In this document: piece after piece, positions 1 to 64,000 of the stretch
How positions within the stretch are numbered: position 1 is the first letter of the stretch
Layout: each line of letters starts with the position of its first letter
From: a virus
Taxonomy: Duplodnaviria; Caudoviricetes
Reading direction: 5' to 3' (one strand)
Virus record (IMG/VR): IMGVR_UViG_2706796498_000001
Coordinates: 1 to 64,000 of that record
Length of the DNA stretch: 64,000 nucleotides
The notes under the pieces: model-generated
Databases searched by the model: none
What the model saw: the letters and a program-made list of their open reading frames with translations, nothing else
What the model was told of the DNA's origin: nothing
Made by a program: the position numbers and the translations under genes

Positions 1-97
1 ACCCCCTTCGCTTTAACTTGTCAAGTATACCAGCTTAGGTTACTAGAAAATATTTACTATAACTATAAAGGTTGATCCTAATAAATTTAAAAAGGTG

Positions 98-126
98 TTG
101 ACATTGCTTTCCTATAGGTGTATTAT
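98..126 (+). promoter_or_regulatory. sigma-A type early promoter
   Basis: TTGACA (98-103), 17-bp spacer, TATTAT (121-126). Confidence 0.8.
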
Positions 127-190
127 AAAGACAATCAAGAAACAAGGAAAAGAGGGGAAGCAAACAAGATAAAAATAATTAATAAAACTA

Positions 191-219
191 TTGACAAGTT
201 AAAACAAGTAAGGTATACT
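191..219 (+). promoter_or_regulatory. second tandem sigma-A type early promoter
   Basis: TTGACA (191-196), 17-bp spacer, TATACT (214-219). Confidence 0.8.
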
Positions 220-249
220 AAAGACAATCAAAGGAAAGGAATATTAAAC

Positions 250-678
250 ATGAAAAACTACAATGAAATGACTAGCAAGGAAAAGGCGCAATTAATCTTG
301 GAAAATACACCAAGTGAACAATTACAACAGTTAGCTATTGACCTATCCCAGGCCTATGGCGATTATGGAATTCAAACCACTGATGATTGGTTTGATACTA
401 TAGTCGAAGAATTCAATAGTGGTGTAGTGGAAACTGATATTGTAGAAATTATCAGAATTGCACAACAATCCAAGGATCTTGACATTTGCGATACTTTTAT
501 TCGTGGTAGTATCTACTACTATGATTATAAGACAAGCGACAATGCACTAGACTTGGTTAATGATGAGGAACTATCAGAATGGATCGAAAACGCTATTGAA
601 GATGATAACCCTATTATTGAGGACGCTAACAACGAACTTGAAATTGAAGCTATGCAAGAAGGACTTAAAAACGATTAA
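250..678 (+). CDS. acidic hypothetical early protein
   Basis: ATG at 250 follows AAGGAAAGGA; the track's upstream extension overlaps the promoters; very D/E-rich. Confidence 0.75.
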   Translation: MKNYNEMTSKEKAQLILENTPSEQLQQLAIDLSQAYGDYGIQTTDDWFDTIVEEFNSGVVETDIVEIIRIAQQSKDLDICDTFIRGSIYYYDYKTSDNALDLVNDEELSEWIENAIEDDNPIIEDANNELEIEAMQEGLKND

Positions 679-686
679 GAATGAAC

Positions 687-717
687 GGCCGCCTGAAAAC
701 GAGCGGTCTTTTTTTTT
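687..717 (+). terminator. intrinsic terminator
   Basis: GGCCGC...GCGGTC stem plus T9. Confidence 0.75.
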
Positions 718-1030
718 ATCGCATATCACTTGACTTTTGCAGCAGGATATGGTATACACCCCTCCCCCCCGTTTGTCAAGTACCAATCCAGTACCTGACC
801 CCCTATCTGCTCTACCCTAGGTCACTTTAAAATATTTTCTAAAATTATAGGAATTTTATGAGACTGTTTAATTTGTCAATTGTATAAGAAAAGTGGCCCA
901 TTAAAGACCACTTCGTTTACACCCACCCCCCAGTCATTTATATAAGACTATTATCTGACAGGGATAAGAAAGCAATATTCCAAAAATATTTCCCCAAAAT
1001 TTTTAAGCCGGAAGAGGGCGTTTAACATAG

Positions 1031-2032
1031 TTAAAGTCCAAACCAGCCTCGCCAACTTGGAAATGAATCTAACCAAAGGGGACATTCATTATGTGGTTGT
1101 TGTTTATGTGATTGTAGTTGCTGTTGGGTCTTAACTGCTTGTTCCGCAAAGTTAACATACAATCCATACATCTTACCCGATAACTTTGAATCCCGATAGG
1201 CTTTCTTAATTAACTCGTCTCCTGTTCCATTAAAGCAACCAACGTGCCAACGCTGATTAGATAGGACGTAAACGAACTGCCGTCCTGACGACCAAGTGTT
1301 ATTAAAGATTAGATAAGAATACTTGTCCTTAATATCATCATCTTCTCGAATGTTAATTCGTCCTTGCAAGATACTATCACCGTAGACTTTAGCATTCTCA
1401 TATACATTAACGTTACCACAAACGTGAGCAAAGCCACATACTATGGCGTTACCATGAACCTTAGCTTTGCCATAAATTCTAGCGTTTCCATAAACGTGAG
1501 CATTACCAGAAATAGCCGCATAACCACAAACCCTCGTATCATCATAAACCCACGCCTTACCGTAAACGACTGCATGATCATAAATCTCGGCATGACCACG
1601 TACTATCGCATTATCATAGACACAAGCATTACCATAAATCTGTGCCTTATCTAAAACCTTGGCGTTGCCTACAACATAAGCATTATTATAAACCCAAGCA
1701 TTACCACCAACTTGGGCATTATCTAATACTCTAGCATGATCATAGATACAAGCCTCACCATAAACTTTAGCATTATCTAAAACCTTAGTATGATTATAGA
1801 CCCATGCGTTACCGCGGATCTGGGCCTGACCATAAACTACAGCATTCTTATAAACTTTAGCATTGTCATAGACCCAAGCGGTATCTGATTGGGAGAGGTT
1901 AGAGTAATCTTCAACCCACCCGCCTAGATCTCCCTTCCTCACATCATCAAACGACTTTAAAGCCTTGATTCGGTGAAGGGTATGGCCATCTACTTCCTTA
2001 GTATGATGGGTTAGTTTATATTTCTTATTCAT
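1031..2032 (-). CDS. hexapeptide-repeat (left-handed beta-helix) phage protein
   Basis: ~30 repeats of [V/I]Y[GD]NA[KWC]; N-terminal RIKALKSFDDVRKGDLGGWVE and C-terminal VGCFNGT motifs typical of this phage family. Confidence 0.8.
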   Translation of the reverse strand: MNKKYKLTHHTKEVDGHTLHRIKALKSFDDVRKGDLGGWVEDYSNLSQSDTAWVYDNAKVYKNAVVYGQAQIRGNAWVYNHTKVLDNAKVYGEACIYDHARVLDNAQVGGNAWVYNNAYVVGNAKVLDKAQIYGNACVYDNAIVRGHAEIYDHAVVYGKAWVYDDTRVCGYAAISGNAHVYGNARIYGKAKVHGNAIVCGFAHVCGNVNVYENAKVYGDSILQGRINIREDDDIKDKYSYLIFNNTWSSGRQFVYVLSNQRWHVGCFNGTGDELIKKAYRDSKLSGKMYGLYVNFAEQAVKTQQQLQSHKQQPHNECPLWLDSFPSWRGWFGL

Positions 2033-2039
2033 AATAATC

Positions 2040-2135
2040 TCCTTTTCTTTAATTCCTTTAACAACTATATAATAACACAGGCAGGGATAATGTCAATAGT
2101 TTTTATAAAAATAACTAAAATAAAAAGACCTAGTA
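2040..2135 (-). repeat. terminator/early-promoter/leader cassette, copy 1
   Basis: minus-strand TTGACA..TATTAT plus purine-rich leader; similar to 2395-2495, 12645-12748, 21393-21496, 26066-26205 and 26790-26930. Confidence 0.75.
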
Positions 2136-2163
2136 ATTACTAGACCTTCTCATTATGATTCCA

Positions 2164-2382
2164 TTACTTATATAGTTCCCTACGTGAACCCATTAAATCT
2201 TCATTACTTCTAGATTGTTCCGGATTAGATTGTGCCTGATCTGTTGCTTTCTTAACCAAGTCAGGGTTCTGTTCAAGTAGATCAACTAGATATGATAAGT
2301 CATCACGGATCGTTCTTACATCTTTTTGAATGTAATAAACATCTACTACACCAAATGCAAACAGAAAACCTAATAACCACAT
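2164..2382 (-). CDS. small membrane-anchored hypothetical protein
   Basis: N-terminal hydrophobic helix, AGGAGG RBS, own promoter and terminator. Confidence 0.75.
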   Translation of the reverse strand: MWLLGFLFAFGVVDVYYIQKDVRTIRDDLSYLVDLLEQNPDLVKKATDQAQSNPEQSRSNEDLMGSRRELYK

Positions 2383-2514
2383 AATTATATTCCTCCTTTT
2401 CTTTTGTCTTATCCTTTCGACAACTATATAATAACACAGCTAGAGATATTGTCAATAGTTTTTGTTGAAATAACTAAAATAAAAAGACCTAGTATTAACT
2501 GGGCCTTCTATTTA

Positions 2515-2763
2515 TTAATCAATTAGTTCTGCATACTTGACTACTGAACCATCTTGATCCTTATATTGAGCTAACTGAATCTTATGACCAGGATAAACTG
2601 TTATGATTTCACCATCGGGTTGCCAGCAGTATAAGACAGGATCTTCATAAGCATACTCCCATGGATCAGGAGGTTCTTCCCCCTCAATAACAGAATCATT
2701 CTTAATTAGTTCAAATAACCAATCAGGATAGCGTTCATCGTCAAAAATATATGGTTTTGCCAT
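2515..2763 (-). CDS. hypothetical protein
   Basis: 82-aa ORF with GGAGTG RBS, followed by a terminator. Confidence 0.7.
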   Translation of the reverse strand: MAKPYIFDDERYPDWLFELIKNDSVIEGEEPPDPWEYAYEDPVLYCWQPDGEIITVYPGHKIQLAQYKDQDGSVVKYAELID

Positions 2764-2779
2764 TGGCTATTCACTCCCT

Positions 2780-3952
2780 TCATTTGTCCTTTAGCCAATC
2801 CATCACTTCTTTATTCTCGTCAAAAAGTCGGTGGAGTGTATCTGTATCTACCGAAGTGTTTTCATCAGCTAACCCATGTTTCAGTAAATACTTCTTAATC
2901 TTATATAAAGTATCTTCCGTATATGGTACAGCAATTAAGTTATAACCATGAGACTTAGCATAGTCTAGCTTCATTTGATCATGCTTTTGTTGAATAGTAA
3001 ACTGATCATCACCACCAAAATGATCAATTGGTTGGTAATGCTGAATCCCTTGATATTCAATTAAGATAGATTGGCTAGGAATATAGAAATCATAAGAAAG
3101 GTAAGACTTATATTTCAGGTCTGGGAAAGTCTTTTGATACTCATAATCAATATTAAGGGTATCTAATAGCTTAGTAATAACAGTTTCCCCTTTAGGGCTG
3201 TTACAATAAGGACAGCGATTGCCACTAAGAAAGTAAATTGGTCTAACTTCGTAAATGTTACCACACTTGTTATGCTTAACTTTTAATTTAGTAAAACTGT
3301 CTACGTATGGTTCAAGGAAAGTATAATCATCACCTACTATGTCATAGACTTCTTGTCTAAACTGAACATTGGTTTTCTTGGGGGTTCCATAACAATGAGG
3401 ACAGCGAGTACCTCTAAGAAAGTTAATAGGAGTTACCTTATATTCAGTACCACATTTATTATGCTTTACCCTTATTTTAGTACCAGCATTAACATATTTA
3501 TCTAGGAATGTATATTCATCACCCACTAAGGCGTAGACTTCCTGGCGAAACTGTTTGTCTGTTTTTTTAATAATCCCTGCACAGTACGGACAACGGGTGC
3601 CCCTAAGAAAATTGGTAGGTCGTACCCCATAGATATTTCCACATTTATTATGCTTTACCCTTATTTTAGTATTATCATTAACGTATTTATCTAGGAAAGT
3701 ATACTCATCGCCCACCAAAGCGTAGACTTCTTGTTTAAACTGGGCGTTAGTTTTCTTAGCCTTAACAGAACAATAAGGGCAACGACTACCTCTAATAAAG
3801 GCACCAGGTCTAACCTTATAGATATGACCACATTTGTTATGTTTAACTTTAATTTTTGTACGTTTATTAATATAAGTATCTAAGAATATATATTCATCTC
3901 TCACAAGATCGTAAACTTCCTGTTGAAACTGATCGTTTGTTTTTCTTCTCAA
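2780..3952 (-). CDS. free-standing homing-endonuclease-like protein: four Zn-ribbon repeats plus Vsr/DUF559-like nuclease
   Basis: four ~62-aa repeats (KKTNxQF..EVY.LVGDEYTFL..HNKCG..RCPYC), then SPKGE..YDFYIP..LIEYQGIQHY..D.MK nuclease motif. Confidence 0.8.
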   Translation of the reverse strand: MRRKTNDQFQQEVYDLVRDEYIFLDTYINKRTKIKVKHNKCGHIYKVRPGAFIRGSRCPYCSVKAKKTNAQFKQEVYALVGDEYTFLDKYVNDNTKIRVKHNKCGNIYGVRPTNFLRGTRCPYCAGIIKKTDKQFRQEVYALVGDEYTFLDKYVNAGTKIRVKHNKCGTEYKVTPINFLRGTRCPHCYGTPKKTNVQFRQEVYDIVGDDYTFLEPYVDSFTKLKVKHNKCGNIYEVRPIYFLSGNRCPYCNSPKGETVITKLLDTLNIDYEYQKTFPDLKYKSYLSYDFYIPSQSILIEYQGIQHYQPIDHFGGDDQFTIQQKHDQMKLDYAKSHGYNLIAVPYTEDTLYKIKKYLLKHGLADENTSVDTDTLHRLFDENKEVMDWLKDK

Positions 3953-4063
3953 GATATTTCACCTTACTAATTTATATATTTTTATTATAAACCTATGACA
4001 ATAATAAATCAATAAGTTTCTACAAAATAAAAAGCCCGTCATATAGACAAGCTTAAATACTGT

Positions 4064-4804
4064 TTACTTCATTTCAGATAAACCGGCTTGACGCCGACCA
4101 CGGTTAAACCAAGGAGAAACTGTGAAAGCCAGAATGTCATTAATAACATAGATTAAGCTATTAACTGCCATCGCCAAGGTTGCGTCACCTTGTGCAAATG
4201 TAACAGCCCATAGAATTAATTGGAAGATACCAGAAGCTAACCACCAGTAGTATTGGTTATTGTAACGCATAAAGCACATAATTCCGGCAGTCAAACTAAT
4301 TGCAAAACTAATAGCGTCAATCCATGGACGTGGGTCATTAGTAAACCGACCAATTAGATAACCACTTACTACATATACAATCAATGTACCAATAATAGCG
4401 ACTAACCATTGTTTTGAACCGAAACGGCGCAAGTGATTCTTGGTATCGTCATTCCAACTACGAACTGCAAAGATAACAGGCAAGTCCAATGTCACGACAT
4501 AGGCAATTTGTTCAAAAATTGACAGATAGTTCTTCGCTGACCACCCGGCATAGATAAAACAAGTGGCTGAAATTAACCCTAACCAACCATTAATTGCTTT
4601 AGTAGCATTAATTGCCAATACACATAGGGTACCCAACAAGGTACCAATAAACGTAATCAATGTTACTGAATTAATTGGGCTACCAATCAATAATGCTAGT
4701 TGAAATCCAAAAGCGAAGAAAAACAACATATAATTCTGCATAGGCCAACCTTTCAGTTGATTGAACAACCAAATGAAATAGTTTTGCTTTGTAGCTTTAT
4801 CCAA
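4064..4804 (-). CDS. pnuC: nicotinamide riboside transporter, PnuC family
   Basis: multi-TM protein with GTLLG.LCV, INGWLGLISA, DPRPWIDA and QYYWW motifs; likely TTG start at 4804 after AAAGGTGGT. Confidence 0.85.
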   Translation of the reverse strand: MDKATKQNYFIWLFNQLKGWPMQNYMLFFFAFGFQLALLIGSPINSVTLITFIGTLLGTLCVLAINATKAINGWLGLISATCFIYAGWSAKNYLSIFEQIAYVVTLDLPVIFAVRSWNDDTKNHLRRFGSKQWLVAIIGTLIVYVVSGYLIGRFTNDPRPWIDAISFAISLTAGIMCFMRYNNQYYWWLASGIFQLILWAVTFAQGDATLAMAVNSLIYVINDILAFTVSPWFNRGRRQAGLSEMK

Positions 4805-4909
4805 AATAAAATACCACCTTTTTATTATTAGGTTCACTATATCTATATAGTGCCTTATCCACAATCTATAATTGCTTCTGTATTATACTGACATGACATT
4901 ACAACAAAG

Positions 4910-5059
4910 TCAATATCCCAACTTACTTGCGTATGAAATTAGATCACTTGTCTTTGCGTTTTGCAACTTGACTTCCTTACCACTAGTAAGCACGATGGTC
5001 TTTATATGCTTAGCCTTTAGAAAAGCCTTAACATCTGCTTTGATTCCAGCACTACTCAT
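4910..5059 (-). CDS. small basic hypothetical protein (49 aa, not in the track)
   Basis: MSSAGIKADVKAFLKAKHIK...KLGY, preceded by GGAAAGGGG RBS. Confidence 0.65.
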   Translation of the reverse strand: MSSAGIKADVKAFLKAKHIKTIVLTSGKEVKLQNAKTSDLISYASKLGY

Positions 5060-5136
5060 GTTTTTGTCCCCCTTTCCTTTTCTATATTCTTTATACTACC
5101 ATCTCAAATATGTTATTGCAACCCCTAATTCACTAT

Positions 5137-5144
5137 TATATTAA
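5137..5144 (+). promoter_or_regulatory. late-promoter-like motif TATATTAA
   Basis: same motif recurs directly upstream of most structural blocks (9287-, 24704-, 44820+, 51203-, 52995+, 56619+, 61200+). Confidence 0.65.
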
Positions 5145-5178
5145 GCAAGAAGATAAATGTAATTAAGGTGGTGGAACT

Positions 5179-8100
5179 ATGGTTGAAGAAAACATTAACT
5201 TAGATGTTAGCAATCAGGCGGCAAAGGACGCTATTCAAGACGTCACTAAAGATATTGATGAACTAGAAAAACGCATCGAACGTATCTCTAACGCCCGAGT
5301 AAACAATAACAACACACTAAGTAATAAACAGGTTGCCACTGCCCAAGGTGGACTTAGTGACCTCTATTCAGACAAGACCAAACTCCAACAAATGTTAGCG
5401 AGTGTCCAAAAAAATGGGGACACAGAAGTTGAAAGCGACTTAATTAGTAAGTTAACCGAATTAACCAATGCTATTAATAAAATTAGCGATAGTGATAATT
5501 ATAAAAGTATCATTAGTAATCATTCTACTACTACAACCAGTAGCTCGGCTTTTCGTACTTTTTACGGAGATCAAACTGATAACGTTAATAAAGCTAACGC
5601 AGATTACAATAAACTTCGCTCTGATGTTAACAACTTAATTAATAGCAACCGGAAAACTTATAATAACTTTGAGGTTGGTAAGCGTTCTGGGTATATTTCA
5701 CATAACCGTTATCAAGAATATAAACAAAGCGCAAACTATAACCAGGAACGTTTTTCTAACTATAGTGGTATTTTAAAAAAACAACAATCAAAGGTATCTG
5801 ATCAATTATCTGATGCTATAACTAAATATACTACAGCCAAAGCGGAAGCTAGTGTTCCTGGAGCCAGTCGAGAAAAGATTAATGCCGCTAGAGAAGCTGA
5901 TGAATATGTTAAGCAACTCGAAAAAGTTAGTCAAAAGTTAAATCAGCTTAGCAATACCCTTACACAAAATAAAGATTCAATTGACCAAACTAATAAAGCG
6001 GTTAATAAACCAGATAATAGCTACGTCATTGGGCCTAAAAAGGGTAGCCTAGCTGATCAATCTCGTTACCTTGCTCGTTCTGGTCTTACTGCGGCGATGA
6101 GTTCGTCTGGTTCCTTAGTTAGCCAAGGGAGTAACGCCCGTCTAACTGCCTTTGACAACATTAAAGGGGTCGCCTATGGTATTGGCGGTTATCATGCTGA
6201 TAACCACGTTATGGACACGATCTCTAATTCAGGGTATAAATATGGTTATTCTGGTGCGGAGATGTCTGGATTCGTTAGCGATTATTCAGGTAGCACGGGA
6301 AATACAGGTAACTACAATAAGGCGGCTACCTCATGGGCACGTCAAGCCCGTATAACCGGTTCTGACAGTGAAACTACCCAATCCCTTGAACAATCGGCTG
6401 GGAACGCCAGTGGGCTTTCTGGTAGCCAAATGTCTAGGTTAGGTAATCAGATCACTAATGAGATTACCTCTAGTGGTATGACGGCCAAGTCTAGTCAACA
6501 ACAGCAAGGTTTAACCGAACTATATAACAATGCTACCCAATATGGGGCTAGTTATAAAGATTTACAACAGATTGCCGGCTTGCAGGGTTCACTTTCCTCC
6601 TTGGGAAGTCAATTCCAAGGTACCACTGGTGCTAACAATATTATTCAGGCCACTCAAACCCTTTCAAATTATAATAGTTTACAAGCCCGTACTCTGTTTG
6701 CTAGAGGAACTGGAACTAAATATTCTGGTTTAAAGGGTCAAGCTCAATTAATGCAAGATATGCAGGACATGAACAAGAATCCTGCGTCCATGAGCCGGGT
6801 CTTAAACAATGCTAAGGACTTTGCTCATGGTGATAGTCAATACGCCGCCTACAATTTAAGTAATATGAACCCCAATGTATCAATGGATACATGGGAGAAG
6901 CTAATAAATGCCAATTCTAAGGGTAAATTAGACAAATCGACCCTTAATAAGTACCTAAATGACGGCTCACAAGCCAAAAAGAACGATAAATCCTATTCAG
7001 AATCAGGTACTTCATCGATTCAAAAGTCAAATTCGGCCCTTGCTAACTCGGCTACTAAGGCTAGTGAAAGCCTAGATTCCTTCCGAAGCGCTTTAGCCAA
7101 AATTTATAAGACCGTTGGGGGTAGTTTTGGCGGTTTTGGTGGGGTTGGTATGAGTGTCGCCTCTGCCGTGGGAGGAAGCCTTGTTCAAGGGGTTGGTTCT
7201 GGTCTAGTTTCAGGCTTTGTCCTTAGACACGGAGGGTTCCGTGGGGCGACTAAGGCCCTGTTCACCAAGGAAACATGGGCTAATGGTGGTCGATCTCTTA
7301 AAAATGGTGGACGATCCATTGTTAACGCCGCTCGAAACATTCGTAAGGGTGGTAAGTTTACTGGTCTACTCCGCAAAGGGACTAGTCTAGCTAAATCCAC
7401 TGGGTCTACCCTTCTAAGATCGGGTGAACGTACTGGTTTACTAAGGAGCGCAGGTGGCCTAGTAAGGAAAGCTGGGATTGCTAACCTTGCCTTCGGGGCT
7501 TATGACACTATTAATACTCTTACGCACACCAAAAAAGGATCTAAAGCCCAATTTGAAGGACTTGGAAAAGCGGCGGGTACCACTGCTGGGAGTGCTGGGG
7601 GCGCCGTTCTTGGTAGTTTACTAGACCCATTCATAGGTCCAGCAGGGACAATTGGTGGAAGCATTATTGGTGGCTGGGCCGGTGGTAAAATTGGTGGTCT
7701 TATTGGTGATGGTGCTCACTGGGTTAAAGACAAATTCAGTGGAAACCACAAGAAATCCACCAGTAAAAAGTCCAAACTTCATGATAAAGACGACTGGAAG
7801 ATCCTTCGCTCCTACAACAAGATGTTAGACAAGGCCAAGACCCTTGTTGAAACCGCTAAAAGTATTTCTCTTAATGGTGATAACGCTAAGGCTTCTGATG
7901 ATTCAGAAAAAGCTAGTGGTAAAGGGGTTGAAGCCGCTAAATCCGTTGCTAAGAAGGTTGGTAAAGAATTAGGGGTCGATCCTAGCCTTGTCTTTGCCCA
8001 AATTATGCACGAAACGGGTGGTATGACCTCTAAATTAGCCAATGATGGGTCTAATAACCTGTCTGGTATCAAATATGTAGGACAATCTGGAGCTACTAGG

Positions 8101-8691
8101 GGTTCTGCTTCTCCCGAGGGCGATTACTATGCTAAGTTTAACAGTTTAGATGACTATGCTAAGAATTTTGCTAGTATTCTAAAGAATGATGGCATTGATT
8201 CAAGCATTAAGTCAGTTGACCAGTATGCAACCGCCCTTAAAAATCATAGCTACTTTACTGCTGGGCTAGGTGCATACGAGGCCGGTATGAACTCGTTCAA
8301 AGGACAATACGCTAATGGTGGGATTCGTTCCTTTGCCAGTGGTAATGGGTTCATTAGTAGCCAACCAACCTTAGTTAATAACTCTGATCTCTTTGGCGAA
8401 GCTGGTACAGAAGCGTTTATTCCGTTAAATACAAGTCACGCCGGTGCGGGTCTAACAGCACTAAACGATTTAGCGGGGGTCTTTGGACGTAAGTTGGTTA
8501 GCCCAAGCGAAGTTGGGGGCAACCAAAACACAACCATTAACCCTACCTACAACATCAATCTTACTATCCAAGGAGGGACGGACGATCCAGACAATTTAGC
8601 TCAAACCGTAGCAAACAAGGTTAAGGAAATGCTTAATCAGTTTGAACAACAACAAACTAGACAAAGCCAATTAAATTACTTTGCTCATTAA
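5179..8691 (+). CDS. tape-measure-like tail protein with C-terminal glucosaminidase (GH73-like) domain
   Basis: 1170 aa; coiled-coil N-terminus, Gly/Ala-rich middle, AQIMHETG..NNLSGIK..Y.KFNSLDD..YFTA lysin motif. Confidence 0.8.
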   Translation: MVEENINLDVSNQAAKDAIQDVTKDIDELEKRIERISNARVNNNNTLSNKQVATAQGGLSDLYSDKTKLQQMLASVQKNGDTEVESDLISKLTELTNAINKISDSDNYKSIISNHSTTTTSSSAFRTFYGDQTDNVNKANADYNKLRSDVNNLINSNRKTYNNFEVGKRSGYISHNRYQEYKQSANYNQERFSNYSGILKKQQSKVSDQLSDAITKYTTAKAEASVPGASREKINAAREADEYVKQLEKVSQKLNQLSNTLTQNKDSIDQTNKAVNKPDNSYVIGPKKGSLADQSRYLARSGLTAAMSSSGSLVSQGSNARLTAFDNIKGVAYGIGGYHADNHVMDTISNSGYKYGYSGAEMSGFVSDYSGSTGNTGNYNKAATSWARQARITGSDSETTQSLEQSAGNASGLSGSQMSRLGNQITNEITSSGMTAKSSQQQQGLTELYNNATQYGASYKDLQQIAGLQGSLSSLGSQFQGTTGANNIIQATQTLSNYNSLQARTLFARGTGTKYSGLKGQAQLMQDMQDMNKNPASMSRVLNNAKDFAHGDSQYAAYNLSNMNPNVSMDTWEKLINANSKGKLDKSTLNKYLNDGSQAKKNDKSYSESGTSSIQKSNSALANSATKASESLDSFRSALAKIYKTVGGSFGGFGGVGMSVASAVGGSLVQGVGSGLVSGFVLRHGGFRGATKALFTKETWANGGRSLKNGGRSIVNAARNIRKGGKFTGLLRKGTSLAKSTGSTLLRSGERTGLLRSAGGLVRKAGIANLAFGAYDTINTLTHTKKGSKAQFEGLGKAAGTTAGSAGGAVLGSLLDPFIGPAGTIGGSIIGGWAGGKIGGLIGDGAHWVKDKFSGNHKKSTSKKSKLHDKDDWKILRSYNKMLDKAKTLVETAKSISLNGDNAKASDDSEKASGKGVEAAKSVAKKVGKELGVDPSLVFAQIMHETGGMTSKLANDGSNNLSGIKYVGQSGATRGSASPEGDYYAKFNSLDDYAKNFASILKNDGIDSSIKSVDQYATALKNHSYFTAGLGAYEAGMNSFKGQYANGGIRSFASGNGFISSQPTLVNNSDLFGEAGTEAFIPLNTSHAGAGLTALNDLAGVFGRKLVSPSEVGGNQNTTINPTYNINLTIQGGTDDPDNLAQTVANKVKEMLNQFEQQQTRQSQLNYFAH

Positions 8692-8695
8692 AAAT

Positions 8696-8762
8696 GACCA
8701 CCCCTAAACCGGGTGGCCTTTTTGTATATAAAAAAAGAGATAGCTATTACACTATCTCTTTA
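8696..8762. terminator. back-to-back terminators between convergent genes
   Basis: GACCACCC/GGGTGGCC+T5 on plus; AAAGAGATAG/CTATCTCTTT stem with an A-tract for minus. Confidence 0.7.
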
Positions 8763-8802
8763 TATAAAACAGTTACCACCTATTTGTAAAATAGATACCC
8801 TA

Positions 8803-9240
8803 TTAACTTACAGAAGTTGTTCCACTGCTAAGGTACAAAAATTCTATTGACTCAGTCACGATTTGATTACTACGGTACGCAGTGGAGTAACTGGAAGCCG
8901 AACAACCATAGAATGACTCAACTAGGTTCTTAGTTACACTGTCCATAACGTTAATGGTGATAATATCCTTGTTGAGGATATCCTCACCTAGGGCGGCAAT
9001 CGCACCCATTTGGGCACTTGCCAAGTTACTTGAAACCATGCGGAACCGCTCAAGCGTAACACTACCCGTATATTTGAGGTAAACGTGTTCTTGTGGCATG
9101 ATGGAACCGATTTCATACACACCCTCTGTACCAAATGAGCGTTGCGCACTTAGAGATTGTGCCCTTGCCACAAGGTGGTTCTGGGCCATAATGTAAATAC
9201 GGTTTGCGCTGTTCACAGTTTGATTATTTACCGTCGCCAA
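8803..9240 (-). CDS. tail tube protein
   Basis: 145 aa with RSFGTEGVYEIGSIMPQEHVYLKYTG, typical of Twort/SPO1-like tube proteins. Confidence 0.9.
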   Translation of the reverse strand: MATVNNQTVNSANRIYIMAQNHLVARAQSLSAQRSFGTEGVYEIGSIMPQEHVYLKYTGSVTLERFRMVSSNLASAQMGAIAALGEDILNKDIITINVMDSVTKNLVESFYGCSASSYSTAYRSNQIVTESIEFLYLSSGTTSVS

Positions 9241-9336
9241 TATTAAAACCTCCTAAAAAGTTTAGCTAAACTATGTTTTTCTAGACTTAATATAGGAGGT
9301 TAGCAAGCTACTTACCCCTCACTAACTATCATCGCC

Positions 9337-9591
9337 TTAACCATTTTTTATATATACAACAATTGGCAAGGCTTTAGTACAAGACAAAATTAAACCATCT
9401 TTGTACAGTTTCCACCAACTTTCTTTTGGGAAACCTAATTTATTGGCGTTGGCACTAACAAAAGCCAGAAACGGTGAAAGTACAATTACCACTAAACTAT
9501 CAATGGCTAAAATAACAAATGGTAATGCAATAAGTACATAAGCTAATGATAAGTTACCCCACCATGCAATCTTTTTTAAAATTTTATTCAT
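9337..9591 (-). CDS. membrane protein, paralog of 11059..11313
   Basis: hydrophobic; shares LSP..AFVSAN..KL..P.ESWWKLYK.GLI.SCT..LPIVV. Confidence 0.75.
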   Translation of the reverse strand: MNKILKKIAWWGNLSLAYVLIALPFVILAIDSLVVIVLSPFLAFVSANANKLGFPKESWWKLYKDGLILSCTKALPIVVYIKNG

Positions 9592-9593
9592 TT

Positions 9594-9884
9594 TTAATGT
9601 TCCCCCTTAAACAAGTAGGGAAAGTATTCCACACATAGATTAATAACCTTACTATACAAAGCTACATCATCTTTATCTAACAAGCTGGAGCTTATCTCAA
9701 CTATAGGTGTACCTTGAAGATATGTGAAGGTGACAAGGGGAACTAGATTGTCGTTATCTTTTCTATACCAAATAATCATATCTACTTTGCTATGGTCATA
9801 ACCATACAAGTTATGGTACTTGTCTACGGTTAGGTGTGGGTTAAGCTGTTCTACTTTTTTAATAAATTCATCTGTCTTAGTCAT
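9594..9884 (-). CDS. hypothetical protein (family with 10571 and 20492)
   Basis: in operon; shared DEF.KK...GxP...LC.Y pattern. Confidence 0.7.
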   Translation of the reverse strand: MTKTDEFIKKVEQLNPHLTVDKYHNLYGYDHSKVDMIIWYRKDNDNLVPLVTFTYLQGTPIVEISSSLLDKDDVALYSKVINLCVEYFPYLFKGEH

Positions 9885-9889
9885 TATCT

Positions 9890-10225
9890 TTACCCCCTAC
9901 AATCATTCCAAAAACAATCTTCCATATAGGGTTTGCCAAACTTGTTGAACATAAACTTACGCATAAACTTAGTTAAGTAGAAAACATAGCCAAACCCAAC
10001 AGCATTGCTAAGCACACCATAGTCGTTAACTTCAAAGCTATCCTCAAGTAGTATTTCATTATCATCATCATCTAAAGCGTAGTAGCTACCCTTGAAAGTG
10101 ATTGTATATATACTCTTAATAACATCAAGATGTTCAACTTTAAAGCCACAATACTGTGCAATGAACACTGAATATAACTCACCCAACTCATAACTATTTA
10201 ACTGATTAACATATTTAAGTTTCAT
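9890..10225 (-). CDS. hypothetical protein, paralog of 10228..10557
   Basis: MKLKYVNQL..EL..LY...KFGKPY..DCFW; start at 10225 after AGGGG. Confidence 0.7.
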   Translation of the reverse strand: MKLKYVNQLNSYELGELYSVFIAQYCGFKVEHLDVIKSIYTITFKGSYYALDDDDNEILLEDSFEVNDYGVLSNAVGFGYVFYLTKFMRKFMFNKFGKPYMEDCFWNDCRG

Positions 10226-10227
10226 AT

Positions 10228-10557
10228 TTAATAACCCCCTAAACCGTCCCAAAAACAATCGATAGCATATTGTTTCCCAAACTTCCAAACCATGTGCCTA
10301 CGATAATGCTGTGCCATCACCCAATTCGGATTATTTTCAGAATATACATTAAAATCATCAAGTTCAAGAGTAAAGAGAGCAGGACATTCTACATCTTTGA
10401 TAATACCCCTATCAAAGTTCCCCCTAATGGTAATCAAAGGTTGATCTCGGATAATTTGGCAATCACCATCAATTTTATCCACCCTGTAAAAGTCTTTAAC
10501 TAAGCATACATATAATTTTTTCAATTCATCATCAGTTAATTGTTCAACGTATTTCAT
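10228..10557 (-). CDS. hypothetical protein, paralog of 9890..10225
   Basis: MKYVEQL..EL..LY...KFGKQY..DCFW; start at 10557 after AGGGGGAG. Confidence 0.7.
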   Translation of the reverse strand: MKYVEQLTDDELKKLYVCLVKDFYRVDKIDGDCQIIRDQPLITIRGNFDRGIIKDVECPALFTLELDDFNVYSENNPNWVMAQHYRRHMVWKFGKQYAIDCFWDGLGGY

Positions 10558-10570
10558 AGTTCTCCCCCTA

Positions 10571-10852
10571 TTAATCATCACATAAACTATCACCAAAGAA
10601 CGCTTCTAGATACTGACCACACAGCATAGCTAGATTTCCAAACGATTCTAAACCGTCTTTATCAAAGACAACTGGTACTGGTTGATCAAGTTTAACAATG
10701 GTTACTGGTACACCACCAATAACCTGCATTGTAAATATGGTTATGTCGCCATATTTGATTTCAAACATTTCTTTGGTAACAATTCCAAGAGTTAATTCTT
10801 CATCAATTGCTTCCAGCTTCTTGTTAAACTCATCAACTAATTTCTGATTCAT
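10571..10852 (-). CDS. hypothetical protein
   Basis: GAGGTG RBS; family with 9594 and 20492. Confidence 0.7.
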   Translation of the reverse strand: MNQKLVDEFNKKLEAIDEELTLGIVTKEMFEIKYGDITIFTMQVIGGVPVTIVKLDQPVPVVFDKDGLESFGNLAMLCGQYLEAFFGDSLCDD

Positions 10853-10873
10853 ACTTAATCACCTCTGTAAAAT

Positions 10874-11041
10874 TCAAATAATTTTGAATAGTTTTGACAA
10901 GAGTTGCTTATCCTTACGCCTGACATACCTATTAGCGTCATGCTTGTGTTCCTTCATCACCTGCTTATCTGAATGTTCACCCCGCCACCAATATAGATAC
11001 CTGATAGAATCGTTATATCGTCTTTTACTTTTGCTTAGCAT
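10874..11041 (-). CDS. small basic hypothetical protein (55 aa, not in the track)
   Basis: MLSKSKRRYNDSIRYLYWWRG...; fills the operon gap. Confidence 0.55.
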   Translation of the reverse strand: MLSKSKRRYNDSIRYLYWWRGEHSDKQVMKEHKHDANRYVRRKDKQLLSKLFKII

Positions 11042-11058
11042 TACTAACCACTACCACC

Positions 11059-11313
11059 CTAAAAGTGATTATAAAATACGACAATTGGTAATAATTCAGT
11101 ACAAGACATAATTAAACCAGCTTTATACAGTTTCCACCAACTTTCTGTTGGGTAATTTAATTTCTGGCCATTAGCACTCACAAAGGCAAAAAGTGGTGAA
11201 AGTAAAATTACCACTAAACTACTAATGGCTAAAAGAATCAATGGTAATATACAAATTACAAAAGCCAATGACATATTACACCACCGTGCAATATTTTCTA
11301 AAGTTTCCTTCAT
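11059..11313 (-). CDS. membrane protein, paralog of 9337..9591
   Basis: GGGGAG RBS, upstream TTGACT..TGCTAT-like promoter; strong similarity to 9337. Confidence 0.75.
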   Translation of the reverse strand: MKETLENIARWCNMSLAFVICILPLILLAISSLVVILLSPLFAFVSANGQKLNYPTESWWKLYKAGLIMSCTELLPIVVFYNHF

Positions 11314-11428
11314 TTAATTAACTCCCCCTTTCCTAATTGATGATTTAAGTATAGCATATCAAGCCTAAAAGTCAATAGCTTTTATAAAATAAAAACTTCG
11401 ACTTACAATTATATTAAACTCGCAGGAG

Positions 11429-12406
11429 ATGATTAATGTGCAACAACTTTACAAGATAAGAAGCACTCACGAAATAGAGAATATAAAAGGTGGTGATTAC
11501 GACTGGTTAGAAATTACTAAGCCTGATGATAGCGATCTAAGCCTTGTACAAAAGCGAACTGGACTAGAGATTAGTACCTCAAAGCTCATTCTATCTAGCC
11601 ATGAAAGTAGCCATATCGAAGGGCTAACGGAACCAGACAAACCACTTATGATTGTACTCCAGTACCCCAAAATGGTCGAATCAAACCTAGGGGATTTCAA
11701 AGAGTACGCCACTAGCCCGATTATCCTGATTCTAAGTAATGATGGGGATAACAATGACCTGATTACAATCAGTAATCATGAGCCATCTTTTATAGCCAAG
11801 ATACAAGAAGATAGTAAAAGCTTAAAGGTTCCAATAACCAATAAGAAAGATATAATGCTTCTGGTTATCTATTATATGTCACAAGAATACAGAAGTATTC
11901 TAAGATCATTAAATAAGGACGCTAACAGCTTGGAGCAGTCACTTAAAACGGCGACAAACAATATTATATTTTATCATGTAATGTCAATTCAAAAGACGGT
12001 TTCTTCATTTCTGGATTCACTTGCTAATAACCAAAATATCTGTGAGAAAATAGAGAATGACGCTAATTACTTTGCATCTGAAAAGTACACAGAATTAGCT
12101 AGGTCTGCTAGTCTTGCCCTAGAAGAAACATCAGAAGCGGCTCGACACTTGGACTACATTTTAGATAAGTATACAAGTCTAGTATCGTCAATCGTTGGTA
12201 ATAACCAACTGGTTACTATTAACAAATTCACGGAGTGGGGTATCGTTCTTTCCTTTTTGAGTGCCTCTTTTGGCGCCCTTGGTATGAATTACTATCTTCC
12301 TGGAGAAAGCAGTCATGTTACTACCATTCTAGTTTTTGCTACAATCTTTGCTTCTTCAATTTGGCTAAGTAAGTATATTAGAAAGTTACTAAAGGGTAAA
12401 AAATAA
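11429..12406 (+). CDS. corA: CorA-family Mg2+/divalent cation transporter
   Basis: 325 aa; soluble N-domain, long helix, two C-terminal TMs flanking the GMN signature (GALGMNY). Confidence 0.85.
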   Translation: MINVQQLYKIRSTHEIENIKGGDYDWLEITKPDDSDLSLVQKRTGLEISTSKLILSSHESSHIEGLTEPDKPLMIVLQYPKMVESNLGDFKEYATSPIILILSNDGDNNDLITISNHEPSFIAKIQEDSKSLKVPITNKKDIMLLVIYYMSQEYRSILRSLNKDANSLEQSLKTATNNIIFYHVMSIQKTVSSFLDSLANNQNICEKIENDANYFASEKYTELARSASLALEETSEAARHLDYILDKYTSLVSSIVGNNQLVTINKFTEWGIVLSFLSASFGALGMNYYLPGESSHVTTILVFATIFASSIWLSKYIRKLLKGKK

Positions 12407-12451
12407 TAACAAAAGGCTGGTATTAACCGGCCTTTTTTATTACTTATTTTA

Positions 12452-12637
12452 TTATAACGAAAGAATTAGTGCAAAGATAGACCAGCCAATTATCCAGCCA
12501 TGAGCCTTAAAATAAATTTCTGCTACAATAAGGCCACAAATCCCACAGATCGCTAAGCCATGACCTAAGCCATCACCTTTAGAATCCGTTATGATTTTAC
12601 CATCAGAATCAATTATGATTTTGTTTTTAGAGTTCAT
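12452..12637 (-). CDS. small two-TM membrane protein
   Basis: ATG at 12637 after AAGGAAGG inside the promoter cassette. Confidence 0.7.
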   Translation of the reverse strand: MNSKNKIIIDSDGKIITDSKGDGLGHGLAICGICGLIVAEIYFKAHGWIIGWSIFALILSL

Positions 12638-12768
12638 TATTATTACCTTCCTTTTCTTTTTTGTTCTTGTCCTTTCGACAACTATACAATACCACAAGTA
12701 GAGATGATGTCAATACTTTTTGTTAAAAAATATAAAATAAAAGACTGGTATTAACCAGCCTCTTATAC

Positions 12769-14796
12769 TTACTTCTTAGCTCGGAAGAACCCTGTCGAGG
12801 GAGACGAGTTGCCAAACATACTTTGGTAGCCGCCCTCACACACAGATGGGTGACGGTCTATACAGTTGATAACTTTGGTATCAGACCCTTTCCATTTCTC
12901 TAAAAGGATCCCAGTATGTGGGTTAGCATTATTGATGACAATATCACCAGCTTTAGTATCGTCAGCACTAATTTGGTCGAGATATGGCTCCATTGAAAAA
13001 GTTGTCCACGGACTATCACTTGTTTGATACCCACATGATTTTAAAACGTACCATACAAAACTTGAGCAGTCTGCTGACCCATTATCCTTTGGTTTTCCAA
13101 TATCTCCAAAATTAGCCCGATTAGCTTGGGAGTAAGACCAATTCTTACCCTCCACCTTCTTAGCAAAGGAAACAATATCACCATCACTACCAGAAGATGA
13201 ACTAGAACTGTCTGAATCTGGTGTAGCATTCTCAACCGCCGCCGCTAAGGTCTGCTCCCCAAAGTACCCACCAACAAAGTTGGTAAAGGTGCCCCAAAAA
13301 GACCATTCATTTGAGAAACGCTTATTAGTATTGGTAATATCATCACCTAAAGGAACCCCCCGAGTAATGGTAAGAGTGACCATTAAACCGTTGGAAAAGT
13401 CAAAGCTGTACTGTTCACCCTCACAATAAAATTCCCAGTAAGTTCCGTTTGCTCGATCATAAAAGTAGATACGAGTACCAATAAAGTTATTCTCTTTAAA
13501 AGTGGTTTGCTCGCTTTCAAGTCCGGCAAAAGTTATGGTTCCTGAATAAAACTTAGCGTTATCCGCATACCAATTAAACAGCTTCTCACTATACCTGGCA
13601 AAGAAGAAATTAACGGAATCATTACCATTCATCGGAGATCCACTAACTCCATCTTCGGTATCAGTGATCTTATATTGACTTAGAATCTGGTTGTAGGCAC
13701 TTTCTGAAATGGTTCCCCCATTGTTAATTGCATACTCAACCATTTCATAAGCCTGTTTACTACCAATTGAATACCCCAATAAATTAATTAATTCACTAGC
13801 CGCCTTTTTAGGGTTTTGTTTCATAGCTTTATATGACTTCAAGTAAGTAGTGTCTTTAGCTAAATTAGTAGTCGTTGGTACATAATTCGGGGCAATAATA
13901 CTAAGATACTTAGTGGTACTCATTGAGTTTTTACTTAGCCACAATGAATTAGCCTGCTCCTTAGTAATGCCATAACTACTAATTGAATTAAAGAACGCCA
14001 CATTAGAATTGGTTGCCTTTAACGCATTCATTACCGCATTATAAGCGGTACTACCACCATACTCTTTCGGGATTGACAAGTTAGCATTAGAACCTTTACG
14101 CCCACTAGTAAGATAGAAAGCGTCCACAATGCTAGTATATGGGGGGTAGTGTAGTTGAGCCGTCTTATCCGTGTAACCCTTCATAGCTTCACTATCTGCA
14201 TATGTGGTTCCGGGAGTATGTGACTGACTATCTAATTCTAGCGTTTGACCATTAAAGTAATCTGTATTAGCTTCCATGAGCTTATAGCCATAACGGCGAA
14301 CTAACTCTATGTTAGTAAGTGGGTATAAATTAGCATTGATTCCTCCTGAATAAGTGGTGTCTCCAAGGTTTTGGGTAGGTGTAATCTTAAAGACTGCTGA
14401 TTGCTCACTATCACTATTTTCAATACTAATATCTGTAATTAATTCAGTTGGAATGGTGTTAGTAGTTAGACCCTTCCAATTCTCGGGGTCAAAAGGGGTT
14501 GGTCGATATACAAAAGTTGGAATCCCACGTACATTTGTCCAGAACATTTCATTAAATGGTTGAGAAGAAACATCTTTAATCATTTGTAAGATGGAACCAT
14601 TGTAGTTTGTATATGGGTTAGAAGTCCCAGTATCAGGAGGGTAACTTTCATCTAAGTTTTCCCATATATCAAACTCAACCAGATTTTGCATAGGAATATC
14701 ATCACCATCGGCAACCGCAAGTGGGATATTCATCATGTTAGCGTAAAGACTAGCGTTATTAGAACTAGAACTTGACTTACTATCTTTATCTGCCAT
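12769..14796 (-). CDS. baseplate hub, C-terminal part, with NlpC/P60-type peptidase (tail-associated muralytic enzyme)
   Basis: PFNEMFW..RPTPFDPENW hub motif; C-terminal ADCSSFV..GDIVI..HTGI. Confidence 0.8.
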   Translation of the reverse strand: MADKDSKSSSSSNNASLYANMMNIPLAVADGDDIPMQNLVEFDIWENLDESYPPDTGTSNPYTNYNGSILQMIKDVSSQPFNEMFWTNVRGIPTFVYRPTPFDPENWKGLTTNTIPTELITDISIENSDSEQSAVFKITPTQNLGDTTYSGGINANLYPLTNIELVRRYGYKLMEANTDYFNGQTLELDSQSHTPGTTYADSEAMKGYTDKTAQLHYPPYTSIVDAFYLTSGRKGSNANLSIPKEYGGSTAYNAVMNALKATNSNVAFFNSISSYGITKEQANSLWLSKNSMSTTKYLSIIAPNYVPTTTNLAKDTTYLKSYKAMKQNPKKAASELINLLGYSIGSKQAYEMVEYAINNGGTISESAYNQILSQYKITDTEDGVSGSPMNGNDSVNFFFARYSEKLFNWYADNAKFYSGTITFAGLESEQTTFKENNFIGTRIYFYDRANGTYWEFYCEGEQYSFDFSNGLMVTLTITRGVPLGDDITNTNKRFSNEWSFWGTFTNFVGGYFGEQTLAAAVENATPDSDSSSSSSGSDGDIVSFAKKVEGKNWSYSQANRANFGDIGKPKDNGSADCSSFVWYVLKSCGYQTSDSPWTTFSMEPYLDQISADDTKAGDIVINNANPHTGILLEKWKGSDTKVINCIDRHPSVCEGGYQSMFGNSSPSTGFFRAKK

Positions 14797-14807
14797 AACT
14801 ATGCCCC

Positions 14808-15809
14808 CTAACTATTGTCGCCATTATTGGCAATGCTATCCATGTATGCTGAATAGGTGTCCTCGCTAATCGCATTTCCCATTAGATCGCCCCACCAATC
14901 AACCTGAACCGCGGTAGAACGAGTTGTAATACCAATACCATATGAATTATCATTAACACTTTCAAAATCATAAGTATTACTCCCACCTTGATTTTGAAGG
15001 ATAAACCTATTAATAATCTGTTTGATGATATTGGCACTGGTATGATTACCAAAAGCAATCCCGGTCTTTTCATCATCGGGTAACATTTGATAACCACTTA
15101 GGTTAGCCGATAATTCACTAAAACTTGCTAACTGAATACTGGAAAGAATCTTTGCCATACCTTGACCAACAATGGTGTAGGTTGTTTGGTTAGAACTATA
15201 AGAAGTGTTTCTAGACAAAGACGAAATCAAACCATAGTAAATGTTGTACTTAATTGAATCAACTTGGGTATTGGCGTCCCCTTGAAAGTAAGAAATTGTA
15301 TCTTCAAATTCAGTCGAATAAGTAGTATTATCTCCACTACCACTAGTCTTTAACTGCCACCGCTTGTTAGCAAGAGAAACATTAGGTTTAAGACCATCAT
15401 TATTACCACTACTACCAACGGGTAAAACTAAATCAATACGAATTAAATCATTAACTGACAAAACAGAACTCCAATCGTATTGATCTCCAAGAGTGATAGT
15501 ACAAGTTGGAATATCATTACTCATCAAGTTCTGTGTTTGTAGACTGATAATGTCATCGATAAAATCTTCTCTGGCGCCATTAGGTAAGTAATGTGAGTAG
15601 TTGCGTGGAACCAAAGGATACGTTCCTTCAATGGTCGAGATAACTACTGATGGCACATAAGATACGCTGTGGGCATACCTTAAAGTTTCTTTGTCTGTTG
15701 GGCTTGCAACCGGGGTAATTTCCTCCGGTACAAGCATTAACTTACTTGATTCTGCTTGAGCATTACTACTATTATTTGAGTTAGAACTGCTCTTATTACT
15801 ATCAGCCAT
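14808..15809 (-). CDS. baseplate hub, N-terminal part
   Basis: ISLQTQNLMSNDIPT.TITL..W..LSVNDLIRI..GLISS..IVGQGMAK matches the N-terminus of Herelleviridae hub/tail lysin. Confidence 0.7.
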   Translation of the reverse strand: MADSNKSSSNSNNSSNAQAESSKLMLVPEEITPVASPTDKETLRYAHSVSYVPSVVISTIEGTYPLVPRNYSHYLPNGAREDFIDDIISLQTQNLMSNDIPTCTITLGDQYDWSSVLSVNDLIRIDLVLPVGSSGNNDGLKPNVSLANKRWQLKTSGSGDNTTYSTEFEDTISYFQGDANTQVDSIKYNIYYGLISSLSRNTSYSSNQTTYTIVGQGMAKILSSIQLASFSELSANLSGYQMLPDDEKTGIAFGNHTSANIIKQIINRFILQNQGGSNTYDFESVNDNSYGIGITTRSTAVQVDWWGDLMGNAISEDTYSAYMDSIANNGDNS

Positions 15810-15828
15810 TTAATCACCACCTTCTTAC

Positions 15829-16077
15829 TTAATCTAGCAAGTCGGGGTATGATTCTTTGATCTTGGCCATGCGTTCTTGAACATTATCAACTGTATAATC
15901 ATCGGCATAAAAGGCAGTGTAGGTATCGTCAACGAGTAAATGCTTGTCCTTTAAATTACATACGTTACCCACTCTGGCCCCAGTTACATTACACGCAATA
16001 GCGGCGTCCGCACGGGAACCATATCGATACCCCTTGTTGGTATGAATATTATATAAAATAGTAGCTCTCTTTTTCAT
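15829..16077 (-). CDS. small NUMOD1-like DNA-binding protein
   Basis: Y.S..DAA.ACNV....VGNVC HTH-like pattern. Confidence 0.5.
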   Translation of the reverse strand: MKKRATILYNIHTNKGYRYGSRADAAIACNVTGARVGNVCNLKDKHLLVDDTYTAFYADDYTVDNVQERMAKIKESYPDLLD

Positions 16078-17903
16078 GAAATGTCAAATCCTTCCTGTTG
16101 GTACTGACGATACCGTTCTTGAGCCTGACGGTACAATATATCGGAATTGGTATTAACTAGATCAAATACATAAACGTCATGTTTATCTTCTTGAATACGA
16201 AGAATCCGACCAATCCGTTGCATTAATGATACATAAGACTTACCACCACTACATTGAACAAATACCTGAATGTTAGGACAGTTAATACCTACTTCAAAAA
16301 TCTTAGTGGCAATTACAATTGGTAATTCACCACTCCGTACCCGATCTAAGACTTTCTCTCTAGTTTCGGTATCATCTTCACCTTTTACATAGTCATACTT
16401 AGCACCGAGTTTATCCAGTTTCTTGGCAATGTTCTCCCCGTGTTCCAGAGAATTAACCATCACCATAACTGCTTTACCATGCTTCTTAACCCGTTCACTG
16501 GCCTTAAAAGCAATGTTAGAAACCACTTGATTGTAGTATTCATTATCAATAACCCCTAAACGATAGGCTAGTTGGTAATTAACTAGATCACCAGTAATCA
16601 TTCCTCGATTAGCCCGGCGTTGTAGTTCAGCCCCTACTCGTTGTTCAAGATCAGTTGGCTGATCAACTTTAACCATCTTAATGTGAGGCTTAGCCGAGAA
16701 ACCCCGTTTAATCATCTCATCATTAGAAACATTAGCAATGGGCGTCCCTAACAAGGCTTTAATACGAACCATCTTTAACTTATCCTGTTTAGGCATGGTA
16801 CCAGTTAAACCAATCCGCATACGGGAATTATCCAATTCTTGAAAAATGTTCCAATAAGACTGGGCACCAGCCCCTTGACACTCATCAACAATAGTGGCAA
16901 TAACACTATTTAATAATTCCTTACATTCATCATATCGTTCAAATTCATCTTTATGATTCTTATATACTAACTTTTTGTATTTTTTATATAGGCCGTCAAA
17001 GTATTCTTTGGTTTGTTTTGAATTAGAAACTACTGAATAAATATCTTTTAAATCTTGGGGGTCGTCAGCTTGATACTTATACTTGGGCTTCAAGTTTAGT
17101 GCCAACAATTTTAAATTGGTATAAGGATCTCCATGATCGAAAATCATATTGCGATAAGTAACTGCAAACCGCTCTAAATGCTTATCTTTCTTCTTGGTTA
17201 ACTTAACCTCTGGTTTTTTGAGGGTTGAGTTAAGGGTCTGGTAAGTAGCAACAATAATTGGCTTAGTTAAATCCTTCTTACTATCACCCCAGATACCAAT
17301 CTTATCTTTACCTAGATACCGTTGGTAATCATGAAAAAGCTGGTTCATTACACTGGTGTTAGGTGCAATGAATAACAGCTTTTCATTATCCTTGAGGCGT
17401 TGCTCTAATAAAAACTTGAAGATACTAACGGCTACACTCGTCTTACCTGCATTAGTGGCTAACAAGACAATTCCTACTTGATTATCAAAAGCACTTCTTA
17501 CAGACGAATATTGGTAGTCACGCAAGGTTATATCCTTGCCATCACCCATTAAGTCCTTTAAATCAATTTGATCAGGAACTTTAACTAATAGTTGGGGCTT
17601 ACGTTGATCTTCATAGGAATACTGAAAGCCTTGGGGGACAATGGCAGTGTCCAATAGTTTAATTAACTCATCATATAAACCAGTGGGAACTAAATTATTA
17701 TCTAAGTCACAGACCTTTTCTCTGCCATCGAAAATTCTGTTACCGTACTTATCCCTCATATTATAGGCTTTCATATGATAACGTTGTGGATTAAGAGGAT
17801 CTAAAGTATTATGAATTTGTTTCTTAATCCACTTAACCTCTTTATCAGGTAGATCTTCAAACACTAATTTAATGTTAATGTTGCCAATTAATAACTTAAT
17901 CAA
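16074..17903 (-). CDS. superfamily 2 DNA helicase (UvsW-like)
   Basis: LRDYQ Q-motif, ATNAGKT, DECQ, TGT, QRIGRILR. Confidence 0.9.
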   Translation of the reverse strand: MIKLLIGNINIKLVFEDLPDKEVKWIKKQIHNTLDPLNPQRYHMKAYNMRDKYGNRIFDGREKVCDLDNNLVPTGLYDELIKLLDTAIVPQGFQYSYEDQRKPQLLVKVPDQIDLKDLMGDGKDITLRDYQYSSVRSAFDNQVGIVLLATNAGKTSVAVSIFKFLLEQRLKDNEKLLFIAPNTSVMNQLFHDYQRYLGKDKIGIWGDSKKDLTKPIIVATYQTLNSTLKKPEVKLTKKKDKHLERFAVTYRNMIFDHGDPYTNLKLLALNLKPKYKYQADDPQDLKDIYSVVSNSKQTKEYFDGLYKKYKKLVYKNHKDEFERYDECKELLNSVIATIVDECQGAGAQSYWNIFQELDNSRMRIGLTGTMPKQDKLKMVRIKALLGTPIANVSNDEMIKRGFSAKPHIKMVKVDQPTDLEQRVGAELQRRANRGMITGDLVNYQLAYRLGVIDNEYYNQVVSNIAFKASERVKKHGKAVMVMVNSLEHGENIAKKLDKLGAKYDYVKGEDDTETREKVLDRVRSGELPIVIATKIFEVGINCPNIQVFVQCSGGKSYVSLMQRIGRILRIQEDKHDVYVFDLVNTNSDILYRQAQERYRQYQQEGFDIS

Positions 17904-19027
17904 TCACTTTCCCTTGCTTTCATTAGGTAGTTGAGTGCGGACTTTGTAACCTCGGGGTATTTATCCTCACAATAGGACTTAACTAATTCATAGTCACTTG
18001 CATTGTGTTCTAATTCCTCGTCTAAGGCGTTTTCAGACGTTTTAGCAGGGCTAATGGATAATTGTACATGAGCTTGGTTAAAGTCCTTGTATGGGCCACT
18101 CATGAACTCTGACAGGGTATCATTATCACTGAACACTAACTTGAGGTAATTATCCTTGGCTAATTCCTGATATGCTGATACCTTGCTTTCATCATAATCA
18201 AATTGATTAAAGGTAGGATATAGCTTAGACAGATTAACAAAGGTATGCTTACCAGTTAATGTATCAATCTCATCAAAGCCCCGATCAGCCCCACTACCAT
18301 CTTTATTTAGATCATTAAAAGATAAACCCAGTAAATCTCCAACATACCACGCTGGCTTGGGTTGCTTCTTAATAAAGTAACGGTTGTGGTAATGTCCTAA
18401 GATAACGGCTTTAACATTAGGCTGGTCATAGCCTAGATCAGATAAACTATAAGCACCCTCTAGTCTATGTTGCCAACGCCCTTGGACACCACCTTCAACA
18501 CCAGTATGTGCAAAGACAGTAGTCGGACCTTTCATATATTTGATGGATTCTTCAATGTCCTTCTTACTCTGTTCTACATTCTCTGTGTAGGGAACAAAAA
18601 ATAACTTTGAACCATCATTAAGATTAAAGGACTGGACTTTATTAATTACAACAAAACGGCTGTCTAAATAGGGTAAATCAACTAACGAATTAGGGTGTAC
18701 ATCACGCCCCAACTCATCATGATTACCAACATTAAAATATACCTTTGCGTCCTTTGGTAAATTAATCGCACAACTAGCAAGCCAAGCCCGAATATAAGCT
18801 AAGGTAGCTGGGTTATCCCGTTGGCGCTTATCAAATAAGTCACCATTAATTACATAATACATAATACCACGGTCTCGACCGTAACAGAAAAAATAAGATA
18901 AAGCACCTAACAGACATTCAAGCCGGGAACCAGTTTGTGGTTGACCTGAAATTTCTTCATTAAAAGCATTGTAGTTAGTTAAGTGAATATCACTAGCAAC
19001 TAGCAACTTCATCGGCTTCACCCCCAA
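17900..19027 (-). CDS. SbcD/Mre11-like metallophosphoesterase nuclease subunit
   Basis: SDIH, GDLFD, GNHD, AH and GHYH motifs. Confidence 0.88.
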   Translation of the reverse strand: MGVKPMKLLVASDIHLTNYNAFNEEISGQPQTGSRLECLLGALSYFFCYGRDRGIMYYVINGDLFDKRQRDNPATLAYIRAWLASCAINLPKDAKVYFNVGNHDELGRDVHPNSLVDLPYLDSRFVVINKVQSFNLNDGSKLFFVPYTENVEQSKKDIEESIKYMKGPTTVFAHTGVEGGVQGRWQHRLEGAYSLSDLGYDQPNVKAVILGHYHNRYFIKKQPKPAWYVGDLLGLSFNDLNKDGSGADRGFDEIDTLTGKHTFVNLSKLYPTFNQFDYDESKVSAYQELAKDNYLKLVFSDNDTLSEFMSGPYKDFNQAHVQLSISPAKTSENALDEELEHNASDYELVKSYCEDKYPEVTKSALNYLMKARESD

Positions 19028-19029
19028 AA

Positions 19030-19416
19030 CTATGGTAATTCAATGTGTGGTGTTACCTTAACAACTGCAATTCCTTCTTTACCCTTATAGGTTGCATTGA
19101 AAGAAAGCGATTTAATCTTACCTGCCAACCGCTTACCAATGGAACCACGAGAAGAACCCAAGGCTGATTCAGCTTCGCTAACATTGCTAAAGACCAATTC
19201 TTGGAATTTAAGACCGGAATCTAGCGGGGCAAAACTAATCTTAACTCCACCCTTTTGTCGCTTAGTTTGACCTTGCTTCAACTCATTGCACAATGCTTGG
19301 GTTTCCTTAGCCTTTTGCTCTAAATCATCTAACTTCTTAGTTAGCTTATTAATATCCTCTAACATCTTTGGAACTTGGTCACTCAACTTGTTTACTAATT
19401 CTGCTTGATTATCCAT
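19030..19416 (-). CDS. coiled-coil plus NUMOD1-like hypothetical protein
   Basis: heptad N-terminus; F.NVSEAESALG.SRGSI. Confidence 0.6.
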   Translation of the reverse strand: MDNQAELVNKLSDQVPKMLEDINKLTKKLDDLEQKAKETQALCNELKQGQTKRQKGGVKISFAPLDSGLKFQELVFSNVSEAESALGSSRGSIGKRLAGKIKSLSFNATYKGKEGIAVVKVTPHIELP

Positions 19417-19461
19417 TTTACAGTCCTTCTTTCAATTTTTATTAATTCAATAGTCTAGCGA

Positions 19462-19752
19462 CTACTTTGCCTTATCGTCAATCATGTGTTTTAATTCTCT
19501 AAGTAAAGCCTTCCTATTAGTTTTATTACATCGAAGGTCGCTTCGACGAGAATCTAAAAATCGAATCATACTAACTTCGTGTTCACTCAAAAACATCTCA
19601 AAATTTTGCATACAATCTTTGCATAAATCAAAGGGGCAATAGTAACTTTCGTAGTAATCATTATTAACGTGCATATCTATCCAGAAGTCACCATCAGCTT
19701 TTCTTCCACACACATCACAAATATACTGTGTTTCAGTTACTTGTTTTTCCAC
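19462..19752 (-). CDS. Zn-finger hypothetical protein
   Basis: CDVCG...DLCKDC. Confidence 0.7.
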   Translation of the reverse strand: MEKQVTETQYICDVCGRKADGDFWIDMHVNNDYYESYYCPFDLCKDCMQNFEMFLSEHEVSMIRFLDSRRSDLRCNKTNRKALLRELKHMIDDKAK

Positions 19753-19952
19753 TATTCTTCTCCTTTATTTAGTTTTCGCCCACACATTGGACAAAAATTC
19801 AGTAGTCGTTCATAGCATGACACTGCGCCATCATCACCAAAAACAACGGTTCCATCATTACTAATGGCTAAGAAGTCACTACTGCCTTCAATAATAGACC
19901 TCATGATTCTTTTATCTGGCGAACAGTATGGACAATTTTTATTGTTTTCCAT
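19752..19952 (-). CDS. Zn-ribbon hypothetical protein
   Basis: CPYC...NFCPMCGRKL; start at MENNK after GGAG. Confidence 0.7.
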   Translation of the reverse strand: MENNKNCPYCSPDKRIMRSIIEGSSDFLAISNDGTVVFGDDGAVSCYERLLNFCPMCGRKLNKGEE

Positions 19953-20244
19953 TCTTATCTCCTTTAGTTGTCTCTGCATTATTTAATTGTGTAACCTTGA
20001 AACATTCGTTTTGAACCTTGTCGTATACGTCAACATACATTTCACCCTTATCTCCATTAAACGTGCATTCAAAATAATGATCGGTAAAGCAAGTTCCTAG
20101 GAGTACCTTACGGTTCTGTAAGGTCTTAGAGTACCAAACAACGAAAATGTCATTGTAACTGATACCGTCCATATCTTCAACATTGTGCCATAGCCATTGT
20201 AGAACTTTATACTTTGCAAAACTAATAAACCTTTGACCAGTCAT
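19939..20244 (-). CDS. conserved phage protein (DUF6275-like)
   Basis: VVWYSKTLQN.K.LL.T....YFE.TFNGDK.EMYVDVY.K..N motif. Confidence 0.7.
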   Translation of the reverse strand: MTGQRFISFAKYKVLQWLWHNVEDMDGISYNDIFVVWYSKTLQNRKVLLGTCFTDHYFECTFNGDKGEMYVDVYDKVQNECFKVTQLNNAETTKGDKNGKQ

Positions 20245-20462
20245 TTTTTATCTCCTTTAGTTACCTTTCCTTTTGCCAACCATCTTCTTTGTCCACGGTA
20301 CTTGGTGCCTTGGTACTTTGGTAGGTGCATATGCTTCGCTTGCCAATTAATAAACATTGGCCAATCTGCGTCAACACCTCGATCTACGCTTTTGTTAGCC
20401 TTCTCGTTCATGACAATGTATTTGTGCCAAGAACGTCTAGATCTAGGATTTATTTTTGTCAT
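20241..20462 (-). CDS. basic hypothetical protein
   Basis: translationally coupled in operon. Confidence 0.6.
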   Translation of the reverse strand: MTKINPRSRRSWHKYIVMNEKANKSVDRGVDADWPMFINWQAKHMHLPKYQGTKYRGQRRWLAKGKVTKGDKK

Positions 20463-20491
20463 TTGATCACCCCCATAAACCCCTACTATAC

Positions 20492-20788
20492 TTACTCATC
20501 GTCATCAGGAAGATAGCTTCCACATAGCTCAATCAAGTTAGCAAACATCTTTGAATTAGGCTTATCTAAGTAACCACCTTCTAATTTAATGGCAGGAGTC
20601 CCCTCAACTTCAATCATAGATAGCACAATTTCACCATCATATTTAACTATGACATCACCTGCGGATTGTTGCTGTAATTCAAGAAAAGTACCATTTAAGT
20701 TAGCTTTTGTATTGTCTTTTGTAATGATTTCACAGCTTAAATGTGAATCTATTTTAGTAAGTTTATTTTGTAATTCATTTTTTAACAT
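20492..20788 (-). CDS. hypothetical protein (family with 9594 and 10571)
   Basis: GAGGTGG RBS; GTPAI..LIELCGSYL. Confidence 0.7.
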   Translation of the reverse strand: MLKNELQNKLTKIDSHLSCEIITKDNTKANLNGTFLELQQQSAGDVIVKYDGEIVLSMIEVEGTPAIKLEGGYLDKPNSKMFANLIELCGSYLPDDDE

Positions 20789-21006
20789 TATTTATCCACC
20801 TCAACATTATAGAAGTTATCTACAAGTTCCTTAACCAAGGTTCTTTGTTCTTCTTCTGGGCATAGAGTTCTTAATATGATTTCCATTGCAATTGCACATT
20901 GAAGGCCATTATATTGTTCCCCTGCATTTTGAAATCCTTTAATAACTTGGCTAATTGTTTCTTCATCTAATTTCTCTTGTTCTAGGAAATGCTTATCTAT
21001 CTCCAT
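20788..21006 (-). CDS. hypothetical protein
   Basis: GGAGTG RBS, coupled ORF. Confidence 0.65.
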   Translation of the reverse strand: MEIDKHFLEQEKLDEETISQVIKGFQNAGEQYNGLQCAIAMEIILRTLCPEEEQRTLVKELVDNFYNVEVDK

Positions 21007-21018
21007 CTATCATCACTC

Positions 21019-21270
21019 CTAACAAATAATTGTCGGCTCCGAGAACTTATCAACATCAATAGCACTAACACAAAAATCAGAAGATTTGTATAAATGATGT
21101 GTCTGTACTCGGTTGAGAAACTTAGCCACCATCTCAATAGCATCATTTTCATTTTTGGCAACTACTACATGGCTTAATTCTAAGCCACGAACTTCTGGTA
21201 TCACCTCATAAATTTTAATCTTGCGTCCTCCTAATGTGCCTTGTCGTCCATGATGGCTTGCTTTTGCCAT
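21019..21270 (-). CDS. hypothetical protein (true start probably ~50 nt downstream)
   Basis: KIYEV...VVVAKNENDAIE motif; internal AGGAGG at ~21226-21232. Confidence 0.6.
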   Translation of the reverse strand: MAKASHHGRQGTLGGRKIKIYEVIPEVRGLELSHVVVAKNENDAIEMVAKFLNRVQTHHLYKSSDFCVSAIDVDKFSEPTIIC

Positions 21271-21386
21271 TGGTCAAACTCGTATTCCTTTTCCTTCTTA
21301 GCTTCTTCTGGGTGGTCACGATACCAGAGGTATTCGTCATACCCTAAGTCGTTTTCAAAACTGTAATCTTCGTACTTCTTATCCAT
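21231..21386 (-). CDS. small acidic protein
   Basis: MDKKYEDY start after AAGGAAGG in the promoter cassette. Confidence 0.65.
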   Translation of the reverse strand: MDKKYEDYSFENDLGYDEYLWYRDHPEEAKKEKEYEFDQWQKQAIMDDKAH

Positions 21387-21485
21387 TATTAGTACCTTCC
21401 TTTTCTTTTTGTTCTTATCCTTTCGACAACTATATAATACCACAAGTAGAGATAGTGTCAATACTTTTTGTTAAAAAATATAAAA

Positions 21486-21634
21486 TAAAAGACTGCCCTG
21501 TAAACCAATACAAGACAGCCTTTGCACTGAATAAAGTCAAGCTACCTACCTACCGCACAAGTCTCGTCACAATACTTTGCTACCAAGGGGATAGTAAACT
21601 TAACCAACATTAATTTAACGACTAAATCAATGTA
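21486..21634 (-). ncRNA. candidate small RNA with a C-rich (anti-SD) loop
   Basis: TTGACA (21668-63), 17 bp, TGnTACTAT (21645-40); no RBS-led ORF; ends in a terminator nearly identical to that of the neighbouring unit. Confidence 0.55.
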
Positions 21635-21684
21635 ACTATATAGTATCACTTTAATATGGTAATGTCAATAGTTTGTTCTAAAAT

Positions 21685-21770
21685 AAAAAGACTGTTTGTA
21701 AACTAATACAAGACAGCCTTTCAACTAGGAGTGTCCTTTGACTGAAATCAAAGTTATATACGGAGGATTA
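21685..21770 (-). ncRNA. candidate small RNA with two anti-SD motifs
   Basis: TTGACA (21803-798), TGnTATTAT (21781-76); AAUCCUCC and CACUCCU; terminator 21685-21721. Confidence 0.55.
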
Positions 21771-21811
21771 ACCTAATAATAACATACCTTTACAATATGT
21801 CAACCCTAAAA

Positions 21812-23680
21812 TTAACCATTTACACCATTATTGATAGTATAAGTAGAGTTGTCTTGAGAAGTTGTGCTAGTGAAGTTAGTGTAAGTACCACTTACAAGAA
21901 TTGTCCGTACTTCACGTGTTGGTGCGGCACTAAAGGCAACATAGGCGCTATTACCATCAATGGTACAAGTAATGCTTTGCCGATCATAACTTGCTAACAG
22001 CCCTTCGCTAACCTTTTGCTTCAAGAATGCTTCGATGAAACTAGCAATTAAACTCCCCGTAGTATTTACTACGCTAGAACCGATGAAGGTATCTTCAAGA
22101 TAGATACGAAGATCATCAAATAAGTAGTCGGTGATTTCCCGGAGTGAAACTAAGTTCTTAACTGGTTCATTCGTGGAGTTGTAAGTAGTAACATCTTCAA
22201 CAATCCGGTAGCCCCCAGATTGGTTGCGGTTAACTACCTTCTCAATTGCGATAACCCCATTATCATCAAGGGCGTTCAATTCATCACCATTGAAATTCTG
22301 ATCAAGGCTAGTTAATTCAAGATACTTGTGGGTAACAGCGTCACCAACACTCAAGGAACTAGCAACCCCCGCTACATAGGCGGCCATTAAGTAAGCGGGT
22401 GCGTGAACGACTTTCCCACTAAGACTATTGTAATACCCAGAGTTAGCTACTAAGGCAATACGATCAGACTTTAAAGCTGTTTGCCGATTGATAGCAGTGT
22501 TCATGCTTTCGTTAAATCCGCCACCAACCCAACCAAAGTAGTTATAACCAAGAATTTCTTCTTCATTTAAGAACTCTTTCAGTTCGGCGTGAATGTTTTC
22601 TTCACTCGTCAACGGAACAATGTAGTAAGCATTGACCCCATGAACGTTCTGGAACTTATCAGCCCAAGAAACTGGTACATTACCATCGCTACCACCAGAA
22701 AGATTAATAGCGTCAAATGGTACAAAGTCAATCTCTTGTGCATTAGCAGTAACTACCGTGTCACTACCACTAGCCTCGGCACTTACACCTGTTGGTGCCC
22801 CTAAGCGATTAACACTAATACCTACATAATCATCATAGCGAGTGGTGTAAAGTAAGTCACCATAAAAGTCGGTAATCGTAGTTGGTGAAGCGCTAGTACC
22901 CAAAGTAAGATAACCACTACCACTGGTCAAGTCCAAAGTGGTTGAATCAATGTTAGCACAACTCTTTAACGTTGTGACGGAAAAACCAGGTAATGCACTA
23001 ATGGCGGTGATAACCTTACCAATGTTATTGTAAGCGGTACTGGTCAAGTCCATCGTTAAGACTGTTTGTGTTGTCGAACTGGACGTATTTAATGCAATTT
23101 CAAAGGTTTGGGCACCAGAAAGATCACCCGTAATCTTATAACTAGCCCCCGTTACACTAGGAGAAGTCGGGTCATAACCAATCGTAAAGAGATTACCAAT
23201 ACTCATGTAAGTTTGAGAATACATCTTGGGTTCATAATCAACATGGAAATCATAAGCCCCAGATACAGGGTTCTTGTTAAATGAAACAGATACCTTATTA
23301 GCACTTGCCCCATAAACCGTAGAAGTAAAAGTTAAAGGCCCCTTGACCAACTTAGCTTGGGTTGCATTTTCAACCCGTTGTGCATAGATTGTCCCACCGT
23401 TTTGGTAGTAGCTACCAGTTGGGTTCCAGATTAATTCCATTGCTTCAACCAGATCACCAGACCCAAAAATGGCCCGGGCTTGGGAAGATGATTTAACTTC
23501 ATAGATATTATCTGGGTTGCCTTCTGTTGCTGATCCTAATAGGAAGATATTCTTGGACGAAGAACCTGCAACATTATTTAATGCGTTATCATTGTATTGT
23601 GTTGCAACGTGTGGACGTGTATTAGTTTCCTTAGGATAAATTAACTTCATCGTTTCAGATGATTTAGTTAGTGTTGCCAT
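21812..23680 (-). CDS. tail sheath protein
   Basis: 622 aa; IFGSGDLVEAMELIWNP, YYIVPLT...IHAEL, EDVTTYN motifs of Herelleviridae sheaths. Confidence 0.92.
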   Translation of the reverse strand: MATLTKSSETMKLIYPKETNTRPHVATQYNDNALNNVAGSSSKNIFLLGSATEGNPDNIYEVKSSSQARAIFGSGDLVEAMELIWNPTGSYYQNGGTIYAQRVENATQAKLVKGPLTFTSTVYGASANKVSVSFNKNPVSGAYDFHVDYEPKMYSQTYMSIGNLFTIGYDPTSPSVTGASYKITGDLSGAQTFEIALNTSSSTTQTVLTMDLTSTAYNNIGKVITAISALPGFSVTTLKSCANIDSTTLDLTSGSGYLTLGTSASPTTITDFYGDLLYTTRYDDYVGISVNRLGAPTGVSAEASGSDTVVTANAQEIDFVPFDAINLSGGSDGNVPVSWADKFQNVHGVNAYYIVPLTSEENIHAELKEFLNEEEILGYNYFGWVGGGFNESMNTAINRQTALKSDRIALVANSGYYNSLSGKVVHAPAYLMAAYVAGVASSLSVGDAVTHKYLELTSLDQNFNGDELNALDDNGVIAIEKVVNRNQSGGYRIVEDVTTYNSTNEPVKNLVSLREITDYLFDDLRIYLEDTFIGSSVVNTTGSLIASFIEAFLKQKVSEGLLASYDRQSITCTIDGNSAYVAFSAAPTREVRTILVSGTYTNFTSTTSQDNSTYTINNGVNG

Positions 23681-23760
23681 ATAATCCCCTTTTCTGTTAA
23701 GTTATTTAATTTACTACTTTCAATATAGCTATATTAGCAAACTTTATCTTAAATGGTCAT

Positions 23761-24693
23761 TTAGTTATAGAAACCAACCTCTGGATTCCCATAGTAAGCC
23801 TTAATACCATTAGCTAAGTCTTTCATATCTGATTGTAGTAGCTTAATATCAGCCGTGGTAGCCGTATTTTCGGCACTTGCTGTGGTGTTCATTCCCGTTG
23901 AAATTCCGTCCATCGAAACATTATAGGAAGCAATCCCAGCCCCGATAATGTTACGACCCCACTTTTCTAGAATTTCAATTGCGGCTAGTTTAGCCACATA
24001 GGATTGGACGTCTGGCTGAATCTGATAGTCATGGAACTCACCAATTCGATCACTAGCCGGCATCATACCCACAACAGATGTTACCCCTAGCATTTGAGGG
24101 CTTACTTCAATCTGTTGGAATGGTGTTGGAGCCATACCATACGGGTTAGAAAGGATTGGGTAGATAGTCGGGTTAATGGTTGTATTTAACCCTTGCATTA
24201 AGATACTAGGAGAAACCTGAATCTGGCCCGAACGATTATTAACCTTGACCCATTCCATAGGAACTCGCATAATCGTTTGATTGTTATAGTACAATGTTAA
24301 ATCTTTTACCGTCAAAATTGGCCGTAAAGTTGTATTCATATAAGCAAACGCATTAAAATCATTCCGGTGATAGTCTAGCCGATCAACTTGTAACCGAGGA
24401 AGAATCGCCAAGTCAAACTTCTTCTCTGTTTGTGAGACTGCCCGAATTAACATATTCTGATAGAAATCATCTGAATAGGATTCACCGGTTACTGGGTCTA
24501 CTAAATCCCTTCCCAAACCAAGTAATTCCTGTTGAATAATATCTTTATTTAACCCTAAATCATCTAGGCTGATATTCTTCCATTTATCATCTAACGCATA
24601 ATCTGGGTTGCCTGTATAATTCTGTAAGCTACCTGCGTCATCTACAATTGTAAAATAATCTTGTATATCTTTTAAAGACACCTTTTTCACCAC
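23761..24693 (-). CDS. head-tail connector / neck protein
   Basis: DPVTGE.YSDDFY, RPIL.V, WGRNIIGAGIAS..SMDGIS..TTASA conserved in Twort-like neck proteins; TATATTAA upstream. Confidence 0.75.
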   Translation of the reverse strand: MVKKVSLKDIQDYFTIVDDAGSLQNYTGNPDYALDDKWKNISLDDLGLNKDIIQQELLGLGRDLVDPVTGESYSDDFYQNMLIRAVSQTEKKFDLAILPRLQVDRLDYHRNDFNAFAYMNTTLRPILTVKDLTLYYNNQTIMRVPMEWVKVNNRSGQIQVSPSILMQGLNTTINPTIYPILSNPYGMAPTPFQQIEVSPQMLGVTSVVGMMPASDRIGEFHDYQIQPDVQSYVAKLAAIEILEKWGRNIIGAGIASYNVSMDGISTGMNTTASAENTATTADIKLLQSDMKDLANGIKAYYGNPEVGFYN

Positions 24694-24714
24694 CTATCTT
24701 TACTTAATATACAA

Positions 24715-24753
24715 TAAAAGCTCACCACCCATATTGGGTAGTGAGCTTCTTTT
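24715..24753. terminator. intrinsic terminator (bidirectional)
   Basis: AAGCTCAC.ACCC/GGGT.GTGAGCTT stem flanked by A- and T-tracts. Confidence 0.8.
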
Positions 24754-25285
24754 ATAAACTTGCGTATTGGTTTACGTGGAATATCAGCAAACAGACTTTA
24801 TTAGGTGACAGCACCTATCAGGCTTACTATTTGTTCGTCAACAAACAGCTCTGATAGCAAATGGCCAAGGCTGGGCTGGGATCGGTACCCACCAACTTTC
24901 ACTAAGCGTAAGCATAGATTGTAATATACATAACTTGTAAATTTAAATACCGTTAGCTACTCATACACCACTGGACTGTTATACACGTGTTACCACGCTT
25001 CATCGGTAACTACCTTAATGAGACCTCCCGCTTTGGGTCATTCGCTTGTTCAAGGCGATTTAACTACGGGTATAGTATTGTGGTTAGCCAGTCCGTGGCT
25101 ACCCTAAATCCTCAAGCTAATTTCCATGATTACCTCCACCCTAGATTTTTTTCTCTAGTTGGTAACACTATTAACTGTTACTAATTGAAATGGCTAAGCT
25201 ATCGTTTAACCACGTCTTAGGTGCTTTATAGGTAATCATGAGGGGCGGGTTTGCAATACCCTTATCCACCCACTTCAAGTTTACA
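24754..25285 (-). ncRNA. large structured ncRNA (~530 nt), ROOL-like candidate
   Basis: no credible ORF; TTGACG-17-TGnTAATAT promoter at 25320-25292; terminator directly after; ends pair (24755-62/25276-83); perfect 11-bp helix 25125-35/25230-40; many hairpins. Confidence 0.65.
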
Positions 25286-25309
25286 TTTATTATATTAACA
25301 TACTAGAGT

Positions 25310-26059
25310 TTAGTCGTCAAGGATTTCGTGGAACTTTTTTTGTGATCCAAGATAAGTTGGCTTATTTGTCCACATGAAGTAGGCACCAGAATCAGTAGAG
25401 ATAACCAAATGCTTGTTATTAATGATAATTCTACCCATGCTAAACTGGAGTGATGGATCATCTTTATGGTCATCTAGAACTTCCAAAGCCGAATTAATGG
25501 TTTCTTCACGCAAAGATAAGGCGTCTTTGAATATGTTAGCCATATGAATCAAACTCTTAATCTTATCCTCAAAAGTGTCCGTAGACTTACAATCTAATGA
25601 TAAAGACCCTTGTAAGTGTGGGCCATCGACTGTTACAAATTCTTTGGTTACACGCAACTTAAAACCCACAAAGTAAAATGTCCGATATTCTTCCCCGTTT
25701 GAGTTCCAATTCTGTTGGGTCAACCCTCGAGTAAGTTGGCTAGATACTTCCTTCAAAAAGTTAATGGAATCATGTAAGGGATTGTAAGTAACAACTTCCT
25801 CACGTTCATCTAGGGGAGTTTCATTAAGCAAAACCGCCTCCTCAAAGATACTAACTGATGTTGAATCAGTTAGCTGATATACTAGCATAGTACCATAAAT
25901 AAGCTTGCTAATTTTAAGTAATGGCCAACCTGTCTTTTGGCTAACTACTTTAACCTCTTGATCATCAACATCGACCTTCCAAGGAGTAGCCTCCTTATCT
26001 GATACTAAAGCCTCATTAGTTAATGAATCAACTGCTTGAATAAATTCTTTATACTTCAT
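25310..26059 (-). CDS. hypothetical protein
   Basis: 249 aa with AAGGA RBS and cassette promoter. Confidence 0.75.
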   Translation of the reverse strand: MKYKEFIQAVDSLTNEALVSDKEATPWKVDVDDQEVKVVSQKTGWPLLKISKLIYGTMLVYQLTDSTSVSIFEEAVLLNETPLDEREEVVTYNPLHDSINFLKEVSSQLTRGLTQQNWNSNGEEYRTFYFVGFKLRVTKEFVTVDGPHLQGSLSLDCKSTDTFEDKIKSLIHMANIFKDALSLREETINSALEVLDDHKDDPSLQFSMGRIIINNKHLVISTDSGAYFMWTNKPTYLGSQKKFHEILDD

Positions 26060-26232
26060 GTTTGTTTCCTTCTTTCTTTATTCCTTTTGACAACTCTATA
26101 ATAACACACCTAAAATTATTGTCAACATCTTTTTTAAGTTATTCAATATATAACAAAAGTCCCTAGAATCGTTTATAAAGGCTTTTATTGGTTATTCGAT
26201 TAATTAACGTGTACTTTCAGGATATATGCTGT

Positions 26233-26775
26233 TTATTTATATCTGATAAGGGTTGCCCCTTCTTCAATATTAGCCCCTCGATTTAATTGAGTAGCAGTAA
26301 TGACTAGCGTATCTGTTTGTTGGGCTAACTTTACTAGATTCCGAAAAAGTGATTCTCCTGCCTTGGCTTCGTTATCTGAATACTCTTGACGCTTTAACAG
26401 GTCTACATAGTCTAAAACTACCATATCAATTTTAATATCGTTTAATCGTTCTACGGATAGAATCATCTGTTTTAAATCATCAACCTTTAAAGTTAAGGGA
26501 GTAGACTCTTTAAAATAAACATTCCCATAACCGCCAATATTAGCTAAGTTATGGTAATAAGATTGTAACTTGCTAATATATTCTGGGTTAAAATCTTCCA
26601 AAGTAACGTGTAAAATATTATTGCCATCTTGCATTACATAATTATAGATTAGGTTGGTAAGCAAAGTCGACTTACCGCCACCTGGCTTAAAACCAAACAA
26701 AGCTACCTTTCCCAATTCTAGATCATCAATAGTAGCCTTGATCTTGTCAAACTCTGTCATACCTTCTTGCTTCAC
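26233..26775 (-). CDS. truncated DnaB-like helicase ATPase fragment
   Basis: GGGKST Walker A, TLE, VVLDYVDLL, ATQLNR; ends before motif H4 and lacks the N-terminal domain. Confidence 0.7.
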   Translation of the reverse strand: MKQEGMTEFDKIKATIDDLELGKVALFGFKPGGGKSTLLTNLIYNYVMQDGNNILHVTLEDFNPEYISKLQSYYHNLANIGGYGNVYFKESTPLTLKVDDLKQMILSVERLNDIKIDMVVLDYVDLLKRQEYSDNEAKAGESLFRNLVKLAQQTDTLVITATQLNRGANIEEGATLIRYK

Positions 26776-26924
26776 TTTGAATTCCTTCTTTCATTTTTTT
26801 CTTTTATGTTTGCTACGACTATATAATATCACATTTACAACTATTGTCAACATTTTTTTTTGGATATTTTTTATAAAGTAAAAGCCCTTAGAATCGTTTC
26901 TAATGGCTTTTAATAGTTATTCGA

Positions 26925-27158
26925 TTAATTGTACATATGCTTGGCTAAAGTGTCTGTATTGTCCTCTAGTGAGCTACTAGGGGTATATTCGTTTTCCTTG
27001 TAAGTTAATGCTACATAGTGACCAGCACCAGCTTTATTAGCATGAGGAAAAGTTTCAACTCGGTAAACAAAGTGAGATTTAATGAAGTTATTCACGTCCT
27101 CGTCCGTATAGTGATCTTCGGGCTTAAACAACTTGATCTTAACAGTCATTATCATCAC
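26925..27158 (-). CDS. hypothetical protein
   Basis: overlaps the polymerase stop; AGGTGA RBS. Confidence 0.6.
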   Translation of the reverse strand: MMIMTVKIKLFKPEDHYTDEDVNNFIKSHFVYRVETFPHANKAGAGHYVALTYKENEYTPSSSLEDNTDTLAKHMYN

Positions 27159-30114
27159 CTACCAAACTATTTTTTAGTTGGTTAAGGTATTCATCATGTT
27201 CCTTAACTAATTGTTCCTTCTTATCTTCATCATCTTCTTTGCCTAAGTCAGTATTAAGTTTATCCTTAGAATACTTAACCTTCTTCGCATAATCATAATA
27301 CCTGTCCATACCAACCCGTTCAATTAGATCAGTATTGTAGTCAAGTTCTTCTCCGTATACGTGGCCAAATTCAATTTCTGCAAAGAGTGGGAAGCGGAAC
27401 TGTTTATCATTAATCTTGTACTTGTCATCAATTCGTAAATCAGGAAAATCAGCAATGTTAAGAATGAAGGCTGGAATTTCTACCTGTTCCATGATTTCCT
27501 TAACTAATCTAGGAACTACCATTACTTCATCAGGGTGAACGTCTAGCACAATACTATCATGAACCGTTGCAACCAATTCTGACTTATAGCCTCGTAGCAC
27601 TTCTCTAACCTTAATCAAGGCGGTGTTAGTAACGTTAGCCCCGCTACCTTGGACAAGCGCATTGAAGGACTGTCGAAGCGCCCTTGCCTTACTACCATAG
27701 CTACCATACTTTGCGTCAGGGAGACGGCGAACGTGCCCCCGAATAGTTTCAACATATCCACGTTGTTCAACAAAATTGTGTACGGCGTCAATGACCTTAG
27801 ATAGGGTCGGCATGGCCCCTAATACCTTTTGCATTGTGTCCTTAGCTTCTTCTAGGCTGGAATGCAATGTTTCAGCTAACCCTTGCTCTGTCTCGCCATA
27901 CATAAGCCCGAAACCTACTGATTTAGCCTTAAAACGTTGGTCAGCAGTAACCTCATCAAAAGGAACATGGAACGCCTTACTAGCATTAGACTTATGAATA
28001 TCGGCTCCGTCCATTAACGTCTGCATAAGCCCTAAATCCTTAGTAATCAATCCAGCCACAAAGTATTCTAGGGACTTGTAGTCAATGTTAAAAATATATC
28101 CATTATCAAACCTAGACACGAATAATGCTTTAACGGGATAATTATAATTAGGGTCATAAACGTTAGAAGTTGGCTTGAGGATATTTTGAATGTTCGGGTT
28201 CTGACTAGCAAGACGGCCAGTCGAGGTTCCTGTAATCTGGAATTTAGTGTGGATAATACTATTGTCATCTAACAAACTACCATAAGAATCAGTAACCCCA
28301 CTCACCATCTTCTTATCCTTAGAGTAAGTAAGTAATAAGTCAGCCAATGGTTCATGATACTTATTCTTTATATATGGTAAAGCAACCTTACGATCAGACT
28401 TATACATCTTCCAAGTAATCTGATCTTCCTTCCCAGCATAGCGGGAATACTTGTCAGATAGATATTCTTTCTCTGGTGGTAGTTCGTACCCCATCATCTT
28501 ATATAAGACATAATTTACATCATCACGACTACCCGGGTTAAATTGATAACCATATAGGCCATTAGTTTTTTTAGAGTATTTAAAGTAGTCCTTAAATTTC
28601 TGTTTCTGTTCTGGGGTTCGATCAGCAGGCTTAATCTGCTTAATCTTTTCCCGCTCCTGAACATAACCCTGACGTTGATGTTCTAGTTCATTGACTTCGG
28701 GGACTGTATCATGAATCTTCTTAGTAATATCTTCTTGTTCTTTTAGGAAGTGGTCGTGATAATTATTTAAATTAGCTCGATCAACCTTAAAGCCAGTGCT
28801 TTGCATAAAGGCTAGAGTTTCTACTAACTTAGGATAATAGTTAAAGACCATATCAAACCATTTTTTGTGTTCTCTAATCTTTGGTAAGAACTGGTGATAT
28901 AGATGTAAGGTAACGTCTGTATCAGCACTAGCATACTTATATAGTAAATCTAAAGGTAGCCATTCAAAGTTAAATTTACCGCCGTCAACTTCGTTTTTAG
29001 GGGGTTCATACTGTGATTTAACAACTCGTTTAATCTCACCCCGAGCTAACTTCTCTTTTTGTTCATTCTCCCAACGATCATGGTGCTTTTGTAAATAATC
29101 TTCCATAGCCAGATCACGTTCATCTTCATAGCCCCCCATGTCCGTAAAAAGATAGGCAAGGTGCTTTAGACCACGCTGTGCGCCCTTTTCTTCGGTGTAC
29201 ATCTCGTAATACATTAGCATGGTATCTAAAACTCTTTGAGCGTGTTTTAGCCCATAAATATCCATTAGCATTTGGAGGTCATAGTTAGCATTGTGCATGA
29301 CTTTCCAATGTGGGGAATCAAAAAAGGATAAAATCCAATTAATGATATAGTCGAACTGTTCTTTTGTCCAAAGGTTAGAATATAACTTGTGTTCAAGGGG
29401 GATTGAAACCCCTTGGTGTTCTTCCCACGACATACTTAGCATGATTGCCTTGGCCCCTGAACGATAGGTTTCTAGGGTATTAGTTTCAAAGTCCATAGCA
29501 ATAACGTGCTTATCTGGTAACGAAGAAACATAATCGAAAGTTTGTTTCACCTTATCAAAATCATCTAATAGTTCATAGCTACCAAATTGTGGGAGAGTGT
29601 TGACAAACCCACCCTTTAAGAAACGATTGATAGTCCGATTCTGAATTAGGTATTGGTCATGTTCAATTGGTGATAATTGGTTTAACCGCCGGAGAGAAGG
29701 GCTAAAGGCAAAGTAAGTGGTGAACCCGTCTAAGTCAATCTTAGTCAGCTCATATAACTTCTTTTTCACCCCTGTACGCTTGCATAAAGCGTTAGCGCAC
29801 CAAGACCCAAACACCACTACAATATCAGGTTTATCCTGTTTGATAGTAAAGATAAGTTTAGTTAGATACTTGTTAATGGTATCAGCTTTAGGCTTAGCAT
29901 AGGTATCTTCGTTAATCATGCGAGGAACTTCCTGAATAAAGAAGCCAACGCTTAACTCATGATCTTTCGTATCTAACCCCTTTTGGGGGTGATTAATCAC
30001 TTCGTTCATCAAGATACGGCCTAGCTTAGAACTAGCAACCTGTTGGGTAACTTGATTATTTACCACTTTGAACATATCTTCCTGATATGAATCAATAATA
30101 ATCTTGATCTTCAT
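27139..30114 (-). CDS. DNA polymerase, family A, with 3'-5' exonuclease and N-terminal UDG-like domain
   Basis: DFETN, HNANYD, YASADTD exo motifs; TGRLASQNPNIQN, DYKSLE, RFKAKSVGFGLMYG, TVHDSI. Confidence 0.93.
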   Translation of the reverse strand: MKIKIIIDSYQEDMFKVVNNQVTQQVASSKLGRILMNEVINHPQKGLDTKDHELSVGFFIQEVPRMINEDTYAKPKADTINKYLTKLIFTIKQDKPDIVVVFGSWCANALCKRTGVKKKLYELTKIDLDGFTTYFAFSPSLRRLNQLSPIEHDQYLIQNRTINRFLKGGFVNTLPQFGSYELLDDFDKVKQTFDYVSSLPDKHVIAMDFETNTLETYRSGAKAIMLSMSWEEHQGVSIPLEHKLYSNLWTKEQFDYIINWILSFFDSPHWKVMHNANYDLQMLMDIYGLKHAQRVLDTMLMYYEMYTEEKGAQRGLKHLAYLFTDMGGYEDERDLAMEDYLQKHHDRWENEQKEKLARGEIKRVVKSQYEPPKNEVDGGKFNFEWLPLDLLYKYASADTDVTLHLYHQFLPKIREHKKWFDMVFNYYPKLVETLAFMQSTGFKVDRANLNNYHDHFLKEQEDITKKIHDTVPEVNELEHQRQGYVQEREKIKQIKPADRTPEQKQKFKDYFKYSKKTNGLYGYQFNPGSRDDVNYVLYKMMGYELPPEKEYLSDKYSRYAGKEDQITWKMYKSDRKVALPYIKNKYHEPLADLLLTYSKDKKMVSGVTDSYGSLLDDNSIIHTKFQITGTSTGRLASQNPNIQNILKPTSNVYDPNYNYPVKALFVSRFDNGYIFNIDYKSLEYFVAGLITKDLGLMQTLMDGADIHKSNASKAFHVPFDEVTADQRFKAKSVGFGLMYGETEQGLAETLHSSLEEAKDTMQKVLGAMPTLSKVIDAVHNFVEQRGYVETIRGHVRRLPDAKYGSYGSKARALRQSFNALVQGSGANVTNTALIKVREVLRGYKSELVATVHDSIVLDVHPDEVMVVPRLVKEIMEQVEIPAFILNIADFPDLRIDDKYKINDKQFRFPLFAEIEFGHVYGEELDYNTDLIERVGMDRYYDYAKKVKYSKDKLNTDLGKEDDEDKKEQLVKEHDEYLNQLKNSLVGDDNDC

Positions 30115-30126
30115 CTTGTTATCTTC

Positions 30127-30264
30127 CTACTTTCTTTTCTTGCTTTTCTTATAGAATTGGTGCCTTAGTTTCATACAAAAGTTTAAGAACCAACGGGAAC
30201 TAATGATTGCGTCCATTACTAACCACAACAACATAATTATGAAAATAACTCTTACAGCTACCAT
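30127..30264 (-). CDS. small membrane peptide (45 aa, not in the track)
   Basis: MVAVRVIFIIMLLWLV..., AGGGGGTGG RBS, upstream TTGACA promoter. Confidence 0.6.
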   Translation of the reverse strand: MVAVRVIFIIMLLWLVMDAIISSRWFLNFCMKLRHQFYKKSKKRK

Positions 30265-30472
30265 GTTTTTACCACCCCCTTAAACTTAATAGTAACATGG
30301 TCAAGCATTTTGTCAATACATTTTTTTAAATTATAATAAATAAAAGCAGGATAGTTAATAACTATCCCACTTAAACAACCTGAACTAATAGCGACTGCAA
30401 AATTTTTACGGGCTAAAAATTATCAAATATCGGTCAGGTTTGCAACGGTTCAACAATATGTTGATGTTGCAA

Positions 30473-30561
30473 CGGAGAATGAGGGATTTGAACCCTCGCA
30501 CCGGTTTCCCGGCCTACACCCTTAGCAGGGGCGCCCCTTCAACCAACTTGGGTAATTCTCC
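30473..30561 (-). tRNA. tRNA-Ser(GCT)
   Basis: GGAGAAT/ATTCTCC acceptor, CCC-CT GCT AA-GGG anticodon arm, long variable arm, GGTTCAAATCC; no encoded CCA. Confidence 0.93.
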
Positions 30562-30636
30562 AAAATGTTGACCCCAAGATCTAGTGGGAATTGAAGTAAT
30601 TAAAAAAGAGAAAGTTTTAATTAAAAGGGTCAACAA

Positions 30637-30709
30637 TGCTAATTACAAGAATCGAACTTGTAACCTCCTGCTTACAAGGCAGGCGCTCTGCCGATTGAGC
30701 TAAATTAGC
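30637..30709 (-). tRNA. tRNA-Thr(TGT)
   Basis: GCTAATT/AATTAGC acceptor, CCTGC-CT TGT AA-GCAGG, GTTCGATT; no encoded CCA. Confidence 0.93.
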
Positions 30710-30760
30710 TTAATGCTAACGCTAAGACTTGTCGGAACTTGTTAGCAGTGTCATCTCATT

Positions 30761-30860
30761 ACCAGCGTCCACTCTTGTCAGGGGGTACGCCTTAGCTGGT
30801 GTTGGAGGACAGTTTAGAGAGATTTTATCACCCGTACCCGAGGGCTCTCCCGCCTGATGG
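30761..30860 (-). ncRNA. GC-rich, multiply pseudoknotted RNA at the 5' end of the tRNA operon
   Basis: five crossing complementary pairs within 100 nt, directly after TTGACA-17-TAATAT (30894-30866). Confidence 0.5.
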
Positions 30861-30898
30861 TTTATATATTACCAAATGTGAACTACAATGTCAACACT

Positions 30899-31420
30899 TT
30901 AGCTTAAATAATTTTGGGGGAATTGGAGATTAGTCCAGTGAGCTTCCACAATATCAGCTAAACGACCCACACCACTCTTTGCGTGATCAAATCTAATTCG
31001 TGATACTGAATTAACGTTTTGATACATCTTCAACACTTCGCTTGGAATCACAAAATCTGGTGAAACAATCAATAGGGAGCGATCAATACTCTTTTGATAT
31101 TCAACCGCACCTTTGAGCTTGCTTGTGGATTCAACACCCTTGACTACCATCTTAGCTACTAAATCAGCAATAGCATTGTAGTCAGTGGTTTGACATTGCA
31201 TACGGAACCCGACCCGAGTTCTACCATAAGGAAACCCACCTGTATCTTCAATTCCGTACAACAGGTTGTTTTCTTTTAGAATTTCTAAAGCATGGCTATC
31301 TGTCTGGTATTGGTAGATAACTACCAGCCCATTAATTCCTACCCCAAAATCAAGATCAACACCATAAACAGGTTCAGTTAGTTTTTGTTGTAATTGTTCT
31401 AAACGCTTGTTCTTACTCAT
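30899..31420 (-). CDS. hypothetical protein
   Basis: 173 aa, AGGTGA RBS. Confidence 0.75.
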   Translation of the reverse strand: MSKNKRLEQLQQKLTEPVYGVDLDFGVGINGLVVIYQYQTDSHALEILKENNLLYGIEDTGGFPYGRTRVGFRMQCQTTDYNAIADLVAKMVVKGVESTSKLKGAVEYQKSIDRSLLIVSPDFVIPSEVLKMYQNVNSVSRIRFDHAKSGVGRLADIVEAHWTNLQFPQNYLS

Positions 31421-31438
31421 ATGTTCTTCACCTGCTTG

Positions 31439-31768
31439 TTATAGCCCTTGTCGAATGATTCCTTGTTCTACTACGGCGTGTTCAATAGTCTCATCATTAA
31501 TTTCGCTGATATTAAGAGATTTAATTACTTGCAAAATAATCTCTGTAAATCGTTCATGCGCACATTCAATGCTATTTGATTGTGTCTGTAAATATACCCC
31601 GTGAACATCTAAGCCAATGTGAACTAAGCCAAAGTGGTCGTAGTTTTCAACAGCCATATGTTCTGGGGAGTTAGTGTCCCGTAATACGTTGACAAAGGCA
31701 CTGGTGGTTCTTTCGCTTAAAACTGGGAAATTAGTTCCTAAATTCATTCGGTACCAGTGCATGATCAT
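31439..31768 (-). CDS. hypothetical protein
   Basis: 109 aa, AAGGAG RBS, upstream TTGACG promoter. Confidence 0.7.
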   Translation of the reverse strand: MIMHWYRMNLGTNFPVLSERTTSAFVNVLRDTNSPEHMAVENYDHFGLVHIGLDVHGVYLQTQSNSIECAHERFTEIILQVIKSLNISEINDETIEHAVVEQGIIRQGL

Positions 31769-31899
31769 TGCTCCTTTTCTATTTCATGGTTCCAGTTTAG
31801 CATTGGGATTTATCCACGTCAAGCTAATTCCAAAATTTTTTAAATAAATTTGGGCAAAGCCCTTGCCCTTCTAGTTGTTTGTGGTATACTATAATTAAA

Positions 31900-32655
31900 T
31901 TAAAACCAAGAGATTGGTGAGTATGAGTAGAACGTTCAATACCCGTTGAAATAGCTACGAGTACCCTACTAGGATAAGGGCAAAACCGTGTGTCCTAGTA
32001 TCTTACAGTTAAATATCAATTCACCGTTTGAGTTAAGCCTACTTGATTAGGCAATGGGATAACGAGGTGAACGCCCCCCACAAGGCAAGATCTCATGAGG
32101 CGCGTTACAATTACAGGTTTGGGAACTATAAATCAAGCAAGTTCCAGGTTCTATATCCAAGACTGGACTATCACAACTAATTAGCATATGGCTTACTAAT
32201 TGGTTGCCAGAGAGGAATAAGGGTCTTAAAACCGATTGAGATGGTGTCATGAGCCTAACTATAAAATTCATGCGAAGCTACAAATTAGCCTGATTCATGG
32301 GGGAACCAATTCAAACCTAGGGCCGTAGCTTTAGTATTAGTGAGTGCTACTATAAGGCACGGCTGGTAGGGAAGTTCCCTAATGGCCTTGTAATTGGAGA
32401 TGGTTAGTCTTGATATGCTAATCATCAAGTTACAAGTAACCAAGGGGAGGAGCTGACAGACCAACGCTTGTTGGAATTAGTTAAGCGCAGAAGTAATCAG
32501 TAATGGTGAAGATAATGCTTAGCTAGTTATGGTTAAAGATATTAGCAATAATATCAATAATCAGAAACCGGGACTTCCGGAGGTTTCTAAAAGCTGTTAG
32601 ATTGATCCAGTTGAAATACGTTTCATAGTAAAGGTTCCCCTGTGATGTACTATAC
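31900..32655 (+). ncRNA. large ornate ncRNA (~750 nt), family unassigned
   Basis: TTGCCC..TGGTATACT promoter at 31863-31890; no credible ORF; more than ten stems plus long-range loop-loop pairings. Confidence 0.6.
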
Positions 32656-32669
32656 CCGAACGACCGATA

Positions 32670-33240
32670 TACCAAACTCGGTGTTTCCCAATATTAATCA
32701 CTTACAACTCTTACCCCCTATTCCAACAGTTAAGTCTTATGTCTTAATCTGTCTTTTCTGTCCGGAGTAGGAGGTAAAAGTTTAACCTTCCCCTTCACTC
32801 CCTCAACCCAAACTCGGTGTTACCGTGTTGTCAAGGTTAAACTTTAGATAACGGGTTACTTCTTGGTAAACTGTTATTGAGAAAGAGATAACTATTAAAG
32901 GGTTAACCCTTAAAATTTTATCTTCTTGGTTAACATTCTTGGTTTAACTCTTAGGTTAGATAGTTAAGATAGAATGTTAACTAACTTAGATAGATAACTC
33001 TTAGGTTAGGATTGAATAACTAGGACGGAGTTAGTTAATATACATATACCAGATAGAGATGAATATTCTTACAACAATGATATAACACCAGTATCTACTG
33101 TAAGAATTAGTCATAATGAATATAAATGAAAAACTGGATAAATATTCAGTAATTAAAGATAAAGATTAGAACAACTAACTAGGTTAAGATTGTTAAGGTA
33201 TATCTGGTCAGAACTTTATTTTTACCCTTGGTTAGAAAAA
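32670..33240. other. putative replication origin with iteron-like repeats
   Basis: non-coding and AT-rich; CCAAACTCGGTGTT twice; repeated (C/T)T(T/A)GGTTA and TAGATA units; lies at the main minus-to-plus gene strand switch. Confidence 0.45.
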
Positions 33241-33306
33241 TCTATTGACAATTAGGACGGAGTGATAGATAATAAAGACAATCAAATAGAAAGGAAGATT
33301 GATTAC

Positions 33307-33411
33307 ATGAAAGAAGAAGATAAGTTTAACTATGATTTAATTAACCTAACTACCAGTGTTATCGTTGGTAGTCTGGTTAGTTTACTATTAGTAGCACTGT
33401 TTTTAGGTTAA
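33307..33411 (+). CDS. small membrane peptide (34 aa, not in the track)
   Basis: TTGACA promoter at 33245; AAAGGAAG RBS; C-terminal TM. Confidence 0.6.
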   Translation: MKEEDKFNYDLINLTTSVIVGSLVSLLLVALFLG

Positions 33412-33432
33412 TAAGAATGTCAGGTTATTAAG

Positions 33433-33603
33433 ATGGAAATGAATCAAGCAGAACACTACTTTCAGACTGGACAAGCAGTAATGTACCAAGGTCAGCCTGT
33501 TAGGTTACTTGGCGTGAACTTATTAAAGGACGAGTTCACAGTGGTATTCCCAGACGGGCATAAGGTGCATGAAGTGGGGGTAGAAGAACTATGGAGTATC
33601 TAA
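33433..33603 (+). CDS. small hypothetical protein (56 aa, not in the track)
   Basis: MEMNQAEHYFQTGQAVMYQG...; overlaps the next start. Confidence 0.6.
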   Translation: MEMNQAEHYFQTGQAVMYQGQPVRLLGVNLLKDEFTVVFPDGHKVHEVGVEELWSI

Positions 33604-33833
33604 CTAAGAATTTCTATAGTAAACGTCAGGTTGTGACATCTAAAAGCCACCCCAATATTGACACCAAAGGTTGTGTTAAAAAGTTAAATAAATGGTTAGC
33701 TAAGCCAGACCAGCAAGACGTCAAGGTTGACCATTTTATCATTAAACCAAAATGGGGAGATAATGTGGTAGTTAATGGTATGTTTCGGTGTACCGTACTA
33801 ACTCAATTAACTATTATCTATCACCACGAGTAA
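33591..33833 (+). CDS. hypothetical protein
   Basis: coupled ORF in operon. Confidence 0.65.
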   Translation: MEYLTKNFYSKRQVVTSKSHPNIDTKGCVKKLNKWLAKPDQQDVKVDHFIIKPKWGDNVVVNGMFRCTVLTQLTIIYHHE

Positions 33834-33849
33834 TTAAGGAGGTTTCATC

Positions 33850-34299
33850 ATGAAGGGTCACTTTGTAATTAATGATTTAGAAGATAACAAGATCATAGTC
33901 ACTTTTAAGGTGGTTGGTACTACCTTTCACCAGAACGAAGTCGATGAATTATTAATGAAGGCAATGCCAGATTTCAGTTCTGAACAAAACGGTCAACAAG
34001 AACGAACTTACAACTATTCAATTGATCTGATTCCAGAACCAGATAACCAATATGATAGCAACGCAGTTAAGGTTGTGTTTAAGGCGATTAATCAGCCATT
34101 ACACATTGGTTACTTACCAAAGGAGTTTAACTGGCTATATCTAAAGCTAATTAATATCCTAACACCAGTAACATCACCATCATTAAAGGTCATTAAGCGG
34201 GAAGCTATTTGCGTTGGTAGTAATGATGATGGTACACCAAGGTTCCAAGATTTTAATGATGAGTTCCTCGTTCAGTTTGTATTACAAAACAAGCAATAA
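33850..34299 (+). CDS. HIRAN-domain protein
   Basis: VVGTTF, LIPEPDNQYDSNAVKV, HIGYLPK. Confidence 0.8.
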   Translation: MKGHFVINDLEDNKIIVTFKVVGTTFHQNEVDELLMKAMPDFSSEQNGQQERTYNYSIDLIPEPDNQYDSNAVKVVFKAINQPLHIGYLPKEFNWLYLKLINILTPVTSPSLKVIKREAICVGSNDDGTPRFQDFNDEFLVQFVLQNKQ

Positions 34300-34379
34300 A
34301 TGTAATACTTGTAAAGTAAACGACATACCTGTGTTATGGTAATTAAGTAATTAATGTTATATTATTAACAATAGAAAGG

Positions 34380-35024
34380 ATGGTTTTTATTTTAAAAGAA
34401 ACTAATAAATCTAATCATAATAAGTTAAAGTTGGTATTAGGTGTTGGGTTAATGCTAGGTGTGACGGCCCTTGGCGTAACATCAAACAGTGATGAAGCTG
34501 ACGCCAGCACTCGCAACGGAAACATTGTTACAGTTCAATCTGGTGATACTTTAAGTGAAATTTCCACTACCTACAATACCAGTGTTGATCAATTAGTTAA
34601 GGATAACAACATCACTAATGAGGACTTTATCCAAGTAGGTCAACAATTAAATCTAACTGGGTCAGTAAACCAACAACCGGTTAGTCATCAACCAGTTATT
34701 CAACCACAGACTAATCAACAACCAGTAAACCAACAACCGGTTAGTCAACCACAAACTAACCAACAGCCAGTTGATAACACCAATAGTAATAACCAATCTA
34801 GCAGTGAACAGGAAGCTAAGGAATGGATTGCCCAGCATGAATCCAGCGGCTCCTACACTGCCCAGAACGGTCAATACGTTGGTCGCTACCAACTTTCCAG
34901 CTCTTACCTAAATGGTGACTATTCGCCAGCAAACCAAGAACAAGTAGCTGACCAGTATGTCGCTTCACGCTATGGTTCGTGGAGTGCCGCTAAGAACTTC
35001 TGGTTATCGCATAATTATTATTAG
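34380..35024 (+). CDS. secreted LysM protein, aggregation-promoting-factor (Apf)-like
   Basis: signal peptide, one LysM, Q/N/P linker, C-terminal AKEWIAQHESSGSYTAQNGQYVGRYQL..YGSW.AAK.FW..HNYY. Confidence 0.85.
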   Translation: MVFILKETNKSNHNKLKLVLGVGLMLGVTALGVTSNSDEADASTRNGNIVTVQSGDTLSEISTTYNTSVDQLVKDNNITNEDFIQVGQQLNLTGSVNQQPVSHQPVIQPQTNQQPVNQQPVSQPQTNQQPVDNTNSNNQSSSEQEAKEWIAQHESSGSYTAQNGQYVGRYQLSSSYLNGDYSPANQEQVADQYVASRYGSWSAAKNFWLSHNYY

Positions 35025-35101
35025 AATAAAAAATAAAAGACCTGTCTAGTAGATGGGTCTTTTTTGCGTTATAATGGGGTATAAAGAAAGGAGTTGAAAT
35101 A

Positions 35102-35260
35102 ATGAATCAAAAATTAAGAGGACAATTCGTTAAAGCCCCCAGTAAAGAGATAGACAAGATCATAAATAAAACGGTTGATATTGACTTTAAATCAGCTATG
35201 AATGAATTATTGGGAAACCCTAAATTATTAAAAACCCTGCAAAAGCTATCATTAGTTTAG
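35102..35260 (+). CDS. small hypothetical protein (52 aa, not in the track)
   Basis: TATAAT and AAAGGAG RBS; MNQKLRGQFVKAPSKE... Confidence 0.65.
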   Translation: MNQKLRGQFVKAPSKEIDKIINKTVDIDFKSAMNELLGNPKLLKTLQKLSLV

Positions 35261-35273
35261 AATCAAGAAAGGA

Positions 35274-35723
35274 ATGATACGTATGTTATTAAGTAGAGTA
35301 ATCACTTGGAAAACTGCCCCTGACTTAGAGAAACAGTTAAACTACTTGTGGGAAGATAATAAGGATAATGATATTACAATCCTAAGCATGAAACAACTAG
35401 GTCAAGCTAAACAGCTAGTAGTTACTCTAAAGGTTAGTCCTAAGACGTCTAGTGGATCTTCCTATGAACAACAAGAGGAAGCACAACCACATAATAACCT
35501 GGTAACAATGAAGCAAGTCAGCTATATTCGTAGCTTACAGAAACGAGCGGGCTTACACGTTCAAGATGAAGATGAGTTGAGTAACCTAACTAAGAAGAAG
35601 GCTAGTCAGATCATTAGATCATTGAAGAACGCTGATCAAGACCAACCAGTTAAGCACCGGGTTCCCAAGGAAGATAATATGCCTCTTATGGGTGATGGCG
35701 AGATTGATCATCTCCCTTTCTAA
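35274..35723 (+). CDS. hypothetical protein
   Basis: T.KQ.SYI.SL...LTKKKAS.II motif; acidic DHLPF tail like SSB C-termini. Confidence 0.7.
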   Translation: MIRMLLSRVITWKTAPDLEKQLNYLWEDNKDNDITILSMKQLGQAKQLVVTLKVSPKTSSGSSYEQQEEAQPHNNLVTMKQVSYIRSLQKRAGLHVQDEDELSNLTKKKASQIIRSLKNADQDQPVKHRVPKEDNMPLMGDGEIDHLPF

Positions 35724-35895
35724 AATATGGTTTGGAAGTTAAATGCCAATATTGACACAAATTACAGTGGTATGCCCTGATTGGGTAGTGCCACTCTTTT
35801 TTATATAGTTTTTTGGTCTTTTCTTGAATCCGACTAAGCGCAATAATGGCGTCAATCCGATCTTTATAACAGATTTTACCGGTTACACACTTCAT
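35686..35895 (-). CDS. small Zn-binding protein
   Basis: C..GK..Y...RAY.C..C..WHLTS; AGGAGG RBS. Confidence 0.7.
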   Translation of the reverse strand: MKCVTGKICYKDRIDAIIALSRIQEKTKKLYKKEWHYPIRAYHCNLCQYWHLTSKPYFRKGDDQSRHHP

Positions 35896-35968
35896 GTTCG
35901 CACCTCCTGTCTAGCTATATTATATAGTGGTTCAGTTCAATTATAATGTAGGTGGTGTAAAATTAAAA

Positions 35969-36385
35969 ATGTTTTTTAGACGATACACCTTTCTGATTGT
36001 CACAGGTGTCGAATCAATCTTAGTAGGTTTGTCTTTCTTAGTCCACCCATATTTTAAAGATGACGCTACTAAGCCGGTTTTGCACGCTTTTTCATTCTTT
36101 GGTGGCCCTTGGGGATCCATGATATTAATTTTAACTGGTTTTTTGTTATTGGTGGTTGGTTTACTCCGAACTCATCGTTATCATCTAGATCAGATTGTCT
36201 TGGCCTTAGGAACGGGGGTATGGCTAGCGTTATTCATGGCCTATCTTGTTCAGGATATGGTTAAACCATTTCTCCCGCCGTTTTCAGCCGGCACGGTTCT
36301 AATTGGCTTTGTAGTGGTTCGCCTGTTAATTGAATCTAGTTTATCTTCCATTAGTTCTGATGATAATGGAGGTAATAATGAATAA
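35969..36385 (+). CDS. four-TM membrane protein of the lysis cassette
   Basis: four hydrophobic segments; ATG at 35969 after GGTGGTG; TATATTA upstream. Confidence 0.7.
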   Translation: MFFRRYTFLIVTGVESILVGLSFLVHPYFKDDATKPVLHAFSFFGGPWGSMILILTGFLLLVVGLLRTHRYHLDQIVLALGTGVWLALFMAYLVQDMVKPFLPPFSAGTVLIGFVVVRLLIESSLSSISSDDNGGNNE

Positions 36386-36767
36386 TGCTATTGTAACCTT
36401 ATTAGTTTCGTTTCTAGGTGGTTCTAGTTTGTCCGCCATTCTATCCTATGTGGCTAAACGTAAGGAAGTGACAGTTAACAGCAGTAATCAGTTGATTGAA
36501 CAGTTTAATTCAACCTTACGGGAACTATTTAACCGGGTGGATAAATTAAACAAGACTGTTGATGAACTTAATAGTAAGTTGACAGACGCAAACAACAATC
36601 TGATTAATGAACGCCGATTAAGAGAAGAAAAAGAGTTTGAAAACCAACAACTTAAAGATAAAATTGATATATTAAATAAGCAGATAGATGATTTAACCAA
36701 AAAGGTGAGCCGTCTAAATACTCACTTGGATCAGGCAAAGGAGATTAATCAAAATGTTAGTACGTAA
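36378..36767 (+). CDS. N-terminal TM plus coiled-coil lysis accessory protein
   Basis: GGAGG RBS; hydrophobic N-terminus and long heptads. Confidence 0.7.
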   Translation: MNNAIVTLLVSFLGGSSLSAILSYVAKRKEVTVNSSNQLIEQFNSTLRELFNRVDKLNKTVDELNSKLTDANNNLINERRLREEKEFENQQLKDKIDILNKQIDDLTKKVSRLNTHLDQAKEINQNVST

Positions 36768-37197
36768 TTTCGCCGATGTAATTGTAGCTTTAGCTGTGTT
36801 GGCTTTGCCAGTTATTACTGGATATATTGCTAAGGCAATGGGTAAGAGTTCTTCCTTATCCGGTTTGATTGGTGTGTTACCAATGGTCGCTAAGGACGCT
36901 GTTGTAGTAGCTGAAAAGACCGGGGTTTTGGATAGCTTAACTGGTAATGAACAGTTAGCTAAGGCCCTTGCGACTGCTAAGGCAGAATTAGCTAAGTTGG
37001 GTTATGATAAGGTCGATGAACAAGTATTAGTAAATGCGCTTGAACAGGCTTATGCACAGCTCAAGAGTGCAGGGACTTTGGCAGTATACAAGAAGCCGGT
37101 TGAACCAAAGCCAGAAGTTGAAGCACAACCAGAGGTAGAAGCACAACCAAATCCGGAAGCGGAAGCACAACCAGAGGTAGATTCCCCAGCCAAGTAA
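36754..37197 (+). CDS. holin, LL-H family-like
   Basis: one TM, A.DAV..AEK...G.E....A...LEQAYAQ; immediately before the lysin. Confidence 0.75.
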   Translation: MLVRNFADVIVALAVLALPVITGYIAKAMGKSSSLSGLIGVLPMVAKDAVVVAEKTGVLDSLTGNEQLAKALATAKAELAKLGYDKVDEQVLVNALEQAYAQLKSAGTLAVYKKPVEPKPEVEAQPEVEAQPNPEAEAQPEVDSPAK

Positions 37198-37285
37198 ATA
37201 TTAATTTATAAGCTAACACTAAAGCCTAAGTTTAACCACTTGGGCTTTTTAGCTAAATTAAAAGAAGAAAGGGGACTTAATTTTC

Positions 37286-38755
37286 ATGACATTTAAAAAA
37301 CGATACACAGTGCCAATTGTATTAGCGATGGCTACTCTCGCTCTATCAACTCCAGTTGCGACTGGTGCTGTACCTTTAGCCGAAAATCAGGTATCTACTA
37401 CGTTAGTTGCCCATGCCGCAACAATTAAGCACTATGGTGTGGACTGGTCAAAGTATCAAGGTAATTCTGGTATCTGGGGGTATTCACGGGACGACTTTTC
37501 AATCTCTCAAATTGGTGGGTATTACAATGGTACCTTTGTACCTCAAAGCACTTATTCTTCTCAAGTTGCTAATACCATTGCCCAGAACAAGCGTGCCCAC
37601 ACGTACATCTTTTCCCAATTTAGTGGTACATGGCAAGCTGACCAAATGCTGAATTACTACCTTCCTAGGATTCAAACGCCTAAAGGATCGATTGTGGCCC
37701 TTGACGTGGAATCGGGTAATCCAGACACGGCAAGTGTTGAGTATGCGTTAAAGCGGGTGCAAGACGCCGGTTACACGGCGGTTCTTTACGGTTATAAGGG
37801 ATTCTTGATTAACCATTTGGGGACAGATGGCTTGCAAGAGATTGCTAATCAGTACCCGTTATGGTTGGCCGAATATCCAAATTATCAAGTGACAACCGAA
37901 CCAAATTACAACTTCTTCCCGTCCTTTGATAACGTGCAGATGTTACAATTCACGTCAACTTATATTGCTGGTGGGCTTGATGGAAATGTAGACTTCACCG
38001 GTATTACCGAGAATGGTTATAAGAACGGGAATGCTCAACGGCCAGCAACTAAGACACCGGCAACTGAAACTGGTCAACAACTGCACCAAGATACACACAG
38101 TTATAATGTTAAGAGTGGTGATACCTTATCAGCCATTGCAAGCAAGTACAACATGACTGTAAACGCCTTAGCTACCTTGAATGGTATTTCTAACCCGAAC
38201 CTGATCTACCCGGGACAAACACTCCGAGTTGCTGATAGTGGTAAGGGTAATAGTGTTTCAGATAAGGCCACGGCCCCAATTGCTAATAATGTTTCCACAA
38301 ATTCTTATGTTGTTAAGAGTGGTGACACCTTATCGGGGATTGCTAGTCGTTATGGAATGTCAACCAGTGCCTTGGCTAGTTTAAACGGAATTAGTAATGC
38401 TAACCTTATTTATCCGGGACAAGTTTTAAAGGTTAGTGGTAGTTCTAATGGTTCATCGGCTACTACTTATACGGTCAAGAGTGGTGATAGCCTTTCTGGT
38501 ATTGCTAGTCGTTACGGGACAACCGTTAGCGCCTTGGCTAGTTTAAATGGTATTTCTAACCCAAACTGGATCTACCCGGGCCAAGTTTTAAAGATTAGTG
38601 GTAGTCAAGCTAGTTCCCACACTTATACGGTTCGGTCTGGTGACACATTATCTGGTATTGCTAGTCGGCTAGGGGTATCTTGGTACTCCTTAAAGGCTAA
38701 GAATGGGATTAGTAATGCTAACCTTATTTATCCGGGACAAGTTTTATCTTATTAA
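37286..38755 (+). CDS. endolysin: signal peptide, GH25 muramidase, four LysM
   Basis: [26 protein letters not shown]; four Y.V.SGDTLS.IA repeats. Confidence 0.92.
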
Positions 38756-38790
38756 CGTTTGACAGAGGGTAATAGTATGTTATAATAAAG

Positions 38791-38864
38791 ACAGTTAATA
38801 CTATCCTCCTTCAAATAGTTTTCCATGTTAAAGTCTAGGTGTAACAGCCTAGGCTTTTGTTTTT
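38791..38864 (+). ncRNA. candidate ~70-nt small RNA with an anti-SD loop
   Basis: TTGACA (38759-64), TGnTATAAT (38781-86); ACUAU-CCUCCUUCAA-AUAGU hairpin; terminator 38831-38864. Confidence 0.6.
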
Positions 38865-38906
38865 GATATATTATTATTAGAACAAGTACAGAAAAGGGGT
38901 TTATAA

Positions 38907-39578
38907 ATGGCTTTAAAGACCGCCGAACAGGCAGAACAAGAAATGAAGATTAATCTTACTAATTTAATTAAGGCAGTAGGTGGCGTTAAGTTAGCTGATC
39001 TTAACAACAAGTTTGTGGTAATTAAGAACATTACTGATAGTGGTAACGTTTACGTTGATGGTGGTGATTATCCGCAGTTCTTTGCAATTGTTGGGAGTAA
39101 TGTATATCATGTAACTGAACAACAATTCTCTGACCCTACAGAGGGTAAGTTAGTTATTACTTTAGATAGTGGTAAGAAGCAAGTTTCTTACAAGGTTGCA
39201 CACAAGGAAGATCAACCATACGAACGTTTTAACACGCTTCGTCAAGTAAGTTATTTTGGTGACGACGGGCAAGCGCTTCTTCAAGCTCTCAAGGCTCACA
39301 TTTTAGGAACTTACAATATCCATACTTATGACGCATACCTTACGAGTGTTCCTGAACTTAATGCTGACGTTAAGGCTAACAGTTCCGCTAGTCAAGCACC
39401 TGCAAGCGCAAGTACATCTAGTCAAGCACCTGCAAGCGCAAGTACATCTAGTCAAGCACCTGCAAGCGCAAGTACATCTAGTCAAGCACCTACAAGCGCA
39501 AGTACATCTAGTCAAGCACCTACAAGCGCTAGTCAACCAGCAAGCAGTTCAGCTGAACCCGCAAGTTCCACTAATTAA
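38907..39578 (+). CDS. late, probably virion protein with Ser/Ala-rich repeat tail
   Basis: TATATTA upstream; SQAPASASTS repeats. Confidence 0.7.
   Translation: MALKTAEQAEQEMKINLTNLIKAVGGVKLADLNNKFVVIKNITDSGNVYVDGGDYPQFFAIVGSNVYHVTEQQFSDPTEGKLVITLDSGKKQVSYKVAHKEDQPYERFNTLRQVSYFGDDGQALLQALKAHILGTYNIHTYDAYLTSVPELNADVKANSSASQAPASASTSSQAPASASTSSQAPASASTSSQAPTSASTSSQAPTSASQPASSSAEPASSTN
39388..39535 (+). repeat. 30-bp coding tandem repeat, about 5 copies
   Basis: CTAGTCAAGCACCT(G/A)CAAGCGCAAGTACAT unit. Confidence 0.9.
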
Positions 39579-39598
39579 TTAAGTAAGGGGGCAAAACT

Positions 39599-39970
39599 TT
39601 GGCAGAAGAACAGGAAAAACAGAAAAAACAGCAAGTATTTATCTTTGACCCAACTACTTACCAATATTTAACTGTGGTTGATATGACCGATGTTCCAAGT
39701 AATGGAACATTAATTCCGCCGATTGCTATGGTTAATGGCAAGGAAATTATTCTTGATGACGCTGTTTGGCACCCTGATACAAATAGTTGGACAGGATCAA
39801 ACCAAGAATTAGTGGCGGCTAACAGTAGTAATCTATTACAAAATCAATCATCAAGTATCGCTGATGATGTTATTGTCTTAAAGAATAACTTTGTTGGTTT
39901 ACAAAACAGTGTTGCATTATTGACAAGTTTATTGTTAGGTGATAGTACAGACCCACAGGAAGGTGAATAA
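39599..39970 (+). CDS. tail-fibre-assembly-like protein
   Basis: FDP.TY.Y...P.N.T..PP....W....W motif plus coiled coil. Confidence 0.55.
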   Translation: MAEEQEKQKKQQVFIFDPTTYQYLTVVDMTDVPSNGTLIPPIAMVNGKEIILDDAVWHPDTNSWTGSNQELVAANSSNLLQNQSSSIADDVIVLKNNFVGLQNSVALLTSLLLGDSTDPQEGE

Positions 39971-39972
39971 TT

Positions 39973-40524
39973 TTGACGCCAGATGAACGTTCAGAAAAGA
40001 TTAAGGAGTTAATGGGACTGTTATCACGGTCTAAGCAACAACTCCAAGAACTGCAAGATTCCATGTTTTCAGAGGCACGACACAAACTTGACTATGATTC
40101 CAAGCAGTTGTTGTATAGCATGACTGGTAACATTGATAACTTTGTTAGGAGTACCTGGTCGCCCGGTTATGTATCAGTAGATGATTATAGTAAGATTACG
40201 GGCAAAGATTTTGTTGGAGAAACAGTTGACGGTGTAACCTATCCGCAAAGTGCGAGTGTAAGCCAACCGCAAAGTGCAAGTCAAAGTGATCCCGCACCAG
40301 CTTCTACTTCAACAAGTGCCAGTGATTCTTCACCAGCTTCTGCTTCAACGGCCGACAGCCAAAGTTCATCTACAACCGCTAGTGCAAGTGCAAGCCAAAT
40401 CGAACCAGCCCCCGCTTCTACAAGTGCTAGTGAACCTGAATCATCTTCTACAAGTGCTACTCAAAGTGAACCAGTTTCCGCTTCAACCAGTGTCAGTGAA
40501 CCTGCTAGTTCAGTAGATAAATAA
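39973..40524 (+). CDS. XkdX-like motif protein with Ser/Ala/Thr-rich tail
   Basis: GYVSVDDYSKITGKDF, then a low-complexity tail. Confidence 0.55.
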   Translation: MTPDERSEKIKELMGLLSRSKQQLQELQDSMFSEARHKLDYDSKQLLYSMTGNIDNFVRSTWSPGYVSVDDYSKITGKDFVGETVDGVTYPQSASVSQPQSASQSDPAPASTSTSASDSSPASASTADSQSSSTTASASASQIEPAPASTSASEPESSSTSATQSEPVSASTSVSEPASSVDK

Positions 40525-40559
40525 TCTAATATAAACACCCTTGATCTTATATATTATAT

Positions 40560-40856
40560 ATGATTGGGGGTTTTATTATTTTATACGAAGATTATAAGAA
40601 GAAACGAAAGTTAATCACCAATGAAGCTATTAATACTAAAATAGTTAAAAAAGGTAATCGTTCTATTCACACTCTAAGGGTTTGTGCATTGTGTGGTCGT
40701 CATTTAACAGAATATATGTTGACTAATCAGAAGTATATTGTGACGGTTAAACATAAACATTTACAGATAGTACCCGGCTTTGAAACTAATTTATGCTTTG
40801 ATTCTAAGACTTGTTATTTGTTTTATAATAAAAGGAAGGGGGTTGGCAATAGCTAA
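40560..40856 (+). CDS. Zn-binding protein upstream of terminase
   Basis: CALCG..H.H..LC...C; exact start uncertain. Confidence 0.65.
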   Translation: MIGGFIILYEDYKKKRKLITNEAINTKIVKKGNRSIHTLRVCALCGRHLTEYMLTNQKYIVTVKHKHLQIVPGFETNLCFDSKTCYLFYNKRKGVGNS

Positions 40857-41269
40857 TGGGACTAATTGATTCGTTACGTAATTCTTTAGCAGATAATGGA
40901 ACCGGGGATAAAGACCAATCCCTTGATAATGTTAAGCAGTCCTTAGACTTGGCGTCTGAAAAATTACTAGGTAAGATTAAGAATAACGAACTAGACTTAG
41001 ACGTTAAGGATATTAAAGATCTAGCTAGTGTCTATATGCTACTAACACAATCTGGGGAACAAGATAGTACCCTGGGAACACCACAAGCTAGTCCCGAAGT
41101 CGTTAATATTATAAGCAAAGATTTAGATGTTAAAGAAGATCCTAGTGATGGTTCTAAGGTTGTTGACCAAGATGATTTATTGAACTTATCTAGTGAAGAA
41201 GTCGATAAGATGTTGGATCAACAGTTTAAAGCACAGAATGATGATAATTTAAAAGCAAACGAAGGGTAG
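40856..41269 (+). CDS. putative terminase small subunit
   Basis: 137-aa helical protein directly before the large terminase. Confidence 0.5.
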   Translation: MGLIDSLRNSLADNGTGDKDQSLDNVKQSLDLASEKLLGKIKNNELDLDVKDIKDLASVYMLLTQSGEQDSTLGTPQASPEVVNIISKDLDVKEDPSDGSKVVDQDDLLNLSSEEVDKMLDQQFKAQNDDNLKANEG

Positions 41270-43111
41270 GTGTTATTATTGAATGGTACTCAACTGGTTA
41301 AAGCCACTCGAAAGATGTTTAAACTTTCCCCAGATGATCGAGTAACGATGGATCAATTAAATTATGTATTGATGATGAGTAAGCCTAGTAACTATATTGT
41401 TGCTAACCATACAATTCGGGGAAATCCAATTACCTTTAATATTCCCGACCATAATATTAATCGGGCTTTGGCTCACCGTCCTTGGCAAGTTGACATTTTG
41501 AATGATACCTACCTAGACTTGATTATTATTAAGTCTCGGCAGTTAGGGCTATCTGAATTAGGGATTGAACAATTAATTTGGTGGCTTGATACACATTCAT
41601 TTGATCGGGTCAATGCTTTGTATACTTTCCCAACTAATCGACAGTTGGAGGACTTTGTAGCCCAACGTTTACAACCTGAATTTAATCATGGTTATTATCG
41701 TTCATTGATTTATGATCCTAAATCGATGACTTTAAAGAAGATGAAGATCAGAGATTCAAATTTAGTTTTCCGCTCCAGTTCTAGTGGGGCTACTATGGAA
41801 GGTATGGACTTGGATTTCGTTTCGCTTGATGAGTACGACCGTCTAAATCCGTTAGCGGAACAATCAGCTTTGCAAGGTATGACTTCTTCAAAGTATAAAA
41901 TGTTGCGCCGATGGAGTACCCCGACCGTGCCTTCGTACGGCATACACAAACTATTTGAACAATCTGATCAACGGCGTTGGTACCATAAATGTTCTCATTG
42001 CGGTTATGAACAAGTGTTGGACTATGAAAAGAATATTCAACAAATTAACCCAGATGGGGTTGATGATATTGGTTTAACAGTACAACCCGGTACCTTCCAG
42101 TTTGTCTGTGCTAAGTGTGGGCGTCCTTTAGATCGTTGGTATAGTGGTTATTGGGTAACTGAACGACCATTAGCTGGACGGACACATGGGTATTCTATTT
42201 CTCAAATGGACGCCGTGTGGGTGAGTGCCGACCAACTCAAGCAAGATGAGTTACGGGCACCATCAAAACAGTTTTTCTATAACTATTCTTTAGGTATGCC
42301 TTATGAAGATAAGTCCGTGGCCTTTCACGATTATGATGTATACTCTAATGAAATTGACTATGAAAAGCCTGAACAGAGAACAGACGAATATCGTTTTGTA
42401 GCAACCGGGATTGATTGGGGAGAACATAATCATACTGTTGTGACTATTGGAATGACTACCACCGGTCAAATTAGGCTTATGGATATTACCTTTATTCCTC
42501 GGTCAACTGGTACTGAACATATTGAACAAGACCTAAACCAAGTGGTTAGAAAGATTAATCAGTACAACCCTGATATTATTTGTCCAGACTTAGGTTTTTC
42601 TGGGTCATATGACCAAAAGCTGTTAGCTTACTATGGCCCTGAAAGGGTATATTCTGTTAAGGTTAGATCAGCTAAAACCAATGGTGACTACAACTCACAT
42701 TTCAGTGACGCTGATAATACAGTTACAATTGATAAGTACACACAAAATATGATGATGATTGCTAACATTAAGCGTGGTGATATTAAGTTTTGGCGAGGTT
42801 CACGGGTGGATCCAATTATTCAAACTTTTATTAAGCACGTCCAAAATGTTGTCTTTAGAACCGATGAAAAGGAAGATCCGGCTACTCATACAATTGTTTA
42901 TGACAAGGTTATCTTACGTAAAGGTCCAGACCACTCGGAACAAACGCTCATTTATGCCTTTGTGGGCCTAGATAAGTTGATGAAAGAGTATGCGTTAGCA
43001 CATCGGAACGCTATTGAAATGCAGTTTTTATCACCGGAATTATTTAATGGAGAACAGACCGACTTACAGCGTGAGTATGGGGTGACAGATGTAAAGGAAT
43101 TTGGTGAGTGA
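41270..43111 (+). CDS. terL: terminase large subunit
   Basis: KSRQLGLSE Walker A, SLDEYD Walker B, WSTPT, GIDWG nuclease, KGPDH. Confidence 0.93.
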   Translation: MLLLNGTQLVKATRKMFKLSPDDRVTMDQLNYVLMMSKPSNYIVANHTIRGNPITFNIPDHNINRALAHRPWQVDILNDTYLDLIIIKSRQLGLSELGIEQLIWWLDTHSFDRVNALYTFPTNRQLEDFVAQRLQPEFNHGYYRSLIYDPKSMTLKKMKIRDSNLVFRSSSSGATMEGMDLDFVSLDEYDRLNPLAEQSALQGMTSSKYKMLRRWSTPTVPSYGIHKLFEQSDQRRWYHKCSHCGYEQVLDYEKNIQQINPDGVDDIGLTVQPGTFQFVCAKCGRPLDRWYSGYWVTERPLAGRTHGYSISQMDAVWVSADQLKQDELRAPSKQFFYNYSLGMPYEDKSVAFHDYDVYSNEIDYEKPEQRTDEYRFVATGIDWGEHNHTVVTIGMTTTGQIRLMDITFIPRSTGTEHIEQDLNQVVRKINQYNPDIICPDLGFSGSYDQKLLAYYGPERVYSVKVRSAKTNGDYNSHFSDADNTVTIDKYTQNMMMIANIKRGDIKFWRGSRVDPIIQTFIKHVQNVVFRTDEKEDPATHTIVYDKVILRKGPDHSEQTLIYAFVGLDKLMKEYALAHRNAIEMQFLSPELFNGEQTDLQREYGVTDVKEFGE

Positions 43112-44658
43112 TAATCATGGGATTATTTGATATGTTTAGAGAACAAAAGAATTACTTTAACCCGGAGGAACTAACTAAGTCCTATCAGAATGACTTAGCT
43201 AAGAAGTTTACTCCGGGGAAAGCTGACCAACGACTAGATGATTTATCAATTACAATTGGTAATGATCGAGAAAACCAAAGGAGTGGTCAGCGTACACAGA
43301 TTGACCAAGACTATTTCTTGCGTAAGAAGGCACAACTGGCCCAGTATGCAGAAGATATTCTGGTTCAATCAATTATCCGTACTCGAACTAACCAAGTTGT
43401 TCGTTATGCTACTCCCGCACATTTAAGTCCGACTGGTGATGGGTTTAGAGTGATTAAGAAGGGTAAAACATATTCTTCTATGACAAAAGAAGAACAGAAA
43501 CGTTCTAAGGAACTTGAACAGTTTATCTATTATACAGGTAAAGATCAATTTGATTGGCGTGACAATTTTAGTGAGTTTCTTGCTAAGGTTATCTATGACT
43601 ACTACGTCTTTGATCAGGTTAATATTGAGCGTATCTTTGAATCTAAGTCCAGTAATCAACTGAACCACTTTAACCATGTTAGTGCTGGTAATATTCTAAT
43701 TGAGCGGTTCCCTAAATCTGTTGACCGCCCAAAGACGTATGTCCAGTATGTTGACCATAAAAAGCAAAGCACGTATACTAGCAAGGATTTAGTCTTTAAG
43801 ACTTTCTGGTCTCAACCAAACGCTCGTTCTGGTGGTTATGGTAAAAGCCCGGTGGAAGCAACCATTCCCCAATTGAATTACCGAACCAACGCTGAACAGT
43901 TTAATGCCCGTTTCTTCTCCCAAGGTGGTTTAACTCGGGGTATGCTGTTGATTGACCCCGGTGATGGAACAACGGGAAGTCGGGCAAGTTTAGACGCCTT
44001 ACGGCGTAATTTAACCCCGGCCCAGTCGGTTAATGGTAGTTGGAAGATCCCTATCATGTTTGGTCATGACGCCAAGTATGTTAATATGCAACAGAATTCT
44101 AAGGATATGGAGTTTACCCAATTCCTAGGGTATTTAACAAATGAGATCTGTGCTGTTTTTAATATCCAACCCGAAGAAATTAATGTTAATAACCGTGGTG
44201 GGGTAAATGGTAGTGGTAAAGGATCTTCTGTTTTAAATGAAGGTAAGACAGCTCAAGCTAAGTTAGCCGCTTCAAAGGAATCTGGTTTAATTCCCTTGAT
44301 CAAGAATATCGAACGGTTAATGACTGACAGTATTCTTGCTTATGTTGATAATGAATATCAATTTATTTTCACACCGAGTGACGAAGAAAAGGCTGAAAAA
44401 GAAGTGTCTTTAATTCAGGCTAAGGAAAATGTTGGCTTAACGATTAATGAAGGTCGGGCCATGATGGGATTGAAACCAGTAGAGAATGGTGATGTTCCAG
44501 GTAGTCCAGCTTATATTCAGTACCTTAATACCATTGCTAAGAATGATCCAGATTCCAATAAGGAATTACAGCAAAAGGATAAGAGTAACCCTGATAAGGG
44601 AGTATCTGGTGCTGAAATGGCCGAAGAAAAACAAAAGCAAGAAGCCAAAGAAAAATAA
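43108..44658 (+). CDS. portal protein
   Basis: IIRTRTNQV, YG.SPVE, RFFSQGG.TRGML, KDMEF..FL, INEGRA. Confidence 0.92.
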   Translation: MIIMGLFDMFREQKNYFNPEELTKSYQNDLAKKFTPGKADQRLDDLSITIGNDRENQRSGQRTQIDQDYFLRKKAQLAQYAEDILVQSIIRTRTNQVVRYATPAHLSPTGDGFRVIKKGKTYSSMTKEEQKRSKELEQFIYYTGKDQFDWRDNFSEFLAKVIYDYYVFDQVNIERIFESKSSNQLNHFNHVSAGNILIERFPKSVDRPKTYVQYVDHKKQSTYTSKDLVFKTFWSQPNARSGGYGKSPVEATIPQLNYRTNAEQFNARFFSQGGLTRGMLLIDPGDGTTGSRASLDALRRNLTPAQSVNGSWKIPIMFGHDAKYVNMQQNSKDMEFTQFLGYLTNEICAVFNIQPEEINVNNRGGVNGSGKGSSVLNEGKTAQAKLAASKESGLIPLIKNIERLMTDSILAYVDNEYQFIFTPSDEEKAEKEVSLIQAKENVGLTINEGRAMMGLKPVENGDVPGSPAYIQYLNTIAKNDPDSNKELQQKDKSNPDKGVSGAEMAEEKQKQEAKEK

Positions 44659-44702
44659 TCGATAAAGTGTTGACAATTTGATAGAGTGTGTTAATATATA
44701 GT

Positions 44703-44801
44703 CAAGGCTTTAGTCAAGCCTAGTGATAAAACTTCTTTCTTTTCTTTGATTTGTCTTTCTACAATGCAAAGAGGCCATGAATTAACGTTCATGGTCTTTT
44801 T
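44703..44801 (+). ncRNA. candidate ~100-nt antisense small RNA
   Basis: TTGACA (44670-75), TGnTAATAT (44692-97); 5' hairpin, pyrimidine tract, terminator 44772-44801; no ORF. Confidence 0.6.
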
Positions 44802-44908
44802 GTTTTTGTTATAATTTCTTATATTAATTCTAGAACAAAGTTTTGTTATATTATACCTAGAATTAATAAATAGATATTCATCTAGATGAAAGGAAGTTAT
44901 TAGAACAT

Positions 44909-46399
44909 ATGCCTAAGCTAGAAACAAAAAGTCACGCGGATACTGTATTTAAGTCCACGAATCGTTCCGAAGAAATCGCTAAGAACGATGGTATGGTTTC
45001 AGAAATTAGTAAGGCTTTGGAGGCCGGTTATGGTATTACCCCTGACACGCAAGTTGATGGAGCGGCTTACCGTCTGGAAAGTCTTGACCCAACTCTGAAC
45101 ATTACTACGTTTGGTGAAAATGACTTTACCATTTACAAGGACTTGGAACGGGTTCCTGTTAATCAAACCGTTCAAAAGTACACTGTTTACTACAACCACG
45201 GTCGGACGGGACACCAACTGTTCCAACCGGAAATTGCTAAGTTAAGTGTTAACACGCCTAACGCACGTCAAAAGACCGTTAACGTTAAGTTCGTAGTTGA
45301 CACCAAGGGTGCTTCCTTTGCTATGCAATGGGCTAACACGACTGTTGACACCCAAACCCTGCTGGAAATTAGTGGGGTAAACACGATTGCTAAGGCAATT
45401 GAATACGCTACCTTCTATGGAGATTCTGACCTTGCTACCCAAGATGGCGAAGGTTACGAATTTGACGGTATCTCCAAGCTGATGGATCAAGATAACGTTG
45501 TTGACCTTCATGGTGGTGCTTTAACTCCAGGTAAGCTGAATGAAGCCGCTACGATTATTGGTAAGCGTGGTTACGGGAAGGCAACTGACGCTTATATGCC
45601 AGTTGGTGTTAAGGCTGACTTCATTAACCAACACCTTGGTTCCCAACGGATTCTTCAACCGAACCCGGCTGACCACGGAATGCAAGTAGGGTTTGATATT
45701 ACCCGGTTCATCTCCGCTAATGGGGACATTAACCTGCATGGTTCTACTATCATGGATCTTGACTTGGTACTTGATACTGAATCCACTCCAGATGTTAATG
45801 CTGGGGCCGCTCCTACGGTTCAAGCTAAGCAAGTCGCTGGTCAAGGTGGTGCCTTCTTAACTGATGATAAGAAGGACGCAAACGGTCGGACAATCCTTAG
45901 CAAGGAAGTAGGGACTGAACTTCAATATCGGGTAGTTGCTGTTGGTGCCCACGACAGCCTTCCATCTGACATTGCTACGGCTACTCCGACTGCCGCAACT
46001 GATGGGGTAACTCTTACAATTACTCTTTCCCCATTGGTAACTGACCTTCCGCACTATGTAGCCATCTATCGTAAGTCTGATGTGCCGGGTGATGAAGATT
46101 TCCGTCTGATTGACCGGGTACCGATGTCCAAGTTCCAAAACGGGACTTTGACTTACACCGATGTCAATGACACTATTCCGGGTACGGCTGACGTATTCAT
46201 TCTTGATCGGCGTCCAGAAAACATTCGTTACCTTGAGTTTGCACCAATTATGAAGTTCCCATTGGCTGTAACGACCACTGCTACGAACTTCGCACTCCTC
46301 TGGTACGGGGCACTACAGCTAATTTACCCGAAGCGTTGTGTAAAGCTTCACAATGTATTATATGCTAGTGACGCTGAATCCTTGTTTGACTTAGCATAG
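44909..46399 (+). CDS. major capsid protein
   Basis: SKALEAGYGITPDTQVDGAAYRLESLD, IAKAIEYATFYGD, EFDG..KL, DAYMPVGVKADF: A511/K-type capsid. Confidence 0.95.
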   Translation: MPKLETKSHADTVFKSTNRSEEIAKNDGMVSEISKALEAGYGITPDTQVDGAAYRLESLDPTLNITTFGENDFTIYKDLERVPVNQTVQKYTVYYNHGRTGHQLFQPEIAKLSVNTPNARQKTVNVKFVVDTKGASFAMQWANTTVDTQTLLEISGVNTIAKAIEYATFYGDSDLATQDGEGYEFDGISKLMDQDNVVDLHGGALTPGKLNEAATIIGKRGYGKATDAYMPVGVKADFINQHLGSQRILQPNPADHGMQVGFDITRFISANGDINLHGSTIMDLDLVLDTESTPDVNAGAAPTVQAKQVAGQGGAFLTDDKKDANGRTILSKEVGTELQYRVVAVGAHDSLPSDIATATPTAATDGVTLTITLSPLVTDLPHYVAIYRKSDVPGDEDFRLIDRVPMSKFQNGTLTYTDVNDTIPGTADVFILDRRPENIRYLEFAPIMKFPLAVTTTATNFALLWYGALQLIYPKRCVKLHNVLYASDAESLFDLA

Positions 46400-46503
46400 A
46401 TATAATTATTAAATTCCTAGGTATTTTTACCTAGGTTTTTTATTGCCCAATAATTTAAGTGTGTTTATATTATTAGTAGTATATAGTATGTATTGGTGGT
46501 GAT

Positions 46504-47367
46504 TTGGTGGCAAAATTTGATGTGTTTCTCCCGTTTGATAAAGTTGCCAAGTCTGATGATGATAAAGTCATTACGATTAGTGGCTACTCATCGACAGGGG
46601 ACAGAGATTATCAGGGAGAAACAATTGACCCTAATGGTATTCACTATGAATATTTGTTAGATCATGGTTATATTGACTATGAACATGATACTGATCAAAT
46701 TATTGGGGTACCAACGGAAAATACGCATTTAGATAACAAGGGTTTATTTCTAGAGGCTAAGCTATTTTCTAATATGGAACAGGTACAGAATATTATGAAG
46801 CTGTACAAGAACATTGAGGAAAATGATATTGATCGGAATTTAGGTTTTTCTATTGAAGGTAGTGTCATTGAACGGGACGATGAAGATGATTCAATTATTC
46901 GTCAAGTTCAGATTACTGGGGTAGCAGTAACTACACACCCAGCTAACCCCGCTTGTAGTTGGAAGGTACTAAATAAGTCCTTGTTTAACTCTAATAACAA
47001 GAGTAGTGACCAAGTAATCAAAGACATGGAAACTATGACTGCTGGGTATGATGTAAATAGTGCAACAGTTCATGGTGGGGCCGCCTTTCGTAAGGAATCT
47101 TTTTTAGGCACCTTTAACAATTTAGTATTTAATCTAAAGCAGGCCAAGAAACTTGGGCTAGAAACGGTGGCAACTAGTTTAGCCGAAGAGTTAGATAAGA
47201 ATGACGCTGACGAGGACGCAAGGGTTATCTTTGTGCAGTTGTTTACTGGTTTATCCGAAGCAGACGCCCGGTTAATTGTGCAAACAGTTGATCAACAAGC
47301 AGATACCGATAACCGGTTGAGGCTACTTGAAGGTTCATCTAACGCAGATGATGATGATGATGATTAA
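46504..47367 (+). CDS. prohead protease
   Basis: GYSST..RDYQGE, GYIDYEH, LGFSIEG, VAVTTHPANP. Confidence 0.88.
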   Translation: MVAKFDVFLPFDKVAKSDDDKVITISGYSSTGDRDYQGETIDPNGIHYEYLLDHGYIDYEHDTDQIIGVPTENTHLDNKGLFLEAKLFSNMEQVQNIMKLYKNIEENDIDRNLGFSIEGSVIERDDEDDSIIRQVQITGVAVTTHPANPACSWKVLNKSLFNSNNKSSDQVIKDMETMTAGYDVNSATVHGGAAFRKESFLGTFNNLVFNLKQAKKLGLETVATSLAEELDKNDADEDARVIFVQLFTGLSEADARLIVQTVDQQADTDNRLRLLEGSSNADDDDDD

Positions 47368-47384
47368 AGGAGATTTATAAAGAT

Positions 47385-48314
47385 ATGGAATTAAAAGACG
47401 TTTTTGAACACATTGATGAAATTAAAAAGTCCCTCGAAGAAAACGAAGCCAAGTCCCTTGCACATAAGGAACTCAAGAAGGACGAAGCAGATGACGATGA
47501 AGTAGAGGAATCTGTTCAAGTTCATGATGGCCAAATTCCTGATGGTGATGGTGACGCAGACGACAAGCCAGAAAAGGAAAAGATGGCTAAGAAGTCCAAG
47601 AAGTCTGATGATTCGGGTGATGAAGATGGTGCAGATGATGAGGACGCCGCAGACGATGAGGACGCTACCAAGAGTAAAGATTGCGATGAAGTAGAAGAAT
47701 CTTGTCACAAGACTAAGAAGTCCGAAGATGTAGACCCAGATGTTGAAAAGTCAATAGATGAACCAAAGGACGATGAAATGGTTAAGTCTTTGATTGGTGC
47801 TACTAACGAATTAATTGGTTTGGTTAAGTCCGTAGTTGTTCAGAACCAATCTTTGCTTGGTATGGTTGAAAAGTCCGTTAAGGAACCAGATTCAGAAAAG
47901 GCAGTTGAGAAGTCAGTAGATGAACCAGAGGACAGCGTGCAAAAGTCCGAAGCAGAGGTAGCTAAGTCTAATGATGGAGAAAGTAAGAAGGCCGAAGTAG
48001 CTAAGTCGATTGACAAGGTAGCTAAGTCTATTTATGAAGAATCTGAAAAGGACGAAGTAGCTAAGAGCTTCCCAGAAGGCAAGTCAGTTGACCCTGCTTC
48101 TGATGAAGTTGCTAAGTCCGTAGATGAAGATGTAGTTAAGGCGGGTGAATTAAAGGAAGTTATCACCAAGTCTATTAATAACTACTATGGTAAGGCTAAC
48201 TTCCATGACCAAAAGATTCTCAAGAGCTTGCAAAGTCTTTATCATGATGTTGAAGGCTTTGATGATGATGAAGTGGCTCCAGATGATCTTATTAACCGTT
48301 ATAACGAGATCTAG
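47385..48314 (+). CDS. scaffolding-like acidic head protein
   Basis: D/E/K-rich with many V[AEQ]KS units; follows the protease. Confidence 0.7.
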   Translation: MELKDVFEHIDEIKKSLEENEAKSLAHKELKKDEADDDEVEESVQVHDGQIPDGDGDADDKPEKEKMAKKSKKSDDSGDEDGADDEDAADDEDATKSKDCDEVEESCHKTKKSEDVDPDVEKSIDEPKDDEMVKSLIGATNELIGLVKSVVVQNQSLLGMVEKSVKEPDSEKAVEKSVDEPEDSVQKSEAEVAKSNDGESKKAEVAKSIDKVAKSIYEESEKDEVAKSFPEGKSVDPASDEVAKSVDEDVVKAGELKEVITKSINNYYGKANFHDQKILKSLQSLYHDVEGFDDDEVAPDDLINRYNEI

Positions 48315-48420
48315 GTATAATTAACCACACATATATCTAAGATGGCTGTATGAGCTTCTCAAGGCCAAATACAGGCATAATAAAAGCACCCACCATTAAG
48401 TTTGGTAGGTGCTTATTTAT

Positions 48421-48651
48421 TCATAAGCCTAGATAAGCGTCTAGGTCTTTTACATAATCGGCTCCGCCTTCAAGGCTAAACTGCCGATCTTGGGTTTCCA
48501 TCAAGCGGATAAAACCCGCATATTGAATATCGGTTACTTCCTTGTACTTAGGAAGTGACTTAGCTGTTTGAATAAACTTGTCTAGGCTAAATACCTTAAC
48601 TTTGCTTGCGGGTTGAATGATTTCTGTTTTTCTTGTATTCTTTTCGACCAT
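48421..48651 (-). CDS. conserved small virion-operon protein
   Basis: LDKFIQTAK..GF..LM; usually lies just before the sheath gene in this group. Confidence 0.6.
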   Translation of the reverse strand: MVEKNTRKTEIIQPASKVKVFSLDKFIQTAKSLPKYKEVTDIQYAGFIRLMETQDRQFSLEGGADYVKDLDAYLGL

Positions 48652-48654
48652 GTT

Positions 48655-49491
48655 TTACCACCTTGTTTTAATATCTTCTATGAGACTAGTATTCTGATCA
48701 ATGGTTTGGGTAACTTTGTAGGTAACTGTTAAGCGCCGGTAGAATAGTGGTTGACTATCTAAACCATTACTCTTAGTATCTTCAATTACGTCCATACCAT
48801 TCATCTCAATCGTTGGAAGGTAAACGTTATAGTTTTCTTCCAAGGTTTGTTTTAAGTATATACGAATATAAGTAAAGATAGCAGACAAACAACGAATGGT
48901 ACTAATGTTGCTACATACAAAGTCAATTGTTACCCCTTCATTAGTATTAATGCCGATTGGACTGCTATAACCATCTTTATCAACCTTTGTATTGTAATAG
49001 AGGTCAATTTTATGCTGTCCATCATCATATGGTGGAATATACGGGAGATACACTTTATTATCTTGCAAGTTATAATTAGTTGTTTGGGGGATTGAGATAA
49101 CGCTATGAATTTCTTGATTAGGTTCAATCCAAGCAGTTGCATTTTGGGTTTTAACAACTAACTTTTCATGAATAGCTTGACCAACACTATTAGAGATAGT
49201 TTGTCCTTCAACACTCCCAAGGGCACCAGATTCATCATCTTCTTCTGAACCTTTAAATTGGAACAAAAGGAAAGCGGTAGTTGGGGCAGTAGTTGGGAAG
49301 GCAAAGTAGGTGTTAATCTTCTTTCCAAGGTGATTGCTATCAGTACAATATTCATTAATAAATGAATCTACCATATCACTAGGGAGAGAGTTAAGAATGT
49401 TGTTTTTTAGATAGTTACTATTAGCGAGAATACCAGTTAAGATTGAATTGGTTTCGTCTAATAGTAACTGATCTACATTTGTAATGGCCAT
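48655..49491 (-). CDS. neck / tail-completion protein
   Basis: MAI..VD, GSEE..GALG.VEG, FYRRLTVTYK. Confidence 0.65.
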   Translation of the reverse strand: MAITNVDQLLLDETNSILTGILANSNYLKNNILNSLPSDMVDSFINEYCTDSNHLGKKINTYFAFPTTAPTTAFLLFQFKGSEEDDESGALGSVEGQTISNSVGQAIHEKLVVKTQNATAWIEPNQEIHSVISIPQTTNYNLQDNKVYLPYIPPYDDGQHKIDLYYNTKVDKDGYSSPIGINTNEGVTIDFVCSNISTIRCLSAIFTYIRIYLKQTLEENYNVYLPTIEMNGMDVIEDTKSNGLDSQPLFYRRLTVTYKVTQTIDQNTSLIEDIKTRW

Positions 49492-50204
49492 TACATAGCC
49501 TCCTTTTGGTTGTACTGTTCAATGTTTCTAATAATGGCTTCACGAATGATATTAGATATAATTTTAGCCTTTTGAGGATCAAAAGACCGGGCGTTTACTT
49601 GTTGTTGAATAGCGTTACGTCCGACAACCCAACTCATAGGATCTGACTTATCGGACACGGTTCTGAAAGTAATGTAGTGTCCATACTTACCACCACCTGA
49701 TTGAATACGGGTAATGTTAGTGGACTTCCATTGATAAGCCAGTGCCCCCTCACCTTCACCTGAACTATTAAGGACTTTTTTAAAGCGTTCAATATTAGCA
49801 TTCTGGCCACCAGTTTCTCCAAAATTTAAGTGGCTAATATCGTCCCACAATGACCGACCATAGGCCATTCGCATTTTGGTAGTGGATTGGAAACCACCAA
49901 CTGGAATCTTTAGATACCAGCCACCATCTTTGGTTGGCTTGGCTTTGGGTGACTGCATGAAGTATGGCTTTAGATCAATGAACCTAATTTGTTCATTGGT
50001 ACTAGTATCTTCAATTACTTTATAAGCAACTTTTAAACCATTAGTGCTAAGTTTAATGGCTTGTTTACCAAAAGTTTGTTCTAGTTGCTTTTGTAACCCT
50101 TTAGCATATGAATTAACATATTTTTCTTTACTAACATCATCTTCAAGGTATTTCTTTAAAGCATTAATACCTTCACGACCAATTAAGTTACCAATACTAG
50201 CCAT
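49491..50204 (-). CDS. neck protein
   Basis: IDLKPYF..SPKAK..KDGGWYL.IP; Y.TFRTVSDKS..SW. Confidence 0.7.
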   Translation of the reverse strand: MASIGNLIGREGINALKKYLEDDVSKEKYVNSYAKGLQKQLEQTFGKQAIKLSTNGLKVAYKVIEDTSTNEQIRFIDLKPYFMQSPKAKPTKDGGWYLKIPVGGFQSTTKMRMAYGRSLWDDISHLNFGETGGQNANIERFKKVLNSSGEGEGALAYQWKSTNITRIQSGGGKYGHYITFRTVSDKSDPMSWVVGRNAIQQQVNARSFDPQKAKIISNIIREAIIRNIEQYNQKEAM

Positions 50205-50206
50205 GA

Positions 50207-51181
50207 TTAATCACCTAAGAAGTCATTCATTTCAGTAACCCGTGGATCAGTAATGGCTGTATTACCATTGCTTTCCTTATTAGTAAGATTAATATTTGAG
50301 AAATATAGGTTTTCCCGCTTTAACCTTAACTGGGGTGGCAAACGGTAGATTTGTTTCTTGCTAGTATCAATTAGCTTCCCATCTCGGTTTTGAACTTGTG
50401 GAAATTTAACCTGATCCATCTGCATAGCCTGTTGATTACTAAGGTAACTATTAAGGGTCGTATAATCACTGGTTTCATCGCTACTAATTTCACCAGTACC
50501 ATTACCAAGTGCCCACAGCTTTTGAGCTAGGTTTAGGTATTTTTGGTAACGTAATTCCTTCTCAAGGCTAACTACATAGAAACGCTTAACTACCTCTAGG
50601 CTTAGGGAGATAGTACTATTCAACAGTTGATCGTTAGTTACTTTTAAGAAGTCGCCATCAAGAGTTAAGTCACCCTCTTTTAGCCGGGATAAACTACCAC
50701 CTGAAATGGTATAGGCTTCATTAATGGATTGTACTTTATATGGTAAATAGATACCATTATTCAATCGTTGCTGGTCTACATTGAAGATATAATTTTCACT
50801 AGTAGTCCAACCGGGGACTGTAATACGATCTCCGGGTTTAATTCCTTGCTCAACTTGGTTAATAGTAACTTGAGGAGTTGCCAAGGTTGCCCCATTTTGA
50901 TCTAGCCCTTGTGTATTTAGACTAAACTGTTTTTGATCAGATAGAAAAGCAATATCCAAAGATTTAGGGTGCATGAAGATAAATCCCTGTCCATGACAGA
51001 TTGGGCAATCTGGTTTTGGTTGTAAGGTTTGTGGGTCAACACAGGGACACTTATAGGACTGTTCATAGATACTTTCAATCGAATGTTGTTCGATTAATTG
51101 GACAACGTATTTAATTTCGATCGGTTTCATTTGTGACTGAACATAGAGTGGGTTCAGACGTTCAACTGTTTCATTTTCCAT
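50207..51181 (-). CDS. head-closure-like virion protein
   Basis: CPC..T.QP...CPICHGQG, GIKPGDRITV; TATATTAA upstream. Confidence 0.7.
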   Translation of the reverse strand: MENETVERLNPLYVQSQMKPIEIKYVVQLIEQHSIESIYEQSYKCPCVDPQTLQPKPDCPICHGQGFIFMHPKSLDIAFLSDQKQFSLNTQGLDQNGATLATPQVTINQVEQGIKPGDRITVPGWTTSENYIFNVDQQRLNNGIYLPYKVQSINEAYTISGGSLSRLKEGDLTLDGDFLKVTNDQLLNSTISLSLEVVKRFYVVSLEKELRYQKYLNLAQKLWALGNGTGEISSDETSDYTTLNSYLSNQQAMQMDQVKFPQVQNRDGKLIDTSKKQIYRLPPQLRLKRENLYFSNINLTNKESNGNTAITDPRVTEMNDFLGD

Positions 51182-51287
51182 TTAATCACCACCATTTCTT
51201 ATTTAATATAACCCGTTAACCTAAAAAAAGTGTTGACAATTAACTATGATTGTTACATAATAAAGATGTCATAAGATAATAAAAGGA

Positions 51288-51512
51288 GTGATTAATTTGT
51301 TAAATGGTTATGGAAAGTATCTCAAGAAGCATGGGATTAGTCAGGTGAAACTAGCTGAATTTGAGGGTGTTTTCAAACAGTCAGTTAATTACCGGGCGCA
51401 TTCTAAGTTTGGTAATATCCGTTTTTGCCATATGGAAAGCCTTGCTAAGTTTGTCAACAAGACGACAGGCGAAGTAATGGAAGAGTGTTTAGATTTAGAA
51501 GAAGGGAAGTAG
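51288..51512 (+). CDS. XRE-like HTH protein
   Basis: YLKKHGISQ.KLA...GV..QSVN; TTGACA promoter at 51233. Confidence 0.65.
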   Translation: MINLLNGYGKYLKKHGISQVKLAEFEGVFKQSVNYRAHSKFGNIRFCHMESLAKFVNKTTGEVMEECLDLEEGK

Positions 51513-51519
51513 TAATACT

Positions 51520-51777
51520 ATGGTTAGCCCAGATCGATTAAATGCAATTGGTATGTATGTTAAGAATCATGACATTGACAAAGAACAGTTTGCGAAGATT
51601 ATTAAAGTACCTCTTAATGTTTTAAATTCTGACCTTGCTTATCAAGGAAATATCTATAATAAGTCTGTAAGGTTCTATTATGCTTTGGCTAAGGTTTCTG
51701 GTTTACCTTTAGATGATATAATTAAGGAAATCAGAAAACTTGATACAAGTATCAAGAAACAACGAGGTGAAGATTAG
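51520..51777 (+). CDS. XRE-like HTH protein
   Basis: HDID.EQFAKII.V..N.LN...ALAKV.G.PLD.II. Confidence 0.6.
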   Translation: MVSPDRLNAIGMYVKNHDIDKEQFAKIIKVPLNVLNSDLAYQGNIYNKSVRFYYALAKVSGLPLDDIIKEIRKLDTSIKKQRGED

Positions 51778-52422
51778 ATGGCAACAAGTCAACAACGAGA
51801 ACAGATCTTAAAGGAAATGCGAGAGAAGGAACGTCAGCAAGCTGAAATTGCTAAGCGGACGGGTCGGGCACCAGTAGGTGGAATGGCTCCCAAAGAAGAA
51901 GAAAAGAAGGTTAAGAAGGACGATACCCCCGTAGATACTGATTTACGGGTTAAGCAATTAGAGGAACAGTTAAAGAAGGCCAAGGAAGAAAATGCTGATT
52001 TAACTGATCAACTTGACGCTAAGAATAGTTCTAAGCGGTATTCCAAGGAACAAGAAGCATTAGCTGATATTACTAGCTCGAATGACGCTTATCATTTTGT
52101 CAAGGAATATACTTATGATGTTAGTTACCCTACCAATGGAACTAAGCAAAAGAAGATTGTGGTTAAAATGCACGCACCGAGCGTAGCAGAACAGGCCAAG
52201 ATTCAAGGGAATTACGTTGAGTTGACTAATGGTTTAGGTGATGGCTTCCTAGCTAATGCAAAGGATTTATTCCTAGCTATTGCTTACTTCCAAGTAGTTG
52301 GTGATAATGTCCCTGTATGGTTTACTAATTTAGATAACACTTATCGGACAGATGTGTTATTCCAAGTATGGGGGGACTACCAAGAATGGTTATACTCCTT
52401 TCTGGACACCCAAGCACAATAA
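51778..52422 (+). CDS. tail assembly chaperone (short G form)
   Basis: KMHAPSV.EQ.KI, LA..Q.VG..VP.WF; upstream of the tape measure. Confidence 0.7.
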   Translation: MATSQQREQILKEMREKERQQAEIAKRTGRAPVGGMAPKEEEKKVKKDDTPVDTDLRVKQLEEQLKKAKEENADLTDQLDAKNSSKRYSKEQEALADITSSNDAYHFVKEYTYDVSYPTNGTKQKKIVVKMHAPSVAEQAKIQGNYVELTNGLGDGFLANAKDLFLAIAYFQVVGDNVPVWFTNLDNTYRTDVLFQVWGDYQEWLYSFLDTQAQ

Positions 52423-52966
52423 AGATGATGAAGTTGAGAATTACAACCCATTAGTTAGTCCCGCAATTAATAAGGTTGGTGGGATTGAACCGCTAGTTAA
52501 GTCAGTTTCTGGTCGTAACTTGTGGGCAATCATGAAATTTTTCAGGGTTCTTCCTAATGACCCTAAACTTAGGTCATTAACCTATGCACAGCGTGAATTT
52601 ATCATTCAGTCTATGAATGAGGACGTTCGTGAACAAGAATTGGCCGCTAAGGGTATGGAAGAAACGGCTTCGTACTCTGATGATAGTTTTGAAAAGAAGT
52701 TCTATTCTAACAAGGAAGAAGATCTTCTTGAGGGTGATGAAGATCTAGATAAACTTTATCAACAGTCCTTACAATTAAAGCAAAAGACAGATATTAATGC
52801 TGGTATGCAAGCTAAGGACTTATCACAGTATGATAAAGAAATTACTGAAAAGATCAATACTGCCCTGTATGAACATCAAAAGAAACAAGAAAGTGCCCAC
52901 CAACAGATTCAACAGAATTGGGACGACATTCTTAAAGATTCTAAACAGTATCAAGATAATGATTAA
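52400..52966 (+). CDS. tail assembly chaperone, frameshift extension (GT form)
   Basis: +1 frame with no RBS; GGIEPL...RNLWAIMK..VLPNDP..LT.AQ.EFI; candidate slip at TCC TTT C (52396-52402). Confidence 0.65.
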   Translation, partial: FWTPKHNKDDEVENYNPLVSPAINKVGGIEPLVKSVSGRNLWAIMKFFRVLPNDPKLRSLTYAQREFIIQSMNEDVREQELAAKGMEETASYSDDSFEKKFYSNKEEDLLEGDEDLDKLYQQSLQLKQKTDINAGMQAKDLSQYDKEITEKINTALYEHQKKQESAHQQIQQNWDDILKDSKQYQDND

Positions 52967-53022
52967 GACCTACCGAAAAGTAGGTCTTTTCTTGTATATT
53001 ACGATTGATAGGTGGTGAAATA

Positions 53023-56000
53023 ATGACTGAATATGATTTAACATTAAAGCTGGCAAGTGGGACTGCTGTTCCTTTACAAAAACGAGTTAAACAGCTTGAG
53101 AAAGAAATTGACCAGGTTTATAAATCCGGGATTAACAACAATAATACAATCTCTAATAAGCGGTCTACTAATTTACAACGTGATCTAGTATACGCACTTA
53201 ACCAACTCAAGGAACAACAGGATAACCTTGAGGGTGAATTAAATAGTACCACCCTTTATAACCGACAGGCTTATCAACAATTGGTTGACGCCTTGGATAA
53301 AGCTACCCAAGGAATTGACCAGATTAATTCCTTAGCCAACAGTGATAAATATCAAGATATTCAGTCATTTAATCTATCCTCATCAAAGGTATATCAGAGT
53401 TCAGAGTATGCTGATCAACAACAAGCCAACGATTTTGTTAATTCTGAATTAGGTAAAGAAGTTAAGAATATCGTTTTACGATCAACAACTCAATCTAATC
53501 GTTGGAATCAGAGTGTCGATTCTGGGGTTGTTACTTACCAAAAGTATCAGGAGTATGTATCAAATAATCAGTATACCCGAGAAAAAATAACTGATTTAGA
53601 TAGCCAAGTAACTGATCAACGGAATAACATTCAATCCCAAATTGACGTATTAAGTTCTCAACAAGATCAAATTAAGGGCCAAGATAGTTTAAGTGTCGAT
53701 GATGTAAACACCCTAGCGGGAATTAGGGAGCAATTAAATAACTTATCAAAGAGTGGTAAGTATCTAGATGAGTTGTCTAATCGGCTAACTCAAGCTCAAG
53801 AAGCGGTTACTAGGACTGGTGAAGCAATTCACGCTAAGACCAGTATTGATAATGTTACTAATAATACTGATACCAAAGATACCATTAAGGTATTACCTAG
53901 CAATGATTCTATTGCTGGGTATATCCACAATCACCGTTCTTTCTTAATTCGTCAAGCAGTTAGAACCGCTTTAATTGCTGGCCCTTATTATGTATCACAA
54001 GGTAGCAATGCTCGTCTTACTACCTTTAATAATATCGCAGGGGCTATGTATGCACGAGGCGGTGGTGATAATAGTATTGTTAATACCCTAGGTAACAATA
54101 AGTTAGGAATGGACTTATCAGAAAGTTCAGCTTATCTAGGGGCGTATACTCGCAATACTGGTAAGGGTAATCTATCAAACAAGTCTATTTCTAAACTTAC
54201 CAACACTTGGGGAGCTTTAGCACTTACCAACGGAGCAAGTAGTAATACAGTCGCTAATTTGTTAGGTGTGGCCGCGCTTACTAATACGCAAGGATTGTCA
54301 GCAAGTGATAGTGAGCGTTTAGCAGACGCAATTCAGAATAGTCTAACCAATTCTCATACTAGTGCGAAGGCTGATTCCCAATTAAAAGCCTTATCTAGTA
54401 TGTATCAGACTGCGGCAACTAGTGGTAAGTTGACCACCAAAGATCAGATTAATATTGCTGGTTTCCAGTCAATGATGAGTAAGACTGGTTCTTCTTGGCA
54501 AGGTAGCGCAGGTGCCCAAGCCTATTCTGGTTTAGCTAATGTATCTAATAATGCTAATAGCCAAAACCAACAGTTATCATTATGGTTAGATAACAAGAAC
54601 TTTACTGGGTATAATCAATCCGGTAATATGGTAGCCTTAAAGACTGCACAACGGGCTAAGTCAGACCCTTATTTATACAAGACACCTATTGGTAACTTAT
54701 ATCGGACTGCTAGACAGCAAACCAGTAGCAAGTCCGGGGCAATTGCAGTTACTACTCAAAACTTGGTAACTTTGTCTGGAAACTCACTATCATATGAACA
54801 GGCTAATTCATTAGTCAAGTTGTATGCTGATGGCAAGTTTACCCGTGCTAACGTTAAGAAACAGACTAAAGGTAAAGGGGTAAATAGTAAGAAGTATCAT
54901 AAGACTGGTACTAGCTCCATTCGCTCCCAACAGCAAGCAATTCAATCATCACAAATTAAAGCGTCCCAATCAATAGATGGTTTAAGACGTAATCTAAGCT
55001 CCTTTACCCATTCTCACCCAATGATAAGTGCAATTGGTTTTGTTGGCGGAAGTGCCTTGATGGGGGCTAGTGATGGTATTATCAATGCCGCTATTGAGGG
55101 TGGTTCACTAGCTACAATGGGGGCTGGTGTAAAGAGTGTTGCTAAATCTGGGCTTTCGGTTTTGTCCAAAATGCCTAAGACAGGTAAAGTTGGTACCATT
55201 GTTGGTATAGGTGTTGGGATTGGAACTGGTTTGTTATTAATGTCAGGCAATGCTAAGGCAAGTACCAAAGACAAGGATAACAAAGCCAAGATGACCAGTA
55301 CGCAATCACGTACACAATCACGTACACAAAATAGTCAAGCATATACACCACGTAAAAAGTCAGCTAAGCATAAAAGTATTCTTACTAGTATTAAGGACGG
55401 GGTTTTACATTTTCTGTCCGAGCTAGGCGTATATCGTGTTAAACACAAAGATGTTAATGCTTCTCAAAAGCAATTAATTAAGCACTTGAGAATGTGGTTC
55501 AACGAGATATATAAGAAAGTTAAGAATGCGGCCAAGAATGGTTCAAGTGATTCTAAGACTGCTGGTGACGTTTCCAATGATGGGGCAACTAAGTCAAAGG
55601 AATACTGGTTAAAGAAGGCCAAGGAAGTTGCTAAGGCAATGGGGGTTGACATTAGTGATTCACAGCTAGAAAACTTAATGAAGTTAATTGCGGGCGAATC
55701 CAACTATGATCAAACCATTACTCAACAAATTCAAGATGTTAATTCAGCTAATGGTGACCCAGCCAAAGGGTTATTACAGATGATTCAAGGAACCTTTAAC
55801 AAGTATAAAGTTAAAGGTCATGATAATATCCTTTCCGGGGTTGATCAACTTTATGCTTTCTTTAACATTGCTAACTGGGCCAGTTATCTCTATGGTCACG
55901 CTGGTTGGTCACCTTCTGGCCCTACCCGAGGTTATGCTAATGGGGGCTTAGTAACTCATGCTACCGGGGGTAGTATGACAGGCCCTATTCAAGGTATGCG

Positions 56001-56259
56001 TACTAGCCGAGAAAGTGCCCCAGTATCTATGCTTGACTTGAGGGCTTTGCAGACTCGTTACACAACCCTTAACCAAGCTAATAGCGTTGTTCATAGGGTA
56101 AAGAGAAATGCTCCGAAAATAAAAGTTAAAATAGATACGTCACAAGCCGTTCAAAGCCGGAATAAAAATGATATTATAGATAGTATCATTAACGATACAT
56201 TTAATGCGTGGGTTAATAATAGCCAACAACAGATAATGTTAGACTACTACTCACATTAA
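53023..56259 (+). CDS. tape measure protein with C-terminal lytic transglycosylase (SLT) domain
   Basis: follows the chaperone; LIAGESN..DVNS..GDPAKGLLQMIQGTF; ATG at 53023 after GGTGGTGA. Confidence 0.82.
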   Translation: MTEYDLTLKLASGTAVPLQKRVKQLEKEIDQVYKSGINNNNTISNKRSTNLQRDLVYALNQLKEQQDNLEGELNSTTLYNRQAYQQLVDALDKATQGIDQINSLANSDKYQDIQSFNLSSSKVYQSSEYADQQQANDFVNSELGKEVKNIVLRSTTQSNRWNQSVDSGVVTYQKYQEYVSNNQYTREKITDLDSQVTDQRNNIQSQIDVLSSQQDQIKGQDSLSVDDVNTLAGIREQLNNLSKSGKYLDELSNRLTQAQEAVTRTGEAIHAKTSIDNVTNNTDTKDTIKVLPSNDSIAGYIHNHRSFLIRQAVRTALIAGPYYVSQGSNARLTTFNNIAGAMYARGGGDNSIVNTLGNNKLGMDLSESSAYLGAYTRNTGKGNLSNKSISKLTNTWGALALTNGASSNTVANLLGVAALTNTQGLSASDSERLADAIQNSLTNSHTSAKADSQLKALSSMYQTAATSGKLTTKDQINIAGFQSMMSKTGSSWQGSAGAQAYSGLANVSNNANSQNQQLSLWLDNKNFTGYNQSGNMVALKTAQRAKSDPYLYKTPIGNLYRTARQQTSSKSGAIAVTTQNLVTLSGNSLSYEQANSLVKLYADGKFTRANVKKQTKGKGVNSKKYHKTGTSSIRSQQQAIQSSQIKASQSIDGLRRNLSSFTHSHPMISAIGFVGGSALMGASDGIINAAIEGGSLATMGAGVKSVAKSGLSVLSKMPKTGKVGTIVGIGVGIGTGLLLMSGNAKASTKDKDNKAKMTSTQSRTQSRTQNSQAYTPRKKSAKHKSILTSIKDGVLHFLSELGVYRVKHKDVNASQKQLIKHLRMWFNEIYKKVKNAAKNGSSDSKTAGDVSNDGATKSKEYWLKKAKEVAKAMGVDISDSQLENLMKLIAGESNYDQTITQQIQDVNSANGDPAKGLLQMIQGTFNKYKVKGHDNILSGVDQLYAFFNIANWASYLYGHAGWSPSGPTRGYANGGLVTHATGGSMTGPIQGMRTSRESAPVSMLDLRALQTRYTTLNQANSVVHRVKRNAPKIKVKIDTSQAVQSRNKNDIIDSIINDTFNAWVNNSQQQIMLDYYSH

Positions 56260-56271
56260 GGAGGAACTAGA

Positions 56272-56616
56272 ATGCACTTTGTAATCTATGAAAAGACAGA
56301 CTGTTCTAATTGTATGCGTACGATGGCCCTGTTGCGGGGCATGAAGTCCGCTGTTGCTACTAACTACTATGGTGATGAATCAAAGCCTAATCTAGCTGAT
56401 TTCACGACTGATGACCCAGACAAGGTTGCTTATCGGGAACACTTGGTAGATAAGTTAAAGACCCGTTATAATGCAATGTCATTCCCGGTAGTTAAGGTTG
56501 TGGACAAGGATAACAACCTTATTGATTATTGGGACGGCTTTAACCCCAAGAAGATTTTTGAGTATGGAAAAAAGACCGATCAAGAAGAACTACAAGTAGT
56601 CAATGAGGAACACTAG
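56272..56616 (+). CDS. NrdH/glutaredoxin-like redoxin
   Basis: IYEK.DCSNC, SFPVV, WDGF.P. Confidence 0.8.
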   Translation: MHFVIYEKTDCSNCMRTMALLRGMKSAVATNYYGDESKPNLADFTTDDPDKVAYREHLVDKLKTRYNAMSFPVVKVVDKDNNLIDYWDGFNPKKIFEYGKKTDQEELQVVNEEH

Positions 56617-56660
56617 GCTATATTAAAGTAGAACAAACCTTATAGAAAGGACTAAAATTA

Positions 56661-59600
56661 ATGGCAACAATTGATACAAGCGTTTTGCCTTACAATAATA
56701 AATTTAATCGGGCAAAGCGTTTTAGCGAGGTGCTATTTCGTCCGGGACGCCCCGCCCTTTCCCAAGAGTTATTAGAAGAACAATCAATTAAAAATGACCA
56801 GTTAAATATGCTAGGATCAACCGTGTTTGCCGAGGGTGCGGTAGTTTCTGGTATGCAGGTGGTACCAGTAGCTACTACGGCTTCTTCTACCAGTAATAGT
56901 CAAAACCTATTTAGTGTCGCCACTCTTAGTGCTACTAATGCAACCCTTTCTACGACTGATTATGTAGCTAAGGGTAACATTAACTTTACCAGTGCGGCTA
57001 ACGTTAGTACAGACCAATCAGCAATGGGTTTCAGTGTTAATGTTACTAAGGGCTTAGGTCTAACTATTGCCTTTAACGTTACCAAGACTACAGGTATTCT
57101 AGATAAGTTAAATCTGGACTTTGATGGTTCTCAACTTACTTTAAAGAAGTGGACACTTGATGGAGTAACAATGCTTAATTCGTCATTAACAGATATGGCG
57201 AGTGCGAACTACAACATTGATTCAAATAATAATCAGGTAAACATTAATACTACTACTGCACACAAAGTGGTTGTTGTGTTCGATACCCTGATTTCTGGTA
57301 ATACAGACTTAGCATTATATATTAATGCGGGGTATGATAACTCAAATTCCATTGTAGGGGTTGTAATTAATAACCCAATGGCTGTGGAAGGAACAACCGA
57401 AAAGCCTTATGTAATTTCTAGTAAGGACACAACCACTGCTTCTAGCACAGAGAAGGTTAAGAATTACAAAGTTACTGCTGGTCGAGTATGGTTAGGTGGG
57501 CTAGTTCGTGAATTTGATGAACAAACCTTTTCCATTACTGGGACTGGTAAGGAAACAATTGGTTTATCCTTAAATGAAACCATTGTTACTAGCGCCGATG
57601 ATAAGGATTTATTAGATGATACACCGGGTACGGTTACAAATGGTTTAGCTGGGGCTGACCGTTTGAAGTATCAAGTGGTATTAACCTATAATGATAATTC
57701 AGCAGTTGACTTCGTTGTATTCCAAGATAATGTTATTAATCAAAGTGAGGTTCGACCAGACTATACTAATATCACCAAGATTTTAGCTAAGCGGACTTAT
57801 GACCAGTCGGGTTCTTTCCGAACAGAAGGCTTTGAGGTTCACCCTCACTTAAACTCTGATTCATCTAAGGGCGCTCAAGACCCAATGGACGCTAACAAGA
57901 TTCTGTTAGATGTAGATAAGGGTCAAGCGTATGTTCAAGGTTATTCAATTGCCACCGATTCGACAACTAATTTAAGGGTACGAATTGCTAATGATACAGG
58001 AACTACTACCAATGAAGGTCACTATTACAAGGGTGACGGTAGTAAGTATGAACTAATTAATCAACCTGTTAAGGCAGTTAATGGGGTTAGCTTTACTTCA
58101 CGTAAAACAGTAACTTATACTCGTCCTGTTGGTGGTGGTAACTTAGATACGTTTACTCCAGATAATGTTACCTATATTCGTCAGGTTTATGATAACACCC
58201 ACCAATATACAGCAGGTGTAGATTTTACTTACGTTAATAATGTTATTCACTGGGGCCAAGATCTTTCTGGTAAGTCTTTGGCTGGGGCTAATGTCCCTAA
58301 TCAAGGTCAATCATATACAGTAGTTTATGACTACTCAACTAACGCAGTTCAAGGTACTGATTATACTGTGGTTACAGAGGGTGGAACCACGTATATTGAT
58401 ATTGATGATTCAAAAGGTGCTAAGCCAGTAGCAGGTTCGACTATCACGGTATCTTATGTATACTTTGAAGCACGAATTGATATGATTAGAATTACAATGG
58501 ATAACTCAAATCCATTTAAGATTATCGAAGGGCAACCGGCCCCACTTGCTTCGGTTACTCCACCAGTGGTTAATGACCCTTACTCTTTGGAATTAGGGTA
58601 TGTATTAATCTATCCTAACTCTCACAATGCAGTCTTTACTATGCAGACTGTAACTCGGCAAACCTTTGAAACACTACAACAATGGGGACGCCGGTTAACT
58701 AACACCGAATACAATTTAGCGATTGCTAACATGAACCAAACAGTTGCCCGGTCAGAAGATCCTAGCTTGATGAAAGATGTTCTTTCTGACAGTTTTAACA
58801 CGATTAACAACCGTGATGACGCTAACTCTACGGTTGCCTATGACTTTGAAAACGGTGAAATCCTATTACCTAGTCAAGCAATGGCCGACTTAACTCCTAC
58901 TATTGACTATGATAATTCACAAGTAGCCATTAAGGGATCGTCAGTTGCCCCTAAGGGTTCATTAGTTACCCCACCATATCATGAAGAAGTGGCTATTAAT
59001 CAGCCAATTTCAACTGGGACAACCAATGTTAATGAATTTAATATCTTTAGTGCTAATGGTACTTTGACAATCAATCCTGCTAGTGATAACTGGATTGATA
59101 CAGATTCTACTACGGTTACTCGGGAAACTGACGCTGGTAAGGTTAGCCTTAATAAGTGGTGGTACCATACCAATGGTGACGTAGCCGTTGGTCGGACGGG
59201 TAAAACCCAATCTTATGCTGACGCTATTAGTCAACAGTACCAATACTCTAACTTACAGGGTATTAATTGGATCAATGAAGGTCTACAAACTGGGTATATG
59301 CTAACCGATGGTGGATCTACCACTACTGAAAGTGCTATTGAGTACATGCGGCAACGAACCATTTCATTTGTGGCTCAAAACTTACCGGCCTTTTCTGACG
59401 GATATAAGATCACCATTGATGGGGTAGCGGCTCTTGACCCAACGCCTGCTAGTGATGATTATAAAGGTACTAATGGAGCCTTTAAGACTAATGCTAATGG
59501 TGAAATTCGTGGTACCTTTACGATTCCGGGTGGGGTAATTCGTTGTGGTACTCGGACGGTTAAGATTATTGATAATGCTAATGATCAGGCAAGCACCAAC

Positions 59601-61163
59601 TATATTGCCCAAGGTACTTTAAAGACAACTGAAAATATCATTGAAAAGCGGGTATATTCAGTTGATATTGTTGACCCGTTGGCCCAATCATTTACCATTG
59701 GTGAAACTCGTCAATTATCCTCTATTGACCTCTACTTCTATAAGAAGGCCGATAAGAGTGACACTGCTCACACTTCTGATCTAATTGTCCAAATTCGGGA
59801 ACTTTCAGATGATGGTTATCCTAACAACGTGGTTCGGACTAGTGTTACATTAACACCAGATCAGATTCAAGTTTCCGATGATGGGAGTTTAGGTACTCGA
59901 GTAACTTTCACCGATTCAGTTACTTTGACTGGTAATCGGGGTTATGCAATCGTCTTGATTTCTGATAGTAATGCTTATGAAGTGTTCTCGGCAACTAAGG
60001 GTCAAAAGGTTGTTAGCGCCGGAACCAGTGCTACGGTTTACAACACTAACCCGAATGCAATCAGTAACAAAGACCCGAATGCTACCGGTAAGAATGTCCA
60101 GATCTCCAATACAGTTACCGTATCTGTTGGTGACACTTTAACCTCGGCACCAAACTCAAATGGGGTAATGTTTATTTCTAACAACGCCCAAACTTGGACT
60201 GCTGATGGAACAAGCTCAATTAAGTTTGCGGTTAATGTATGTAAGTACCAACAGAATGGTGAGATTATCTTTGACCCGATTGTAATTGACGACTGGATCA
60301 AGTCTAGTGATACATGGGTAAAGGACTTAGGGGATAATCTTGATGGTAAGAGTTCTACTAGTAAGCACCAACTAACTGCCTTAGACCGGTTGGCCGCTTT
60401 AACCTCTTACTTAACCTACCAAAACACGTCCATGAATTGGTATATTAGGGTATTGCAAGGCAATGCTCCAACTTATTCAGGGGCCAGTGTAGCGACTGCT
60501 TTAGCTAACTGTCCTTGGTTAGCCTTGCCTGTAAATAACAATAATCAGGCGAAACCTTCGGCTACCAGTTCAAATGGGGTTCCAGCGGTTACTAGTGATG
60601 ATAGCATTCAAACGGTAGACGGCGAGGTAATCTCCTTTAAGAATACCTATGCAATGCAATTGAAGGCCGACTTTAACTCTGACGACTATATCGCACCTGT
60701 TTTAACAACAGAAGATCTATCATTAGTAGCGGTATTAACTGGGAAGGCCGCTAGTTATGAAAGTATCAATGTTGATGAAAGCGGGGACGCCGCCTTCAAC
60801 TATGTAAAGCTCCAGTATGACGCCTACATTCCGGAAGTTGGTACTGCCTTACCACAAGTCAACCCGATGTATTCAGTTGATGGTGGGGCAACTTGGTATA
60901 ACTTCCCTAGTGGGGGTGGAACTTCAAGCACTACGACCAAGACTAGCGCTACCAGTTCTACACCAACCAGTACCAAGGCACAGACAAACTACTTTACCCG
61001 TTATGTATATGAGGCGGTAGTACCGACTGCAACTGACCAAAACCATTTAGCAACACAGTTTAAGGTAAGGTTATACTTGCAAAGCCCTAACAATTTCCGT
61101 ACCCCTAGAGTGCGTAAATTAAGTTGTTACTTGCAATATGACCCAAGCAAGAAAGTATCATAA
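56661..61163 (+). CDS. large baseplate / adsorption-associated tail protein (DUF4815-like)
   Basis: PY.N.F...K.FS.VLFRPGRP...EL.E.QS, GADRL, LAKRTYDQSGSF, DPLAQSF. Confidence 0.85.
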   Translation: MATIDTSVLPYNNKFNRAKRFSEVLFRPGRPALSQELLEEQSIKNDQLNMLGSTVFAEGAVVSGMQVVPVATTASSTSNSQNLFSVATLSATNATLSTTDYVAKGNINFTSAANVSTDQSAMGFSVNVTKGLGLTIAFNVTKTTGILDKLNLDFDGSQLTLKKWTLDGVTMLNSSLTDMASANYNIDSNNNQVNINTTTAHKVVVVFDTLISGNTDLALYINAGYDNSNSIVGVVINNPMAVEGTTEKPYVISSKDTTTASSTEKVKNYKVTAGRVWLGGLVREFDEQTFSITGTGKETIGLSLNETIVTSADDKDLLDDTPGTVTNGLAGADRLKYQVVLTYNDNSAVDFVVFQDNVINQSEVRPDYTNITKILAKRTYDQSGSFRTEGFEVHPHLNSDSSKGAQDPMDANKILLDVDKGQAYVQGYSIATDSTTNLRVRIANDTGTTTNEGHYYKGDGSKYELINQPVKAVNGVSFTSRKTVTYTRPVGGGNLDTFTPDNVTYIRQVYDNTHQYTAGVDFTYVNNVIHWGQDLSGKSLAGANVPNQGQSYTVVYDYSTNAVQGTDYTVVTEGGTTYIDIDDSKGAKPVAGSTITVSYVYFEARIDMIRITMDNSNPFKIIEGQPAPLASVTPPVVNDPYSLELGYVLIYPNSHNAVFTMQTVTRQTFETLQQWGRRLTNTEYNLAIANMNQTVARSEDPSLMKDVLSDSFNTINNRDDANSTVAYDFENGEILLPSQAMADLTPTIDYDNSQVAIKGSSVAPKGSLVTPPYHEEVAINQPISTGTTNVNEFNIFSANGTLTINPASDNWIDTDSTTVTRETDAGKVSLNKWWYHTNGDVAVGRTGKTQSYADAISQQYQYSNLQGINWINEGLQTGYMLTDGGSTTTESAIEYMRQRTISFVAQNLPAFSDGYKITIDGVAALDPTPASDDYKGTNGAFKTNANGEIRGTFTIPGGVIRCGTRTVKIIDNANDQASTNYIAQGTLKTTENIIEKRVYSVDIVDPLAQSFTIGETRQLSSIDLYFYKKADKSDTAHTSDLIVQIRELSDDGYPNNVVRTSVTLTPDQIQVSDDGSLGTRVTFTDSVTLTGNRGYAIVLISDSNAYEVFSATKGQKVVSAGTSATVYNTNPNAISNKDPNATGKNVQISNTVTVSVGDTLTSAPNSNGVMFISNNAQTWTADGTSSIKFAVNVCKYQQNGEIIFDPIVIDDWIKSSDTWVKDLGDNLDGKSSTSKHQLTALDRLAALTSYLTYQNTSMNWYIRVLQGNAPTYSGASVATALANCPWLALPVNNNNQAKPSATSSNGVPAVTSDDSIQTVDGEVISFKNTYAMQLKADFNSDDYIAPVLTTEDLSLVAVLTGKAASYESINVDESGDAAFNYVKLQYDAYIPEVGTALPQVNPMYSVDGGATWYNFPSGGGTSSTTTKTSATSSTPTSTKAQTNYFTRYVYEAVVPTATDQNHLATQFKVRLYLQSPNNFRTPRVRKLSCYLQYDPSKKVS

Positions 61164-61232
61164 CTAATAAAAGGGAGCCTTGATAGGTTCCCTTTTTCGT
61201 ATATTAAATTTGAATAAGGGGGGATAAAATAA

Positions 61233-61823
61233 ATGGCAATTGCAGATGGCTACCACCGGTTAAGTCGGGTAGCGTTTAAACAAGTTGATGTAAATGGGAA
61301 TGTAATTGATACCTTTAATTTTGCTATCAATCCCCAAAATATCCAAGAACAGGTAGCAACCCGAACAAGTTATATCAATACTGCTCAATGGGGTAGTGTT
61401 CAGGAACTAGGGACTGGGGAACGTACAATTACCATTTCTGGGACAACTGGTTGGCGTCAAGGTTTAGGGTTTGAGGACTATAAAAAGTTACGGCTTTTCC
61501 TTACCGCATATACAGATTCTCGTATGGCACCTCCCGCAACGTCTAGTTTACGCTATCTTGAATTTTGGAACTATACTGATGAGTATTGGTACGATGTGGC
61601 AATTAGTCCAAATGGTTATTCTTTTACACAAGACGTTTCAGAACCAATTTTAGTACGTTATTCTATTACCATGATTGTACGAGGAAGATTAGATACTGCC
61701 AGTACAGATGATAAGTCGCAGACGTTAATTACTGATCCATATGCAAACAATAGTGGTCAATCTAATTTGTATTATTCTAATATTGGGTATACGGTTCGAC
61801 AAATGTTAAATGATGGGAAGTAG
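61233..61823 (+). CDS. baseplate/tail-initiator-region protein
   Basis: MAIADG..RL.R, FAINPQ, ITISGTTG; TATATTAA upstream. Confidence 0.7.
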   Translation: MAIADGYHRLSRVAFKQVDVNGNVIDTFNFAINPQNIQEQVATRTSYINTAQWGSVQELGTGERTITISGTTGWRQGLGFEDYKKLRLFLTAYTDSRMAPPATSSLRYLEFWNYTDEYWYDVAISPNGYSFTQDVSEPILVRYSITMIVRGRLDTASTDDKSQTLITDPYANNSGQSNLYYSNIGYTVRQMLNDGK

Positions 61824-61831
61824 GTGAGTAG

Positions 61832-62401
61832 ATGGCGGTTAGTACAGCAAGTGTATTTCCAAGTATTACTTATAATCAATATTTATTATATAAGCTATTA
61901 AATGTAACTAATGATGATAAGGTTGTAATACCCGACCGTTACTTATCTGATTTTAACGGGTATGGGCAACCGGATTTATCAACGTCTCGATTACTATATC
62001 TGTTTACCAAAGTTACCAGTAGTTATCTACCAGTTAAGTTTACTAATACTTCATCTACCACTGGTCAGTTTGAAGAATACATTGAACAAACTCACTTATT
62101 TCATTCCCACCCGGGGGTTTATATGGTGTTAGTAGCTCAATATTTGGAAATTGTAGCTTTCAACTGGGCTGTGGTGAACCAAGTTGAATTAGTAAATGAA
62201 ATTTCTAAGGTAGATATTCAACGGATTCGTAAGAATTTAAATTTGTTATGTGATTGGTTTGGCGATCATCAAGATATAATGAACCGTGAAACTGATTATT
62301 ACGTGGATATTATTAATAAATTACGTAAGTTTGAAATTGATTTAGGTTATCTTGAAAATCGATTAGCTTATGTATTGTCCACTTATGGGTATACAAAATA
62401 G
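61832..62401 (+). CDS. baseplate-region protein
   Basis: DIQRIRKNLN.L.DWFG; conserved position. Confidence 0.6.
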   Translation: MAVSTASVFPSITYNQYLLYKLLNVTNDDKVVIPDRYLSDFNGYGQPDLSTSRLLYLFTKVTSSYLPVKFTNTSSTTGQFEEYIEQTHLFHSHPGVYMVLVAQYLEIVAFNWAVVNQVELVNEISKVDIQRIRKNLNLLCDWFGDHQDIMNRETDYYVDIINKLRKFEIDLGYLENRLAYVLSTYGYTK

Positions 62402-62410
62402 GGGGGTGGC

Positions 62411-63124
62411 GTGTTGTCAGTATACAAGCATTATGTAATCAAGGCTGGTGAGGACTTACGGGTGATTGCCCAAAAGTTGTATAATGATATAGATAAGTGG
62501 CAAACATTAGCCCAGCTAAATCACTTAAAGTACCCGTATATTGTATCTAGTCCAGAGGAACAACTTAAAGACCCAGACCATCTTTTAACTTGGGGCCAGA
62601 CTTTACTATTACCTAATAGTAATGATATAGACACTGCCAATTCAAACCTGATTGAAGAAAGTAACACCGCTCACTATAAGAATTATTATTATGATACTTC
62701 ATTGGGTATGGACTTAAAACTAAATATCTCAACTGATTCGTTATTAACAGAACAGTTAGGGGTATTACAGAGTGATGATAACGGGTATACCTTCGAGCGA
62801 GTATCTGGGTTAGCTAATTTACAGCAGTCTCTGATTTTAAGAATCCTAACTAGACGAGGAACCTTACTTATGCACCCTAACTATGGTTCTCGTTTGGTCG
62901 ATATGTTAGGCCAACCAATGAATGATAAACTGTTGAGTGAGGCGGCTGTGGAGCTAAGGCGAACCATTACAACTGATTCAAGGGTTGCAGATTGTAAGAT
63001 TACTAAAAGTCAACTCACTTATGATGAAATATTTATAAATGCTACTATCACCCCGATTAACTATGATCAGGCTTTTGACTTATATTTGTATCGTTCTAAG
63101 ACTGGGAATATCTCACTAAGATAG
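62411..63124 (+). CDS. baseplate wedge protein (LysM-like plus gp25-like)
   Basis: IAQK..D..KW..LA.LN.LKYPYI; G..NL.QSL..R.LT.RG.L..HP.YGS. Confidence 0.82.
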   Translation: MLSVYKHYVIKAGEDLRVIAQKLYNDIDKWQTLAQLNHLKYPYIVSSPEEQLKDPDHLLTWGQTLLLPNSNDIDTANSNLIEESNTAHYKNYYYDTSLGMDLKLNISTDSLLTEQLGVLQSDDNGYTFERVSGLANLQQSLILRILTRRGTLLMHPNYGSRLVDMLGQPMNDKLLSEAAVELRRTITTDSRVADCKITKSQLTYDEIFINATITPINYDQAFDLYLYRSKTGNISLR

Positions 63125-63135
63125 GAGGGAACTAA

Positions 63136-64000
63136 ATGGCCGTATCTGTCGATACCAATTCTGATACCGTAACGATTAGTACCAATGGTTTTGCTTTTAA
63201 GAAAGCAACTGATATGGTAACTGATCAGATTAATTATATTACTACGCACACAGATTATTTAAATGACTTCACCGAGGGTTCAATTACTAGGACTTTAATT
63301 GAAGCAGAATCAATTGAGATTGAGAAGCTCTATTACTATACCCTTGAGAACTTACAGGAAGCGATTGTAGACGGTTTGACAAGTGCCTTTGGGTTTGCTA
63401 AGCAAAACGCTACAACGGCTTATGGGGACGTTACAATCACACTGAACGCCCCTTTGGCTAATGCTTCAATTATTAACCGGGGCACTAAGTTCTATTCTAG
63501 TAATAGTGCCTATGAACAGGTTTATGTAACTAAAAGTGATTACACAATTCCAAAGGGAACCCAAACCTTTACCGTACCTGTTTACTGTACTGTTCAAGGG
63601 GCTTATGGAAATATCCCAGCCAATGTAATTGATTCTAGTACGGACGTAGGAAGCTATGCTAGTGTCACTAATAATCAAGCCTTTACAACAGGTAACGATG
63701 AAGAAACCACTGAACAAGAACAAGTACGTTTCCGTAAGATGATTCAGGCCATTGCTAAGGGTACTAATCAATCATTAGTTTATGCGGCAGAGAGTGTAGC
63801 TAATGTAGCCGGAGTGTATGAGTATGAAGAAACATATGGTTCAGTTATCTTATTCTGTCATGACGCTAACGGTAATTTAAGTGATGAGTTAGCCCAACAA
63901 ATTGCAGAGGCGGTGGAACCATATCGGCCGGCAGGGATTCGAGTAACCATTATGCCAACGCATAAAACTAATTTAGCTTTATCGATTGGGGTTCAAGTTA
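63136..64000 (+). CDS. baseplate J-like protein (truncated by the window end; not in the track)
   Basis: AGGAGG RBS, ATG at 63136; NDFTEGSITRTLIEA, G.YGNIPAN.I, G.DEET, YRPAGI; open to the end. Confidence 0.85.
   Translation, partial: MAVSVDTNSDTVTISTNGFAFKKATDMVTDQINYITTHTDYLNDFTEGSITRTLIEAESIEIEKLYYYTLENLQEAIVDGLTSAFGFAKQNATTAYGDVTITLNAPLANASIINRGTKFYSSNSAYEQVYVTKSDYTIPKGTQTFTVPVYCTVQGAYGNIPANVIDSSTDVGSYASVTNNQAFTTGNDEETTEQEQVRFRKMIQAIAKGTNQSLVYAAESVANVAGVYEYEETYGSVILFCHDANGNLSDELAQQIAEAVEPYRPAGIRVTIMPTHKTNLALSIGVQV

Follow-up and report, generated by a model that had tools for sequence, protein, structure and literature searches.

The region analysed here belongs to the virus record IMGVR_UViG_2706796498_000001 of IMG/VR (Duplodnaviria; Caudoviricetes), of which a stretch of 64,000 nt (the window) was available for annotation. 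The carrier is a complete virus record of 106,071 bp with direct terminal repeats and a single copy of the RNA gene described below; its genes include a tail sheath, a family A polymerase and SbcD. Based on the resemblance of the tail sheath to those of Lactobacillus Herelleviridae (about 49% identity to LpeD and Iacchus), the carrier was classed as a large myovirus infecting Lactobacillaceae, distantly related to the Lactobacillus Herelleviridae. The best named cellular match of its LysM/Apf-like phage protein was from L. salivarius (52%). The RNA is absent from phage LpeD, and protein-pattern scans of IMG/VR with three proteins returned no relatives.

The genes neighbouring the RNA are all encoded on the minus strand, as is the RNA itself, and their order in the direction of transcription is as follows: the polymerase, a 180-aa DnaB_C-like fragment, a 249-aa ORF, the RNA gene, the phrog_772 protein and the tail sheath (Table 1). 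Two tRNA genes are located on the same strand 5.2 kb upstream of the RNA, in agreement with the phage and tRNA-carrying context that the original prediction had expected.

Scanning of the whole window on both strands with Infernal against Rfam 15, using the curated gathering thresholds, resulted in the two tRNAs, the ROOL family (RF03087) and nothing else. The ROOL match was found on the minus strand only; it spans the full model (positions 1–574, not truncated) and has a score of 129.4 bits against a curated cut-off of 99.1, with an E-value of 2e-26. The ROOL-like family call of the original prediction, which had been made from size, context and architecture, is borne out by this full-length match. 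The same scan served as the suggested check with the Rfam models of both ROOL and GOLLD: neither GOLLD nor any other large-RNA family reached its cut-off within the window. GOLLD is comparable to ROOL as a large ornate RNA of phages and prophages, often located near tRNAs and forming RNA-only cages whose function is not known (PMC12286853), while in sequence and fold the two are unrelated. The original prediction had given no strand; the gene lies on the minus strand.

The locus is a true ROOL RNA gene and an ordinary member of its family, belonging to the short type known from L. salivarius: its body (535 nt, with 546 nt matched by the model) falls at the short end of the ROOL range and corresponds in size to the L. 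salivarius ROOL. The joint reading, which includes the identity as ROOL and the status of an independent accessory RNA gene with its own transcription signals, the ROOL fold and dispensability at the genome level, was given a probability of roughly 0.85. The ROOL family was first described in 2017 (PMC5737381) and its cryo-EM structures were published in 2025 (PMC12286853; others in PMC12990946).

Table 1. Features of the ROOL locus and its surroundings (window coordinates).
Feature	Position	Strand	Remarks
Tail sheath	21812-23680	-	follows the 310-aa gene
Downstream 310-aa structural protein	23761..24693	-	phrog_772, annotated 'tail fiber protein'
Intrinsic terminator	24716..24750	-	16-bp stem, 3-nt loop, T-run
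Present/absent segment	24749..25316	-	568 nt: second half of -35, -10 and entire ROOL body
ROOL RNA gene (Rfam extent)	24752..25297	-	RF03087
RNA body, P1 to P1	~25286..24752	-	535 nt; ~570 nt including terminator
P1 closing helix, 3' strand	24753..24762	-	direct reading and MFE fold
Subgroup 3' motif CCACGUAAACCAAUACGC	24762..24779	-	replaces canonical 3'-terminal hairpin P19
Long distal hairpin, P17-P18 (Kretsch numbering)	24812..24859	-	loop GACG; 16/18 model pairs canonical
Variable linker	24915..24952	-	ROOL hallmark; aligns with long unstructured model loop
Central long-range helix, 3' strand CAGUCCAGUGGU	24967..24978	-	begins right after conserved GUAUAA
Central long-range helix, 5' strand GCCACGGACUG	25089..25099	-	pairs with 24967-24978
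P3 stem, 3' strand AGGUAAUCAUG	25125..25135	-	pairs with 25230-25240
P3 stem, 5' strand CAUGAUUACCU	25230..25240	-	pairs with 25125-25135
P1 closing helix, 5' strand	25276..25285	-	pairs with 24753-24762, 10 bp; direct reading and MFE fold
Promoter	25292..25320	-	consensus scan, 9/12 matches plus TG
Upstream 249-aa ORF	25310..26059	-	weak match to phrog_3784
Family A DNA polymerase	27139-30114	-	
tRNA-Ser(GCU)	30472-30562	-	Rfam and ARAGORN
tRNA-Thr(UGU)	30637-30709	-	Rfam and ARAGORN

Core fold and conserved elements

Projection of the family consensus on the window accounted for 159 model pairs, including 113 canonical and 27 non-canonical pairs and 19 located in elements that are deleted here. 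The non-canonical fraction (27 of the 140 model pairs present) refers to the automatic alignment, and several of these pairs, albeit not all, are register slips. The conserved core motifs were found, i.e., GUG.A, the GAUA loop, UGAAG followed by a GNRA hairpin and GUAUAA, GUA..AGUAGC and GUGAAAGUU; these represent invariant columns shared with 29 other ROOLs. The complementary segments listed in the original prediction were all present in the sequence at the positions given, and their fate in the family context varied from confirmed family helices to pairings restricted to this phage.

The terminal helix TAAACTTG/CAAGTTTA of the original prediction is real, extends in full over 10 bp and is identical with the ROOL closing helix P1. 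In the Rfam alignment the register of this helix is shifted by 8 nt and 8 out of 16 pairs are canonical, so that the 10-bp register fits better; apart from the terminal pair at 25285, P1 was unchanged in all sibling phages (see below). The 11-bp complementarity CATGATTACCT/AGGTAATCATG proved to be real as well, its core being the ROOL stem P3, in which all six model pairs (GAUUAC/GUAAUC) are canonical and which encloses three hairpins (25219-25184, 25183-25160 and 25158-25142). Its 11th pair is a peculiarity of this phage, broken in all siblings by the change 25135 A>T. Approximately 4–6 bp of P3 also occur in the L. salivarius ROOL; of four pairs in common, two are compensated.

The two crossing pairs that had been proposed fared differently. 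The segments GGACTG/CAGTCC form a real and covarying helix of the family, the central long-range helix, with 10 of the 11 model pairs present being canonical: a helix of differing sequence occupies this position in each of the 30 further ROOLs compared, and 6 of the 11 pairs are compensated in comparison with L. salivarius (CGUCAG/CUGACG). Its description as a crossing pair did not hold, since the different brackets in the cmscan output ({ }, [ ], ( )) denote nesting depth and the helix is thus nested in the consensus rather than a pseudoknot. The pair GTATTG/CAATAC found no support: position 25257 is changed from A to C in 7/7 sibling copies without compensation, so that the complementarity exists in this phage alone, and its 3' half falls within the conserved mini-hairpin motif. 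For the family as a whole three pseudoknots have been described (Weinberg 2017, PMC5737381), and P10 and P13 are present in the cryo-EM models.

From the two proposed hairpins, the one at 25085-25101 (TAGCCA/TGGCTA) has the complementarity described but finds no support, as two consensus helices are in competition with it and the pairing is disrupted in the L. salivarius homolog. The second, at 24802-24857, is real and corresponds to two elements: the long distal hairpin (24859-24812) and a small covarying GGUG/CACC hairpin at about 24815-24804. In one of the siblings the pair 24842/24833 of the distal hairpin has changed from G-C to G-U, with pairing kept. The distal loop itself reads GUU-GACG-AAC here, as compared to the family motif GGG-U(C/A)GCU-CCC found in 24 out of 30 canonical ROOLs. 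Three model elements are missing, namely the apical hairpin after CCACAAUA, the mini-hairpin after CUUGG and the 3'-terminal GG.GAAG.CC hairpin; in terms of peripheral stems, the apical P7 and the 3'-terminal P19 are absent or replaced. P7 has been reported as variable and 'not always conserved' (PMC12286853). Pairs of the MFE fold lying outside the family model were mostly broken in the siblings.

A search with the core motifs produced 21 viral and 42 genome loci. These loci came from 39 records, of which 34 contained a ROOL according to the Rfam model, with scores of 143–349 bits; many of the ROOL records were phage genomes of 125–160 kb and several were MAGs of Phascolarctobacterium and Clostridia. 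In contrast to this range, the copy studied here (129 bits) had the lowest Rfam score in a comparison of 37 copies from phages and metagenomes. Relatives at the DNA level were found neither by an exact 31-nt scan of the viral collection nor by blastn against phage and plasmid collections. A MAFFT alignment with 29 canonical ROOLs recovered the core blocks but misaligned the divergent helices, for which reason the pair counts were not based on this alignment. Overall, the phage copy has in common with canonical ROOLs (RF03087) the core motifs, the closing helix, the P3 domain, the helix after GUAUAA, the variable linker and a phage or prophage setting near tRNAs. It differs in being shorter (approximately 535 nt against 539–647 nt in the sample and a family average of 581 nt) and in the loss or change of the apical stem P7, the 3'-terminal hairpin and the distal loop.

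Short subgroup and predicted assembly

The ROOL of the L. salivarius UCC118 megaplasmid pMP118 was located at NC_007930.1, 178263-178805, and had several key properties in common with the phage copy. The two RNAs are similar in score (130.4 and 129.4 bits, respectively) and in matched length (543 and 546 nt), neither of them has the apical stem after CAAUA or the mini-hairpin after CUUGA, and both possess the 3' motif CCACGUAARCCAAUACGC, of which 17 or all 18 nucleotides in the phage copy are identical to the L. salivarius copies. Their alignment is colinear and nearly gapless, with 40 compensated pairs. On the other hand, the identity is about 57–62% and no match is obtained at the blastn level; the L. 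salivarius distal hairpin has a 10-nt loop with CUAG instead of the GACG tetraloop, its linker is shorter, and it resides in a bacterial megaplasmid, in contrast to the lytic-type phage genome in which the present copy has its own promoter.

The L. salivarius RNA (Lsa ROOL, 550 nt) has an 'ultrashort' apical stem and was solved by cryo-EM as a hexamer (PDB 9J6Y; PMC12990946). As this solved ROOL is equally low-scoring and misses the same hairpins, the low score of the phage copy is a property of the short subgroup and not a sign of decay. Likewise, the loss of P7 and P19, which is also found in the solved L. salivarius ROOL, is a mark of the subgroup and no bar to family membership. A mini-hairpin CGUA/UACG within the 3' motif (24776-24773 with 24766-24763) was predicted on the two-lineage alignment; it is invariant and carries no covariation support.

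Covariation in homologs, proposed as a check of the original prediction, was strong. RNAalifold, applied to the two-lineage alignment and independent of Rfam, returned 99 pairs, of which 40 are compensated on both sides between the phage and the L. salivarius lineage; these counts represent essentially two lineages, i.e., one divergence, with the structure taken from the same alignment. Standard pairs occupied 99.8% of the cells as compared to 85% in shuffled and 33–46% in slid versions of the alignment, the slid controls contained 2–6 compensated pairs, and the observed values were reached by none of the 500 shuffles. Attempts to add a third lineage through the 3' motif gave 64 metagenome hits including 11 ROOLs, all with an identity of 98% or more to L. 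salivarius pMP118, while the same scan of viral contigs gave no match.

The RNA has the ROOL fold, consisting of P1, the P3 domain with three hairpins, a central domain that is closed by the helix after GUAUAA, the hypervariable linker and a 3' domain, as shown by both the covariance match and the covariation. By homology with the three solved ROOLs, copies of the RNA would then build a closed, hollow and protein-free cage that has the linker in its interior; in the solved cages the linker is disordered and points into the interior (PMC12286853). Formation of a closed cage is considered probable on this analogy. The env-120 and Enterococcus faecalis ROOLs are octamers (PDB 9MDS and 9J3T; Kretsch 2025, PMC12286853; PMC12990946). 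Because the apical stem is absent, as in the L. salivarius ROOL, a hexamer is more likely here than an octamer and, given a cage, would probably be the form adopted.

The uncertainty concerns mainly the closure. In the solved ROOLs the distal loop forms the kissing contact that closes the cage, and the different loop sequence of the phage copy (GACG instead of U(C/A)GCU or of the CUAG-containing 10-nt loop) makes closure uncertain. It is conceivable, albeit rather unlikely, that a true ROOL of this kind does not close and exists as an open ring (half-shell), another oligomer or a monomer: besides the altered loop and the missing apical hairpin, the E. faecalis ROOL also occurs in vitro as a monomer and a single-plane tetramer, and the stoichiometry varies within the family (PMC12990946). 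Against this stands the L. salivarius ROOL, which has the same architecture and closes as a hexamer, together with the strongly conserved core; other inter-chain contacts may be intact. A closed cage, probably hexameric, remains the preferred expectation.

Sibling phages with and without the RNA

Sibling phages were identified through the 249-aa gene (76–98% protein identity) in gut and other metagenomes of Logan and ENA, on contigs of up to 109 kb, and fell into two types. Seven loci (L116-L120, L125 and L126, four of them identical) carry the ROOL within a gap of 620–630 nt after the 249-aa gene, while in the other four (L121-L124, three of them identical) this gap is 86–87 nt. The difference between them is confined to one segment (Table 1), which is replaced in L121-L123 by an unrelated AT-rich spacer of about 23 nt and in L124 by a related spacer of somewhat greater length. 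Where the RNA is missing, the end of the 249-aa gene is retained as far as ...CCTTGA together with the same terminator hairpin, and the flanks are conserved on both sides. Otherwise, ROOL-plus and ROOL-minus siblings are 90–97% identical at the flanks, and the 249-aa gene is kept in both types. Since what these siblings lack is exactly the promoter and the RNA, the ROOL is dispensable for phage growth at the genome level, which is a statement distinct from fitness.

In the tree of the 249-aa gene the ROOL-minus lineages each paired with a ROOL-plus lineage at moderate support values (84/86 and 80/87), and the tree of the other flanking gene gave no resolution. This suggests that ROOL-plus and ROOL-minus alleles have been exchanged among the siblings, the number of gains and losses not being fixed by the trees. 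Among relatives collected through the downstream gene (60–93% identity) no ROOL was found either beside this gene or elsewhere in the fetched loci, and in more distant phages the downstream gene occurs in other contexts without ROOL. It is proposed, tentatively and with a low probability, that the phage ROOL and the ROOL of the L. salivarius megaplasmid constitute a distinct, hexamer-forming short subgroup without apical stem that acts as an exchangeable cassette in these lytic phages.

Within the ROOL-plus siblings the RNA was about 96% identical to the window sequence, as compared to 85–94% for the adjacent 249-aa gene. Among the distinct siblings, roughly every second variable position and every indel fell in the variable linker. 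Six substitutions fell in model helices: five of them keep pairing by exchange of G-C and G-U or of U-G and U-A, and one breaks a pair. These data bear on the possibility that the locus represents a decaying, functionless ROOL remnant in a variable phage region, for which one could invoke the lowest Rfam score among the 37 copies, the three missing model elements and the siblings without ROOL. Such a remnant is highly improbable: the solved L. salivarius ROOL is its equal in score and in missing elements, the 40 pairs compensated between the lineages and the sibling substitutions both speak for maintained pairing, and the promoter, the terminator and the body are conserved at about 96% next to a gene whose identity drops to 85%.

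Transcription signals and possible role

The original prediction had assigned the RNA its own promoter and terminator, and both were found on the minus strand. The sigma-70-type promoter consists of a -35 element TTGACG (25320-25315), a spacer of 17 nt and a TG-extended -10 element TAATAT (25297-25292); its -35 overlaps the last codons and the stop (TAA, 25312-25310) of the upstream 249-aa gene. In 7/7 sibling copies the -35 was identical and the -10 was kept as TGnTAWTAT. A transcription start is predicted at approximately 25284-25287. The intrinsic terminator (24750..24716) is the sole terminator-like site of the region and its stem has acquired one compensatory change, U-A to C-G, in loci L125/L126. 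The same hairpin is present in the ROOL-less siblings directly after the 249-aa gene, so that one terminator is common to the ROOL and, in these siblings, to the upstream gene. Host RNA polymerase would accordingly be expected to start at this sigma-A-type promoter over the upstream stop codon and to end at the terminator, yielding an RNA with a predicted length of about 570 nt.

The arrangement of the signals also bears on the question whether the element might act in cis as a leader or a processing element of the downstream tail genes, which its position immediately ahead of structural genes of the same orientation could suggest. This has very little probability, slightly less than the remnant considered above, because the 16-bp terminator stands between the ROOL and the next gene, the ROOL-less siblings keep the same downstream gene, ribosome-binding region and terminator, and distant relatives have the downstream gene elsewhere without any ROOL. 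The evidence favors an independent RNA gene instead.

Concerning the strand, the predicted folding energy was lower than that of shuffled sequences in both orientations (-157.2 kcal/mol with z -3.6 for the minus strand and z -3.0 for the plus strand), so that folding energy alone picks no strand and the assignment was set by the minus-only covariance match together with the transcription signals. A functional plus-strand transcript, for which its own better-than-shuffled folding would speak, has a negligible probability, given that the covariance model gave no plus-strand match, that terminator and conserved promoter both have the minus orientation and that the G-U pairs kept in the covariation exist only in a minus-sense RNA. 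The plus strand contained weak promoter-like matches only, no better than chance.

The stretch was detected in 20 public runs, 10 of which are recorded as RNA runs, from 11 studies. Contigs from four RNA-library runs, each from a different study, contained the ROOL sequence in all cases, these being contigs and not stranded reads. In a fermentation metatranscriptome, a contig of 768 nt over 24656-25423 had a depth of 156 as compared to 5–12 for contigs of the flanking genes, albeit this difference (approximately 14-fold) is one of contig depth, which is not safe for ranking, and strand, ends and transcription are not readable from contigs. In runs X7 and X8 the contigs covered the ROOL body and not the flanks, although gaps in contig cover carry no weight. 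Altogether, the RNA-library contigs are consistent with expression and fall short of a demonstration.

The ROOL gene represents a self-contained accessory unit of a lytic-type 106-kb myovirus of Lactobacillaceae. Published ideas on the role of ROOL include the encapsulation of tRNAs, ribosomes or other cargo. Our best guess, held with low confidence, is that in the infected cell the cage might hold or shield cargo related to translation, for example tRNAs of the phage or the host, or ribosomes. Ranked after this and still less likely is the use of the cage as a decoy for a nucleic-acid-sensing defence of the host.

Since ROOLs are already catalogued, structures have been solved and a function is known for none of them, one more copy by itself adds little. 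New aspects of this copy are its place in the short subgroup, the occurrence of natural presence and absence alleles and the altered distal loop. The explanation of the low score by the short subgroup helps in the reading of other low-scoring ROOL matches. With its changed distal loop this RNA is a candidate for altered cage closure, and its oligomeric state could be a new one. Close lytic phages that differ by the promoter and the RNA represent natural pairs for functional comparison and, if the tentative proposal of a subgroup acting as an exchangeable cassette is true, such near-isogenic pairs would offer a way to find the role of the ROOL cage, for example in counter-defence or in the handling of tRNA or ribosome cargo.

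ROOL copies and their 3′-terminal motif

Two full-length ROOL genes arranged in tandem, approximately 50 nt apart, were found in a Lachnospiraceae metagenome-assembled genome (locus L059). At the sequence level, the phage ROOL shared an 18-nt motif, CCACGUAARCCAAUACGC (window 24762-24779), with the ROOL of the Ligilactobacillus salivarius megaplasmid pMP118 (NC_007930.1, 178263-178805), despite an overall identity between the two RNAs of only about 60%. This motif, which was unchanged across 16 copies, may form a mini-hairpin in place of P19, the canonical 3′-terminal hairpin of ROOL.

Coordinates of the features compared (window positions unless a contig is named)
Feature	Position	Remark
ROOL copy 1, Lachnospiraceae genome	G033:C6:18354-18880	258 bits
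ROOL copy 2, Lachnospiraceae genome	G033:C6:18932-19566	219 bits
phrog_772 gene	23761-24693	compared with L114 and L115
180-aa ORF	26233-26775	match to the C-terminal part of DnaB-type helicases only
Family A DNA polymerase gene	27139-30114	991 aa, intact

Downstream neighbourhood and tail module

The window match of a ROOL-containing contig from an RNA library (public sequencing run X13) ended at position 24704 and was followed, below the terminator, by 146 nt of unrelated AT-rich sequence, indicating that in at least one relative ROOL has a different downstream neighbour. In the window and the sibling phages, the phrog_772 gene was located directly beside that for the tail sheath, while in the more distant relatives L114 and L115 (107-139 kb) the two were separated by 4 or 5 genes; the tail module is, therefore, more compact in the window and its siblings.

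Upstream genes and module exchange

The family A DNA polymerase gene was unbroken in the window and in siblings L116-L119, while the close siblings L120, L121, L124 and L111 had two ORFs instead of one, exemplified by a pair of 738+ aa and 256 aa spaced about 315 nt apart. Such a split suggests an intron or other insertion inside the polymerase gene of some siblings. Upstream of the tRNA-Ser(GCU)/tRNA-Thr(UGU) pair, a 1.8 kb stretch (window 31769-33590) was nearly ORF-free, with a sole ORF of 74 aa, and gave no Rfam match at gathering thresholds. At the position of the 180-aa DnaB-C-terminal-like ORF of the window, the sibling phages possessed a Bro-N/ANT gene (254-270 aa) instead, so a module swap adjoins the ROOL cassette.

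What the first reader, a model, noticed from the sequence alone, without database searches (positions are those of the whole stretch)
30761..30860. Compact, multiply pseudoknotted RNA leading the tRNA operon
Seen in transcript order: a=UCAGG, b=GGAGAG, c=GGGUACG, b', d=GUCC, e=ACCAGC, c', a', d', e' (plus-strand pairs 30853-57/30778-82, 30845-50/30816-21, 30833-39/30783-89, 30807-10/30767-70, 30795-800/30761-66). c'a' and d'e' are contiguous, suggesting coaxial stacks. It is GC-rich in an AT-rich genome. I cannot match this topology to HDV/theta, glmS, pistol or SAM-I folds. Inferred: a new ribozyme, a ligand-binding RNA or an exonuclease-blocking cap.
Basis: partly seen in the sequence, partly recalled or inferred. 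Interest (0 to 1): 0.7.

Follow-up and report, generated by a model that had tools for sequence, protein, structure and literature searches.

The report
Kissing-loop small RNA heading phage tRNA operon

Summary
All five complementary segment pairs exist at the stated coordinates. In this one sequence they are no more than chance gives: helix counts match shuffles and the MFE z-score is +1.26. Eight distinct homologues from related phage contigs settle the matter. Helices b, c and e are kept by compensatory changes. Helix a has none and is broken in two relatives. Helix d is absent from all relatives.

One is g (UGUC/GACA), which extends e. The other is f (UGCUAAC/GUUAGCA), which ends 4 nt before tRNA-Thr.

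The real object is a ~150-nt RNA (about 30858-30710, minus strand) with three hairpins. The apical loops of the first two pair over 7 bp, giving one kissing-loop pseudoknot rather than several.

It is the first cistron of an RNA-only operon: an early-type promoter, this RNA, tRNA-Thr, tRNA-Ser and a covarying terminator. In the most distant relative it precedes tRNA-Ile instead.

There is no Rfam match, no second copy in the phage, and nothing credible in 151 Lactobacillaceae genomes.

Most likely it is a small RNA gene released by RNase P at the tRNA 5' end. Its function is unknown, and ribozyme or aptamer roles are untested. This scan had already reported a ROOL RNA and a second large RNA in the same genome.

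The parts
30866..30894 (-). Promoter: TTGACA, 17-nt spacer, TG-extended TAATAT. The -35 box sits in the motif AAAGTGTTGACA, which recurs in this phage.
   Evidence: 10 of 12 matches, TG before the -10. The 12-mer AAAGTGTTGACA recurs exactly at 4 further sites (44664, 51227, 101941, 102312), with overlapping 11-12-nt matches at 4 more sites, two of them in the terminal repeats. The -35 and extended -10 are kept in relatives L040-L050.
30710..30858 (-). The whole leader RNA, about 149 nt. It runs from the inferred transcription start to the base before tRNA-Thr +1, the expected RNase P site.
   Evidence: Model R1 matches 30708-30859 (157.5 bits) and the distant L037 at 42.5 bits, E 6e-9. The start is inferred from the -10 position. 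The 3' end is inferred from the ARAGORN tRNA start.
30817..30851 (-). Its 25-nt loop carries c.
   Evidence: helix 2: 100% of cells paired and 3 of 5 pairs changed on both sides. L037 has ACCCUGU/ACAGGGU at the same place.
30833..30839 (-). c, GGGUACG, in the P1 loop: the 5' half of the kissing interaction.
   Evidence: helix 3: 92.9% paired and 2 of 7 pairs changed on both sides. This helix was not in the model used to align. L037 has CGGUAGGA/UCCUACCG.
30783..30789 (-). c', CGUACCC, in the P2 apical loop: the 3' half of the kissing interaction.
   Evidence: helix 3.
30749..30811 (-). Hairpin P2. The basal helix g is UGUC 30811-30808 with GACA 30752-30749. The 28-nt apical loop holds c' and the conserved CCUGACAAGAG.
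   Evidence: helix 5 (e) has 5 of 6 pairs changed on both sides and is 100% paired. Helix 4 (g) has 3 of 4 and is 96.9% paired. L042 has ACUGGU/ACCAGU extended to 10 bp, and L037 has AGAUAGA/UCUAUCU plus AUCAUC/GAUGAU. RNAalifold returns both helices.
30772..30782 (-). CCUGACAAGAG, an unpaired segment of the P2 loop. CCUGACAAGA is kept in the 60%-identity relative L037 and in four other relatives, with one substitution each in L041 (C to U) and L044 (G to A).
   Evidence: Alignments. No complementary site elsewhere in the phage genome.
30714..30747 (-). Its loop starts AAGUUCC. Four nt follow before tRNA-Thr.
   Evidence: helix 6: 100% paired, one pair changed on both sides (L037 UGCUACC/GGUAGCA) and one G-U (L042). 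Predicted independently by MFE in both the window and L037.
30853..30857 (-). Not supported.
   Evidence: helix 1: no pair changed on both sides and 3 pairs depart only by mismatches (L050, L044). No UCAGG-like partner was found in L037 next to P1.
30767..30810 (-). Rejected.
   Evidence: 51.9% of cells paired against 52.1% in shuffles. GGAC is replaced or deleted in all relatives.
30637..30709 (-). tRNA-Thr (UGU), the second cistron.
   Evidence: 76.3 bits.
30472..30562 (-). tRNA-Ser (GCU), the last tRNA of the operon.
30344..30372 (-). Intrinsic terminator that closes the RNA-only operon: a 13-bp stem followed by a T-rich tail.
   Evidence: The stem covaries in L040 and L041. A new promoter follows at 30316-30289 for the polymerase unit.

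Best explanation
The locus is a small RNA gene. A strong host-type (sigma-A-like) promoter starts a roughly 515-nt transcript that holds no protein gene. It reads a ~150-nt structured RNA, then tRNA-Thr, a structured spacer, tRNA-Ser, a conserved trailer and an intrinsic terminator.

The ~150-nt RNA folds into three hairpins:
- P1, 5 bp, with a large loop.
- P2, a long irregular stem made of helices g and e, with a large loop.
- P3, 7 bp.

Seven nucleotides of the P1 loop pair with seven of the P2 loop. This kissing-loop pseudoknot locks P1 and P2 together. It leaves the conserved segments UAAGG and CCUGACAAGAG exposed on either side of the kissing helix.

RNase P cleavage at tRNA-Thr +1 should release the RNA with a 5' triphosphate and hairpins near both ends, so it should be stable. 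This is inferred, not shown. I propose that the released RNA acts on its own, for example by binding a protein or another RNA through the exposed conserved loop residues. That would parallel other phage non-coding RNAs made together with tRNAs.

Shown here: the helices, their conservation, the operon layout and the absence from known families. Inferred: the transcription start, the RNase P release, the stability and a role in trans.
For: - Homologues: 8 distinct sequences were obtained through the neighbouring 173-aa gene.
- Covariation: 14 of 34 tested pairs change on both sides, against 2.4 +/- 1.3 in shuffles and 1-3 in slid controls. 96.3% of cells are paired against 36-48% when slid.
- The kissing helix c was not in the alignment model, yet it keeps 2 compensatory pairs in L037.
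- MFE folding of the window RNA and of the divergent L037 RNA gives the same three hairpins independently. RNAalifold agrees.
- G-U pairs in b, e, g and f fit the minus-strand transcript only.
- The promoter is present and shares its -35 motif with other sites in the phage. The terminator covaries in relatives. No protein gene lies in the unit, and only short + strand ORFs (39-44 aa) overlap the leader.
- The RNA precedes tRNA-Thr in the main clade and tRNA-Ile(UAU) in L037. It is therefore tied to the operon head rather than to one tRNA.
- Precedent: phage K lncRNAs lie beside tRNA genes, one of them read from a tRNA gene's promoter (PMC9241854). The T4 tRNA region carries RNA species I and II (PMC2330249, Fig. 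1 legend).
Against: - Only 8 distinct sequences are available. Seven are close to each other, and most compensatory changes come from two lineages (L037, L042). No formal test such as R-scape was run.
- Helices b, g, e and f were in the model that made the alignment, which favours them.
- Single-sequence thermodynamics give no support (z +1.26, +0.59). A loop-loop duplex energy test is not better than shuffled loops.
- No 5' or 3' end, level or strand of an RNA could be read. The runs laid were assembled contigs.
- L037 has no good promoter next to the RNA. There it may be a 3' extension of the upstream mRNA.
- A role in trans has no direct support. No complementary target exists in the phage genome.
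Confidence: 0.45

Rival explanations
1. The RNA is a cis-acting leader. The folded domain serves the precursor itself. It could shield the 5' end from 5'-to-3' decay (RNase J1 in Firmicutes) until RNase P acts, keep the first tRNA from misfolding, or present the RNase P site. After cleavage it would be waste.
For: - It always sits directly before the first tRNA of the operon, with only 3-7 unpaired nt between P3 and tRNA +1.
- The tRNA-Thr/tRNA-Ser spacer also carries a covarying stem, so the whole precursor is shaped by structure.
- From my own knowledge, not checked here: 5' stabiliser elements were first described on early RNAs of SPO1/SP82-type phages of Bacillus.
Against: - A 5' block needs one stable hairpin at the end. 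It does not need three hairpins, a kissing interaction and conserved unpaired loop segments.
- In the main clade about 7-10 nt precede P1, and the only candidate partner for them (helix a) lacks support.
- tRNAs are stable once processed, so protecting a leader that is cut off anyway offers little.
Confidence: 0.25
2. The RNA is a catalytic or ligand-binding RNA. It would be either a new self-cleaving ribozyme that defines an RNA end, or an aptamer that senses a metabolite and tunes tRNA output.
For: - Several conserved unpaired segments surround a pseudoknot-type tertiary contact (UAAAC, UAAGG, CCUGACAAGAG, AAGUUCC). That is typical of aptamers and ribozymes.
- Phages do use ribozymes next to tRNAs. 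Theta ribozymes are proposed to process tRNA 3' trailers (PMC10879173).
Against: - No Rfam ribozyme or riboswitch family matches, even at E up to 10 with permissive filters.
- No expression platform is present. P3 is not followed by a U run, and the only terminator lies beyond the tRNAs.
- No protein gene is controlled.
- RNase P already makes the tRNA 5' end, so a 5' ribozyme has no obvious job.
- The family is confined to one narrow phage clade.
Confidence: 0.1
3. The RNA self-assembles. The c/c' complementarity acts between molecules rather than within one, joining copies head to tail into dimers or rings.
For: - Covariation cannot tell intramolecular from intermolecular pairing.
- The same phage carries a ROOL RNA. 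This family is reported to form RNA-only multimers (bioRxiv 10.1101/2024.12.08.627333, abstract).
- Both partners sit in large, flexible apical loops.
Against: - P1 and P2 are joined by only 5-6 nt, so pairing within one molecule is favoured kinetically and entropically.
- Nothing in the data calls for oligomers.
- There is no Rfam pRNA match, and Herelle-like myoviruses are not known to use a packaging RNA (my own knowledge).
Confidence: 0.07
4. There is no functional structure. The conservation would reflect recent common ancestry plus a GC-rich remnant, for example a decayed tRNA, and the helices would be coincidental.
For: - Seven of the eight sequences are close relatives.
- The single-sequence statistics are at chance level.
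- P3 resembles the acceptor and T-arm strands of the adjacent tRNA-Thr (UGCUAAC...ACAAGUUC...GUUAGCA against GCUAAUU...ACAAGUUCG...AAUUAGCA). This hints at tRNA ancestry for that part.
Against: - In L037 all five helices are rebuilt at the same places. Three of them (b, e, g) have largely different sequences, c has two compensatory pairs and f has one, while unpaired blocks stay identical.
- L042 changes three consecutive-region pairs of e in a compensatory way.
- Slid-partner controls drop from 14 to 1-3 covarying pairs.
- Neither ARAGORN nor the tRNA model sees a tRNA here, even at E up to 10.
Confidence: 0.08

Closest known systems
Stable non-coding RNAs co-transcribed with phage tRNA genes: T4 'RNA species I and II' in the tRNA region (PMC2330249) and phage K lnc001/lnc002 beside tRNA genes (PMC9241854)
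   Same: It is a non-coding RNA of unknown function made from the same unit as phage tRNAs. Its ends can be set by the tRNA-processing enzymes. The carrier here is a Herelle-like myovirus, as for phage K.
   Different: No sequence or structure relationship was shown. The RNA here is much smaller than the phage K lncRNAs (about 0.6-1.2 kb) and lies at the 5' head of the operon. Its accumulation has not been measured.
ROOL RNA (Rfam RF03087), and GOLLD
   Same: It is phage-borne, linked to tRNA genes, found in Lactobacillales-type phages and of unknown function. A ROOL copy lies 5.4 kb downstream on the same strand (24752-25297, 129.4 bits).
   Different: ROOL is about 550 nt, and this RNA is about 150 nt. 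The ROOL model does not match here, and my model R1 does not match the ROOL locus.
HDV-like theta ribozymes of gut phages (PMC10879173)
   Same: It is a small pseudoknotted RNA immediately next to a phage tRNA gene.
   Different: Theta ribozymes are proposed to cut tRNA 3' trailers, which by my own reading places them 3' of the tRNA, and this RNA lies 5' of it. The helix order here (P1 hairpin, P2 hairpin, loop-loop pairing, P3 hairpin) is not the nested double pseudoknot of HDV-type ribozymes. No Rfam HDV-type model matches.
phi29 pRNA (packaging RNA with complementary loops)
   Same: It is a phage RNA of similar size whose two loops carry complementary sequences.
   Different: From my own knowledge, the pRNA loops pair between molecules over 4 nt and the RNA binds the portal of phi29-like podoviruses. 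Here the complementarity is 7 bp, is probably intramolecular, and the phage is a myovirus. There is no Rfam match.
Kissing-loop, tRNA-shaped RNA modules that this scan noted in other phages (e1-5849386, STnc100-related)
   Same: These are uncatalogued phage RNA modules in which two loops pair with each other, located in tRNA-rich RNA arrays.
   Different: Those are described as cloverleaves related to STnc100 (RF02076). No STnc100 match appears here at E up to 10, and this RNA has no closing acceptor-like stem.

Membership tests
Any Rfam 15 family (4227 models) | A covariance-model score at or above the family's gathering threshold | tested here: not met
   (gathering) found only ROOL and two tRNAs in the window. 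One search (E up to 10, 701 nt) found no plausible match on the transcript strand over 30710-30860. The only overlapping row is a + strand carA match (30679-30833) at 14 bits against a gathering score of 100.
tRNA or tRNA-like pseudogene | A cloverleaf recognised by ARAGORN or by RF00005 | tested here: not met
   Searches give no call in 30710-30860. Only P3 shows loose similarity to the strands of tRNA-Thr.
HDV-like / theta ribozyme | Nested double pseudoknot (P1, P1.1, P2, P3, P4 in the HDV order), with the cleavage site at the ribozyme's own 5' end | tested here: not met
   The supported strand order is b, c, b', g, e, c', e', g', f, f'. No Rfam HDV-type match.
HDV-like / theta ribozyme | A position where it can cut the tRNA 3' trailer | tested here: not met
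   The element lies 5' of the first tRNA in all eight loci. The family's proposed role comes from PMC10879173.
Kissing-loop (loop-loop pseudoknot) RNA fold | Two hairpins, each supported by covariation | tested here: met
   b has 3 of 5 pairs and e has 5 of 6 pairs changed on both sides, and both are 100% paired.
Kissing-loop (loop-loop pseudoknot) RNA fold | Watson-Crick pairing between the two apical loops, kept by compensatory change | tested here: met
   c has 2 of 7 pairs changed on both sides (L037) in an alignment not fitted to c. This rests on one divergent lineage only.
Riboswitch | An aptamer coupled to an expression platform (terminator or RBS sequestration) upstream of a regulated gene | tested here: not met
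   No terminator-like site lies between the RNA and the tRNAs, and no protein gene lies in the unit. Ligand binding cannot be tested here.
Self-cleaving ribozyme (any class) | Site-specific self-scission | not testable with these tools
   Only assembled contigs were available, so no RNA ends could be read.
tRNA-operon co-transcribed stable phage RNA (T4 species I/II type) | The same transcription unit as the tRNAs | tested here: met
   By sequence inference only. There is one promoter upstream (30894-30866), no terminator before 30372-30344, and the same layout in relatives.
tRNA-operon co-transcribed stable phage RNA (T4 species I/II type) | Accumulation as a discrete stable RNA | not testable with these tools
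   One search gave contigs only.

The most novel reading that the evidence does not exclude
The RNA is the founding member of a new functional class. One possibility is a self-assembling or protein-capturing phage RNA whose kissing-loop clamp displays CCUGACAAGAG to disarm a host factor early in infection. Another is a new small ribozyme or aptamer acting on the tRNA precursor.
Probability: 0.12. Interest if true: 0.8.

Novelty: new variant of a known kind. Interest (0 to 1): 0.5.

Why it matters
Phages of lactic acid bacteria are already known for unexplained tRNA-linked RNAs such as ROOL and GOLLD. This phage has a ROOL, a second large RNA reported by this scan, and now a compact ~150-nt RNA with a covariation-supported loop-loop contact at the head of its tRNA operon. 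At this size the RNA can be studied by chemical probing, crystallography or cryo-EM, and it is easy to delete. It therefore offers a simple way to ask why phages package structured RNAs together with tRNAs. For annotation, it shows that the 'leader' of a phage tRNA operon can be a gene in its own right.

Tried and rejected
- Exact 15-mer scan of viral contigs: 35 hits, all chance matches. blastn shows nothing beyond the 15-16 nt.
- blastn of the locus against 50,697 GenBank phages: no match. tblastn of the neighbouring protein: none.
- The search for related loci with the 173-aa protein, with DNA polymerase, and with the protein alignment: no relatives in viral contigs.
- Gapped conserved-block patterns: none in viral contigs. 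The metagenome contigs returned only a copy of L043. The five genome-contig hits are not homologues: the one read (L058) lies in a region that reads as coding, and none of the five has a tRNA nearby.
- Polymerase relatives at 51-54% identity (L053, L054) have no tRNA or leader upstream. L052 does not cover the region.
- Model R2 on 151 Lactobacillaceae genomes: four weak hits (E 0.002-0.07 per genome). None is near a tRNA, and the best hit, the one whose c region was compared, has no c/c' complementarity. I judged them chance.
- Read laying on two RNA-labelled, one uncertain and one DNA run: only assembled contigs, so no ends, strand or level. Nothing can be said about expression from this.
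- Loop-loop duplex energy against shuffled loops: not discriminating.
- Search for trans targets of the conserved loops in the phage genome: none.
- The 173-aa neighbour has no Pfam or PHROG hit. Its AlphaFold model has pLDDT 38.8 and is unusable, so no fold search was made.
- Hammerhead core, T-loop and type III antitoxin resemblances were considered by eye and dropped. The motifs do not fit and Rfam gives no hit.

Full report
**Where the element lies.** The window is the first 64 kb of a 106,071-bp virus record with direct terminal repeats. The genome is 38% G+C. It encodes a family-A DNA polymerase about 39% identical to those of Lactobacillus plantarum myoviruses and a tail sheath. One homologue of a neighbouring gene is filed under Limosilactobacillus fermentum. 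The flagged stretch is on the minus strand. A sigma-70-type promoter lies upstream: TTGACA, 17 nt, TG-extended TAATAT, at 30894-30866. Its -35 box sits in the 12-mer AAAGTGTTGACA. That 12-mer recurs exactly at 4 other places in the phage, with overlapping 11-12-nt matches at 4 more, two of them in the terminal repeats. Downstream come tRNA-Thr(UGU) at 30709-30637 and tRNA-Ser(GCU) at 30562-30472. An intrinsic terminator at 30372-30344 closes the unit, and a new promoter then serves the polymerase. The unit is therefore an RNA-only operon. Only short + strand ORFs (39-44 aa) overlap the leader.

**Checking the observation.** Dinucleotide shuffles of the 100 nt give as many helices: 10 against 8.2 for 5 bp or more, 4 against 2.2 for 6 bp or more, and 1 against 0.6 for 7 bp or more. 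The nested MFE is no better than shuffles, with z = +1.26 and +0.59 for the full 149 nt.

**Finding homologues.** DNA searches of GenBank phages and IMG/VR found nothing. The 173-aa ORF just upstream (30899-31420) has 28 relatives at 60-96% identity over most of their length, plus a few partial hits. Their contigs gave seven further distinct versions of the leader: L040, L041, L042, L044, L045, L050 and the distant L037. In all of them the element directly precedes the first tRNA. That tRNA is Thr in the main clade and Ile(UAU) in L037. Phages with polymerases only 51-54% identical lack the tRNA unit at this place.

**The structure.** I built a covariance model from the seven close sequences using only nested helices (R1). 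It finds L037 at 42.5 bits, E 6e-9. Pairs were then counted on the resulting 8-row alignment:

| Helix | Window sequence | Pairs changed on both sides | Cells paired | Note |
|---|---|---|---|---|
| b | GGGAG/CUCUC | 3 of 5 | 100% | ACCCUGU/ACAGGGU in L037 |
| e | ACCAGC/GCUGGU | 5 of 6 | 100% | ACUGGU/ACCAGU in L042, AGAUAGA/UCUAUCU in L037 |
| g (new) | UGUC/GACA | 3 of 4 | 96.9% | forms the base of e |
| f (new) | UGCUAAC/GUUAGCA | 1 of 7 | 100% | UGCUACC/GGUAGCA in L037 |
| c | GGGUACG/CGUACCC | 2 of 7 | 92.9% | CGGUAGGA/UCCUACCG in L037 |
| a | UCAGG/CCUGA | 0 of 5 | 87.5% | mismatches in L050 and L044; mostly unpaired at the aligned L037 position |
| d | GUCC/GGAC | 1 of 4 | 51.9% | shuffle level; GGAC missing in every relative |

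Helix c was not in the model, so the alignment was not fitted to it. Overall, 14 pairs change on both sides against 2.4 +/- 1.3 in shuffles and 1-3 when partners are slid. RNAalifold returns b, g, e and f. MFE folding of the window RNA and of L037 separately gives the same three hairpins. G-U pairs occur in the sense of the minus-strand transcript, which points to RNA rather than a DNA element.

**Corrected picture.** The RNA is about 149 nt long (about 30858-30710) and has three hairpins:
- P1 is helix b.
- P2 is helix g, an irregular middle, and helix e.
- P3 is helix f, which ends 4 nt before tRNA-Thr.

Because c lies in the P1 loop and c' in the P2 loop, the one crossing interaction is a 7-bp loop-loop (kissing) helix. 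Several unpaired blocks are kept even in L037: UAAAC between P1 and P2, UAAGG and CCUGACAAGA flanking c', and AAGUUC...GUCUUA in P3.

**Caveats.** Only eight sequences are available, seven of them close to each other. Most compensatory events come from L037 and L042. Helices b, g, e and f were in the aligning model. No formal covariation test was run.

**What it is not.** No Rfam family matches at gathering score. At E up to 10 there is no plausible match, only a 14-bit opposite-strand carA row. It is not a tRNA. There is no second copy in the phage. Nothing credible turned up in 151 Lactobacillaceae genomes. No terminator or protein gene lies behind it that a riboswitch could control. Theta ribozymes are proposed to process tRNA 3' trailers (PMC10879173), and their double-pseudoknot fold (my own knowledge) differs from the one found here. 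This RNA lies 5' of the tRNA.

**Most likely mechanism.** I read it as a small RNA gene that uses the tRNA as punctuation. It would be transcribed early by host polymerase, and RNase P would free it when it cuts at tRNA-Thr +1. Hairpins near both ends and the kissing clamp should make it stable. The conserved exposed loop segments are the likely working surface. The release, the stability and any action in trans are inferred, not shown. Two precedents for non-coding RNAs in phage tRNA units are the lncRNAs of phage K (PMC9241854) and RNA species I and II of T4 (PMC2330249).

**Rival explanations.** These are a purely cis-acting stabilising or processing leader, a new ribozyme or aptamer, intermolecular assembly through c/c', and no function at all. 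Sequencing runs gave only contigs and say nothing about expression.

**Novelty and score.** This is an uncatalogued, narrowly distributed RNA family of a familiar general kind: phage RNAs of unknown role linked to tRNAs. Earlier notes of this scan report ROOL and a second large RNA in the same genome, and kissing-loop RNA modules in other phages. I did not rely on them as evidence. Interest is moderate. The fold is real and tractable, the function is open, and the more exotic readings are unproven.

Noticed in passing
window 24752-25297 (-): A full-length ROOL RNA (RF03087, 129.4 bits, E 2e-26) lies 5.4 kb downstream on the same strand as the tRNA operon.
   Followed up: partly
window 30634-30627 with 30574-30567 (-): A stem, GUUGACCC/GGGUCAAC, brackets the AT-rich spacer between tRNA-Thr and tRNA-Ser. 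It covaries in L045 (GUUGGCCA/UGGCCAAC) and has G-U variants in L044 and L050. It is probably a processing stem of the precursor.
   Followed up: partly
L050:3849-3933; the same place in L040, L041 and L044 (between tRNA-Thr and tRNA-Ser): Relatives carry an extra tRNA-Tyr(GUA) that the window phage lacks. In L040, L041 and L044 the copy is damaged (part of the anticodon arm is missing) and ARAGORN no longer calls it. The tRNA content of the operon therefore turns over while the leader stays.
   Followed up: partly
window 30471-30373 (-): The ~100-nt trailer between tRNA-Ser and the terminator is almost invariant in L040, L041 and L045. It contains a hairpin, UUGCAAC...GUUGCAA. It may be a further small RNA or a processing element.
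   Followed up: no
genome C1: 95-106, 44664, 51227, 101941, 102312, 103387, 104012, 105349: The extended -35 motif AAAGTGTTGACA of the leader's promoter recurs, exactly or as overlapping 11-12-nt matches, at 8 other sites. They cluster near the right end and in the terminal repeats, like the early host-takeover promoters of SPO1-type phages.
   Followed up: no
L042:3182-3356 (P2 apical loop): One relative has a 16-nt insertion that duplicates ACAAGAGUG in the P2 loop. In the same relative, helix e is re-written and lengthened to 10 bp.
   Followed up: no
window 30747-30714 against tRNA-Thr 30709-30637: The P3 strands and the start of its loop resemble the acceptor strands and T-arm of the adjacent tRNA-Thr. 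P3 may descend from a tRNA fragment. In L037 the neighbouring tRNA is different but P3 is kept.
   Followed up: partly
window 30899-31420 and 31439-31768 (-): The two ORFs upstream of the RNA (173 and 109 aa) are conserved with it. They have no Pfam or PHROG match, and the AlphaFold model of the 173-aa protein was unusable (pLDDT 38.8).
   Followed up: partly

What the first reader, a model, noticed from the sequence alone, without database searches (positions are those of the whole stretch)
31900..32655. Second giant RNA (~750 nt) with a 13-bp loop-loop kiss: best candidate for an undescribed system
Seen: a promoter, then dense stems (31967-74/31993-32000; 32020-25/32066-71; 32174-84/32196-206; 32387-408/32417-36; 32367-81; 32563-69/32582-88). 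TCATGGGGGAACC (32295-307) lies in the loop of stem 32275-81/32325-31 and is complementary over 13 bp (2 G-U) to GGTTCCCCTGTGA (32633-45), itself the loop of stem 32625-30/32648-53. The first loop can also pair TCAAACCT (32311-18) with AGGTTTGG (32115-22). GTATGAGTAG (31921-30) is shared with the 530-nt RNA. Known: GOLLD (~800 nt) occurs in Lactobacillales phages near tRNAs, but I cannot confirm membership. Inferred: one phage makes two different giant RNAs; the kiss could be intermolecular (multimer), or the RNA could prime or regulate the adjacent putative origin.
Basis: partly seen in the sequence, partly recalled or inferred. Interest (0 to 1): 0.88.

Follow-up and report, generated by a model that had tools for sequence, protein, structure and literature searches.

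The report
Orphan giant RNA beside phage origin
A large virus of lactic acid bacteria that already carries the known giant RNA ROOL has a second gene for a folded RNA of about 750-950 bases, unrelated to any catalogued RNA family; its base pairing is kept by compensating mutations, but it is far less abundant than ROOL and runs into the likely start site of DNA replication.

Summary
The RNA is very likely real (about 0.88); the 'kiss' is not established. The genome is an SPO1-like Limosilactobacillus fermentum phage, probably EcoInf/LfeInf (106,071 bp; inferred). Window 31903-32840 (+) follows a conserved extended -10 promoter. It is 89-97% identical in related phages, against 66-89% for flanking genes. 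It shows two-sided compensatory changes (0/500 shuffles) and loop variants that stay GNRA. No Rfam family matches, and GOLLD and ROOL models give nothing at E<=10. The 13-bp pairing is stronger than chance (1/150 shuffles) but invariant, so untestable, and folds equally well as an ordinary long-range helix. The second pseudoknot breaks in relatives and the 10-mer shared with ROOL is chance. In one metatranscriptome a contig spans 31909-32970 at mRNA-like depth, about 500-fold below ROOL, and ends in an AT-rich repeat tract where related phages have their presumed origin. Best reading: a new family of stand-alone ornate phage RNA (0.45); main rival: origin pre-primer RNA (0.28). The scan had not met this family on other DNA, but had noted unrelated orphan RNAs at similar places in other Lactobacillus phages.

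The parts
31863..31890 (+). Host-sigma-type promoter with extended -10; start site inferred at about 31897
   Evidence: -35 and TG/-10 kept in relatives; RNA contig of run X19 begins at 31909 and none covers 31763-31908
31903..32660 (+). Core of the candidate RNA gene (about 760 nt)
   Evidence: fold z -5.2; 80-98% identity by segment in relatives versus 66-89% for flanking genes; no Rfam match
31903..32001 (+). 5' domain: GNRA-capped hairpin, three-tier hairpin 31921-64, hairpin 31967-32000
   Evidence: loop varies GAGA/GUGA/GCAA; pair 31939:31946 occurs as A-U, C-G and G-C; 5 two-sided cells, 0/500 shuffles
32005..32390 (+). Nearly invariant core; fold only partly resolved
   Evidence: 93-97% identity for 32101-32390; competing helices at P 0.3-0.6 in the consensus fold
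32295..32307 (+). 5' strand of the 13-bp long-range helix
   Evidence: invariant
32633..32645 (+). 3' strand of the 13-bp long-range helix, closing a domain of about 350 nt
   Evidence: invariant
32042..32047 (+). Invariant hairpin loop CUUGAU, complementary over 6 nt to the loop at 32132-37: candidate loop-loop contact (inferred)
   Evidence: both loops predicted unpaired at 0.96-0.97 and invariant; near chance level on its own
32409..32416 (+). Second invariant loop with CUUGAU, complementary over 7 nt to the unpaired stretch 32013-19: candidate contact (inferred)
   Evidence: invariant
32384..32442 (+). Long interrupted hairpin
   Evidence: two two-sided and several G-U-preserving changes; about 7-12 kcal/mol more stable on + than on - in every relative
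32452..32600 (+). Variable multi-branch domain: closing helix 32453-59/32594-600 and four arms, two GNRA loops
   Evidence: 6 pairs with two-sided changes, 0/500 shuffles, slid controls 0-1; L013 re-pairs arm 32475-87/32516-28 with a different sequence
32661..32840 (+). Conserved 3' extension: direct repeats 32672-88 and 32808-24 around hairpin 32706-81 and a C-rich tract; RNA tail or DNA origin core
   Evidence: 90-96% identity; repeat found nowhere else in the genome; both copies change together in L013; hairpin as stable on either strand
32841..33240 (.). AT-rich, fast-evolving tract rich in TAAC/GTTA; likely origin unwinding or iteron region (inferred)
   Evidence: 72-75% AT, motif 44-60 per kb versus 15 genome-wide in four genomes despite 56-84% identity; RNA contig ends at about 32973 and none is laid up to 33409
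24752..25297 (-).
   Evidence: RF03087, 129.4 bits; terminator hairpin and T run visible; depth about 100,000 in run X19
31794..31822 (-). Divergent promoter of the left arm (two unknown genes, tRNA-Thr, tRNA-Ser, PolA-type polymerase, DnaB-like fragment, ROOL)
   Evidence: X19 contig of the left arm ends at 31762

Best explanation
A stand-alone gene for a large, ornately folded non-coding RNA of a family not yet described, so far seen only in this phage clade. Shown by comparison: conservation above flanking genes, compensated helices and + strand polarity. Hinted by one dataset: transcription from the promoter at 31863-90. Inferred: host RNA polymerase makes it early in infection as a transcript of about 0.76-1.07 kb. 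It folds into a 5' hairpin domain, an invariant core and a 3' multi-branch domain clamped by the 13-bp long-range helix. GNRA loops and invariant complementary loops give tertiary or inter-chain contacts. It works as a compact RNA scaffold or decoy in the manner proposed for ROOL and GOLLD, but at ordinary copy number. That the RNA gene exists: about 0.88. That it works this way: 0.45.
For: Element 80-98% identical by segment while adjacent genes are 66-89% and the gap around the promoter 60-74%. In L013 the element is 89% identical and ROOL 84% over the part held. Two-sided changes beat 500 of 500 shuffles in both testable domains. Two tetraloops vary only within GNRA and a third is invariant apart from one GNRA variant, a constraint of RNA tertiary packing (own knowledge). 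The covarying domains are more stable on +. RNA contig 31909-32959(+14) with uncovered flanks. Size, phage host range and tRNA neighbourhood resemble ROOL and GOLLD (PMC5737381, PMC12286853). In Bacchae a similar orphan structured gap (43.8-45.2 kb) has no repeats and lies far from the iteron-like array at 136.5 kb, so such RNAs need not be origin parts.
Against: Depth 221 in X19, like neighbouring mRNA (177, 257) and about 500-fold below ROOL; 26-65 versus 156 for ROOL in X16. ROOL, GOLLD and the phage K lncRNAs are very abundant. No intrinsic terminator follows, and conservation runs on without a break into origin-like repeats. The core is too invariant to test, only seven distinct close relatives were found, and no multimer or partner is shown.
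Confidence: 0.45

Rival explanations
1. Origin pre-primer or activator RNA, working like ColE1 RNA II or T4 origin transcripts. The folded 5' part sets up a 3' tail that runs without a terminator through the direct repeats into the AT-rich tract, stays hybridised to the DNA, and opens the origin or primes the phage's PolA-type polymerase.
For: Points into the repeat and AT-rich tract; the RNA contig ends inside it. Low abundance suits a cis role. The 14-nt repeat is unique to this site. Phage K's presumed origin is two direct repeats at the same kind of strand switch (PMC11598898); iteron-like arrays lie there in 3-521 and Bacchae. Fourfold-site skew weakly fits a bidirectional origin here, on only 5 counter-oriented genes. 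32442-50 can pair with the C-rich tract 32787-95, kept through two G-U changes. ARRPOF is a structured motif needed for plasmid replication (PMC5737381).
Against: The 3' part of the transcript is largely pyrimidine-rich, which disfavours RNA-DNA hybrids (own knowledge). In phages K and 3-521 the large RNA beside the presumed origin points away from it. The ornate GNRA-rich variable domain is more than a primer seems to need. The origin itself is not mapped.
Confidence: 0.28
2. A highly diverged GOLLD or ROOL that the Rfam models miss.
For: Size fits GOLLD (700-830 nt), host order fits, tRNAs are near. My control shows Rfam can miss diverged members: phage K lncRNA2, which earlier notes call a ROOL and which carries the ROOL AGUAG...GUGAAAG motif, got no ROOL hit.
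Against: No GOLLD or second ROOL match at E<=10. The ROOL motif is absent. Models of two domains do not hit the four ROOLs in hand. Not hyper-abundant.
Confidence: 0.1
3. A trans-acting regulator that pairs through its invariant C-rich stretches with ribosome-binding sites of host or phage mRNAs, like staphylococcal RNAIII.
For: Invariant or near-invariant C-rich runs at about 32073-78, 32636-40, 32716-20 and 32790-802; early promoter; moderate abundance.
Against: Most C-rich runs have partners inside the RNA. No target search was run.
Confidence: 0.08
4. A DNA-level element (folded single-stranded origin DNA or protein-binding array), a long leader of the downstream genes, or a small protein gene on the minus strand (32047-32271).
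For: The 3' hairpin 32706-81 is as stable on either strand. Gene callers mark the 67-74 aa frame in three relatives.
Against: GNRA-restricted loops and G-U-tolerant changes on one strand speak for RNA. Downstream genes have their own promoter at 33245-73 and RNA cover breaks before them. The frame is shifted in L162, has as many or more amino-acid-changing than silent differences in most relatives, and no Pfam match.
Confidence: 0.09

Closest known systems
GOLLD RNA (Rfam RF02032; PMC12286853, PMC5737381)
   Same: About 700-830 nt, phages of Lactobacillales, near tRNA genes, many-branched fold with GNRA loops and long-range pairings.
   Different: No model match at E<=10. Transcribed away from the tRNAs, not with them. 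No sign of very high abundance. Cage formation not shown.
ROOL RNA (Rfam RF03087)
   Same: Large ornate RNA of the same phage (24752-25297) and of three of five related Lactobacillus Herelleviridae; similar level of conservation.
   Different: Longer, no model match, lacks the AGUAG...GUGAAAG motif, no terminator, about 500-fold less abundant in X19.
Phage K lncRNA1 and lncRNA2 (PMC11598898, PMC9241854)
   Same: A Herelleviridae phage with two long non-coding RNAs near tRNAs, one of them next to the presumed origin.
   Different: 528 and 543 nt, 27% of all reads; no sequence or model similarity; lncRNA2 points away from the origin.
ARRPOF motif (PMC5737381) and ColE1 RNA II (own knowledge)
   Same: Structured nucleic acid tied to a replication origin; ARRPOF dimerises through kissing loops (PMC12990946).
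   Different: Plasmid-borne, 255 nt and about 555 nt; no Rfam match here; origin role not shown for this RNA.
Unannotated structured gaps of phages Bacchae, LpeD, LP65 and Lb338-1
   Same: 0.8-1.3 kb, ORF-free, promoter-led, at a divergent strand switch, mostly head-to-head with the replication module; fold z -2.7 to -4.8 on the better strand.
   Different: No detectable sequence or structural homology to this element; themselves undescribed (no Rfam match for the Bacchae gap).

Membership tests
GOLLD | Match to the covariance model of the conserved 3' domain (RF02032, cut-off 150 bits) | tested here: not met
   No match at E<=10 in the region or the genome; the model can miss diverged members
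GOLLD | Phage or prophage context near tRNAs, length 700-830 nt | tested here: met
   tRNA-Thr and tRNA-Ser 1.2-1.4 kb away, but on the opposite strand; core about 760 nt
GOLLD | Very high expression during lysis | tested here: inconclusive
   mRNA-like depth in two metatranscriptomes where ROOL stands out; contig depths, infection stage unknown
GOLLD | Self-assembly into a 10- to 14-mer cage | not testable with these tools
   needs mass photometry or cryo-EM
ROOL | Match to RF03087 (cut-off 99.1 bits) | tested here: not met
   Only 24752-25297 matches at E<=10
ROOL | Conserved 3' motif AGUAG...GUGAAAG | tested here: not met
   Absent here; found in the window's ROOL, the 3-521 ROOL and phage K lncRNA2, but my pattern missed two other ROOL extracts
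ROOL | [quoted passage not shown] | tested here: inconclusive
   Resolved domains differ and do not hit ROOL loci; the core fold is unresolved
Group I or II intron, OLE, RNase P, tmRNA, HEARO, raiA, ARRPOF | Match to the Rfam models; for introns, position inside a gene | tested here: not met
   No match at E<=10, no tmRNA; intergenic with its own promoter
Origin pre-primer RNA (ColE1 RNA II or T4 type) | Promoter-driven transcript pointing into the origin without a terminator | tested here: met
   the origin is inferred from repeats, AT content and position
Origin pre-primer RNA (ColE1 RNA II or T4 type) | Persistent RNA-DNA hybrid and RNA-primed DNA synthesis at the 3' end | not testable with these tools
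   needs R-loop and RNA-DNA junction mapping
Loop-loop kissing complex | Both strands held in closed loops, with covariation across the kiss | tested here: inconclusive
   Invariant; nested fold about equal in energy; 3' hairpin marginal

The most novel reading that the evidence does not exclude
A 0.75-1.05 kb ornate RNA that acts as the pre-primer or licensing factor of the replication origin of an SPO1-like phage. It would be the first function for a giant phage RNA and would point to a clade-by-clade set of unrelated origin- or replication-module RNAs across Lactobacillus Herelleviridae.
Probability: 0.25. Interest if true: 0.85.

Novelty: new variant of a known kind. Interest (0 to 1): 0.64.

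Why it matters
Natural bacterial or phage RNAs above 700 nt are very few, and ROOL and GOLLD turned out to build protein-free cages of unknown purpose. A further family of this size, in what appears to be a cultured lytic phage with a culturable host, can be probed, imaged and deleted next to a ROOL in the same genome. That allows a direct comparison of an abundant and a scarce giant RNA. If it primes the origin, it would also explain how these phages start replication. The limits are a narrow known distribution and no shown function.

Tried and rejected
Searches for distant relatives that found nothing: blastn in phages and plasmids; DNA patterns in viral, metagenome and genome collections (the only true hit was L162, the rest were chance by nhmmer); protein-anchored scans; profile and covariance searches of five Lactobacillus Herelleviridae and the phage K loci. 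The LP65 hit at E 0.001 lies inside a tail gene and is chance. These blanks do not prove absence: the models come from sequences 89-97% alike. One search contains my typing error: helices 4-6 were entered one column off; one search gives them correctly paired, and searches are the clean counts. In one search two tiny stems (P3b, P6) were mis-located and arms in L013 are misaligned, so its tally of broken pairs is too high. A tRNA-like cloverleaf at 32321-92 and group I core motifs were considered by eye and dropped: no ARAGORN or Rfam support, and the look-alike motifs vary. Run X15 has flat depth across the promoter and looks like DNA; it was not used as expression evidence. The GenBank record of EcoInf could not be opened, so the identification rests on length, tRNA count and host.

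Full report
Setting. The window is the first 64 kb of a complete 106,071-bp phage genome with direct terminal repeats. Its polymerase and terminase are 39-53% identical to Lactobacillus Herelleviridae, and relatives of a neighbouring protein are filed under Limosilactobacillus fermentum. Length, two tRNAs and host match phage EcoInf/LfeInf as described in PMC4558781; this identification is inferred. That paper reports no non-coding RNA besides the tRNAs. The finding lies in the 1.8-kb gap at the strand switch between the leftward arm (tRNAs, polymerase, ROOL) and the rightward arm (HIRAN, LysM, endolysin, terminase).

Is it real? The region folds better than shuffles, more so on the + strand. 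Related phages from public assemblies gave seven distinct homologues (L006/7/8, L010, L013, L020, L162, L228). Identity rises sharply at 31903 and falls after about 32840. It is 92-98% in 31903-32390, 80-96% in 32391-32600 and 90-98% in 32601-32840, against 66-89% for flanking genes and 56-84% for the AT-rich tract. Where the sequence varies, it keeps the pairing. In 32452-32600 six pairs change on both sides (0 of 500 shuffles; slid controls 0-1). In 31903-32002 one pair occurs as A-U, C-G and G-C. L013 rebuilds arm 32475-87/32516-28 from a different sequence. The first loop reads GAGA, GUGA or GCAA, and the loops at 32500 and 32545 stay GNRA too. The covarying domains are more stable on + in every relative. 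The tool's caveat applies: few, related sequences can beat shuffles, but the pair-type counts and the GNRA pattern agree. The small minus-strand frame 32047-32271 is frameshifted in L162 and has no Pfam match.

Is it transcribed? Twenty public runs hold part of the stretch, six of them RNA. In gut metatranscriptome X19 one contig covers 31909-32959 plus 14 letters. Nothing covers the two divergent promoters (31763-31908) or 32974-33408. This fits a start near 31897 and an end inside the AT-rich tract. Its depth, 221, equals that of neighbouring mRNA (177, 257), while ROOL is near 100,000. In X16 the figures are 26-65 against 156. These are contig depths from single studies, so they are a hint, but they argue against ROOL-like abundance.

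The kiss. The 13-bp complement exists and is unusually strong, and it never varies, so it is probably a real helix. The loop-loop geometry is not shown. A nested fold containing it is the free-energy minimum (-128.0). The 3' hairpin is marginal and weakened in L013. Thirteen pairs exceed a helical turn, which two closed loops can hardly wind (own knowledge). I give the full kiss about one in four; a nested helix or a simple pseudoknot is likelier. The second pseudoknot is broken in relatives, and the 10-mer shared with ROOL is chance. Better candidates for loop-loop contacts are two invariant CUUGAU loops (32042-47, 32409-16) with invariant unpaired complements (32132-37, 32013-19); each is near chance level alone.

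The 3' neighbour. After 32660 come two 14-17-nt direct repeats found nowhere else in the genome, a hairpin equally stable on both strands, a C-rich tract, and an AT-rich tract whose TAAC/GTTA content is three to four times background in four genomes. Phage K's presumed origin is two direct repeats at the corresponding strand switch. Phages 3-521 and Bacchae carry iteron-like arrays there. No terminator separates the RNA from it, whereas ROOL has one.

Mechanism. I favour a stand-alone ornate RNA acting as scaffold or decoy (0.45). The elaborate, GNRA-rich, compensated fold and the invariant core are what ROOL and GOLLD show. A comparable orphan gap in Bacchae lies far from that phage's repeat array. 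The main rival is an origin pre-primer (0.28), backed by orientation, missing terminator, end point and low abundance. Existence, strand and the peripheral helices are shown by comparison; transcription is hinted; every functional step is inferred.

Comparison with known families. Rfam gives no match at E<=10. GOLLD and ROOL searched singly give none. Covariance models of two domains find only the clade's own copies. The negative is not absolute, because the same Rfam search missed phage K lncRNA2, which earlier notes call a diverged ROOL and which carries a ROOL motif absent here. Two long RNAs in one Herelleviridae phage is known from phage K. My literature searches found no description of this element. 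Bacchae, LpeD, LP65 and Lb338-1 have unannotated structured gaps of like size, mostly head-to-head with their replication genes, without detectable homology; earlier notes flagged such gaps.

Verdict. An undescribed family of a known kind (large ornate phage RNA of unknown function). It is well supported as a structured RNA gene, narrow in known range, with the kiss unproven and an origin link worth testing. Interest 0.64.

Noticed in passing
window 24752-25297 (-): ROOL RNA, unreported in the probable genome paper, at about 100,000 depth in gut metatranscriptome X19 against 37-820 for other genes of this phage.
   Followed up: partly
L188:3823-5180 (Bacchae, - strand); LP65 55515-56415 (+); Lb338-1 43015-43913 (+); LpeD 44169-45143: Unannotated 0.8-1.3 kb structured gaps with their own promoters at divergent strand switches; Bacchae type is 94-95% conserved in five relatives, shares a middle part with LpeD and a 3' part with LP65 and ATCC 8014-B2; no Rfam match for Bacchae.
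   Followed up: partly
L223, L224, L222 (phages 3-521, LP65, Lb338-1): ROOL RNAs above the Rfam cut-off in three of five Lactobacillus Herelleviridae tested; none in Bacchae or LpeD.
   Followed up: no
L192:16500-16930 (Bacchae) and L194:8960-9760 (3-521): Iteron-like arrays (66-nt period; 10-nt and 78-nt repeats) at the strand switch before the terminase gene: likely origins.
   Followed up: partly
L022:1133-1269 (-), phage K lncRNA1 region: DUF3800-I RNA match at 43.4 bits, just under the 44.2 cut-off.
   Followed up: no
window 32092-32099, 32247-32252, 32268-32272, 32295-32299: TCATG occurs four times within 210 nt of the invariant core, once as an 8-nt palindrome; predicted paired, role unknown.
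   Followed up: no
window 26233-26775 (-): A DnaB-like helicase match only 180 aa long, covering the ATPase part; may be a split or reduced gene.
   Followed up: no
window 11429-12406 (+): Phage-borne CorA-like magnesium transporter gene; Lb338-1 has one too. Of possible interest beside Mg-dependent large RNAs.
   Followed up: no
L020:3226-4336: In this relative the polymerase gene is interrupted by an HNH endonuclease gene, probably an intron, absent from the window.
   Followed up: no
window 30115-30898; L013:5687-6883: The tRNA cluster varies between relatives: two tRNAs in the window, four in L013, three in L162.
   Followed up: no

Follow-up and report, generated by a model that had tools for sequence, protein, structure and literature searches.

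The c4 RNA is encoded in the immunity region of temperate phage-plasmids, is cut from the transcript that it controls, and acts within one operon through two short seed blocks. The sar and OOP RNAs are each transcribed opposite a single target to which they are fully complementary. The CI RNA of satellite phage P4 and the CA RNA of N15 are complementary to leader repeats of their own early operon and silence early genes; they do so in lysogenic immunity, chiefly by stopping transcription prematurely, and both are processed from the leader that they control. For large virulent phages of Gram-positive bacteria, the usual account of temporal control invokes sigma factors and protein shut-off factors. 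The transcriptomes of related virulent phages contain abundant non-coding regions without assigned function (PMC12282133).

The locus described in this work lies in the head-gene module of a virulent phage. The preferred reading, given a probability of about 0.4 on the strength of the sequence comparisons below, is that positions 44670–44808 form a gene for a non-coding RNA of ~100 nt that would pair with early messages of the same phage and damp or clear them. The candidate would work in principle like the phage self-silencing antisense RNAs named in one review, which are c4 of P1/P7 (Citron & Schuster 1990), sar of P22 and OOP of lambda (PMC12197685), and is not a member of any such family. 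Like the candidate as proposed here, c4 is a small phage-encoded RNA with a message of its own phage as trans target; it pairs with the ribosome-binding region, which shuts off expression of the genes downstream (PMC12197685). In contrast to c4, the candidate has a promoter and terminator of its own, and is predicted to reach at least 15 dispersed leaders from within a head-gene module, with targets 11–44 kb away. It is located in a 106-kb Herelleviridae-type genome with direct terminal repeats, rather than in an immunity region and within the operon that it is predicted to target, and has no sequence or Rfam relationship to c4. According to the same review, sar and OOP resemble the candidate as short phage RNAs acting at or near a phage ribosome-binding site (sar) or through RNase III cleavage (OOP) (PMC12197685); the candidate differs in being encoded 11–44 kb from its predicted targets and in pairing imperfectly. 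Unlike the situation for P4 CI and N15 CA, nothing at this locus suggests termination control or lysogeny.

Among host RNAs of Firmicutes, the closest in design are RNAIII, RsaE and LhrC, with which the candidate shares the Hfq-independent type, a mostly unpaired pyrimidine-rich seed, (predicted) pairing to Shine-Dalgarno (SD) sequences and an intrinsic terminator. Those RNAs use short C-rich seeds presented in loops, whereas the candidate has a 30-nt linear U/C tract without UCCC or CCUCC and would be directed at the phage's own leaders. A UCCC-motif idea has been discussed for a Listeria Herelleviridae phage, and for CKA15 abundant non-coding regions are described, with no terminators or UCCC motifs (PMC12282133).

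A predicted small-RNA unit between the portal and capsid genes

The phage genome is complete at 106,071 bp, with 38% G+C and direct terminal repeats of ~817 bp, and the window, the whole 64-kb stretch of DNA analysed here, is its first part. In database comparisons it comes closest to Lactobacillus phage LPhi1ADMT15, which infects Limosilactobacillus fermentum and is filed as Herelleviridae, genus Hopescreekvirus, and the source phage is a virulent L. fermentum phage of the Herelleviridae, Hopescreekvirus type. The head module consists of genes for the large terminase (41270–43111), the portal (43108–44658), the major capsid protein (44909–46399) and the prohead protease (46504–47367). The 250-nt gap between the portal and capsid genes holds a well-formed promoter-to-terminator unit for the candidate RNA.

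The predicted promoter (plus strand, 44670–44697) comprises TTGACA at 44670–44675, a 16-nt spacer and an extended −10, TGtTAATAT, at 44689–44697, and agrees with the consensus at 10 of 12 positions in addition to the extended −10. Its sequence (…GTGTGT-TAATAT-ATAGTC…) makes it a member of the larger of two early promoter classes in this genome, with the same layout as at least 12 early promoters. The predicted transcript (plus strand, 44704–44806) is ~100 nt long and contains no SD-led open reading frame (ORF); its start was placed at the seventh nucleotide past the −10 hexamer and its end in the U run behind the terminator. Folding of this 103-nt RNA gave a minimum free energy of −30.7 kcal/mol (z = −4.46 against 200 shuffles).

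The RNA is predicted to begin, from about +2, with a hairpin of AGGCUU paired to AAGCCU (44705–44721; pairing probability >0.8) and to end with a rho-independent terminator (44766–44808) consisting of a 17-pair stem, a 4-nt loop and a U run (−21.8 kcal/mol), which also closes the upstream terminase–portal operon. Between the two lies a pyrimidine-rich seed of 35 nt with few purines, ACUUCUUUCUUUUCUUUGAUUUGUCUUUCUACAAU (44731–44765), that contains the stretch 44736–44758. Positions 44733–44747 of the seed are unpaired with a probability of 0.8–0.99, and the cost of opening the seed is 2.0–2.8 kcal/mol. The initial annotation had described the pairing segment, between the hairpin and the terminator, as single-stranded; this middle part of the RNA is mostly unpaired, with one weak 6-bp helix (44725–44730 with 44750–44755) that covers positions 44748–44755 and would open at a cost of about 2 kcal/mol.

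A search of both strands of the unit for an SD-led ORF found none. Three competing features were considered and rejected: a 33-aa ORF on the minus strand (44691–44792), which has no SD and no promoter and is not hydrophobic; a 16-codon frame on the plus strand from 44763, which has no SD; and an early promoter on the minus strand reading the leader-like sequence, for which there is no acceptable −10 or −35. A search of Rfam assigned the RNA to no family, the best match being RybB at E 0.13 (19.2 bits against a gathering score of 40) and all others having E of at least 1.

Two late-type promoter motifs, TATATTA, are located on the plus strand at 44820–44826 and 44847–44853, 3' of the terminator and ahead of the capsid gene at 44909. 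The same motif is found 20–90 nt 5' of many structural genes in this genome, often right behind a terminator, and relatives carry up to four copies ahead of the capsid gene. The position of these motifs indicates that the capsid gene has its own late-type promoter and that the small unit is a separate transcription unit. Since a search of the phage genome with the Pfam model Sigma70_r2 gave no match, the assignment of promoters as early or late is based on their motifs alone.

The arrangement of a promoter, a short RNA and a terminator directly 5' of the most highly expressed late gene could also act in cis on the capsid gene, as its leader or as an attenuator, in which a strong promoter is held by a terminator that is read through late in infection, as at pR'-tR' of lambda. 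A second unit of the same layout, at 38759–38862, likewise precedes a late-type promoter. With two late-type motifs 3' of the terminator, however, the capsid gene would not depend on read-through of the pR'-tR' type; moreover, the terminator is strong, no antiterminator was identified, and the capsid initiation region does not appear among the 30 best predicted partners of the tract out of 132 initiation regions. An attenuator is therefore the least probable of the readings weighed here, and very improbable.

Complementarity to early leaders

A whole-genome scan for consensus sigma-A promoters yielded two classes, each with a conserved sequence right behind the −10. The larger class, TTGACA-N11-TGTGT-TATTAT-ATAGTTGTCGAAAGGAtAAGAAAAGAAAGGAG, is present at least 12 times, with copies on either strand and toward either end of the genome, and precedes small ORFs of unknown function. 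The smaller class, TTGACA-N17-TAnnnT-AAAGACAATCAA followed by purines, has copies at 98, 191 and 33245. We infer that these sigma-A-type promoters are early from their host-type consensus, the small genes of unknown function 3' of them and their clustering toward both genome ends. The AAAGACAATCAA 12-mer occurs at 127, 220 and 33274 and otherwise only as the terminal-repeat copies at 105381 and 105474 of the 106,071-bp genome. In all three promoters its first base directly follows the −10 hexamer, so that it spans about −6 to +6 and about half of it (the first ~6 nt) is probably not transcribed from its own promoter.

The initial annotation had drawn attention to one pair, between 44736–44758 of the small RNA and 220–241. 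The target region (plus strand, 191–252), within the ~817-bp terminal repeat, comprises a promoter (TTGACA-17-TATACT), AAAGACAATCAAAGGAAAGGAA (220–241) and an ATG at 250. The pair was reproduced as described: it comprises 22 bp, two of them G-U, and a single bulged U (RNAduplex −22.6 kcal/mol), and takes in both SD-like blocks 5' of the ATG, AAAGGA at 230–235 and AAGGAA at 236–241. Opening the message side of the site would cost 1.3 kcal/mol and the RNA side 2.0 kcal/mol, against −22.6 kcal/mol for the duplex. A transcript from promoter 191 alone probably starts near 226 and would offer only 16 nt for pairing (−15.9), whereas transcripts from the tandem promoter upstream (plus strand, 98–170; 12-mer at 127–138 and a purine-rich leader) contain the whole 220–241 site. 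The related leaders reported at 127 and 33274 do carry the same 12-mer. A count of AAAGACAATCAA leaders in the rest of the genome added none beyond the terminal-repeat copies; the class of leaders concerned is nevertheless wider, and includes those with ATAGTTGTCGAAAGGA.

An unrestricted RNAduplex scan of the genome was dominated by purine tracts and long internal loops and was replaced by a dynamic programme for near-contiguous helices, in which 44722–44766 was compared with both genome strands using Turner stacking energies, 1-nt bulges and 1x1 loops. With the RNA's own antisense strand set aside, the first-ranked site was (−)2424 (−25.7) and the second was site 220 (−22.5), followed mostly by early leaders. 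Against shuffled controls the 220–241 pair did not stand out: 30% of 105 dinucleotide shuffles reached −22.5 somewhere in the genome, which is not above chance. The best score, −25.7, was reached by 9% of the 105 shuffles. In contrast, the fifth-best site in the genome scored −21.7 against −17.7 ± 1.1 in the shuffles (0/105).

Several of the high-ranking sites are leaders of one or the other promoter class. The best predicted target (minus strand, 2383–2455) is the early promoter and leader ATAGTTGTCGAAAGGATAAGACAAAAGAAAAGGAGGAA of a 72-aa ORF; this (−)2424 leader has a contiguous-helix score of −25.7 and an RNAduplex energy of −27.4, ranks first both genome-wide and among 132 translation-initiation regions, and is identical in the relative L015. 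The named target at 191–252 ranks second among the 132. Two main-class promoters with leaders on the minus strand, at 12638–12713 (−18.4) and 21387–21461 (−17.0), are predicted targets with ranks 4 and 6, and rank 5 is held by the third AAAGACAATCAA-class promoter and leader (plus strand, 33245–33309; 12-mer at 33274–33285), which stands before a 34-aa membrane-type ORF (−17.4). The leader of promoter 98 forms a duplex of −23.6 that includes an internal loop, and has a contiguous-helix score of −17.0. All of the top seven initiation regions belong to early-promoter genes.

The leaders were also assessed as a set. Eighteen leaders were defined by their promoters and not by their pairing, and the 45-nt stretch 44722–44766 served as the query. 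The mean over all 18 leaders was −16.0, compared with −8.7 ± 1.4 when the whole stretch was shuffled (0/1000) and −11.8 ± 1.4 when only the CU tract was shuffled (p = 0.001–0.002). For the main-class leaders the mean was −15.4 (whole-stretch shuffle 0/500; CU-tract-only p = 0.012), and for the AAAGAC-class leaders −19.0 (0/500; p = 0.006). When 1,348 natural 45-mers (28 or more pyrimidines each) were scored, the RNA window was matched only by true leader-antisense windows and was the best of the remaining ~1,300. Taken as a set, the leaders of both early classes are complementary to the RNA to a significant degree and in a specific manner, with the low-complexity composition of the sequences as a caveat. 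The initial annotation had raised that caveat with regard to purine tracts. Pairing of pyrimidines against purines is promiscuous by nature, and pairing energy correlates with the purine content of the target (rho = −0.66).

The duplexes are built from recurring blocks. Main-class leaders start with (G)UUGUAG or GUUGUCG, to which CUACAA of the small RNA pairs; GUCUUUC pairs with GAAAG(G)A, CUUUGAUUUGUCUUU with AAAGACAA-UCAAAG, and CUUCUUUCUUUUC with GAAAAGGAAGG close to the SD. In reverse complement the small RNA thereby resembles an early leader of composite make-up, extending from about +1 as far as the SD, on a strand that has neither promoter nor start codon. A profile HMM of 17 leaders, searched with nhmmer, found the antisense site at only E 77, compared with E 1e-3 to 1 for the family members themselves; the evidence thus concerns pairing between RNAs, in which G-U pairs count, and does not extend to clear homology of the DNA.

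The correlation with purine content would also be expected if the unit encoded a real RNA with some other job, acting on host messages, as a general anti-SD mimic alongside other short CCUCC-bearing units of the phage, or as a sponge for an RNA-binding protein or S1, so that its fit to the leaders is a by-product of pyrimidine richness. The gene-like anatomy and conservation of the unit suit such an RNA equally well, as does its character as an accessory cassette in a variable site, and three other ORF-free promoter-to-terminator units in the genome carry AUCCUCCUU, AAUCCUCCGU or CUAUCCCCUU (CCUCC-like). Composition does not account for all of the signal, however. The order of bases within the tract matters, since shuffling the tract alone loses 4 kcal/mol on average; in a purine-matched comparison early leaders remain preferred over other regions (−17.5 against −10.0, p = 7e-4); and the mixed-sequence blocks GAUUUGUC and CUACAA fit blocks specific to the leaders rather than a generic SD. 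An RNA with another job is considered unlikely, if still credible, and pairing with the early leaders is retained as the preferred reading.

Conservation of the unit and its proposed action

The unit is conserved among close relatives. In LPhi1ADMT15 the −10 is TATTAT, the consensus of its class, one T is inserted behind the 5' hairpin, and the pyrimidine tract is identical; in the terminator a G-U pair has become A-U and one extra C-G pair is present, so that pairing is kept. The same picture was found in two metagenomic contigs, L024 and L025, whose capsid protein is 98% identical. The seed and CU tract are identical in LPhi1ADMT15, L024, L025 and the X1 and X17 contigs, and because every relative with the unit has an identical seed, this conservation carries no covariation signal. 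The stem core of the 5' hairpin is also conserved: only its closing pair is affected, by a T>G change at 44721 (L024, L025, X15) and by the T insertion of LPhi1ADMT15. Promoter variants among the relatives are confined to positions 44682 and 44684 of the spacer and spare the hexamers. The X1 contig has 18 substitutions in 616 nt and none in 44685–44818 (p = 0.012), with six substitutions and one indel in the next 39 nt. The four public RNA runs that carry the unit were used as contigs, and give its sequence only, not RNA ends, strand or level. The X17 contig has a gap over the terminator that carries no information.

The site itself is variable. In L024 and L025 a 729-aa gene is located between the portal gene and the unit (2.2 kb), its product having AAA_33 kinase, Metallophos phosphatase and T4-type RNA ligase domains; the small unit therefore travels with the upstream region of the capsid gene and not with the 3' end of the portal gene. 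A lineage with 81–84% identical portal and capsid proteins has another cassette at the site (a promoter, two small ORFs and a tail-tube paralogue) and no unit, and lineages at 63–73% have only late promoter motifs there. A search of IMG/VR and JGI metagenomes with the capsid protein returned only relatives of 63–68% identity, none with the unit, and the exact 23-mer is absent from IMG/VR. One match to the 23-mer in an Ignavibacteriales MAG (species genomes) was set aside as a chance match in an unrelated context. The small-RNA unit thus behaves as an accessory element.

This distribution bears on the suggestion that there is no functional RNA at all, in which case the terminator would serve to end the late operon 5' of it, the promoter would be an orphan early cassette and the CU tract a decayed inverted leader. 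The portal–capsid site is a hot spot of cassette exchange, more distant relatives do without the unit, the single named pair is at chance level, and the reverse complement of the tract resembles a leader that has lost its promoter and start codon. A decayed relic would not, however, be expected to stay the best non-leader match among ~1,300 natural windows. In addition, across five independent relatives no part of the intergenic region varies less than the tract, with the substitutions and the indel of the following 39 nt as a measure of local change, and the relatives retain the promoter hexamers, one of them in an improved form. A unit without function is accordingly judged distinctly unlikely.

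Were the preferred reading correct, the host sigma-A polymerase would transcribe the unit from the phage's own early-class promoter to give an RNA with a protective 5' hairpin at one end and the intrinsic terminator at the other. The same sequence would also form the 3' end of any late terminase–portal transcript that stops at the terminator, as a second, late supply. The open pyrimidine tract would pair with early messages that are promoter-proximal, within their purine-rich 5' leaders, from a point close to the 5' end up to and including the SD, and would cover both leader classes, AAAGACAAUCAAAGGA... and GUUGUCGAAAGGAUAAG.... Since the unit has an early-class promoter itself, RNA and targets would be produced at the same time, and feedback, or a delayed clearing of early messages when early transcription has ceased, fits this better than a shut-off signal made late. 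Ribosome binding near the 5' end of a message blocks 5'-to-3' decay. Pairing would keep the 30S subunit off the leader, so that translation is blocked, the ribosome-dependent 5' protection that polypurine leaders of this kind provide in Firmicutes is lost and decay follows, and the 20-bp duplexes may in addition be RNase III substrates. Overall, early messages of the host-takeover type would be damped, or cleared after a delay.

The proposal of a trans-acting shut-off of early genes that share a leader, made in the initial annotation, is therefore kept in a modified form. An ORF-free unit that is conserved and whose tract is antisense to early leaders, SDs included, speaks for it; the pair on which it was built does not, being at chance. 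The target would indeed be a class rather than a single gene, and that class is wider than the three AAAGACAATCAA leaders and takes in the larger ATAGTTGTCGAAAGGA class. Whether one small RNA, supplied both by an early promoter and by the 3' ends of late head-gene transcripts, silences the whole promoter-proximal early regulon is doubtful.

The likely nature of the targets is indicated by the polypurine 5' stabiliser of SP82 early RNA (Hue, Cohen & Bechhofer 1995; cited in PMC7509114, PMC3997798), which is a property of the target and not a regulator: in that related phage group, early messages have SD-like, purine-rich leaders on which bound ribosomes lengthen the life of the mRNA. For an SP82 phage message in B. 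subtilis, the ribosome-binding site is described as contributing to half-life (Hue et al. 1995, in PMC7509114). If the preferred reading is true, a trans-acting RNA directed at shared early leaders would add a post-transcriptional layer linked to this polypurine 5' protection. It would also mean that a virulent Herelleviridae phage shuts off early genes by means of RNA, a task that in such phages has up to now been attributed to proteins. To our knowledge, no RNA that counteracts a polypurine 5' stabiliser has been described.

The 12-mer at early promoters of relatives

Leaders orthologous to that of the gene at 250 were recovered from five metagenomic contigs, with protein identities of 61–99%. 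Leader and RNA gene never occurred on one contig in these homologue look-ups, which returned short, separate contigs, and an exact-protein look-up of two early proteins gave no match. All contigs that include the upstream region keep [A/T]AA[G/A]ACAATCAA right behind the −10, with differing spacers and SD regions. This fixed position, together with conservation beyond the clade known to carry the RNA, suggests that the 12-mer serves some purpose in its own right, either in the promoter or at the message's 5' end. Its conservation may owe nothing to the small RNA, which, if functional, would exploit the 12-mer rather than explain it.

A role of this kind could be exerted at the level of DNA, with AAAGACAATCAA as an operator or initiation element bound by a protein of phage or host at early promoters and the inverted near-copy at 44744–44758 as an extra binding site ~60–100 bp 5' of the late promoters of the capsid gene. 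The first half of the 12-mer is probably untranscribed, and its invariable place behind the −10, both here and in relatives down to 61% protein identity whose spacers are wholly different, is what such a site would look like. The copy in the RNA gene, AAAGACAAATCAAAG, has an extra base inside the motif that would break a rigid protein site, and the complementarity extends past the 12-mer into variable purine tracts and to the other leader class. A DNA signal is thus a highly improbable explanation of the tract, and the pairing of an RNA with early leaders remains preferred.

Two of the contigs with orthologous leaders show features of their own. L016, a contig of 2.5 kb, contains four such promoters. 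In L018 the leader AAAGACAATCAAAGAAAAGGAG equals the reverse complement of the small RNA at 19 of 20 positions, plus a one-base indel.

Start-proximal 12-mer and late-type motif

Directly behind the -10 hexamer of three of its promoters, the phage carries a 12-mer, AAAGACAATCAA, at 127–138, 220–231 and 33274–33285, and the same word is found in L016, L018 and L019, metagenomic contigs of relatives with orthologous leaders of the gene starting at 250. Across this phage and relatives down to 61% protein identity, AAAGACAATCAA is invariant and begins constantly at the first base after the hexamer, whereas the spacers of the same promoters differ wholly between phage and relatives. L016 has four copies in 2.5 kb. 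Transcription probably starts within the 12-mer. The direct terminal repeat, about 817 bp long (window 1–817 and genome 105255–106071), takes in the tandem promoter pair at 98 and 191 as well as the entire gene at 250–678 (a 142-aa product in a PHROG of unknown function), and on our reading this gene would be among the first to enter the cell.

A second motif, TATATTA, occurs on the plus strand at 5137, 11410, 34358, 38867, 44820, 44847, 46466, 52995, 56619 and 61200, and on the minus strand at 9294, 24711 and 51210. It is positioned 20–90 nt 5' of many structural and other genes, frequently takes the form TGnTATATTA immediately 3' of a terminator, and probably serves as the -10-like element in late (or middle) promoters of the phage. 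A search of the phage genome detected no Pfam-type sigma factor.

ORF-free units and known structured RNAs

Immediately 3' of the endolysin gene (37286–38755), a second ORF-free unit (38759–38862, plus strand) consists of a promoter, a predicted RNA of ~70 nt and a terminator. The promoter is perfect (TTGACA-16-TGtTATAAT) and is followed by AAAGACAG; the predicted RNA includes an anti-Shine-Dalgarno-like UAUCCUCCUUC, and the late-type motif TGATATATTA is located 3' of the terminator, ahead of the gene at 38907. Two further promoter-to-terminator units without ORFs, of ~90 and ~150 nt, stand in tandem at 21480–21803 on the minus strand and have near-identical terminators. One starts with AAUCCUCCGU, the other contains CUAUCCCCUUGG, and an early promoter at (-)21461 is downstream of both.

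Known structured RNAs on the minus strand are a ROOL RNA at 24752–25297 (Rfam RF03087, full-length match, scoring 129 bits where the gathering score is 99), adjoined by a strong terminator at 24748–24719, and two tRNA genes within 30473–30709 (Rfam, 76 and 54 bits), preceded by a consensus promoter at (-)30894.

Portal–capsid gap in relatives

In two close relatives with 98% identical capsid protein, a 729-aa gene separates the small-RNA unit from the portal gene (L024 7558–9747; L025 5753–7942); it is absent from this phage at the equivalent site, about 44650. In its product a kinase domain (AAA_33) is joined by a metallophosphatase and a T4-type RNA ligase domain, a combination of the RNA-repair type, and the words AGAAAAATA are common to the junctions. 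In a lineage with portal and capsid proteins 81–84% identical, two small ORFs and a tail-tube paralogue occupy the site together with a promoter of the early type (L026 5403–6297 with L020 1–126). The portal–capsid gap is a cassette-exchange hot spot.
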